Assembly (NCBI GenBank): GCA_964557735.1
Contig: CAZLAR010000002.1
Coordinates: 1 to 38,832 of the forward strand
DNA: 38,832 nt
DNA from: an uncultured Candidatus Saccharibacteria bacterium
GTDB lineage: Bacteria; Patescibacteriota; Doudnabacteria; UBA920
Direction of reading: 5' to 3'
Made by a program: the position numbers and the translations under genes. Of the stretch, positions 1 to 38,832 are shown piece by piece; the first letter of the stretch is position 1; the number at the start of each line of letters is the position of its first letter. A model generated the notes under the pieces. It saw only the letters and a program-made list of their open reading frames with translations. It ran no database searches and was not told where the DNA came from.

Positions 1-12
1 ACGAGTTGGAAA

Positions 13-41
13 CCCCGGGATTAGCGAAGCGGTTCCCGGGG
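13..41 (+). terminator. GC-rich hairpin, possibly the end of a gene upstream of the window
   Basis: CCCCGGGA (13-20) pairs with TCCCGGGG (34-41) around a 13-nt loop. A T-rich tract follows after a short spacer. Confidence 0.3.
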
Positions 42-55
42 AGGAGGTCATTTAT

Positions 56-74
56 TTTACGTCAGTTTTATCTA
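56..74 (+). promoter_or_regulatory. Copy 1 of the 19-nt motif TTTACGTCAGTTTTATCTA, upstream of comM
   Basis: 18/19 identical to 31206-31224 and 17/19 identical to the reverse complement of 34490-34508. Exactly 20 nt separate the motif end from ATGGCA at 95. Confidence 0.55.
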
Positions 75-94
75 GCTTTTGTTACGCTGTGACT

Positions 95-1681
95 ATGGCA
101 GTACAAAAAATATTTACAGCAACTTTAGTTGGGATAAATGCAGCGCTAGTAGAAGTGGAAGCAGACGTTAGCAACGGTCTACCAACCACAATTATTGTAG
201 GGCTTCCGGATGCCGCTGTTCAGGAAAGCCGTGAACGTGTGCGGTCAGCAATTAAGCATTCTGGCTTTTTTTACCCACAAAACAGGGTGTCTTTAAACTT
301 GGCTCCTGGTAGTTTGCCAAAGGTGGGAACACATTTTGATGTGCCAATAGCGGTGGCGATTATGTTGGCCAATGGTTTGCAGATTCGGCGCCCTGGAGGT
401 GGAGACTGCGCAGTTAAGGGTGCGCCGGCGGAAAGCAAAAACACTAAGCAGTTGCTCGTGGGCGAGCTCTCGTTGGATGGTTCCGTAAAGCCGACGCCCG
501 GGGTTTTAGCCATGACTCAAGTCGCTCGGAACAACGGGTTCGCCGCGGCGTTCGTCCCATTTGAGAATGCCAGCATGGCCGCACTGGTCAAAGGAATTAC
601 TGTTTATCCTGTAGAAAATTTAGCTCAACTTTTAGATCATATCATTGGTACGACCTTAATTAAGCCGCATAATTCTACTAGTGAGTTATTTAGCGCGCCC
701 ACACAAACAAAGAATGATGGGTCGCGTTTATCATTGACGCAAACAGACTTTGCAAATATCGCCGGACAACATCATGCAAAGAGAGCGCTAGAAATTTCGG
801 CAGCCGGCGGACACAACTTACTTATGAACGGACCTCCTGGTAGTGGCAAGACGATGTTGGCTAAAGCGCTACCAGGAATTTTACCTCCGCTGGAACACGA
901 AGAAATTTTAGAACTAACAAAAATTTATAATAGTGCCGGGCACTTACAAGCAGGCGTAGTTACTCAGAGACCTGTGCGAAGTCCGCATCATGCCGCTTCG
1001 GCGATTGCGCTTATTGGTGGCGGTGCTGTGCCACGCCCAGGGGAGGTAACTTTGGCACACAGGGGTGTATTGTTTTTAGACGAGTTTTCTGAATTTTCGA
1101 GTAGTGTTTTAGAAGTGCTGAGGCAACCGTTGGAAGATAATCACATTTCAATTACGCGTCTACGACACTCCTACACTTTCCCAGCCAGTTTCATTTTAGT
1201 GGCAGCACAAAATCCTTGCCCGTGTGGGAATTTTGGACAAACAAATTTAGAATGTACATGTGCTCCCGCAAATGTGCAGAGGTATAGAAAGAAAATTTCT
1301 GGGCCGTTGCTCGACCGAATTGACTTGCACATAAACGTACCGCGGCTGCAGTACCAAGAGATCATGGTGACGTCTTCAGAAGAAGAAACTTCTGCTGAAG
1401 TTCAAACACGAGTAGTCGCAGCGCGCGCTGTTCAAACAAAACGTTTTGGCAGACCGAAAACCAATAACGAGATGACCCCAGAACAACTTAAGCAATTTTG
1501 CGTCGTCGACCCGCAAAGCAATCGATTACTAGAAAAAGCGGCGGACAAATACCAGTTATCAGGGCGGGCTATACATAGAGTGCTAAAAGTGGCTCGAACA
1601 ATAGCCGACTTGGCAGGCGTTGAACATATTACTCAGCAGCACATTGCTGAAAGCTTGCAATATCGGTTTCATAATGAATAA
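95..1681 (+). CDS. comM: YifB/ComM-family Mg-chelatase-like AAA+ ATPase
   Basis: ORF 89..1681. Has a Lon-like N-domain, Walker A GPPGSGKTM, and the Cys cluster CPCGNFGQTNLECTC. ATG 95 is preferred over GTG 89 because the motif-to-ATGGCA spacing equals that of yraN. Confidence 0.93.
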   Translation: MAVQKIFTATLVGINAALVEVEADVSNGLPTTIIVGLPDAAVQESRERVRSAIKHSGFFYPQNRVSLNLAPGSLPKVGTHFDVPIAVAIMLANGLQIRRPGGGDCAVKGAPAESKNTKQLLVGELSLDGSVKPTPGVLAMTQVARNNGFAAAFVPFENASMAALVKGITVYPVENLAQLLDHIIGTTLIKPHNSTSELFSAPTQTKNDGSRLSLTQTDFANIAGQHHAKRALEISAAGGHNLLMNGPPGSGKTMLAKALPGILPPLEHEEILELTKIYNSAGHLQAGVVTQRPVRSPHHAASAIALIGGGAVPRPGEVTLAHRGVLFLDEFSEFSSSVLEVLRQPLEDNHISITRLRHSYTFPASFILVAAQNPCPCGNFGQTNLECTCAPANVQRYRKKISGPLLDRIDLHINVPRLQYQEIMVTSSEEETSAEVQTRVVAARAVQTKRFGRPKTNNEMTPEQLKQFCVVDPQSNRLLEKAADKYQLSGRAIHRVLKVARTIADLAGVEHITQQHIAESLQYRFHNE

Positions 1682-1708
1682 TTTGCACCGCCATGTCTTA
1701 CGTAAGTG

Positions 1709-1717
1709 TGGTATAAT
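1709..1717 (+). promoter_or_regulatory. Extended -10 promoter (TGgTATAAT) for galU
   Basis: TATAAT lies at 1712-1717 with TGn immediately upstream. The predicted +1 is about 1724, 2 nt before ATG 1726, and there is no SD. Confidence 0.5.
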
Positions 1718-1725
1718 ATCTGCAT

Positions 1726-2625
1726 ATGCAGAAGAAAGTTAGAAAAGCAGTTATCCCGGTGGCTGGGTTTGGAACGCGTTTCCTCCCGGCGACAAAAGCC
1801 CAGCCAAAGGAAATGTTGCCTTTGGTAGATAAGCCAATTATTCAATATGTAGTAGAAGATGCGGTTTCGGCTGGCATCGAAGATATTATTCTAGTAACAG
1901 GATGGCACAAGCGTAACATTGAAGATCACTTTGACTATCCATTTGAGTTAGAAAAGCGCTTGGAAGAAGCTGGCAAGATAGAACAGCTAGAAGAAATTCG
2001 AGCGATTGCTAATTTGGCTAACTTTTATTACGTTCGCCAAAAAGGACCTATGGGTAATGGTACTCCGATTTGGAATGCTCGTCATTTAATTGGTGATGAA
2101 CCGTTCTTAGTCCTTTGGGGTGATGAATTTGTTGCTGCCGCTCCTCAAACTCGCTCCCAACAATTGGTGGCCGCTTACGAAAAATATGGTGGTAGTGCAA
2201 TTCTTGGTGCGGTACGTACATCTCGCCCTGAAGATTACGAGCGTTACGGCTACGCAGCCGGCGATGATCTTGGTGATGGTGTTTTAAAAATTAATCAATT
2301 TGTAGAGAAACCAGGACAGGGAGTGATCGATTCAGATTACGCTGTTGTTGGTGGTTATGTGTTTAGCCCAGATTACTTTCCAGCTATTGAGGAGGCCATG
2401 ACAGATTTGCAAAAGCGTAATACTCCTGATGAATTGTATTGGGCAGACGGTATGCGTAATTTATTACGCGACGGCAAAGATGCGCACGCAGTAGAAATTC
2501 AGAACGGTCGTTACTACGATTGTGGTAACAAACTTGAGTACTTAAAAGCAGTGGTAGAGTTTGGTTTAAAGCATGAAGACTTAAAAGATGATTTCTCTGC
2601 TTTCTTGAAAAACATTTCTAATTAA
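1726..2625 (+). CDS. galU: UTP--glucose-1-phosphate uridylyltransferase
   Basis: 299 aa. N-terminal motif AVIPVAGFGTRFLPATKAQPKEMLP is typical of GalU/nucleotidyltransferases. Confidence 0.93.
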   Translation: MQKKVRKAVIPVAGFGTRFLPATKAQPKEMLPLVDKPIIQYVVEDAVSAGIEDIILVTGWHKRNIEDHFDYPFELEKRLEEAGKIEQLEEIRAIANLANFYYVRQKGPMGNGTPIWNARHLIGDEPFLVLWGDEFVAAAPQTRSQQLVAAYEKYGGSAILGAVRTSRPEDYERYGYAAGDDLGDGVLKINQFVEKPGQGVIDSDYAVVGGYVFSPDYFPAIEEAMTDLQKRNTPDELYWADGMRNLLRDGKDAHAVEIQNGRYYDCGNKLEYLKAVVEFGLKHEDLKDDFSAFLKNISN

Positions 2626-2688
2626 CCTTGATGTTGGAGAGCAAGAGAAATTTTGCCACCTCAACAAGATGAGGAAAAGTATTAGCAC

Positions 2689-2752
2689 GCAGGCAGCGCT
2701 TTGTCTCGGTCTGCCTAAAGTAGCAGACCTCGCGCGCTTGCCAACTGCCTGC
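2689..2752 (+). other. GC-rich nested hairpin downstream of galU
   Basis: Outer stem GCAGGCAG (2689-2696) pairs with CTGCCTGC (2745-2752). Inner stem GGTCTGC (2708-2714) pairs with GCAGACC (2723-2729). No clean T-run follows. Confidence 0.4.
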
Positions 2753-2814
2753 TTAGCAAATACTTTCCCTTTCACTTAAAGAAAAAACAACTACGCTAAA
2801 ATTTAGAAACAAAA

Positions 2815-4140
2815 ATGAAAAAATTCTTTGCAAAAAATCAGTTTGGAAAATTTAGTAAGTTCGCGGTGCTTTTAGTTATCGCGATTTTACCTTTATTGGC
2901 GGTGGCTTGTGGCGGCGGCGGTAATACTCAGTCATCCGGTCCAGTGACTATTAAAATTTGGAAGCCATTTGTGGATTCAGATAAAATGCAGGCGATTATG
3001 TCGGCGTATCAGGCTAAGCACACTAACGTTACTTTTGAATATACTAAAAAAAATATTGAGAATTACGAAGCCGACCTACTGAATGCTTTGGCAGCTGGGA
3101 ATGGCCCGGACATCTACTCTATAAATAACACATGGGTGCCACGCTATATGGACAAAATAGTGGAAGCCCCAGAGAAAACTTTTACCGTTAAAGACTACAA
3201 GAGCACTTTTGTAGATTCCATGGCGACCGACTTAATTAAAGATAACAAAATCTACGGTACAGCCATGTGGGTCGATTCTTTAGCGCTCTACTATAATAAA
3301 GACCTAATGGGCACAGCAGGAATTGCGGTCCCTCCAAAAACTTGGGCGCAACTTGCAGAAGATGTTAGAGAGATTTCCCGCCAAGATAGTAGTGGCTACT
3401 TTAGCCGTAGTGGGGTAGCGATGGGTACAAACACAAACGTTAATCGTGGTGTCGATATTGTTTACTTACTAATGTTACAAGCAGGCGTAGTTCCGTGGAC
3501 AGCTGATGGTCGTGCACCACAATTTGCCAACAGTATTTCTAAGAATAACAACTCAGTGAATGCTGGTGTGGAAGCCGTAGATTTTTATACTTCATTTGCT
3601 AATCCAACTAGCGCAAACTATACATGGAATGAAGACAGTGACTATTCTACCGACGCGTTTGCTAACGGCCGCGCGGCGTATCTTTATGGCTATGCTTACA
3701 CACGGGGCCAAATAGACGCCAAGGCTCCAAATTTAAATTATGATGTCGCTCCCGTACCACAAAATAATTTGGACGATCCAACTGTAAACTACTCAAGTTA
3801 CTTTGCCGAAGTAGTGAGCAAACAAAGTAAACAATCAGCGTGGGCGTGGGACTTCTTGAAGTTCGCCACCAGCAAGGACATGCTAGACATTTATTACAAA
3901 CAAGATAAGCAGCCGTCTTCGAGGCGCGACTTAATTGAATTACAAACTAGTGATCCAGACATGGGCGTGTTCGCACACGCAAACTTAACTGGTAAAACTT
4001 TTTACAAAGCAGATGAAGCCAAGTTCGACGCGATTATTGGTGAGATGATAGATAATATTAATTTACGTGGTCAACCAGTAGACCAAGCATTGGGCAGAGC
4101 GCAATCGCAGGCCAGTACGCTATCGCTGTTGCGAAATTAG
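2815..4140 (+). CDS. ABC-transporter family-1 (sugar-type) solute-binding lipoprotein, with no permease or ATPase in the window
   Basis: 441 aa. Signal peptide carries the lipobox LLAVAC followed by GGGG. The overall pattern is that of an extracellular solute-binding protein. Confidence 0.8.
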   Translation: MKKFFAKNQFGKFSKFAVLLVIAILPLLAVACGGGGNTQSSGPVTIKIWKPFVDSDKMQAIMSAYQAKHTNVTFEYTKKNIENYEADLLNALAAGNGPDIYSINNTWVPRYMDKIVEAPEKTFTVKDYKSTFVDSMATDLIKDNKIYGTAMWVDSLALYYNKDLMGTAGIAVPPKTWAQLAEDVREISRQDSSGYFSRSGVAMGTNTNVNRGVDIVYLLMLQAGVVPWTADGRAPQFANSISKNNNSVNAGVEAVDFYTSFANPTSANYTWNEDSDYSTDAFANGRAAYLYGYAYTRGQIDAKAPNLNYDVAPVPQNNLDDPTVNYSSYFAEVVSKQSKQSAWAWDFLKFATSKDMLDIYYKQDKQPSSRRDLIELQTSDPDMGVFAHANLTGKTFYKADEAKFDAIIGEMIDNINLRGQPVDQALGRAQSQASTLSLLRN

Positions 4141-4174
4141 TTTTGACCTATTTAACACACTGATTAAAAGAAAC

Positions 4175-4777
4175 ATGACAAACAAAACTAAGAAAATTTT
4201 TGGTGCAATTGTTGGGATGGTTTTGGTTGTCACTGCTTTTTTGGCTGTTTCTGATTCGGTAAATTTAATTCCAGAAGTATTTGCTCAAACTACTACTACC
4301 ACAGAAAAAGGCGATGCCGGTGGTTTTGTTCCCTGTGGTAATACTGCTGGTAACCCTTGTGAAATTGATCACTTATTTTCTACTTTCGTTGTAATTGTTA
4401 ATTACTTAATTGCTATGGCCGGGTTCTTTGCGATGGTAGCAATTGTTTTTGCTGGCTTCATGATGGTTTACTCTCAAGGTCAAGAGCAACTTAAGGCGGC
4501 TAAGGGTAGATTGTCTGGAGCGGTAATTGGTTTAGTGCTAGTAGCTGCTGCTTTTGTGTTGATTAACGCGCTCTTTGCAGGCAGTTTAAGTATCGGCGTC
4601 AGAGAAGGACCCGGAATTCTCTCTAGTCCGCTAGATTATATTCGTAATACCCCGAGTTCAAGCACTGAAGCTACTCCTTCTACTACCAATCCAAATACTA
4701 ACAGTACGACGAAACCAAATACAAATTCAAATACTGCTCCGCCAAAGACTCCAACTAAACCAACCACCGGAAAATAA
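4175..4777 (+). CDS. VirB2/TrbC-like (T4SS-pilin-like) membrane protein, paralog 1, with an S/T/P/N-rich C-terminal tail
   Basis: Signal peptide ends at FAQT. Ectodomain has a Cys-x7-Cys loop. Two TM helices flank FAGFMMVYSQGQEQLKAAKGR. Confidence 0.7.
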   Translation: MTNKTKKIFGAIVGMVLVVTAFLAVSDSVNLIPEVFAQTTTTTEKGDAGGFVPCGNTAGNPCEIDHLFSTFVVIVNYLIAMAGFFAMVAIVFAGFMMVYSQGQEQLKAAKGRLSGAVIGLVLVAAAFVLINALFAGSLSIGVREGPGILSSPLDYIRNTPSSSTEATPSTTNPNTNSTTKPNTNSNTAPPKTPTKPTTGK

Positions 4778-4778
4778 T

Positions 4779-5585
4779 ATGTTTAATAGTTTTACTAAAT
4801 TTACAATAACTAAAATTTTAGGAGCAAGCCTTTTGTTTTTAATGTTTGTTGGTAACCTTGTGGTTGTAAATCAAGCTCAAGCGGTTTCTTGTGATTGGGT
4901 GCCATATATTTTAGATAATAGTCTTCGCGAAGAGTTGCCAATGAGAGAGTATGGTGGTGGTAATGCATTTGTATTTAAGGTTTCAGAAGCAGAGAAGGCT
5001 AGTTTAAGCCTTGGGGTGGGTGGAAAAGATTGTAAGGATCAGCAGTTCACTGTCACATATACTGTTAGCACAGGTGGGGCAGAAGGCAAGAGAATTAAAT
5101 TGGTAATGGGGCCTGACAAACCACCGCTCGCTCAAAATGTTATTGTTGGCTTTGTTACTACCCAAAAACTTCCTGTGCCTAAAACCCCTTCAGTTTATAA
5201 GTACTACATTAAAGCCGGTGAAGATACAGAAAGATCAATCCAGGTGGTATATGTGGAAGGAGATTTACCTCCAGTTGTGAAGAATCAAGCCAGTACCGAT
5301 CCTACAAAAAGAGAGCCAGTAGAAATTGCACAAATTACTAACCCATTTGGTCCCAGTGCCACGACCGCGCAAGGTGTAGCGACTCGAGTGATTAATGTAT
5401 TGTTAGCGCTAATTGTTATTGCTGCTGTAATAGTAATAGTGATTTCGGGTTTCCGCATGGTTGTTGGTGGTAGTAACCCAGATCAGTTAAAAAAAGCGAA
5501 GGCTGGCATTCTTTGGTCGCTAGTAGGCTTGGCAGTGGCCTTTATGTCATTCGCAATCGTACAAATTATTCAAGGTTTATTGTAA
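4779..5585 (+). CDS. VirB2/TrbC-like membrane protein, paralog 2
   Basis: Signal peptide ends at AQAV. The ~170-aa ectodomain has 2 Cys. C-terminal module is ISGFRMVVGGSNPDQLKKAKAGILWSLVGLAV. Confidence 0.7.
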   Translation: MFNSFTKFTITKILGASLLFLMFVGNLVVVNQAQAVSCDWVPYILDNSLREELPMREYGGGNAFVFKVSEAEKASLSLGVGGKDCKDQQFTVTYTVSTGGAEGKRIKLVMGPDKPPLAQNVIVGFVTTQKLPVPKTPSVYKYYIKAGEDTERSIQVVYVEGDLPPVVKNQASTDPTKREPVEIAQITNPFGPSATTAQGVATRVINVLLALIVIAAVIVIVISGFRMVVGGSNPDQLKKAKAGILWSLVGLAVAFMSFAIVQIIQGLL

Positions 5586-5595
5586 AGTAACTCTC

Positions 5596-6543
5596 ATGAA
5601 AAAATTCCTCCTAATTATATTAATATTTACCTTGGTCACACCATTCGCATCGGCATTTGTTTCTCCTAAATTAGCCCAAGCTAATATAAATAACTGTGTG
5701 GTAAAGCTGGACTTATTAACTGCTAGTGATAAATTAATTGCCCCAGGCTCCACTATATTAGCTAATGTCGATACCCCATTTAGGTTAAGAGTGACCATTG
5801 AGATTAACCCCACTGGCGGAGCTGGTGAGTGTTACCCAGACCTGAAGTATGTGGTTAATGCCAATCGTACTTCCACCATTACTGATCCGAACGAGCCTAA
5901 TAGCTCAGAGTTTATAGGAGAAGTTGATTCTGCAGGATTATTTGCCTCAAATTTCCAAAACAACAGATTTTCAAAAATAACTCAATTAGGTGGAGGTACT
6001 CCACCTAGTGCTGGCGTTCCTGATTATGATTATTCCTATGCTATTATCTATCAGTATAAGAACGATGCTGGGGGAGCAACTCGGAGAACAAAAAGTATTC
6101 ATGTTGCGTTTACTAATAAAAAAGGTGCAGTGACTACCCCAGGGGGAACTGGCTCAGGTGGCCAAAATCCCTCCACTAACAGCAATACAAACACAGCGAC
6201 ACAAAACAATTCTACTCCAAACGCGCAAATCAACACCGGTGTTACCGCAACGTATAAGGCAGATTTAGACACGCCACTTGGCTTCTTCATCAATCCTCTT
6301 ACCAAAGACACGTTGCCAGAACTGTTGGCATCGATTTTAAAGATTCTGTTCATTTTAATTGGAATGATTTCGGTGATCATAATTATTATCGCTGGGTTCC
6401 GAATGGTTATTGCGTCGGGTAACGAGACTGAATTGACTAAAGCCAAAGCTGCCATTACCTGGGCGATCATCGGGTTAATTGTCTCGTTAATGTCGTTTAG
6501 TATTGTGGCAATTATTCAGCGACTCATTCAAGTAGGTGCTTAA
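5596..6543 (+). CDS. VirB2/TrbC-like membrane protein, paralog 3
   Basis: Signal peptide, then a ~220-aa ectodomain with 2 Cys and an N/T-rich linker. C-terminal module is IAGFRMVIASGNETELTKAKAAITWAIIGLIV. Confidence 0.7.
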   Translation: MKKFLLIILIFTLVTPFASAFVSPKLAQANINNCVVKLDLLTASDKLIAPGSTILANVDTPFRLRVTIEINPTGGAGECYPDLKYVVNANRTSTITDPNEPNSSEFIGEVDSAGLFASNFQNNRFSKITQLGGGTPPSAGVPDYDYSYAIIYQYKNDAGGATRRTKSIHVAFTNKKGAVTTPGGTGSGGQNPSTNSNTNTATQNNSTPNAQINTGVTATYKADLDTPLGFFINPLTKDTLPELLASILKILFILIGMISVIIIIIAGFRMVIASGNETELTKAKAAITWAIIGLIVSLMSFSIVAIIQRLIQVGA

Positions 6544-6556
6544 CAAAAAACATAAA

Positions 6557-7027
6557 ATGATAAAAACTTTTTCAAAAATTGTTGTAGGAGTTAGTGTTGC
6601 AATGTTCGCGGCGATGTTGTTGGTGTTACCGTTCGTAATAAACACAGTAGACGCGCAAACCAAATCACCGACTAACTCTTCTACAAAGACAACCACTCCA
6701 ACCCCGACTCAAATTTGCGATGACTTAAAAGCACAACTGGGCAGAGGTGGCTTTGAGTGGGACAAGGAAAAACTCCCAGAATACTGTACAACCAACACTC
6801 TCTATAACAAAATCATCAAAGGTGCTTTGTATGCCGTTGGTATTGTGGCAGTAATCGTTATTATTTACGGTGGCTATATCTACATGACTGCTGCTGGTAA
6901 CGACGAACAACGTAAAAGAGGCCGCACCATCCTGACGTGGGCCGTCGTGGGTCTAATAGTAGTAATTCTAGCCGTTGTCTTAGTTAATATCGCGGTTAAG
7001 CTCCTTGTTGAAAAGTCGGTTGTGTAA
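6557..7027 (+). CDS. VirB2/TrbC-like membrane protein, paralog 4
   Basis: ATG 6557 (MIKTFSK...) is preferred over GTG 6536, which overlaps paralog 3. Signal peptide ends at DAQT. C-terminal module is YGGYIYMTAAGNDEQRKRGRTILTWAVVGLIV. Confidence 0.7.
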   Translation: MIKTFSKIVVGVSVAMFAAMLLVLPFVINTVDAQTKSPTNSSTKTTTPTPTQICDDLKAQLGRGGFEWDKEKLPEYCTTNTLYNKIIKGALYAVGIVAVIVIIYGGYIYMTAAGNDEQRKRGRTILTWAVVGLIVVILAVVLVNIAVKLLVEKSVV

Positions 7028-7085
7028 TTCCCTGTATATAGTAGAATATAAGTACGTTACTTTATCTTAAAGAATCTGTTAGGAG

Positions 7086-7114
7086 TTCGCTCAGTGTTAG
7101 CCAGCGAATTTTTT
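7086..7114 (+). terminator. Intrinsic terminator after paralogs 1-4
   Basis: TTCGCT (7086-7091) pairs with AGCGAA (7103-7108) and is followed by T6. Confidence 0.6.
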
Positions 7115-7137
7115 ACAGCTTCATCCTCTTCCGAAAG

Positions 7138-7572
7138 GTGGTGAAAAAATTGAAACAAACGTTGCAAAAACTTAATTGGTTAAATATTGCTCAGTTCGTA
7201 GTTATGTTGATGGTAGTCTTGGCTCCTGTCTATGTTCCTATGACTGCTCAAGCTGGTTTAGTAGATACATTCGTAAACAACTGTCCTGCCGACACCGGCG
7301 TGCGTTGTTCTGAAGGAAGCATTGCTTCTATCTTCCGCTTGATCATTAACTGGGCATTGGCAATCGCTTTTATCGCTGCTGTTATCATGTTAATTTACGG
7401 TGGTTTCCTTTACATCACGTCAGCAGGAAACACTGAAAATGCTACTAAAGGTAAGACAGCTATTACCAACGCTCTAGTTGGTGTCGTAATCATTGTCCTT
7501 TCTTACATTATTGTTCAAATCGTGTACAGATTCGTTTCTGGTTCCGGTTCAGGTGGTATTACTGGTCCATAA
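7138..7572 (+). CDS. VirB2/TrbC-like membrane protein, paralog 5
   Basis: The start is ambiguous (GTG 7138, GTG 7141 or TTG 7150). Signal peptide ends at AQAG. Ectodomain has a Cys-x7-Cys loop. C-terminal module is YGGFLYITSAGNTENATKGKTAITNALVGVVI. Confidence 0.7.
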   Translation: MVKKLKQTLQKLNWLNIAQFVVMLMVVLAPVYVPMTAQAGLVDTFVNNCPADTGVRCSEGSIASIFRLIINWALAIAFIAAVIMLIYGGFLYITSAGNTENATKGKTAITNALVGVVIIVLSYIIVQIVYRFVSGSGSGGITGP

Positions 7573-7688
7573 TTGTTTTCCCGCATTAGAGACTTTACAA
7601 TGCGGGATAGCTCTGGGAACAAAACAAAATATTTGTGCAAAGATTTTGTTTCCGGAGTTGTAAAGACAGTTTTAATAAACTTAAAAAG

Positions 7689-8126
7689 ATGAAACAAAAA
7701 ATTACTTTAAAAATACTTGGGGGATTAGTGGCATTGATGGCCGTGTTCTTTTTCGTCCCAAACTTTTCACCGGTGCAGGCTCAGGGAACTACTAGCCCCG
7801 GAGTTACAGCTTGTCCTCCTAACTCTCCTAATTGTGCTCAAGAGGGCTTGAATGCTATTGGCTCGGCTTTTCCCGGCGGAGTAAAGCAAAACTACAGCAT
7901 CAGAGATATTGCGAGAACAGTAATTGAATGGGCATTATACTTAGCAGCGATTATTGCAGTAATCTTTATTATCATCGGTGGCTTTATGTATATCACTTCT
8001 GCTGGTAATGAAGGTCAAGCAGGTAAAGGGCGTACTACTTTAGTCAACGCTTTAATAGGTTTGGCTATTATTATTCTTTCTTACCTAATAGTCCAAGTAG
8101 TTTACAACTTCTTGGTACAAAGATAG
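7689..8126 (+). CDS. VirB2/TrbC-like membrane protein, paralog 6
   Basis: ATG 7689 (MKQKITLK...) is preferred over the track start at 7635. Signal peptide ends at AQGT. Ectodomain has a Cys-x6-Cys loop. C-terminal module is IGGFMYITSAGNEGQAGKGRTTLVNALIGLAI. Confidence 0.7.
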   Translation: MKQKITLKILGGLVALMAVFFFVPNFSPVQAQGTTSPGVTACPPNSPNCAQEGLNAIGSAFPGGVKQNYSIRDIARTVIEWALYLAAIIAVIFIIIGGFMYITSAGNEGQAGKGRTTLVNALIGLAIIILSYLIVQVVYNFLVQR

Positions 8127-8138
8127 GGCTTTCGCTAT

Positions 8139-9011
8139 TTGGAACCCCAACAAATTAAAACTTCAGTGAATATTTCGTACTCAAAAATTTTAACTAAATT
8201 TTCCCTCGCCATGCTCGCTTTGTTTAGCATGGCGTTGTTTGTTGTTCCAGCACCGAAAGAGGCTGAGGCTCAGTCAGGTGCTACTAGAAACACTATCGTT
8301 GTTTGTTTTAATGGTGCTGGTGGCGCAGTTACATTCACTGATAGTATTGCGAACTGCCCAACTGGGACTTATAAGCAGGCTTTAGTCTATCAAAGAGCAG
8401 AAGCTGGTGTATGTGTTTATAAAACCAACAATCCTGATCCTGAAGAACCTACGCATGTTATTAAGGGACCGGGAACATCCAAATATTCTGTTGACGATAA
8501 AGGAAATCGGATAGATAAAGTTTGTAAATCTGATACTGGTACCACGACAGGTACCTTTACGTCGTTCCCTCCTGTAACTACTATAACTCCAATTAACCCT
8601 GGCCCGGGCACTGGCACAAACCCAAACACTAAGCCCCCGGTTACACCCGGTGGCACAATAACTCCAGGTGGCTCATCAACTCCAGACGTCCCCTGTGGCG
8701 ACTCAGATGGCTTCCGCAAATTGGGCCCACTGTGTGTACCTAACAATCCATTTAGCAAAGACTCCATTGCTGGCGGAGACTTAACCGCGACTAGTCTGGC
8801 AATCCGCATTATCCGCATTTTGCTGTACTTCGCTGCCATAGTTTCAGTAATTATGATCATTATTGGTGGTTACTACGTAATGACTGCTCAAGGGAATGAA
8901 TCGCAGGCATCCACAGGCAAGAAGACTTTAATTAACGCCCTGATTGGTTTAGGAATTACCATTCTGGCTTACTTAATTGTGCAGGTGGTTGTTAATTTCA
9001 TCACTAAATAG
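8139..9011 (+). CDS. VirB2/TrbC-like membrane protein, paralog 7
   Basis: The start is uncertain (TTG 8139 or GTG 8166). Signal peptide ends at AEAQS. The ~190-aa ectodomain has 6 Cys and a G/T/P-rich linker. C-terminal module is IGGYYVMTAQGNESQASTGKKTLINALIGLGI. Confidence 0.7.
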   Translation: MEPQQIKTSVNISYSKILTKFSLAMLALFSMALFVVPAPKEAEAQSGATRNTIVVCFNGAGGAVTFTDSIANCPTGTYKQALVYQRAEAGVCVYKTNNPDPEEPTHVIKGPGTSKYSVDDKGNRIDKVCKSDTGTTTGTFTSFPPVTTITPINPGPGTGTNPNTKPPVTPGGTITPGGSSTPDVPCGDSDGFRKLGPLCVPNNPFSKDSIAGGDLTATSLAIRIIRILLYFAAIVSVIMIIIGGYYVMTAQGNESQASTGKKTLINALIGLGITILAYLIVQVVVNFITK

Positions 9012-9060
9012 CAAGCAAAGAGCGCGCTTCACAAGTGCTAAAATATATCGTATAATAAGT

Positions 9061-9084
9061 AACCAGGTTAGCCTGGTTATTTTT
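9061..9084 (+). terminator. Intrinsic terminator closing the pilin-like array
   Basis: AACCAGG, loop TTAG, CCTGGTT, followed by ATTTTT. Confidence 0.75.
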
Positions 9085-9120
9085 ACAAGCGCAAAGCTTT
9101 AGTCAGCAGCGCATTAATAT

Positions 9121-9207
9121 GCCGGAGTGGCGAAATTGGCAGACGCACCAGCCTTAGGAGCTGGCGGGGGCAACCCTGTGGAGGTTCAAGTCCTCTCTCC
9201 GGCACCA
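9121..9207 (+). tRNA. tRNA-Leu (anticodon UAG), CCA encoded
   Basis: Cloverleaf folded by hand. Acceptor GCCGGAG/CTCCGGC; anticodon arm CCAGC-CTTAGGA-GCTGG; long variable arm; T-arm with TTCAAGT loop. Confidence 0.92.
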
Positions 9208-9366
9208 CGAGCCATCTAACTCTCAGCCGTCTTAGCTGAAATAAATTTCAGCTCGGACTACCTTCGAGTTAGTGTCTCTTCCCCCAAACTACTTAACCTC
9301 GTCGTAGTAACGACTCGGCCCAAGCAGTTCGGGGACCCCTAATTCACAATTAATTACAAATTTTAC

Positions 9367-11280
9367 ATGGGCAAGATCATTAAGAATATTATTTTAGTAC
9401 TAATTGGATTTTTAATTATTTCCGTAGTAGTAGCTTCGTTCACAACTAGCAAGGAATCCAAGTCTGTACCACTTTCCGAAATCTCAAGTTTAATTAAAGA
9501 TGATAAAGTAGAGAGCATCGAAGTTACATCTGACTCCATTCAAACGAAATTAAAAGATAGCGACAGTAAATTAAAATCTTCCATTGGCGCGCGCACAGAT
9601 ATTCCAAAATATTTTGTAGACAGCGGCGTACCAGCAGACAAAATTAGCAATATTAAAATTGAATTTAACACTCCTGGCACACTCAGTAATGTTGCTAGTG
9701 CGATTTTACCGTTCCTAATTCCGTTCGTTCTAATCGCGTTGTTTATTTATTTCCTAATGCGCCAAGTGCAAGGCTCTAACAATCGCGCCTTAACATTTGG
9801 ACAGAGCTCTGTTAAATTAAACGACGAGCAAAAAAACAAAGTTCGTTTTGACGATGTTGCTGGTGCTAAAGAAGCCAAAGAAGAACTGTCAGAAATTGTG
9901 CAGTTTTTACGTTTTCCTCAAAAGTTCTTAGCCTTGGGTGCAAAAATTCCTAAGGGTGTGTTGTTGCTCGGCAGTCCAGGTGTAGGTAAAACTATGTTAG
10001 CCCGCGCAGTAGCTGGTGAAGCCAACGTCCCTTTCTTTCATATTTCCGGTTCAGAGTTCGTAGAAATGTTTGTAGGTGTTGGTGCTTCCCGCGTGCGTGA
10101 CTTGTTTAAGAAAGCCAAGCGCAACGCGCCTTGTATTGTATTCATCGACGAAATTGATGCCGTAGGTCGCCAACGCGGTGCCGGCTTAGGCGGTGGACAT
10201 GACGAACGCGAACAAACTTTGAACCAGATCTTAGTAGAGATGGATGGTTTTGAAACAGATACTAACGTAATTGTTGTTGCCGCTACTAACCGCCCAGATG
10301 TTCTTGATCCAGCGCTTCTTCGCCCCGGTCGTTTTGATCGCCAAGTAATTTTAGACTTGCCTGACATTAATGATCGCGAAGCGATTCTAAAAATTCACAG
10401 TAAGAACAAACCGTTTGCGCCAGACGTTAATTTGCGCAAGATTGCCGAACGTACCCCTGGCTTCTCCGGTGCTGACTTGGCAAATTTAGTTAACGAAGGT
10501 GCTATTCTAGCAGCCCGAACAGACAAAAAAGTAATCGATGGCGACGACCTAAAAGAAGCAATCGAAAAAATTGTTGTCGGTCCATCGCGCAAGAGCCACT
10601 TAATGTCTGACTCCGAAAAGAAAGTCACGGCTTACCATGAAGGTGGTCACGCCCTCGTCGGCGCGGTACTTCCTGAGTCCGACCCAGTCCACAAGGTTAC
10701 TATTTTGTCTCGTGGCCGCGCTTTAGGCTACACTATGAAACTTCCACTGGAAGACAAGAACATGAAGACTAAAAAGGCCTTCTTAGATGAGATTGCCGCA
10801 TTAATTGGCGGTTATGCTGCAGAGAAGTTAATCTTTGGTGAACTAACCACTGGTGCAAGTAATGACTTAAAAGTGGCTTCTGGATTAGCTAGAAAGATGG
10901 TTACTCAATACGGCATGAGCGATGCATTCGGTCCAATTGTTTTAGGTGAGGGCCATGAGAATGTGTTCTTAGGTCGCGACATAGGAGAGCAAAAAAATTA
11001 CAGCGAAGATACTGCTCAAAAAATTGATGCTGAAGTTCGTCGCATTATGGCTGAAGGGGAAGCCCGTGCTACTCAAGTGATGACACAATACCGCACTTAC
11101 TTAGATACCATTGCCGACCGGTTACTTAAAGAAGAAACTTTGGAACAAGAAGCCTTTAACGAGATTGTTAAAGACATTGTTCCAGCTAACAAGAAAAAGT
11201 TGCCTGACTTCCAAAATGTTGCTCCAGATAATTCTGCTGATGGCATGGAATTGCCAAGTGATGGTGCTGCTGTTGTATAA
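9367..11280 (+). CDS. ftsH: ATP-dependent zinc metalloprotease FtsH
   Basis: 637 aa. N-terminal TM helices, Walker [12 protein letters not shown] motif [19 protein letters not shown], and zinc site HEGGHA. Confidence 0.96.
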
Positions 11281-11348
11281 GCACGCGCGGTCTAAACAAA
11301 TGCGGTTCGAAAAACTGAAACATATTGAAATAAACTAAAATTAAAACG

Positions 11349-12239
11349 ATGAGTTACAGAGAGGTTTTGTCCCAAGCCTATAGCTTAACCATCCGAAACC
11401 CGTTATTGTGGTTATTCGGACTAGTTATGCTGGGGGGATTTAACCTCTCTTTAGTTAATGTCTTTAGTTTTGTGCGTGGAAACGAGTTGCACCGCCTGTC
11501 ATGGATGATTGAAGATTCATTCGTTTCCCCGGCAGCATTTTTTATGTTGATGATTGCAGGAGTGGCCGCGTTTTTGCTTTTGAATTTAATTAAAATTATT
11601 TTCATAGTTGTAGTACATAACTTTTTGCATGTTCAGAAAGATGATGAATGCAGTTTGTGTGTGAAAATTACAGAGCAGTCGGAGAATGTAGACAAGCCGT
11701 TGCCATATTTTGCATGGCTCAAACGTGTAATGTTAGCTAGTGCTTTGACGATTGCTCTGACTGCGGGAATCACGCTAGCTGCTAATATGGTTTTGGCAGC
11801 AAGTGGTTACGAAAGCCCTGTGGCAGTGATTATTAACTTGTTATTTGTAGCGGTCATAGCCTGCGTGGTAGGCACTTGGAATATATTTACTAGTTACTTC
11901 GTAGTACTACATGGTTTGAATTTTCAGACGGCATCTGCTGCGGCTGTGGACTTAATTGCCAAACACGCGCGGCGCGTTGCTGAGTTCGTGATTTTAATCT
12001 CTATTATTTACACCGCATCAGTTGTAATAGGCAACGCTTTTATTCAACTTTGGCAGGGCGGTCTGTGGGGTAGAGCAGATTTGCTCGCTAGTCTGTTGTT
12101 TATGATTATTTCGGTGCTGTGGTTGGTCTTGAATAACGCGTTTTTTAATGTCGCCTTTTTAATCTTTTTTGATAAGACTGTGAAGGCAACGCCGGCAGTA
12201 CAAAGACATGGACTTTTGCCAGCAAATAGAGTAAACTAG
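11349..12239 (+). CDS. Polytopic membrane protein of unknown function
   Basis: 296 aa with several hydrophobic helices. No motif recognised. Confidence 0.6.
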   Translation: MSYREVLSQAYSLTIRNPLLWLFGLVMLGGFNLSLVNVFSFVRGNELHRLSWMIEDSFVSPAAFFMLMIAGVAAFLLLNLIKIIFIVVVHNFLHVQKDDECSLCVKITEQSENVDKPLPYFAWLKRVMLASALTIALTAGITLAANMVLAASGYESPVAVIINLLFVAVIACVVGTWNIFTSYFVVLHGLNFQTASAAAVDLIAKHARRVAEFVILISIIYTASVVIGNAFIQLWQGGLWGRADLLASLLFMIISVLWLVLNNAFFNVAFLIFFDKTVKATPAVQRHGLLPANRVN

Positions 12240-12248
12240 TATTGTTTT

Positions 12249-12325
12249 GGGCGGTTAGCTCATTTGGCTAGAGCGCGTCATTGACGTTGACGAGGTGAGA
12301 GGTTCAAATCCTCTACCGCCCACCA
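12249..12325 (+). tRNA. tRNA-Val (anticodon GAC), CCA encoded
   Basis: Acceptor GGGCGGT/ACCGCCC; anticodon arm CGTCA-TTGACGT-TGACG; T-arm AGAGG-TTCAAAT-CCTCT. Confidence 0.92.
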
Positions 12326-12415
12326 TAAATTAACATCAAGAATTGGGAATTAAGAATCAAGCAGTTTTAAAAGCTTCATTCGTGGTTCGTGATTCTTGCC
12401 AGGAAGCGAGAAAAT

Positions 12416-13111
12416 ATGTCAGTAATAAAAAAAGATGATGTTGTTGAATTAATTGGTCAAGCACCAAACAATTTAGATTTATACATCTCCGCGTTTACGC
12501 ACAGGTCTTACCTAAACGAAAATCGGGAATTCACTTTGCCGCACAATGAGCGGCTGGAGTTTTTAGGTGATGCAGTATTGGAATTAATTTCAACTGAGTT
12601 TTTGTATAAGACTTACGATCATCCTGAAGGTGAGTTAACTAACTTTCGTAGCGCGCTTGTAAACTACAAGATGCTGTCGGACATTGCGGCGCGATTAGGA
12701 TTTGAGCAGTACCTATTGATGTCGCGTGGCGAAGCGAAAGACACTGGCCGAGCGCGCCAAGTAATATTAGCGAATTGTATTGAGGCCTTCATTGGCGCGC
12801 TCTACTTAGACCTAGGCTACGACGTAACTGCAGATTTCATCAAGAAAGAAGTTTTAGTAGAGCTTTCGAAAATTATTACAGACGGCACATACATGGACCC
12901 AAAGTCCAAGTTGCAAGAGTTGGTGCAAGAGAAGCACGGCGTTACTCCGACTTATGGTGTAGTTTCGGAAAGCGGACCAGACCATGACAAGGTGTTCGTT
13001 GTAGCTAGCTTCATGGGCACAAAAGAAATTGGTCGCGGCGAAGGACCTAGTAAACAAGAAGGAGAAATTGCTGCTGCTGCTAATGCGCTTGAGAACATGG
13101 GTGTGAAATAG
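12416..13111 (+). CDS. rnc: Ribonuclease III
   Basis: Signature ERLEFLGDAVLE plus a C-terminal dsRBD. ATG 12416 with AGGAAG upstream is preferred over GTG 12389. Confidence 0.93.
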   Translation: MSVIKKDDVVELIGQAPNNLDLYISAFTHRSYLNENREFTLPHNERLEFLGDAVLELISTEFLYKTYDHPEGELTNFRSALVNYKMLSDIAARLGFEQYLLMSRGEAKDTGRARQVILANCIEAFIGALYLDLGYDVTADFIKKEVLVELSKIITDGTYMDPKSKLQELVQEKHGVTPTYGVVSESGPDHDKVFVVASFMGTKEIGRGEGPSKQEGEIAAAANALENMGVK

Positions 13112-13133
13112 TATCAAAAGTGGATAACTCGCG

Positions 13134-13162
13134 TTGACCATGTAAGTAACGGATGTTATATT
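13134..13162 (+). promoter_or_regulatory. Sigma70-like promoter (TTGACC-17-TATATT) in the rnc-smc spacer
   Basis: -35 at 13134-13139 and -10 at 13157-13162, with a 17-nt spacer. Confidence 0.4.
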
Positions 13163-13168
13163 TGAAGC

Positions 13169-13248
13169 ACGAGATTGATCTCCGAGTAACCAAACAAAGA
13201 CAAAGAAACGAAGACGACTTCCTCATAAAGGGGAAGCCGTTTTTGTTT
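13169..13248 (+). ncRNA. Candidate ~80-nt small RNA, or alternatively the rnc 3' UTR and terminator
   Basis: Lies between the predicted promoter and a strong terminator. The terminator is an 11-bp stem at 13214-13240 with one mismatch, loop ATAAA, then TTTTTGTTT. The body is a C/A-rich tract, AACCAAACAAAGACAAAGAAACGAAGA. Confidence 0.35.
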
Positions 13249-13290
13249 AGCTTTATTTTTAGGAAAGTAGTAAAGAACACAGTGTGATTA

Positions 13291-13299
13291 TGTTATAAT
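13291..13299 (+). promoter_or_regulatory. Extended -10 promoter (TGtTATAAT) for smc
   Basis: TATAAT at 13294-13299. The predicted +1 is about 13306, 4 nt before ATG 13310, and there is no SD. Confidence 0.45.
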
Positions 13300-13309
13300 T
13301 ACTGAAGTT

Positions 13310-15943
13310 ATGTATCTGAAACGACTTGAAACACAAGGGTTTAAATCATTCGCCAGAAAAACTGTTTTGGAGTTTGAAACCGGTATAACCGCCATCGTAG
13401 GGCCTAACGGCAGTGGAAAATCCAACACTGCTGATTCTTTGCGTTGGGTCTTGGGCGAGCAGAGTTCTAAATTGATGCGTGGCAAAAAAAGCGAAGATGT
13501 CATTTTCGCTGGCTCTGATAAAAAAGCTCGTGCTGGTTTTGCGGAAGTCATCGCCACATTTGATAATCGCGACCATAAAATTCCGGTAGACTCCGCCGAA
13601 GTTAGCATTGGGCGACGTATTACCCGCAGTGGTGACAGCGAATATTTAATTAATGGCGCTAAGGTTCGCTTGCTCGATATTGTTGACTTGGTTTTGAAGT
13701 CGAACATTGGAACTTCCCGTTACACGGTAATTGGTCAGGGAACAATTGATCAAATGATCTTAGCTGGCCCTTCGGAAATTAAAAATTTAATTGATGAAGC
13801 TTCAGGAGTGAAGACTTATTACATTAAACGCGACCGTACGCTTCGCCGTTTAGAACAAACTGCGCAAAACTTAATGCGCGCAGAAGATTTGTTACGCGAA
13901 CTTGAACCACGCGTGAAGTCTTTGCGCCGCCAAGCGAAAAGAATGGAAGCGCGTGAAGTTATTGAAGTAGATTTAAAAGCTTTCCAAAAAGAATATTTGG
14001 GTTCGCAGTGGTGGACTTTGAAAGAATCCGTCGACGGTTTAGAAAAGCAGTTGAGTGACCTGCACTTGCAACGTGCGCAAGTAGAAAATGTTATGTCGGC
14101 CCACCTCCAAAAGATAGAAGATCACGAAAAAGAAAACGAAAAAGCATTGGGTGAGTACAAAGGCGTGCAGCAAAAGTTGCAGTCTTTGCAGGCGGAAAAA
14201 AATAGTTTGCTCGAACAAGTTAGTTTAATTCGCGGCAAAATGACTAGTCAAAAAACTGGCGCTGGCGACAGCGGCACTTTGCAAATCGACAGCCATACTT
14301 TAGAACAAAAAATTATCGAAATAGAAGCACAACTAAAAGCTAGTACTACTCAGCATGAACAAGCGCTTAAGCAAGCAGTAGACCAGGAACAAGCTTTAGC
14401 CATTGTAAACGCACAATTGACTGAGCTATATACTGCGCTGAGCAACCCAGCCGGCAGCGATTGGGCATCTATAGAAGAGCAAATGGCTGCTTTGGACAAC
14501 ACTTTCAGCCAGTTTGCGCGCATTTTAGAAGACACCGACGACATTGGTCAAATTCGCAATGCCACTGCTGGCGTGCTTCATGCTTGGACTGAATTCAAAA
14601 CTACTGCGAGTGAAGCGGCGAAGCACCCAAACTATAACCGTAAGCTTCAATTACAACTTCAGGAGCTAACAGATCAAAAAGACAAGCTAGCAGGCGACCA
14701 CAACACCCTAACCATGACCGCGTCAAAAGCGGCTATGACTAAAGATTTTTTGGCTGGTCAATTAACAACTTTGCAAAACGAAAAATTGCATATTGATTTG
14801 GAACTAAAAAAAGCTTCTAGTGGTGGCAACCAAGATGATTATGTAAAAGACTTAGTAGCAGAAGAAACTAAAGTCCAGGAAAAAGTTGCAGCTATTACCG
14901 AGCAGATCACCAAGCTCGAAGAACAACTTCAAACTTTCTATAACGCAGAAAGCAATTGGAAGTCTGCGATTTCAGAAGAAGATAAGCGGTTCCGCTCCCA
15001 ACAAACTGAGCTAGACAAAATTCGCGACAACGAAGCTAAGGTGCAAGTTGAGAAAGCAAAGTTTGAAACTCAGTCCGATGCAATTGTCTCAGACATAGTC
15101 GCTCAGCTTGGCAGCGACATCTTACAAAAAATTCAGGAGCATCCAATTAAGAAAGAAACTGAAGGGTTACATGACAAGATCAAGAAGCTACAACACCAGC
15201 TTGGATTAATCGGTGGTGTTGATGAACTAACTATTCAGGAATATCACGAGACAGAAAATCGCTACACAACTTTGGAAGGGCAAGTTACCGATTTACAAAA
15301 AAGCATGAGTGACTTGCGCGCTGTTATGGACGAGTTGGACGAGCACATCAAAGTTAAATTCAACGAAAGCTTCCATAAAGTGAACGCGCAATTTGAACAA
15401 TACTTCCGCGTCCTGTTTAATGGTGGTCGCGCGTATTTGTCGCTTGTGAAGTCTGGTGACGACAAGGCTGAGGCAGTGCTCGACGCAGAAACTGCTGCAG
15501 AAGACGCTAAAGAAGCTGCTGAAGAGAAAGACCAAATGCGCCCCGAAGAAAAGATCGTTGCGAAGTATGAAAAAGGTAGTCTAGCTGTTGCAGGTGTAGA
15601 AATTCGTGCTACTCCGCCAAACAAAAAACTTTCAGCTATTCAATCCCTTTCTGGCGGTGAACGCTCACTTACTTCTATTGCGCTTTTATGTAGTTTGCTG
15701 ACCTGCTTCCCGTCGCCATTCGTCGTGTTAGACGAAGTCGACGCCGCTCTGGACGAAGCAAACACTATCCGCTTTGGTCAAATTTTAGGTAAGCTATCTC
15801 ATCAAACTCAATTCATTACTATTACTCATAACCGCGAGACTATGTCTCAGGCCAACATCATTTACGGGGTAACCATGGGTGACGATGGTATCTCGCAACT
15901 GCTTTCCATAAAGATGGATCAGGCAAAAGCATACGCTAAGTAA
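13310..15943 (+). CDS. smc: SMC-family chromosome partition ATPase, unusually short at 877 aa
   Basis: N-head motifs FKSF and GPNGSGKSN. C-head motif LSGGERSLTSIALL...VLDEVDAALDEAN. The middle is coiled-coil-like, with no canonical hinge motif visible. Confidence 0.88.
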   Translation: MYLKRLETQGFKSFARKTVLEFETGITAIVGPNGSGKSNTADSLRWVLGEQSSKLMRGKKSEDVIFAGSDKKARAGFAEVIATFDNRDHKIPVDSAEVSIGRRITRSGDSEYLINGAKVRLLDIVDLVLKSNIGTSRYTVIGQGTIDQMILAGPSEIKNLIDEASGVKTYYIKRDRTLRRLEQTAQNLMRAEDLLRELEPRVKSLRRQAKRMEAREVIEVDLKAFQKEYLGSQWWTLKESVDGLEKQLSDLHLQRAQVENVMSAHLQKIEDHEKENEKALGEYKGVQQKLQSLQAEKNSLLEQVSLIRGKMTSQKTGAGDSGTLQIDSHTLEQKIIEIEAQLKASTTQHEQALKQAVDQEQALAIVNAQLTELYTALSNPAGSDWASIEEQMAALDNTFSQFARILEDTDDIGQIRNATAGVLHAWTEFKTTASEAAKHPNYNRKLQLQLQELTDQKDKLAGDHNTLTMTASKAAMTKDFLAGQLTTLQNEKLHIDLELKKASSGGNQDDYVKDLVAEETKVQEKVAAITEQITKLEEQLQTFYNAESNWKSAISEEDKRFRSQQTELDKIRDNEAKVQVEKAKFETQSDAIVSDIVAQLGSDILQKIQEHPIKKETEGLHDKIKKLQHQLGLIGGVDELTIQEYHETENRYTTLEGQVTDLQKSMSDLRAVMDELDEHIKVKFNESFHKVNAQFEQYFRVLFNGGRAYLSLVKSGDDKAEAVLDAETAAEDAKEAAEEKDQMRPEEKIVAKYEKGSLAVAGVEIRATPPNKKLSAIQSLSGGERSLTSIALLCSLLTCFPSPFVVLDEVDAALDEANTIRFGQILGKLSHQTQFITITHNRETMSQANIIYGVTMGDDGISQLLSIKMDQAKAYAK

Positions 15944-15953
15944 CTCCTTGACT

Positions 15954-15993
15954 AAAAGGACTTCCAGTGGTAAACTATGGAAGTCCTTTTTTG
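15954..15993 (+). terminator. Intrinsic terminator after smc
   Basis: AAAAGGACTTCCA pairs with TGGAAGTCCTTTT and is followed by a T-run. Confidence 0.8.
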
Positions 15994-16052
15994 TCTTTGA
16001 GACCGTCAAACTCCAGAGATAAAGCAATCAACAATTTAAATTTACTATATAA

Positions 16053-16577
16053 ATGTTAACTATCCGCCTACAACGCGCAGGCAAAAAGAACAAACCGGAA
16101 TACCGAGTAGTTCTTGCAGATAAAACCGCAGCCGCGCAAAAGAAATTTACCGAGATCCTCGGTTCTTACAACCCTCACACAAAAGCTTTGAACATTCGTA
16201 GCCAAGAACGCTTGAATTATTGGATGGACGAACAGCATGTACCACTTTCTGCAACTGTGCAAAATCTTTTTGTCACTAAAGAAATCATTAAGGGCACAAA
16301 GACTAAAGCTTTCACTATTCCTAAAAAGGAAGCCGAATTGGATGCTAGCGCTGAAGAACCAGCCGTTGAAGAAGTTAAAGAAGATGTTGTGCCAGCTGAT
16401 GCTACTGATGCACCCGCTGAATCAGAAGCTCCGGTAGAAGCACCAACTGAAGAAACTCCAGTAGAAGCACCGGCTGCTGAAACAACTCCAGAAGTTGTTG
16501 CAGAAGCTCCTGCCGCTGAGGAGGCCCCAGCCGAGGAAGCCCCAGCCGCTGAAGAATCTCCAAAAGAAGAAGCTTAG
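16053..16577 (+). CDS. rpsP: 30S ribosomal protein S16 with a ~85-aa acidic Pro/Glu/Ala-rich C-terminal extension
   Basis: N-terminus MLTIRLQRAGKKNKPEYRVVLAD is canonical S16. The tail is EEPAVEEVKEDV...APAAEEAPAEEAPAAEESPKEEA. Confidence 0.93.
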   Translation: MLTIRLQRAGKKNKPEYRVVLADKTAAAQKKFTEILGSYNPHTKALNIRSQERLNYWMDEQHVPLSATVQNLFVTKEIIKGTKTKAFTIPKKEAELDASAEEPAVEEVKEDVVPADATDAPAESEAPVEAPTEETPVEAPAAETTPEVVAEAPAAEEAPAEEAPAAEESPKEEA

Positions 16578-16592
16578 GCTATACTGAAAATT

Positions 16593-16617
16593 TCCACCTC
16601 CTAGGTGGATTTTTTTA
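16593..16617 (+). terminator. Intrinsic terminator after rpsP
   Basis: TCCACC, loop TCCTA, GGTGGA, followed by T8. Confidence 0.8.
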
Positions 16618-16669
16618 TTTGCCATTATTTGGTATACTATATACAAGATAAAATCTAAAAGAAATAAAA

Positions 16670-17164
16670 ATGAAATACGAAGAATCAATTAAAAAGTCCT
16701 TAGTTTTGATCATTATGATCTTAGCTTTGGCTATTGGTCTAACTATGATTGTGTCTATGGTGATGCAGACAAACATGTCTAATACTGCAAATCCTCAAGA
16801 TAATGCTAGTCAATCTAAAGTAAAGAAAGCTGATATTCCTGAAGATAGACTGCCAAACAAGTTCCCGACAGATATGCCGATCGAAGCAGGGGCTGTAATT
16901 ACTCAAAACTTTAATGCTTTTGCTGAAGATGGTAGCTACCAGGCTACTCGAGCATTCGAAACTTCGAAGAGTCTTGCAGAGAATATGACAGTTTTTAAAC
17001 AATATATGACCAAAAATGGCTGGGAAATTAAGTCTTCGGTGGATAACCCAACACTTAAGTCCGTTGTTGGGGCTAAAGGAACTCAGCGTTTGTCTGTATC
17101 TGCTAGCGATAACCCTGCCACTAAAGTAAAAACAGTTACTATCACCTTAACCGAATTGCCTTAG
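16670..17164 (+). CDS. N-terminally anchored secreted protein, paralog A of 18924..19409
   Basis: 164 aa with one N-terminal TM helix. Shares with paralog B the pattern FP.D.P.EAG...Q...G..Q.T..F.T..S...GW. Confidence 0.65.
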   Translation: MKYEESIKKSLVLIIMILALAIGLTMIVSMVMQTNMSNTANPQDNASQSKVKKADIPEDRLPNKFPTDMPIEAGAVITQNFNAFAEDGSYQATRAFETSKSLAENMTVFKQYMTKNGWEIKSSVDNPTLKSVVGAKGTQRLSVSASDNPATKVKTVTITLTELP

Positions 17165-17191
17165 CAGAGAAGTTGGATTTCATACTGAGCC

Positions 17192-17220
17192 TTGACAAAA
17201 TTAAAAAAGTATCTTATGAT
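17192..17220 (+). promoter_or_regulatory. Sigma70-like promoter (TTGACA-17-TATGAT) for the metalloprotease gene
   Basis: -35 at 17192-17197 and -10 at 17215-17220. A ~110-nt leader follows, ending in AGGAGG. Confidence 0.6.
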
Positions 17221-17337
17221 AAACTGATTTAGCTAGTCTAAATCCGTTATTTATGTTAAGTTAGTGATAGATGAATGCAGGCAGATATACTGTCATGCAA
17301 TCTAAGTATTCCTTTCAAAGACTGTAGGAGGTTAATA

Positions 17338-18801
17338 ATGAAAAGGTTAATTACTTTAGTTGTTTGTTTTGTCTTAATGTCGCAACTGGCATTTGGACAA
17401 CGAAACGCGAGCGTAAAATCTCGCCTGGATTTAACTCAGACCTACAACGCTGTTGGTCTGATTCGGAAGGTGATTGCTGAGAACGAAGGTTTCTCGGCTA
17501 GCACCGAAACTTTTATGTTTGAAGATCAGACTGGGCGAATGGTTCCTGTTCAGGGAAAATTCGACTTCGACCTGTACTTGAACAAGAAGGTTCAAATTCG
17601 CGGCCGGCTTGGCAGCGATGTGAAGGTTAGTTCGTTGGTTCCTTTGGAAAGAATCGAGGAGCGACGAGTACCGAAACCGCAGAATTTCCCAGCAGGCGTA
17701 ACTGAGTATGATCTTTCTACAAAGGAAGGTCATCAGAAGCTTTCGGCTGCTGCAGAAAACGACGCGATCATTTTGCCTCAGCCAACGGTCGGGGATCGGC
17801 TGACTTATGCAGTTTGTGTAGGTTTCCTTGATCTTCCAGATTGTCCTTTGACTCAGTCAGAATTGGATATTCGAATGTATTCTGGCGGAACATCGGTTCG
17901 AGGTGCATATTTGGAATCGTCTCATGGAAAGTTTAGGTTAAATGGTCAAGCTCATCCTAGGATTTCGATTAATTTGACCAGTGCAAATTGTGTTAATAAT
18001 ATGTTTGGGTCTTGGACACAAGCAGTTATGGCCCAAATTCCTTCTGAGATATTGCAGGAGAGTAACAATTTTGTATTTTTTACTCCTCCTATCCCTGGGT
18101 GTTCTTGGGGGGCGATTTCCACTGGTGGCAACAAAGGACAGAACTCAGTTGACCAAATAGCTTGGATTCAGCTCTCGGCTTTAATGGTAAGCAATTTGAA
18201 CGAGTTTATCAGCACCGCTACTCATGAGGTTGGTCATCAACTTGGACTGCAGCACGCCGACGGGGTTAGTCTTTCTGGTGTTGTATGCGGAGGATGTGAT
18301 CGAGCAGATTTTATGGCAGCGAGGTTACGCTACCCTAACTCCTATCATCGGTTGGCGTTAGGCTGGTTAGTAGGGAAAGTTGTCATTGTAAATGGACCTG
18401 GCGACAATTCATTCACTTTAAGATCTCCTGGGGTTGTATCTGGAAAATCGGCAATCAGAACGGTGCTTATGCCTCGATATGATTCCAATGGTATCCCAAC
18501 TGGAGACATGAAAATCATTGAGAATCGTGCGGACCTTAATTTTTACGAATTTTTTGGGGCTCAATTTATGGCTTACAAACTTGGGATCTCTATTCGCAAG
18601 TCGCCTACTGATTTGAGCCTTACTTCTGGGAAGTCATATTTATATCACATGAACGTGGCTAACCCAGTGGACTACGACACCGCTCCACTTACTGTCGGCA
18701 ATCAATTTGTAGATAATAGTGATGGCGTTACTATCGAAGCCCAATCTTTCTCCATCGCCGGAGGGGCACGGGTAAGGGTTATCACAAACCGCGGACCGTA
18801 G
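17338..18801 (+). CDS. Secreted zinc metalloprotease, metzincin-type
   Basis: HEVGHQLGLQH matches HExxHxxGxxH. Signal peptide is MKRLITLVVCFVLMSQLAFGQ. ATG 17338 has a strong SD (GTAGGAGGTTAATAATG), so the track start at 17275 is probably too long. Confidence 0.8.
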   Translation: MKRLITLVVCFVLMSQLAFGQRNASVKSRLDLTQTYNAVGLIRKVIAENEGFSASTETFMFEDQTGRMVPVQGKFDFDLYLNKKVQIRGRLGSDVKVSSLVPLERIEERRVPKPQNFPAGVTEYDLSTKEGHQKLSAAAENDAIILPQPTVGDRLTYAVCVGFLDLPDCPLTQSELDIRMYSGGTSVRGAYLESSHGKFRLNGQAHPRISINLTSANCVNNMFGSWTQAVMAQIPSEILQESNNFVFFTPPIPGCSWGAISTGGNKGQNSVDQIAWIQLSALMVSNLNEFISTATHEVGHQLGLQHADGVSLSGVVCGGCDRADFMAARLRYPNSYHRLALGWLVGKVVIVNGPGDNSFTLRSPGVVSGKSAIRTVLMPRYDSNGIPTGDMKIIENRADLNFYEFFGAQFMAYKLGISIRKSPTDLSLTSGKSYLYHMNVANPVDYDTAPLTVGNQFVDNSDGVTIEAQSFSIAGGARVRVITNRGP

Positions 18802-18832
18802 GAAATTTACAACTTCCTACAGTCAAACATTA

Positions 18833-18859
18833 CAGCAATCCACAAGGTTGCTGTTTTTT
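18833..18859 (+). terminator. Intrinsic terminator after the metalloprotease gene
   Basis: CAGCAA pairs with TTGCTG across a 9-nt loop, followed by T6. Confidence 0.65.
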
Positions 18860-18860
18860 C

Positions 18861-18889
18861 TTGCATAATTTTCTTATCTATGCTATAAT
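18861..18889 (+). promoter_or_regulatory. Sigma70-like promoter (TTGCAT-17-TATAAT)
   Basis: -35 at 18861-18866 and -10 at 18884-18889, upstream of 18924. Confidence 0.6.
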
Positions 18890-18923
18890 TCTAGTAATAA
18901 AAAGCATTGTAAAGAAATAAAAA

Positions 18924-19409
18924 ATGGAAAATTTAATAAAGAACAAAGTTGGTTTACTTTTGGTTTTGGCGGTTTTGCTATTGTTGGTAGCAGGCCTTTT
19001 TTTATACCTTCAACCTGAAGGCGTAAATACATTAACTGGCAAAAGGGATGTTGCCGAAAAAGACTTTAAATTAGAGACAAAAGACACTCCTAGCTCAGCT
19101 ATTTTAGTGGGCTTTCCTAAAGACTTACCAATGGAGGCTGGTAGTAAGGTTCTCCAAAGCTACGAGTCCGACAGTGGTAATGGCCGATTACAGTCTACTA
19201 AGAAATTCACTACAACTCTTAGTGTCTCAGCGGCCCTAGAAAAATATACTTCCTTCTTTAAGGACACTGGTTGGTTGCAAACAGATTCAGATGTGAAGAC
19301 TTCACCAATTACGTTGATCCAAAAAAATGATACCGTCATGATTGTAGCTACTGATGATCCAGACAATGGAACAATTGTAGAAATTACCATTCTTCAAAAT
19401 CAAAACTAA
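18924..19409 (+). CDS. N-terminally anchored secreted protein, paralog B of 16670..17164
   Basis: 161 aa with the same architecture and motif pattern as paralog A. Its TAA stop overlaps the next ATG (TAATG at 19407-19411). Confidence 0.65.
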   Translation: MENLIKNKVGLLLVLAVLLLLVAGLFLYLQPEGVNTLTGKRDVAEKDFKLETKDTPSSAILVGFPKDLPMEAGSKVLQSYESDSGNGRLQSTKKFTTTLSVSAALEKYTSFFKDTGWLQTDSDVKTSPITLIQKNDTVMIVATDDPDNGTIVEITILQNQN

Positions 19410-21928
19410 TGTCTATATTAAACATGAAAAATATTTATAGAATTGTACTAGCTACTTTATTAGTTAGTCTTTTTCCTTTGTCTCCCAAATTAGTTAAAGC
19501 CGAAGCTCTTTGCTCTGGGATTAATCTTACTATTACAGTAACTAATGTCGGAACAGGCGAGGTGTTAGGTACTTATACTGACCGTGGTAGTAATGATCCA
19601 GATGGCGATAGTATGTTTACTCTTGACAATGTTCCATATAGCGCGGTATTAAGTTTCGCTTATTCTAGTAATGGAACCCCCTCATATACCCAAGATACAT
19701 ATTATTCATCAGGGGCTTACGAATATTCTTCGGGGCCAAGGGAAATGGAAGATGTAGTATATACAGCTCCACCAATTATTGAGCCAGCCATGTTTATTGG
19801 TGGTAGGACCGAAAATATTTGTACCGCAGTCCCTGGCTATCCAGGAGACGAACGTGCTGTTGTAGTTATTAATATTTACAACTCTAGTGCTGACTATGGT
19901 TTTACTTGCGGAGTAAACCAAATTGTTACTCAAGGCCAAAATGCTAATTATGTTTTACAAGCTACTCCAGATACTGGATACACCCCAACGGTTGGCGTAA
20001 CCATGGCTAGTGATCCTGCTGGGCCAACAATGAATGGTTCCCCAGTACAATTGAACTCTGGAAATAGCTACACTAACACAGCAGTGGTACCAACTGGTAG
20101 TTTGACTCCTGGTGTGTATACGTTGACTTTTTCTTTTACCGACGGAACAACTCCTCATGATTGCCAAGCTAATTTGCAGGTTACAGGTATGGAATTGCCA
20201 ATTGTAGACTTAGATTTTAATAATTCAGATGGACCAGTAGATATTACTGATCAATCTAGTGGACTGCTTAGCTGGACTTCAGAAAACACAGATACCTGTA
20301 CAGCATCTTCAAATCCAGTTGTTCCAGGCTGGGGAGATAATAACCCCGTTACTCCACTTAACAACGCGTATCCAAGTGGTGTAACGGTCGGTCCACTTTC
20401 CGGCCCACAGACATATACTTTCACATTACAATGTTCAAATGCTGGTGGTTCAGACAGTGACTCAGTTGTAGTTAACGTCGGTAATCCACTTCCATTAGAT
20501 CCTACAGTCACCCTAGAATGCATGGGAACTATCGACACTATTCCACAAGGTGGTCCTTGCAACTTAGACTACAACACAGCTGGTACACTTACATGGAATT
20601 CAGAAAATGCCACAAGTTGTGATATGAATCCTAGTTTAGGTATTAGAACAGAACTTGATGAACTTACAGGCGTTTCCACTGGAAACCTAACAAGCAACCA
20701 ATCGTATACTATTACTTGTACTGGTGCTGTTGGCACTACTCCAGCCGTAGACACAGTTAGCTTTACTATAGACTCTAACCCTAACTTTACAATGGCTTGT
20801 AGTCCTGCCACAGTCCCTCTAAATCAAGGTGACTCAGCTTCTTACCTAGTAGAGTTAGACCCAGTTGATGGATTTTCCTCGGAAGTAACTTTGACCGGTG
20901 AAGTTTTGGATAGTTCTAAAAGTGCGCCAACTTTGTCATTCCCAACCAACACTGGAACCCCAGAAGTTGATTTTTCACCAGTAGTTAGTGCTGCTTCAGA
21001 TACTCCTGCCGGGATCTATAACATCAGATTTACAGCTGATGGTGGCGGCATTACTAAAACTTGTGATGTTGAAGTAGAAGTGGATGTGATTCCTGGTCCT
21101 GGGGAACCTCTAAAGGTTCGAGCTAGTAACATGAATTGTGGAACTATCGATATTACTTGGGGAAACCCGACCGATGGTACTCCTGAGCAGTTCTTGGTGT
21201 ACAGACGTGCTTCTGAAAGTGATGGCTGGGAATTGTTAAACAAAGTAGACTTTGACAAAGACCCTTCAGGTTATTTGGTTACTGACAGTAGCCCTCTTAA
21301 TCCGCTATCCTCAAATTACTATGCTGTTACAGCTTCGTATGGTGGCGCTGAATCTGGTTATGCGATAGCATACCCTTCACCGATTGTGCCTTTGTCTTGT
21401 ACTCCTAACTTAACTAAATCGGATAAAGACTTAGTGAAAGTCTCCGGGCAAACTAAGAAAGCATTTAATCCAGTAGCATGTTCTAGTCAATCAGACATCG
21501 CTAACTTGCCGAATAATGCTCTGTTCGCACCAAATGATAGAGTTACTTTCCGAATTAACGTTTGTAACTCAGGACCTGGAACGCTTACCGGAATTACGAT
21601 TACAGACGATTTGTCTAAGAATCTTTCCGATCCTGGTGATTATGATTCAAATTGTTTAAATGGAGCGCCAGTATATGATTCTGTTGCTCAAACTATAACA
21701 TTTGATTTACAGGAGATTGCTGCTGGTGACGTTAGCACACAATCCTGTAGTATCGAATTTACAGCCACTGTCACTGCCCCAGCGGTAACAACTGCAGCGC
21801 TATATCGATTCCAAAATATTGCTAGCATTGTTACAAATGAATTGCCTAAGTACAGAGTCTTTACGCCACCATACTTGTTTAGTGTAGCTGGAGGTGTTCC
21901 AGACCGTACTGAAACCGCTCCTCAATAA
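19409..21928 (+). CDS. Large secreted multi-domain surface protein (Ig-like repeats, FN3-like segment, DUF11-like C-terminal segment)
   Basis: 839 aa with a signal peptide. Contains two pairs of Cys-bracketed repeat modules. One segment is FN3-like (LKVRASNMNCGTIDITWGNPTDG...FLVYRR). A C-terminal segment (RVTFRINVCNSGPGTLTGITITDDL) resembles the conserved-repeat/DUF11 fold. Confidence 0.7.
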   Translation: MSILNMKNIYRIVLATLLVSLFPLSPKLVKAEALCSGINLTITVTNVGTGEVLGTYTDRGSNDPDGDSMFTLDNVPYSAVLSFAYSSNGTPSYTQDTYYSSGAYEYSSGPREMEDVVYTAPPIIEPAMFIGGRTENICTAVPGYPGDERAVVVINIYNSSADYGFTCGVNQIVTQGQNANYVLQATPDTGYTPTVGVTMASDPAGPTMNGSPVQLNSGNSYTNTAVVPTGSLTPGVYTLTFSFTDGTTPHDCQANLQVTGMELPIVDLDFNNSDGPVDITDQSSGLLSWTSENTDTCTASSNPVVPGWGDNNPVTPLNNAYPSGVTVGPLSGPQTYTFTLQCSNAGGSDSDSVVVNVGNPLPLDPTVTLECMGTIDTIPQGGPCNLDYNTAGTLTWNSENATSCDMNPSLGIRTELDELTGVSTGNLTSNQSYTITCTGAVGTTPAVDTVSFTIDSNPNFTMACSPATVPLNQGDSASYLVELDPVDGFSSEVTLTGEVLDSSKSAPTLSFPTNTGTPEVDFSPVVSAASDTPAGIYNIRFTADGGGITKTCDVEVEVDVIPGPGEPLKVRASNMNCGTIDITWGNPTDGTPEQFLVYRRASESDGWELLNKVDFDKDPSGYLVTDSSPLNPLSSNYYAVTASYGGAESGYAIAYPSPIVPLSCTPNLTKSDKDLVKVSGQTKKAFNPVACSSQSDIANLPNNALFAPNDRVTFRINVCNSGPGTLTGITITDDLSKNLSDPGDYDSNCLNGAPVYDSVAQTITFDLQEIAAGDVSTQSCSIEFTATVTAPAVTTAALYRFQNIASIVTNELPKYRVFTPPYLFSVAGGVPDRTETAPQ

Positions 21929-21933
21929 GTTTA

Positions 21934-22052
21934 AAAATTAAAAAAGTATTCTCTAAGAAGATAATCAGTGCCCAGTTTTCCAAAAAAGTCTAATACTTTT
22001 TTGAGAAAACGTAGCAGCTGCCCTTGTCTTCGTGAGAATACTTTTTAATTTT
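21934..22052. repeat. Long-range inverted repeat enclosing an internal perfect hairpin
   Basis: AAAATTAAAAAAGTATTCTC (21934-21953) matches GAGAATACTTTTTAATTTT (22034-22052) with a 1-nt indel. The inner hairpin is CAAAAAAGT/ACTTTTTTG at 21981-22003. Confidence 0.6.
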
Positions 22053-22079
22053 GACAAAAAGGTTGTGGAGTGGTATTAT
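22051..22079 (+). promoter_or_regulatory. Sigma70-like promoter (TTGACA-17-TATTAT) for khpA
   Basis: -35 at 22051-22056 and -10 at 22074-22079. Confidence 0.6.
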
Positions 22080-22152
22080 GCGAGTGCAATAGAGGCTCAA
22101 TTAGAAAAGGTCGAAGCCAAACTCCTATAGCAGAATTTCTAACAGAACGAAC

Positions 22153-22533
22153 ATGGAGACAGATCAAGAATTTGTTGAATATATTATCAAGGCGTTAGTT
22201 GATAACCCTGCAGACGTTCGCACCGACCGTACAGTTGATGAAATGGGTGTCCTAATTACTCTACACATCAATCCTGCAGATATGGGCCAAGTCATTGGTC
22301 GCATGGGTCAAACAGCCAAAGCCGTTCGCACTTTACTTCGCGTAGTTGGTGCTAAGCATAAGGCTCGCGTTAACTTGAAGATTGATGAACCAGAAGGTTC
22401 TCACCGTGGCCCCCGTCGTGAATACGGCGACCGACCTCGTAACGATGCTCCTGCATCTGATATGCAAAATGATGACACAGCAAACACTGCTGCCGAAGCT
22501 GCTGCACCAGACGTAGACGACTTCAAGCTTTAA
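22153..22533 (+). CDS. khpA: KH-domain RNA-binding protein (KhpA/YlqC family) with a charged C-terminal extension
   Basis: Contains the GxxG motif (GQVIGRMGQTAKAVRTLL). It occupies the conserved position between rpsP and trmD. Confidence 0.8.
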   Translation: METDQEFVEYIIKALVDNPADVRTDRTVDEMGVLITLHINPADMGQVIGRMGQTAKAVRTLLRVVGAKHKARVNLKIDEPEGSHRGPRREYGDRPRNDAPASDMQNDDTANTAAEAAAPDVDDFKL

Positions 22534-22553
22534 TCTTAAAGATAAAAACAAAA

Positions 22554-22577
22554 GATCGCTGTTAAGGCGATTTTTTG
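22554..22577 (+). terminator. Intrinsic terminator after khpA
   Basis: GATCGC pairs with GCGATT (one G:U pair) across a 7-nt loop; the T-tract runs 22571-22576. Confidence 0.6.
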
Positions 22578-22584
22578 TTATCAT
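22576..22584 (+). promoter_or_regulatory. Extended -10 promoter (TGtTATCAT) giving a leaderless trmD mRNA
   Basis: The -10 ends at 22584. The seventh nucleotide downstream is the A of ATG 22591, and there is no SD. Confidence 0.5.
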
Positions 22585-22590
22585 TTACAT

Positions 22591-23322
22591 ATGCCTAAGA
22601 AAATACTAAAGAAGAAACCAAAGAAAATTTCAGTTTCTATAATTTCATTGTTCCCCGAGTTCATCGACCAGTATGCTGGCTTTGGGATTATTGCTAGGGC
22701 TATTAAGAATAAACTTTTAAATATTAGCGCTGTTAATTTGCGTTCTTTTGCTTTTGATAAACGCGGTACTGTAGATGATCGGCCATATGGCGGTGGCCTA
22801 GGAATGGTGCTCCGCCCTGATGTTGTAATTAAAGGGATTCAGAAAGTGAGTGGTCGTGTAAAAAACACTCGCGTTATTTTGATGACCCCGCAAGGCAAAC
22901 CTTTTTCACAGGCTTTGGCGCGGAAGTTGGCTAAATACGATCACTTGGTTTTTGTGTCCGGTCGTTATGAAGGATTTGATGAACGCGTCCGTAAATTCGT
23001 TGATGAAGAAATTTCTATCGGCGACTACGTGTTAATGGGTGGTGAACTCCCGGCTTTAGTTATTACTGAAGCGGTGCTGCGCTTAGTACCAGGCGTGCTT
23101 GGTAAGGATGATTCTGCAGACAAAGAAAGTTTTACAGAACCAATGCTCGAGTTTCCGCAATACACTAAACCAGAAGTATTAGGAGTTAAAGTTCATGGTA
23201 AGCTGAAGAAAATGAGTGTACCCAAAGTTTTATTAAGTGGTCATCATGTTAATATAGAGAAGTGGCGCAAGGAAGAAAGTTTAAAACGTACAAAGAAGCG
23301 TCGCCCAGATTTGTTAAAATAA
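22591..23322 (+). CDS. trmD: tRNA (guanine37-N1)-methyltransferase
   Basis: 243 aa with RPYGGGLGMVLRPD and the overall TrmD pattern. Confidence 0.93.
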   Translation: MPKKILKKKPKKISVSIISLFPEFIDQYAGFGIIARAIKNKLLNISAVNLRSFAFDKRGTVDDRPYGGGLGMVLRPDVVIKGIQKVSGRVKNTRVILMTPQGKPFSQALARKLAKYDHLVFVSGRYEGFDERVRKFVDEEISIGDYVLMGGELPALVITEAVLRLVPGVLGKDDSADKESFTEPMLEFPQYTKPEVLGVKVHGKLKKMSVPKVLLSGHHVNIEKWRKEESLKRTKKRRPDLLK

Positions 23323-23480
23323 ATGCGGGATCCTAAAAGAATCCTGCGTCTTGCTCGACAAACACGCTCTTGAAACGTGACCGATCGCTGAGCTCTTGCT
23401 CACTAGATCAACTCTATGATCTTTTCGCTACTGTTAGACAAAGGGCTCGAGTAAGTTAAATATAATTTTTTTTCTATTAA

Positions 23481-24446
23481 ATGTCAAACATTAAAAAATT
23501 TAAAGTTAAAGATTTAAAAACTCGCTTAGATAAATTCCTAGCTGAGCAGATTTCGACGTTGTCGGAAAAAGTTGTGTCGCGGGGGAAGATTCAACGCGAC
23601 ATTGAACTAGGTGCTGTGTCTGTAAATGGTAAAGTAGCGGACGTGCCAAAGTTTGTGGTGCGAGTAAACGACATTGTAGAATATAAACCAGTGCCAGACG
23701 AAGTGCATGGCCCGGTAAATATTCCGCTTACAACTTTGTATAACAACCACGGTCTGCTAATTATAGATAAGCCAGCAGGCTTAGTTGTGCATCCAGGCGC
23801 CGGGTTCAAAGGTGACTCTTTAGCGCAAGCGTTGTTATATCATTTTAAGGATATTCATCTGGTGGGCGAAGAAGGTCGAAGCGGCATTGTTCACCGTATA
23901 GACAAAGACACTAGCGGCGTTATGATGGTTGCTCTGATTCCAGATATGTACGAACACTTAAAAGATGCCTTTTCAGACCGCAAAGTCAAAAAGGAATATA
24001 CCGCCTTAGTTAAGGGTAAAATTGAGCAGAATCATGGTAAAATCGAGGATTCTTTAGGCAAAAGCAAGAAAGATTTCCGCAAATACACCACCGACACCGC
24101 AGACATGGTCCGCGAAAAGCCTTCGTTGACTGAGTATTGGGTGCTTGACTATTATATCGTCGAAACTAGTGCCGGGGTTGACTTTTACACCCTAATTAAG
24201 GTAAAATTGCATACAGGTAGGACGCATCAGATTCGCGTCCATTTTTCTTCCATCGGATTTCCACTTGTAGGCGATTTGCTCTATGGTGGTAAGAAAGTAA
24301 TGAAGCTCGGCGCTAAACAAGTTGAACGTCAATTCCTTCATGCTTCTAAGATTGAAGTACAATTACCAAACAAGGAATGGGTAGAAGCCGAAAGTAAATT
24401 ACCCAAAGATTTACAAGATATATTAAAAAGTTTAAAGAAATTATAA
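23481..24446 (+). CDS. rluD: RluA/RluD-family pseudouridine synthase with an S4-like N-domain
   Basis: Catalytic motif [14 protein letters not shown] and the C-terminal HQIRVH motif. Confidence 0.85.
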
Positions 24447-24450
24447 TCTC

Positions 24451-24855
24451 ATGCCGACAATCAAACATTTAAAAGCAGAACAGTTAAAAGAATGGCCAGC
24501 TTTTGAAGTAGGCAACACTGTTAAGGTGCACAACCGAATTAAAGAAGGCGGTAAGGAACGTATTCAGATTTTTGAAGGCGTGGTGATTGCTCGCAAAGGT
24601 GGTAAAGGTACGAATGCAACTTTCATGGTTCGTAAAATTGCTAGCGGTGTAGGTGTTGAGCGTATTTATCCTTTACACTCTCCGAACATTGCGAAGATTG
24701 AAGTTTCTAAAGATGATAAAGTTCGCCAAGCGAAAATTTATTACATCCGCGAAAAGCGCGACAACACTCCTCGTACTCGCCGCAAACTAGTAGTTACCAA
24801 AAAGATGAAAGAAGCTGCTGCAAAGAAGGATTCTGCGAAAGCAAAAGCTGCGTAG
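24451..24855 (+). CDS. rplS: 50S ribosomal protein L19
   Basis: 134 aa. [28 protein letters not shown] is typical of L19. Has a Lys/Ala-rich tail. Confidence 0.93.
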
Positions 24856-24887
24856 TGCCCTCTAGAGTAAATAACTTGAAGTTGAAT

Positions 24888-24912
24888 AAAACCGCCACAT
24901 GGCGGTTTTATA
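24888..24912 (+). terminator. Intrinsic terminator after rplS
   Basis: AAAACCGCC, loop ACAT, GGCGGTTTT, followed by AT. Confidence 0.8.
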
Positions 24913-25005
24913 TTAAGGGGATAAGTTCCTATCGAGCAAGAGATAGATATATGGTAATCTTTAAGAGTCAGAAGTTTTAAAGTTCGTTAGTTATGGAGGA
25001 AATCT

Positions 25006-25437
25006 ATGGAACTTCCCACGATTGGCAGCATAAAAGAACTAAATCCTCAGGTTTTAGAGGATCATCGGATTGTTGCAATCTTTGGTATTTGCAACAACAC
25101 CCTTTGCGTTCAAGATCATGCCTTGGATCGGTATGTATCACGAGTTCATTCGGATCAGGCCAAGAAACCTATTCTTGAACAGCTTTATTATCTTTTATCT
25201 GCTTCATTGGTAGTTAAAAGGAAAAACGAAGCCAAGCAAACGGCCAAGCATGGTTCATGCAAAGCTATATATCGATTCGAGGAAGGATGGATATTTGTTT
25301 TAACTTGGATCGAGCAATTTGGGTTTTGGCTTTTAAAAACTGTTTACCATAAAGAAGAAGGGCAATTACGCGTGTATGACATAAAAAACACGCGAGCGGC
25401 AATTAGAGCTTCCGCATGGTCGCCTATATCTGCTTAA
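25006..25437 (+). CDS. Hypothetical protein
   Basis: 143 aa. GGAGG lies 6 nt upstream of ATG 25006. No motif recognised. Confidence 0.55.
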   Translation: MELPTIGSIKELNPQVLEDHRIVAIFGICNNTLCVQDHALDRYVSRVHSDQAKKPILEQLYYLLSASLVVKRKNEAKQTAKHGSCKAIYRFEEGWIFVLTWIEQFGFWLLKTVYHKEEGQLRVYDIKNTRAAIRASAWSPISA

Positions 25438-25446
25438 TTATATATT

Positions 25447-25476
25447 AAAAGCCGCTCAGCGATGAGCGGCTCTTTT
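25447..25476. terminator. Bidirectional terminator between convergent genes
   Basis: AGCCGCTCA, loop GCGA, TGAGCGGCT, flanked by AAAA and TTTT. Confidence 0.8.
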
Positions 25477-25482
25477 ATATAT

Positions 25483-38832: not shown

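Follow-up and report, generated by a model that had tools for sequence, protein, structure and literature searches.

Activator boxes that replace the -35 element are well known in bacteria, as are regulons that include recA. The geometry of the pho box is established knowledge, and the middle promoters of phage T4 combine a MotA box at -30 with a sigma-70 -10 element that is often extended. Promoters with an extended -10 element need no -35 element. Competence sigma factors of Gram-positive bacteria drive recA and DNA-processing genes, and small membrane proteins that inhibit cell division are frequent in SOS regulons. A comparative genomics study of the SOS network of Patescibacteria by Sanchez-Osuna et al. 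(2017; cited in PMC8565304) is said to report a LexA motif that is specific to this group.

The afs box is composed of two 11-bp direct repeats that are centered at -29.5, with the 3′ repeat located 8 bp from the -10 element (PMC10936776). Promoters that respond to PafBC, including that of recA, are hybrids in which a canonical -10 element is joined to a factor-specific upstream element and a -35 element is missing (PMC8635444). PafBC/RecA-NDp governs recA and other repair genes with no need for a classical LexA box, and the PafBC motif (tGTCgg-N10-tAnnnT) carries a strict GTC at -28 to -23, which is 15 nt before the -10 element (PMC8635444). Natural transformation takes place in Saccharibacteria and depends on ComEC (PMC10633639).

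Here we describe a promoter box that sits before recA, comM, and yraN in one small-genome lineage of the ultra-small Patescibacteria/CPR. Our analysis began with a window of 38,832 nucleotides, by which we mean the whole stretch of DNA that was analyzed. The window has a G+C content of approximately 42% and includes seven tandem T4SS-pilin genes (PF18895) together with ordinary housekeeping genes. The original prediction held that a 19-nt motif upstream of comM, yraN, and a small membrane-protein gene is a candidate regulatory signal for DNA uptake and processing. When the sequence was read again, the coordinates and letters of all three copies were found to be as predicted, and each copy is intergenic and oriented toward the downstream gene.

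Copy 1 (TTTACGTCAGTTTTATCTA) occupies positions 56-74 of the plus strand, or approximately -39 to -21 relative to the predicted transcription start of comM. Copy 2 (TTTAAGTCAGTTTTATCTA) is located upstream of yraN at 31206-31224 on the plus strand. Copy 3 (TTTACGTCAGTTTTATCAG) resides on the minus strand at 34508-34490, upstream of an operon for small membrane proteins. For comM and yraN, the distance of 20 nt between the end of the motif and the TATGGCA sequence was also borne out on re-reading.

A search with a 17-mer that allowed up to three mismatches recovered exactly these three sites in the window. Dinucleotide shuffles yielded a mean of 0.30 sites, and three sites were reached in none of the 100 shuffles. 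Chance is therefore excluded as the source of three exact or near-exact copies where 0.3 would be expected.

A weaker, diverged fourth copy emerged from a position-weight scan. It is located at 27014 of the minus strand and reads TTTACATGGGTTTTATTAT, with cttgatcgAAAACTTTA before it. Its full element (cttgatcgAAAACTTTAagaaaaaTTTACATGGGTTTTATTAT) spans 26982-27037 and includes a hexamer, TAAACT, at 26987-26982. The upstream architecture of this copy is complete (cttgatcgAAAACTTTAagaaaaaTTTACA...), yet the TG dinucleotide found in the other copies is missing. Its score of 20-21 exceeds the 95th percentile of shuffled sequences (14.7) and does not exceed their maximum (21.4), and we therefore consider its membership in the class to be tentative. 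Only background-level scores were observed in the rest of the window. The element is present at only four of approximately 40 transcription units, and the matrix scan detected it neither at the seven T4SS-pilin genes (4175-9011) nor at any ribosomal-protein gene or other highly expressed gene of the window.

This distribution does not resemble that of a dispersed repeat, one of the outcomes that had been named as counting against the original prediction. The four copies in 38.8 kb are intergenic, point toward genes, and maintain the same distance from a -10 element. We are highly confident that the 19-mer is, in one form or another, a promoter signal specific to a set of genes.

The gene behind copy 1 is comM (95-1681, plus strand), which encodes a Mg-chelatase-like AAA+ ATPase of the YifB family (TIGR00368, 560 bits). 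Copy 2 precedes yraN (31245-31652, plus strand), whose UPF0102 product is a predicted endonuclease. ComM is a branch-migration helicase that acts in natural transformation, and YraN is a predicted PD-(D/E)XK nuclease. In Actinobacteria, both proteins are also encoded beside dprA (Rv2896c-Rv2898c). An inverted repeat (ATGCCATAC/GTATGGCAT; 31229-31251, plus strand) covers the -10 element and start codon of yraN, and it has been kept in four lineages with two compensatory pairs.

Copy 3 is predicted to drive a two-gene operon (34151-34443, minus strand). The first gene (34443-34237) encodes a protein of 68 amino acids with two hydrophobic segments, and the overlapping second gene (34249-34151) encodes a protein of 32 amino acids with one such segment. 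Both open reading frames were called as genes in one sequence (L002), and family searches returned no match for either protein. A terminator-like GC hairpin followed by a run of T residues is located just 3′ of the operon.

The predicted +1 position of copy 4 coincides exactly with the first nucleotide of a 72-nt tRNA-like RNA (26974-26903, minus strand). This RNA is kept in two related sequences (L207 and L208), and 10 of its 26 base pairs carry compensatory changes across the three lineages. We found no support for its assignment as a tmRNA, a tRNA, or a member of a known Rfam family. The RNA is perhaps a member of the motif gene set.

Alignment of the three strong copies exposed additional shared letters downstream of the 19-mer. 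Each of them carries TG at positions 25-26, followed at positions 28-33 by a hexamer whose second letter is A and whose sixth is T (TACGCT, CATACT, and AATAAT in copies 1, 2, and 3, respectively). Judged from the alignment, positions 25-33 are an extended -10 element (TGn-TAnnnT) that is always located 8 nt downstream of the 19-mer. As a control set, we used chance matches to the 17-mer in unrelated genomes, where 115 are listed, nearly all of them single and from unrelated phyla. TG is present in six of these listed matches, A29 together with T33 in ten, and all three features in one. The -10 geometry is also absent from the matches in Patescibacteria/Saccharibacteria that are among those listed (L014 and L029).

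The extended -10 element of comM (TGt TACGCT) is located at 80-88 on the plus strand, and 7 nt separate its hexamer from the A of the start codon (ATG at 95). For yraN, the element (TGc CATACT) is at 31230-31238 on the plus strand, and the ATG at 31245 coincides with the predicted transcription start. Because 7 nt is the usual distance from a -10 element to the start of transcription, we predict leaderless mRNAs for both comM and yraN. The extended -10 element of copy 3 (TGt AATAAT) is at 34476-34484 on the minus strand, with a start predicted near 34469, approximately 25 nt before the ATG at 34443.

These assignments change one part of the original prediction, in which TATCTA at the end of the motif served as the -10 element and transcription began about 7 nt later. 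The conserved -10 element is instead 8 nt downstream, and the predicted start is the A of the ATG. Relatives carry TATCAA, TATCTG, TATGTA, CATCAG, TAACTC, GAACCC, or GAACTG at this place, and TATCTA was rejected as a -10 element because of this lack of conservation. We also considered TTTACG as a -35 element and ruled it out, as the spacer to the conserved -10 element would be 21 nt. From its position, the 19-mer would occupy approximately -39 to -21, in place of a -35 element and spacer, in promoters that have no TTGACA.

Other promoters in the window have a different appearance. Perfect matches to TTGACA-16/17-TGnTATAAT are present at 31594-31621 and 34595-34623, and these textbook housekeeping promoters indicate that the primary sigma factor of this organism reads the usual consensus. 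The TGnTATAAT sequence also occurs a few bases 5′ of the start codon at 1726, 13310, and 22591, which suggests that leaderless or near-leaderless mRNAs are common. A Shine-Dalgarno sequence is missing from most genes in the window. Compared with these housekeeping promoters, the motif promoters have weaker hexamers (TACGCT, CATACT, TAGTCT, TATGCT, and others), with a class consensus of TGn-TATGCT. Position 5 of the hexamer is C in nine of 13 motif promoters, whereas the housekeeping hexamer is TATAAT. Given the lack of a -35 element and the weaker hexamers, the motif promoters form a separate class.

An exact look-up of the window's ComM returned no record. To examine related genomes, homologs of ComM (92, 89, 75, 72, 69, and 67% identity) and YraN (70, 61, and 70% identity) were traced to their contigs. 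Approximately 60 kb was viewed per related genome. The alignment comprises 13 instances of the element from four genes and six genomes. One related contig of 788 kb (L202/L207) is probably a near-complete genome. The element is conserved upstream of comM in five relatives (L199, L200, L201, L203, and L209), with the exact 19-mer in L199 and L200, and upstream of yraN in two (L205 and L208), in agreement with the original prediction. It is also present upstream of recA, a gene the original prediction had listed for examination, in four relatives (L201, L202, L203, and L209).

The gene order in this region is conserved (ftsK, a rodZ-like gene, recA, a DnaQ-type exonuclease gene, a dksA-like gene, lspA, and comM), which places recA approximately 4.7 kb upstream of comM and just beyond the window. 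With its membership taken from the four relatives, recA appears to belong to the motif gene set.

The alignment is strict at some positions and loose at others. T1-T3, A4, T12, T13, A15, G26, A29, and T33 are invariant in the 13 instances, C17 and T25 are each present in 12, and positions 20-24 are free to vary. No insertions or deletions were observed between the motif and the -10 element: in every instance, the last letter of TTTATC(T) is at position 17-18 and the first letter of the hexamer at position 28. A purine occupies position 40 throughout, and in the eight instances from comM and yraN this purine is the A of the start codon. The predicted recA leader is approximately 25 nt long and begins with GTAATTAAG. 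A weight matrix derived from the aligned instances assigned scores of 34-60 to real sites, whereas no score above 19.8 was obtained in 1.8 Mb of DNA from unrelated or distantly related sources.

One relative (L209) is informative regarding the nature of this conservation. Its recA and comM genes carry an identical variant of the 19-mer (TTTACGTGGAATTGAACTG) within flanks that are unlike each other. This variant departs from the window version in its second half, and the yraN gene of L208 has a similar variant with TTGAAC. The occurrence of the same variant within a genome, together with divergence between genomes, is what would be expected of sites that are read by one co-evolving factor.

The membership of the motif gene set is not fixed across relatives. 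In the 788-kb genome, the canonical element is kept only at recA. Its comM and yraN genes keep the extended -10 element and the leaderless ATG, and a TTTTATC block is located 10-16 nt further upstream. Among ComM relatives in JGI metagenomes (at most 53% identity), the motif is absent, and some have a different conserved element. A search of viral contigs with the composite pattern returned one match, which lies inside a phage gene at 53% GC and was taken as chance.

The 19-mer is part of a larger structure. Autocorrelation of the aligned region is 0.53 at a lag of 11, compared to 0.22-0.36 at other lags. In 11 of the 13 instances, an AAACTTTA unit occupies positions -15 to -8, upstream of the 19-mer, and a further CTTGA unit is often present one turn above it. 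Copy 1 has no upstream AAACTTTA unit. Copy 2 together with its phased upstream units (CTTGA..AAACTTTA..TTTAAGTCAGTTTTATCTA) spans 31183-31224 on the plus strand, and it gives a second peak of matrix score when shifted by -11 nt, that is, one unit upstream. With its upstream AAACTTTA unit, copy 3 extends over 34490-34523 on the minus strand.

The repetition is most apparent in two relatives. The comM gene of L199 has TTTA at positions -33, -22, -11, 1, and 12, and the yraN gene of L205 has five AAACTTTA-like units in tandem. Thus, the 19-mer is the two promoter-proximal units (TTTAcgTcagT and TTTATCtnnnn) of a direct repeat with three to four units. The array as a whole (CTTGA / AAACTTTA / TTTAcgT / TTTTATC) covers approximately -60 to -21. 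A direct repeat held at a fixed spacing agrees with the original preference for an activator-dependent or alternative-sigma promoter over a palindromic operator.

With this architecture established, the element was compared to the systems introduced above. The closest resemblance in geometry is to the boxes of SARP and OmpR-PhoB regulators (afs and pho), in which direct repeats likewise follow one another in tandem every 11 bp along a single face of the helix. Those boxes overlap or replace the -35 element, have a center near -29/-30, and are accompanied by a poor -35 and a weak -10 element (PMC10936776). In the element described here, the proximal units lie at approximately -39 to -18, and the conserved TTTATC(T) stops 9-10 bp short of the hexamer. 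The 3′ repeat thus keeps the constant distance of 8-10 bp to the -10 element that is seen in such boxes. However, the units AAACTTTA, TTTAcgT, and TTTTATC are unrelated to TCGAGxx and CTGTCAT, and there are three to four of them rather than two. The extended -10 element, the predicted leaderless mRNAs, and the Patescibacteria lineage are additional differences.

The "sigma adaptation" promoters through which PafBC/RecA-NDp governs the DNA-damage response of Actinobacteria are similar in their hybrid layout, their fixed distance, and the presence of recA among the targets. The sequences do not correspond, however, since the GTC in our motif is located 22 nt before the -10 element, or 7 nt too far upstream, and is replaced in relatives by ATC, GAT, GTT, or GTG. 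The long repeat with 11-bp phasing also differs from PafBC promoters. No WYL-domain gene was found in the ~60-kb stretches of the related genomes.

The direct-repeat boxes of LexA/SOS systems share with this element the inclusion of recA in the regulon and a tetramer repeat with a 7-nt spacer (PMC8565304). Our element differs from LexA boxes in its sequence, in its fixed promoter position, and in having more than two units, and neither comM nor yraN is a typical core SOS gene. Upstream of recA, comM, and yraN, we found no match to GAAC-N4-GTTC, CTGT-N8-ACAG, or GTTC-N7-GTTC.

Competence regulons (CRP-S/Sxy in Pasteurellaceae/Vibrio, and the ComX com-box and ComK in Firmicutes) likewise use a common promoter signal for genes of the comM, recA, and dprA type. 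By inspection, none of the 13 aligned instances matches TGCGA-N6-TCGCA, TACGAATA at the -10, or AAAA-N5-TTTT. Uptake genes such as comEC, comEA, comF, and dprA lie outside both the window and the related loci that were viewed. Finally, T4 middle promoters resemble the element in that a box at approximately -30 replaces the -35 element before a TGn -10 element read by the primary sigma factor (PMC8635444). That system differs in being of phage origin, in requiring both AsiA and MotA, and in using a single 9-bp MotA box rather than a repeat array.

The most likely mechanism, to which we give about an even chance, is that an activator binds the element and stands in for the -35 element. Bound to the repeat units on one face of the helix, this sequence-specific protein would bring in the housekeeping RNA polymerase and make up for the absent -35 contact. 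PhoB acts in this manner at pho boxes and SARP/AfsR at afs boxes, and PafBC follows a like logic at the DNA-damage promoters of mycobacteria. Transcription would then begin at the purine located 7 nt past the extended -10 element, which for comM and yraN would be the A of the start codon. The invariant spacing, the 11-bp phasing, the lack of a -35 element, and the weaker hexamers favor a stereospecific contact with RNA polymerase over mere blocking. Indeed, weaker hexamers without a -35 element are what dependence on an activator predicts.

The outcome of activation would be the co-induction of a small set for homologous recombination. This set would comprise recA for strand exchange, comM for branch migration, yraN as a predicted nuclease, the small membrane-protein pair, and perhaps the tRNA-like RNA. 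Four points of this scheme are our inference: where transcription starts, that control is positive and not negative, what kind of protein the regulator is, and which signal (DNA damage or competence) induces the set. Certain observations weigh against an activator, in that comM and yraN of L202/L207 have lost or shifted the element, the small membrane proteins and the RNA have no obvious tie to recombination, and an extended -10 element can work without an activator.

A gene for the regulator was found neither in the window nor in approximately 150 kb of related loci. The RodZ-like gene beside recA encodes a helix-turn-helix protein and was considered for this role. It was set aside because the protein has the C-terminal domain of RodZ and because the adjacency of rodZ and recA reflects an old gene order. 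Bacillus has the order ymfM-pgsA-cinA-recA.

The motif marks a co-regulated set of DNA-recombination genes, given that it sits before recA, comM, and yraN, and the products of these three genes could plausibly act together in a pathway of recombination. The members are as compatible with a regulon for DNA damage as with one for competence, and the small membrane protein in the set would equally fit an SOS-type division inhibitor. A more elaborate version of the activator mechanism seems possible, although we consider it somewhat unlikely in full. In this version, a new LexA-independent regulator of Patescibacteria reads the 11-bp-phased repeat, recA, comM, and yraN are expressed from leaderless messages, the hairpin mutes read-through into yraN, and the regulon contains the tRNA-like RNA and a co-varying antisense partner.

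The alternative that survives best, although we regard it as unlikely, is that the element serves as an operator for a repressor that responds to damage, either of the LexA type or another SOS-like protein that binds direct repeats. On this reading, the repressor would block RNA polymerase at a self-sufficient extended -10 element, and its inactivation by damage would induce recA, comM, yraN, and a small membrane protein that acts as a division inhibitor. Since extended -10 promoters do without a -35 element, a repressor seated over the -35 and spacer region would explain the place of the motif, and recA is the best-conserved member of the set. Furthermore, LexA motifs vary widely, and one of them, the GTTC-N7-GTTC of Alphaproteobacteria, has the same 4+7 spacing (PMC8565304).

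Nevertheless, the distance from an operator to the -10 element normally varies from gene to gene, whereas here it is identical in all 13 instances from four genes. Three to four phased units that reach approximately -60 exceed what a dimeric repressor needs, and under pure repression there would be no need for -10 hexamers weaker than those of housekeeping promoters. There is also no lexA gene in the stretches that we viewed, and the classical GAAC-N4-GTTC is not found upstream of recA.

Less probable still is that the motif promoters are read by an alternative sigma factor, for example one for competence or stress, whose region 4 would recognize the TTTA and TTTATC blocks together with the spacer. 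Such a factor would account for the strictly fixed spacing from the upstream element to the -10, for the class hexamer TATGCT with its frequent C at position 5, and for the co-variation of the whole motif inside a genome, as in L209. The precedent of the Gram-positive competence sigma factors, with recA among their targets, is also in its favor. However, the conserved blocks at -39 to -36 and -28 to -23 do not form a single hexamer located 16-18 nt from the -10 element, and approximately 40-55 bp of conserved sequence with an 11-bp internal repeat is unlike any -35 element of a sigma factor. The TG extension, which is present in 12 of 13 instances, is the hallmark contact of region 3 in primary-type sigma factors, and no sigma factor gene is found nearby.

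It is very improbable that there is no dedicated regulator and that the element is a curved or UP-like A/T element or a set of dispersed-repeat remnants, because, although the 11-bp-phased A/T-rich blocks resemble curved DNA and copy 4 drives an RNA gene instead of a recombination gene, the non-A/T letters C5, G6, C8, C17, and C21 are conserved between unlinked genes, the recA and comM copies of L209 agree at 19 of 19 positions of a different variant where curvature needs no such match, the restriction to a few transcription units spares the ribosomal-protein and highly expressed genes, and gene-directed copies at one distance within unrelated flanks are unlike a mobile repeat.

The searchable literature yielded no account of this element; Sanchez-Osuna et al. 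(2017) may describe a related motif. What appears to be new is the sequence itself, its arrangement as a repeat array, the leaderless layout, and the lineage in which it occurs, and no new principle of regulation is involved. Gene regulation in CPR/Patescibacteria is almost uncharted, and very few transcription factors can be recognized in these organisms, for which the element offers a testable handle.

The element defines a class of promoters with predicted leaderless starts, and it connects yraN, whose role is unknown, with recA and comM through common control and not through gene neighborhood. Its 60 bp could serve as bait for a regulator of recombination, and possibly of natural transformation or the damage response, and could equip the new genetic systems of Saccharibacteria with a promoter that can be induced. 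If the reading that invokes a new regulator is true, no transcriptional circuit for either competence or the response to damage would have been defined earlier in the CPR.

Downstream of the tentative, diverged fourth copy of the motif (position 27014, minus strand) lies a locus at 26974-26785 on the minus strand that possibly encodes a new RNA pair. Its first member is a tRNA-like RNA of 72 nt (26974-26903) with an acceptor-like stem of 9 bp, which is followed by CA, and a T-arm with the loop UUCGCCU. A second small RNA is predicted at 26853-26785, where its 3' end is formed by a terminator, and its own consensus promoter (TTGACA-17-TATAAT) is located about 50 nt downstream of the tRNA-like RNA. 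The 5'-terminal 14 nt of this second RNA could pair without a mismatch with the long hairpin of its partner, and this complementarity co-varies in two related loci (L207 and L208). The two-RNA locus is deleted in another relative, L205. Neither ARAGORN nor Rfam returned a call for the 26785-26974 locus. Separately, ahpC and rny lie on either side of a long spacer (27060-27305) that includes blocks with high conservation across L205, L207, and L208, one of which is a hairpin directly at the rny start. These blocks could represent an rny leader or another RNA.

At yraN, an inverted repeat (ATGCCATAC / GTATGGCAT, 31229-31251) extends over both the -10 hexamer and the start codon. Four lineages retain this repeat, and its arms show two compensatory changes and one G-U pair among them. 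In read-through transcripts, the repeat would hide the yraN AUG, whereas its 5' arm would be absent from the predicted leaderless transcript. The same repeat may also account for the odd -10 hexamer of this gene (CATnCT).

A Shine-Dalgarno-like tetramer, even a weak one, precedes the start codon in only 4 of the 36 genes in the window, and the start codon of several genes lies 6-10 nt after TGnTATAAT. Ribosomes here seem to initiate translation largely without Shine-Dalgarno pairing.

Seven genes in a row (4175-9011), each encoding a C-terminal T4SS-pilin domain (PF18895), form an array that is conserved in all relatives. Divergent from the third motif copy, a perfect consensus promoter (34595-34623) precedes a reading frame (about 34932-38832, plus strand) that stays open for more than 1300 codons and continues past the window end. 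Relatives carry giant genes (1536-1873 aa) at the equivalent place.

Upstream of the comM motif copy, positions 1-55 include a hairpin (CCCCGGGA...TCCCGGGG). The closest relatives, L199 and L200, have an lspA-comM spacer that shows no relation to this segment, and the comM copy is missing its upstream AAACTTTA unit. These differences suggest that DNA was rearranged or inserted shortly before the point where the window begins. A mazE-mazF (PemK) pair lies between comM and the nucleotidyl-transferase gene in three relatives (L199, 2863-3482; L200, 2615-3234; L201, 11585-12201) and is absent from this interval in the window (1681-1726) and in L202, L203, and L209. Upstream of lspA-comM, a conserved gene (L201, 9218-9523, and orthologues) encodes a 101-aa product that may be an RNA-polymerase-binding protein, given its weak match to the DksA/YteA family. 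This gene has its own promoter (TGcTATACT) and lacks the motif.

In distant CPR lineages, whose ComM proteins are 45-50% identical, a conserved element also precedes comM, but it is a different one: TTTGTAGCGTATAGTCCRTAGAC or a variant of this sequence. This element occurs 30-60 nt upstream of comM in L147, L154, L160, L162, L166, L173, L184, and L194, and is also found on the minus strand of L181 at position 838. Its placement in these lineages is the reason that comM seems to be under specific regulation elsewhere in the CPR as well, via another signal.

Follow-up and report, generated by a model that had tools for sequence, protein, structure and literature searches.

Tandem arrays of T4SS pilin-like genes are already known from Patescibacteria (McLean 2020; Wang 2023), where 441 have been catalogued (Quiñonero-Coronel 2025). 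A contribution of such arrays to host adaptation has likewise been proposed in print. SEML1_0014–0019 of S. epibionticum ML1, the "Sec secreted array" of N. lyticus TM7x, and the 441 catalogued arrays all consist of tandem, same-strand PF18895 genes with signal peptides, and belong to the Saccharibacteria lineage. Identity within the published arrays averages 25% and reaches 54% at most. In S. epibionticum, the array lies within the T4SS cluster and its pilins, homologous to those described below, were reported as essential (Wang 2023); for single small genes, this Tn-seq essentiality could in part reflect polar effects. The ML1 pilins are all about 103–185 aa long and were termed "structurally conserved." Elsewhere, pilin genes are not located near virB4 in 813 of 1,948 assemblies (Quiñonero-Coronel 2025). 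According to the array papers, no pilus made of such proteins has been observed in any Patescibacterium. Gram-positive-type T4SSs are normally devoid of pili, and an MPF-FATA ancestry has been published for the patescibacterial VirB4.

VirB2 of the Agrobacterium T-pilus, TrbC of RP4, and TraA of F combine a long leader with a hydrophobic two-helix hairpin and a short polar loop, and VirB2 is cleaved between Ala and Gln. These classical conjugative pilins are encoded by single, unarrayed genes and carry no extra domains. The pilin of the Aeropyrum pernix Ced pilus (8dfu) and the "Mbov_0395 family pilin-like conjugal transfer protein" of Mycoplasma ICEs (NF045849) are also single small proteins of conjugative elements. 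Quiñonero-Coronel et al. drew an analogy with Bartonella and Anaplasma, host-dependent bacteria in which VirB2 genes have been amplified in tandem and have diverged, the small paralogs varying inside the pilin itself.

We analyzed a window of 38,832 nucleotides, a housekeeping contig of an uncultured, environmental member of the Saccharibacteria (TM7). It carries an array of seven pilin-like genes, P1 to P7 (table 1), that resembles the published ones but lies in a housekeeping region, after a solute-binding protein (SBP) gene, and not in a T4SS cluster as in ML1. Four features are new: the position directly after the SBP gene with positional orthology conserved in about 25 species; the confinement of variation to the ectodomains, with wholesale replacement even between close strains; a cadherin-like domain in P2; and the exception formed by P5, a short, conserved paralog with the only strong Shine–Dalgarno (SD)-like site and, past its stop codon, a tandem RNA hairpin that shows covariation. 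The published array papers give no account of ectodomain modularity, cassette replacement, a conserved P5 unit, or a P5 RNA element.

Table 1. Positions of the Pilin-Like Genes and Associated Features in the Window
Feature	Position	Strand	Evidence or remark
Orphan solute-binding protein SBP_bac_1, probable lipoprotein	2815..4140	+	Pfam PF01547, E 1.1e-25
P1 pilin-like protein	4175-4777	+	PF18895 31.2 bits; NF045849 E 7.8e-6
P2 pilin-like protein	4779-5585	+	PF18895 27.2 bits; PF04956 E 0.0063
P3 pilin-like protein	5596-6543	+	PF18895 39.7 bits
P4 pilin-like protein	6536-7027	+	PF18895 46.7 bits; NF045849 42.7 bits (cutoff 40)
Terminator-like hairpin P4/P5, TTCGCT…AGCGAA then T6	7086..7114	+	RNAfold -15.6 kcal/mol (7076-7118)
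Shine–Dalgarno-like motif GAAAGGTGGTGA	7133..7144	+	Anti-SD duplex -13.4 kcal/mol
P5 pilin-like protein, short	7138-7572	+	PF18895 40.4 bits
Pair of tandem RNA hairpins immediately 3' of P5	7580..7661	+	MFE -33.6 kcal/mol, z = -6.1
P6 pilin-like protein	7635-8126	+	PF18895 36.3 bits; NF045849 E 3e-7
P7 pilin-like protein	8139-9011	+	PF18895 27.3 bits
Hairpin TAACCAGG-TTAG-CCTGGTTA then TTTTT	9060..9084	+	Sequence
tRNA-Leu	9121-9207		Downstream of 9060-9084 hairpin

The seven ORFs occupy positions 4175–9011 of the plus strand, as in the preliminary description, and all begin with a hydrophobic signal-like segment followed by an A-Q motif (FAQT, AQAV, AQAN, DAQT, AQAG, AQGT, and AQS). Two hydrophobic helices are present in the C-terminal end region of each paralog (Kyte–Doolittle peaks of 2.2–3.5). 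The proposed membership in the T4SS_pilin family was borne out by an HMM search, all seven paralogs exceeding the PF18895 gathering score of 26.6 (27.2–46.7 bits); the shared design is far beyond chance. NF045849 was also matched by all seven (E 1.7e-5 to 3.4e-11), with P4 alone passing the cutoff. Likeness to classical TrbC/VirB2, also proposed, is sub-threshold but consistent: the best PF04956 score was 17.1 bits against a gathering score of 27.9, the matches coincide in the C-terminal part of the model and keep a consistent register, and 7 of the 33 P7 orthologs matched at E<0.01. No sequence match to the array proteins was found in the PDB. According to the AF2 model, P5 folds into a helical hairpin (61–93/99–134, pLDDT 82–92), and its top fold match among 350,542 PDB chains is the A. 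pernix conjugation pilus pilin 8dfu (probability 0.92, TM-score on target 0.66, nonsignificant E of 0.81). The matches to 8dfu and NF045849 fit the MPF-FATA ancestry of patescibacterial VirB4. The array proteins share the leader, hairpin, and short loop of the classical pilins, and differ from them in their monoderm host and in the absence of a VirB5, VirB7, VirB9, and VirB10 context.

The two-helix modules of the seven paralogs are 21–55% identical (mean 33%; BLASTP E down to 7e-25) and have invariant G/N positions in their loop. The ectodomains were previously described as unrelated. This is true at the BLAST level, the best non-self match having an E of 0.17, but P1, P5, and P6 have in common a C-x6-7-C loop immediately ahead of the first helix, and P7 a C-x12-C loop at the same place. 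The ectodomains measure 20–204 aa, slightly different from the 30–220 aa first given, and the module is terminal in six paralogs and not, as had been stated, in all: P1 ends with a 57-aa T/P/N-rich tail beyond it. An added region of 57–204 aa is present in four of the seven paralogs, as a folded or orphan ectodomain in P2, P3, and P7 and as the low-complexity tail in P1. The earlier cysteine counts downstream of the A-Q site (2, 2, 2, 2, 2, 2, and 6 from P1 to P7) are correct, and no cysteine lies in any module. Evenness is general: the extracellular count is even in 205 of 208 related pilins. Together with the conserved cysteines of P7, it counts for an extracellular location.

In P1, an ectodomain of 26 aa, containing a C-x7-C loop, follows the signal peptide (…EVFA|QT) and precedes the module and the C-terminal tail. 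The 156-aa ectodomain of P2, which has two cysteines, contains a cadherin-like domain at residues ~91–170; when this ectodomain was searched with phmmer against 1.84 billion representatives, the sole matches were its ortholog and three giant multi-cadherin proteins (E 4e-19, 6e-11, and 4e-7). In P3, a 204-aa orphan ectodomain with two cysteines, for which no match was found among 5.8 billion clusters, is joined to the module by a T/N/S/G-rich linker. P4, probably translated from ATG 6557, has a 45-aa ectodomain with a C-x22-C pair. P6 has a 36-aa ectodomain with a C-x6-C loop; its start is likely ATG 7689, the 18 residues ahead of it in the listed ORF, two of them cysteines, being spurious. 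P7, likely starting at GTG 8166, has an N-terminal, beta-rich domain with four cysteines, followed by a low-complexity linker, the C-x12-C loop, conserved as GF.K.GPLCVPN.PF, and the module. All six cysteines are kept in 33 orthologs. The beta domain (43–133) is modeled by AF2 with pLDDT 83–90, and the P7 fold has no significant match in the PDB.

Comparison of about 18 species revealed a sharp contrast between the two parts of these proteins. The modules are 51–67% identical and under strong purifying selection (dN/dS 0.00–0.08), whereas the regions ahead of them are 14–33% identical, with large length changes; dN/dS is below 1 wherever measurable. In two independent pairs of strains that are 92–96% identical in the flanks, ectodomains have been swapped outright. 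The P3 ectodomain (5590–6165) has an unrelated counterpart in strain L001: similarity is nil at the DNA level between flanks that are 92–94% identical, and in the protein identity is 91% over the last 110 aa, the first ~205 aa being unrelated. At the replaced ectodomains, both alleles retain a signal peptide and a Cys pair. The first domain of P7 has also diverged from that of L001, with raised dS. Similarity gaps between related genomes were observed exclusively in pre-module regions, at positions 1, 2, 3, and 7 and occasionally 4 and 6, and never in the modules or in P5. Variable tips on a common scaffold, as first proposed, are therefore what six of the paralogs display, P5 being the one that does not vary. 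Such swapping between close strains may bear on host recognition.

P5 has a 20-aa ectodomain with a C-x7-C loop. Its orthologs are of near-constant length and share 58% identity before the module and 80% within it; the L001 protein is identical. The SD-like motif lies 5 nt ahead of an in-frame TTG at 7150 and is also found upstream of P5 orthologs. Its anti-SD duplex is the best among 34 genes of the window (next −9.3, median about −3 kcal/mol), assuming a canonical anti-SD since the window contains no 16S gene. The hairpin previously noted at 7580–7606 (CCCGCAUU…AAUGCGGG) is present but is only one half of a conserved tandem structure; the hairpin that follows it (7607–7661) has a stem of ~19 bp. 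In an alignment of 19 species, compensatory changes affect 10 of the 26 predicted pairs, 93.9% of cells pair versus 32–55% on sliding, and the covariation score was reached by none of 500 shuffles. A covariance model matched once per locus, solely after P5 orthologs, held-out loci included. The element matches no Rfam family. Because it is short and strongly conserved, with the sole strong SD-like site and covarying RNA hairpins, P5 is the best candidate for a core or major subunit.

We consider it fairly probable that the array encodes VirB2-family T4SS pilin-like subunits, P5 as the core and the other six as accessory subunits displaying adhesin domains. A monoderm-type T4SS encoded elsewhere in the genome, as in Saccharibacteria, would be supplied with these subunits. 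The precursors would be exported by Sec and cleaved after the Ala of the conserved A-Q site, and the C-terminal hairpin would remain membrane-embedded, the two termini lying on the outside and a short loop containing K/R on the inside, as suggested by sequence and AF2 models. P5 would be abundant, and the tandem RNA hairpin probably terminates, processes, or stabilizes its transcript. On the same hairpin scaffold, the six other paralogs would display disulfide-stabilized extracellular domains, mostly N-terminal and, in P1 and some relatives, C-terminal. The cadherin-like domain of P2 implies adhesion to the host-cell surface. Recombination in the upstream intergenic region and at the low-complexity linker would exchange the ectodomains as cassettes and leave the scaffold constant, and this might tune the binding targets of the epibiont. 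A comparable division of labor exists in chaperone-usher pili, where FimH and PapG join a conserved polymerization or anchoring domain to a variable receptor-binding domain, in which allelic variation is concentrated, and a short major subunit, made in abundance, is encoded next to them. The analogy is one of mechanism only, as folds and assembly machinery are unrelated; in the array, six different proposed adhesin-bearing subunits coexist, and their assembly into a fiber is hypothetical.

In a rival explanation, the array encodes surface proteins that do not polymerize and function without the T4SS, their VirB2-like hairpin having been recruited simply as a two-helix anchor for the display of adhesin or other ectodomains. 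The SBP gene, 34 nt before P1, is directly upstream of the array in about 40 related species and has no adjoining ABC permease gene. As first reported, VirB4, VirD4, and VirB6 domains are absent from all window ORFs of at least 100 aa. T4SS machinery genes were found neither in the 38.8-kb contig nor within 10 kb upstream of the array in relatives, which separates the array from any such gene by more than 10 kb on the upstream side and more than 29 kb on the downstream side. Because none is nearby, the proposed T4SS link draws on membership in the pilin family and on what is known from other species. The constant SBP neighbor, the usual lack of pili in Gram-positive-type T4SSs, and the many assemblies with pilin genes away from virB4 favor such an anchor, as do the large, folded ectodomains; at 150–200 aa, these bulky domains may fit poorly with tight VirB2-type helical packing. 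However, the homologous arrays of S. epibionticum and TM7x form part of the T4SS cluster, whose essentiality they share, the module, with its invariant loop residues and low dN/dS, is conserved beyond the needs of a generic anchor, and P5, nearly without ectodomain, is the most conserved member. We therefore regard a mere anchor as unlikely, while giving it serious weight.

Much less plausible is an antigenic or phase-variation repertoire of seven interchangeable alternatives, of which one or a few would be expressed at any time or recombined into an expression site, for evasion of host defenses or host switching. The extremely fast divergence and replacement of ectodomains between close strains, the division of the array into subunits by hairpins, the published analogy with Bartonella and Anaplasma, and expression shifts between infection stages in half of the TM7x array genes could all be read in this way. 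Nevertheless, all seven genes are complete with their own signal peptides, and the array contains neither long repeats nor silent cassettes nor invertible elements, the sole repeats being module-coding stretches 61–78% identical. The same array with its SBP gene recurs in ~25 related species, where the paralogs are ancient positional orthologs in fixed order over long evolutionary distances. Neither this stability nor a dN/dS below 1 is expected of switchable tips, and that part of the preliminary description does not stand; the reported essentiality of the S. epibionticum pilins argues instead for nonredundant parts of one structure. In the array of the window, the pilin module is the conserved portion and it is the appended domains that vary, in contrast to the Bartonella and Anaplasma paralogs. 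The TM7x array was first interpreted as Sec-secreted effectors, soluble subunits passed via the T4SS into the host like those of pertussis toxin, on the basis of signal peptides and position beside T4SS genes (McLean 2020), and later papers kept the term effectors. For the array of the window, this interpretation is highly improbable given the two strongly hydrophobic helices ending every member, the pilin HMM match, the modeled membrane hairpin, and a similarity to pertussis S1 of just 11% identity.

Hairpins with T-runs are present at both sites where terminators had been noted, near 7086 and 9061. Conservation of the former is limited to the closest relatives, and the latter is likely the terminator of the array.

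The ORF listing returned seven consecutive forward-strand genes for pilin-like proteins, P1 to P7, at the coordinates reported in the preliminary description, and their shared design is real. According to hydropathy and inspection, each protein has an N-terminal hydrophobic segment running to an A-Q site, a variable region or ectodomain, and two strongly hydrophobic helices joined by a G/N/K/R-rich loop of 12–14 residues, which together form the module. From P1 to P7, 2, 2, 2, 2, 2, 2, and 6 Cys follow the A-Q site, as first described, and the modules lack Cys. In the P6 ORF, the N-terminal 18 residues, two Cys among them, are probably untranslated, and the start is likely ATG 7689. The extracellular Cys number is even in 205 of 208 related pilins, and the six Cys of P7 are kept across 33 orthologs. 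The modules are 21–55% identical to each other (mean 33%; BLASTP E down to 7e-25). Structure models were obtained with AF2 for P5 and P7, both with a mean pLDDT of ~71–72. The P5 model, built from 55 homologs, contains a confident helical hairpin (pLDDT 82–92) with helices at residues 61–93 and 99–134; those of P7 lie at 208–240 and 245–280.

Three details of the initial account need amendment. The ectodomains do vary widely in length, but span 20–204 aa rather than 30–220 aa. Not all proteins end in the module, as that of P1 is followed by a 57-aa T/P/N-rich tail. Finally, the ectodomains were said to be unrelated, and in BLASTP comparisons among them the best non-self E value is indeed 0.17. 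However, P1, P5, and P6 share a C-x6-7-C loop right before the first helix, where P7 has a C-x12-C loop; the statement therefore holds only at the BLAST level.

Coordinates of the array, its signals, and other features in the window and in related loci (L handles), with PF18895 scores of the seven pilin-like proteins
Feature	Sequence	Position	Strand	Remarks
SBP gene	window	2815-4140	+	sugar-type, orphan
P1	window	4175-4777	+	31.2 bits
P2	window	4779-5585	+	27.2 bits
P3	window	5596-6543	+	39.7 bits
P4	window	6536-7027	+	46.7 bits
P5	window	7138-7572	+	40.4 bits
P6	window	7635-8126	+	36.3 bits
P7	window	8139-9011	+	27.3 bits
SD-like site of P5	window	7133-7152	+	5 nt ahead of in-frame TTG
Tandem hairpins 3' of P5	window	7580-7606 and 7607-7661	+	MFE -33.6 kcal/mol, z = -6.1
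P3 signal peptide and ectodomain	window	5590-6165		no detectable similarity to L001
Part of P7 first domain	window	8274-8527		no detectable similarity to L001
Extra P5-like copy	L006	14553-14960
Extra P5-like copy	L008	14470-14871
Position-2 gene	L015	11856-12605		249 aa
Position-2 gene	L016	11861-12265		134 aa
C-terminal added region	L025	13640-14908
C-terminal added region	L026	13659-14912
C-terminal added region	L029	13186-14079
Cluster of unannotated proteins	window	17275-21928		probably surface proteins
508-aa protein	window	17275-18801		weak M11 peptidase match
839-aa protein	window	19409-21928		DUF11 / isopeptide-fimbrial-like domain
Low-GC segment	window	34-35 kb		GC 0.34, short ORFs only
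Long ORF	window	34932-38831	+	at least 1300 codons, runs past right contig end

The assignment of these proteins to the T4SS_pilin family proved correct. All seven exceed the PF18895 gathering threshold of 26.6 bits (27.2–46.7 bits, whole-protein HMM scores), and the model also matches all 33 P7 orthologs searched. The architecture typical of the family is also present, with a signal or leader segment, two hydrophobic helices, and a short polar loop, as judged from hydropathy, A-Q sites, and AF2, the signal peptides being predicted. The proposed match to TrbC/VirB2 (PF04956) fared less well: none of the seven proteins reaches its threshold of 27.9 bits, the best being P2 with 17.1 bits (E 0.0063), followed by P4 and P6 with ~13 bits. 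These sub-threshold matches share a consistent register, aligning with the two C-terminal helices of the model, and E values below 0.01 were obtained for 7 of the 33 P7 orthologs (best 5.8e-5). By that family's own cut-off P1 to P7 are not PF04956 members, and their sequence relationship to classical TrbC/VirB2 is remote. Among 350,542 PDB chains, the top Foldseek hit of the P5 model was the Aeropyrum pernix conjugation pilus (8dfu; probability 0.92, TM-score on target 0.66, rmsd 3.6 Å, but E = 0.81), a predicted fold match that is consistent with a pilin without being decisive. A profile built from the seven modules retrieved no pilin sequence from the PDB, only a spurious match to TATA-binding protein (E 0.75).

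All seven modules also match a pilin-like protein of Mycoplasma ICEs, which belong to a monoderm, MPF-FATA-type system (NCBIfam NF045849, Mbov_0395 family pilin-like conjugal transfer protein). P4 scores 42.7 bits, above the curated cutoff of 40 bits, and the other six 24.4–30.0 bits (E 1.7e-5 to 3e-7), below it. This match fits poorly with the published view that T4SS classes of the Gram-positive type are without VirB2-like pilins. It suggests, from sequence similarity, that the Patescibacterial pilin may have arrived together with the monoderm-type system.

The array lies in a housekeeping stretch that appears to be a complete 38.8-kb contig, from an organism encountered in the metagenomes SRR8893621 and SRR32910794. 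The genes include ComM, a nucleotidyltransferase, an orphan solute-binding protein (SBP), the array, tRNA-Leu, FtsH, RNase III, SMC, S16, KhpA, TrmD, and RluD, and further L19, SOD, peroxiredoxin, RNase Y, YmdB, NusA, and ClpP. In agreement with the preliminary description, the domain search of the ORFs of this contig found no VirB4, VirD4, or VirB6, nor VirB3/PrgI. The 10-kb upstream flanks of the relatives contain no T4SS genes either, but FtsK, RodZ, RecA, an exonuclease, and LspA. The SBP gene ends 34 nt upstream of P1 and has no adjacent permease or ATPase genes. It is present in ~40 relatives at the species level, almost all of which carry the label Saccharibacteria or Patescibacteria, where its position is kept, and six to eight pilin genes stand immediately 3' of it in every relative with enough sequence. 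The SBP gene may be co-transcribed with the array or functionally tied to it. In ~25 genomes, each array position best matches the paralog at the same position in the window, so the seven paralogs are old and their order is kept. Two related loci, L006 and L008, have eight array genes owing to an extra P5-like copy directly after P5.

Variation in the array is concentrated in the pre-module regions. Across 18 species, these are 14–33% identical, against 51–67% for the modules, and vary in length from 3 to 200 aa in P1, 42 to 247 aa in P2, and 51 to 358 aa in P3. The dN/dS ratio is 0.00–0.08 for the modules and 0.03 for the SBP. The notion of variable ectodomains on a constant scaffold is thus borne out, and it extends to close strains. 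The DNA of L001, a close strain, is 92–94% identical to the window, except for two stretches of the array without detectable similarity, in P3 and P7 (table). P3 of L001 and P3 of the window share 91% identity in their last 110 aa and are unrelated upstream of these; each allele encodes a signal peptide together with a Cys pair, and the change from unrelated to similar sequence falls within a T/N/P-rich linker. L001 was assembled from a single run; the replaced allele in it is nonetheless an intact gene and has a counterpart in the distant locus L022, and the pattern recurs in independent genome pairs. Of eight further pairs, six show similarity gaps in the array, including L033 and L017, whose flanks are 96% identical. 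Every gap in these six pairs corresponds to a pre-module region, at positions 1, 2, 3, and 7 and sometimes 4 and 6, and none to a module or to P5. The pairs L003/L019 and L025/L026, both 88–90% identical, have no gap in the array. No record matched P1 exactly, and P0001 yielded only a 1.5-kb contig; the strain-level evidence therefore rests on L001 and the related pairs among the loci compared.

Positive selection on the ectodomains was rejected, dN/dS being below 1 in all alignable regions. In the P7 ectodomain, dN is raised but so is dS (0.82 vs. a background of ~0.25), which points to the import of a divergent allele. Ectodomain families recur across positions and distant lineages at 25–35% identity. 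We rejected recent shuffling between array positions, as these cross-position similarities are old; they reflect a restricted set of ectodomain families rather than recent transposition. In L001, the P3 module is 75–91% identical to those of close relatives, and its ectodomain type occurs otherwise only in L022. By these alignments, the histories of module and ectodomain disagree. In L015 and L016, whose flanks are 78% identical, the position-2 ectodomain is whole in one and absent in the other; ectodomains are therefore lost or gained, besides being replaced. C-terminal tails of 138–160 aa, each with a Cys pair, were observed in L025, L026, and L029. They fit a topology in which both termini lie outside the membrane, and show that an ectodomain can be attached at either end of the hairpin.

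No Pfam domain was found in any of the seven ectodomains. In an exhaustive phmmer search of 1.84 billion representatives, from which the assignment comes, the P2 ectodomain (residues ~91–170) proved homologous to cadherin repeats of giant adhesins, its only non-self matches. The P3 ectodomain is an orphan, with no match in a word-indexed search of 5.8 billion clusters. AF2 predicts a confident small beta domain as the first domain of P7; no PDB entry matched the P7 model significantly in Foldseek, and the weak leukotoxin matches, with TM-scores of ~0.1, were dismissed as meaningless.

P5 is the shortest and most conserved paralog, with 58% identity in its pre-module region, 80% in its module, and a near-constant length; P5 of L001 is identical to that of the window. 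It is flanked by intergenic regions of 110 and 116 nt. The sequence GAAAGGTGGTGA preceding it is by a wide margin the strongest match to the anti-SD sequence, assumed canonical, and the only strong one, among 34 window genes. The others, ribosomal protein genes included, have A-rich leaders without SD, and the SD-like motif recurs upstream of P5 orthologs. Two tandem hairpins follow P5 on its 3' side. In a 19-species alignment, their structure comprises 26 pairs, 10 with compensatory changes; 93.9% of the alignment cells pair, against 32–55% with partners slid, and none of 500 shuffles reached the covariation score. A covariance model searched over 538 kb detected one element per locus, always right after a P5 ortholog, and matched the held-out distant loci L025, L026, L027, and L041 (E 2.5e-5 to 1.3e-3); in L006 and L008 the element sits after the second P5-like copy. 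No Rfam family matches this element, which may serve in termination, processing, or stabilisation. The terminator scan accepts loops of at most 8 nt and so passed over the hairpins at 7086 and 7580, whose loops are longer; both were confirmed by sequence reading and folding. The promoter scan found 10 sites where 11 are expected by chance, and so is uninformative. Together, the conservation of P5, its intergenic setting, the SD-like site, and the hairpins suggest that P5 forms an expression unit of its own, probably an abundant one.

Arrays of this kind have been published. McLean (2020) described in TM7x, an N. lyticus strain, four to six small Sec-signal proteins arrayed beside VirB4 and VirB6 and interpreted them as effectors. 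In S. epibionticum, the same array type was re-annotated as a series of essential pilin subunits within the T4SS cluster (Wang 2023). A survey of Patescibacterial genomes with VirB4 identified 441 arrays of 2–11 VirB2-like genes in 383 assemblies, an array being at least two pilin genes (PF18895 or PF04956), in tandem or one gene apart, of low identity (Quiñonero-Coronel et al. 2025). Identity within arrays averaged 25% (maximum 54%), pilin genes lay near virB4 in 1,135 of 1,948 assemblies, and the authors proposed that pilin variety aids adaptation to host strains; ectodomains, signal peptides, and transmembrane helices are unmentioned. The seven consecutive genes described here, with module identities of 33% on average and 55% at most, have the same tandem, low-identity organization. 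According to the literature, Saccharibacteria generally retain a T4SS. These three studies therefore already contain the core of the finding as well as its interpretation. What the window array contributes is a set of large, swappable ectodomains, a distinct and conserved putative core subunit accompanied by a new RNA element, and a site away from T4SS genes. In contrast, the pilins of S. epibionticum ML1 are short (~103–185 aa).

The best-supported model, drawn from comparative sequence data, is a heteromeric T4SS-associated surface structure. P5 would form its core, with the six accessory pilin-like proteins presenting domains that would be stabilised by disulfides, in part resemble adhesins, and be exchanged by recombination at the linkers. 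Its main rival holds that the hairpin is merely a membrane anchor, with neither T4SS nor pilus involved. The detachment of the array from T4SS genes speaks for this rival; against it, arrays are T4SS-linked in cultured relatives, and both the module and the ectodomain-poor P5 are under extreme constraint. The preliminary description had favoured a repertoire of alternative tips, against which several observations speak. Antigenic variation of this sort implies an expression locus with silent cassettes or invertible switches, and no such switching elements were found in the array: its only repeats are module-coding stretches 61–78% identical, and inverted repeats are imperfect and at most 22 nt long. 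Moreover, all seven genes are complete, their orthologs are stable and ordered, and array pilins are reported essential in S. epibionticum, though polar effects could account for the latter. An array of secreted, pertussis-toxin-like T4SS effectors (McLean 2020) is excluded because every member keeps two strongly hydrophobic C-terminal helices.

The heteromeric model can be extended, tentatively and with rather more doubt than confidence on our part, to a hairpin serving as universal socket for exchangeable adhesin cassettes, cadherin-like or of orphan disulfide-bonded folds. P5 would be a filament or conduit built by a monoderm-type T4SS and decorated or capped by its six paralogs, with the SD-like site and the 3' tandem-hairpin RNA setting subunit stoichiometry. 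Recombination at low-complexity linkers would reshuffle the allele set even among nearly identical strains, and this set would chiefly decide to which host bacteria an epibiont can attach.

Host range in Saccharibacteria and other ultrasmall epibionts has yet to be explained, and few systems besides the T4SS and its pilin array have been shown to be essential to epibiotic life. Arrays as such are not novel, and the phenomenon is already known in outline. Here, the published "sequence-divergent pilins" resolve into three parts: a strongly constrained scaffold, a conserved putative core subunit that has translational and RNA signals of its own, and appended domains, at least one of them adhesin-like, swapped between close strains. 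The general idea of host adaptation by variation is thereby turned into specific candidates, namely the ligand of each ectodomain and the effect of a swap on host range. The Mycoplasma ICE relative bears on the origin of the pilin, as arrival with a monoderm-type T4SS or borrowing from diderm systems.

Other candidate surface proteins are encoded in the window (table), among them the 839-aa and 508-aa proteins of an unannotated cluster. The long ORF that runs past the contig's right end is G/T/N-rich and free of Pfam domains, and so may encode a giant surface protein. Just before it lies a segment of unusually low GC.
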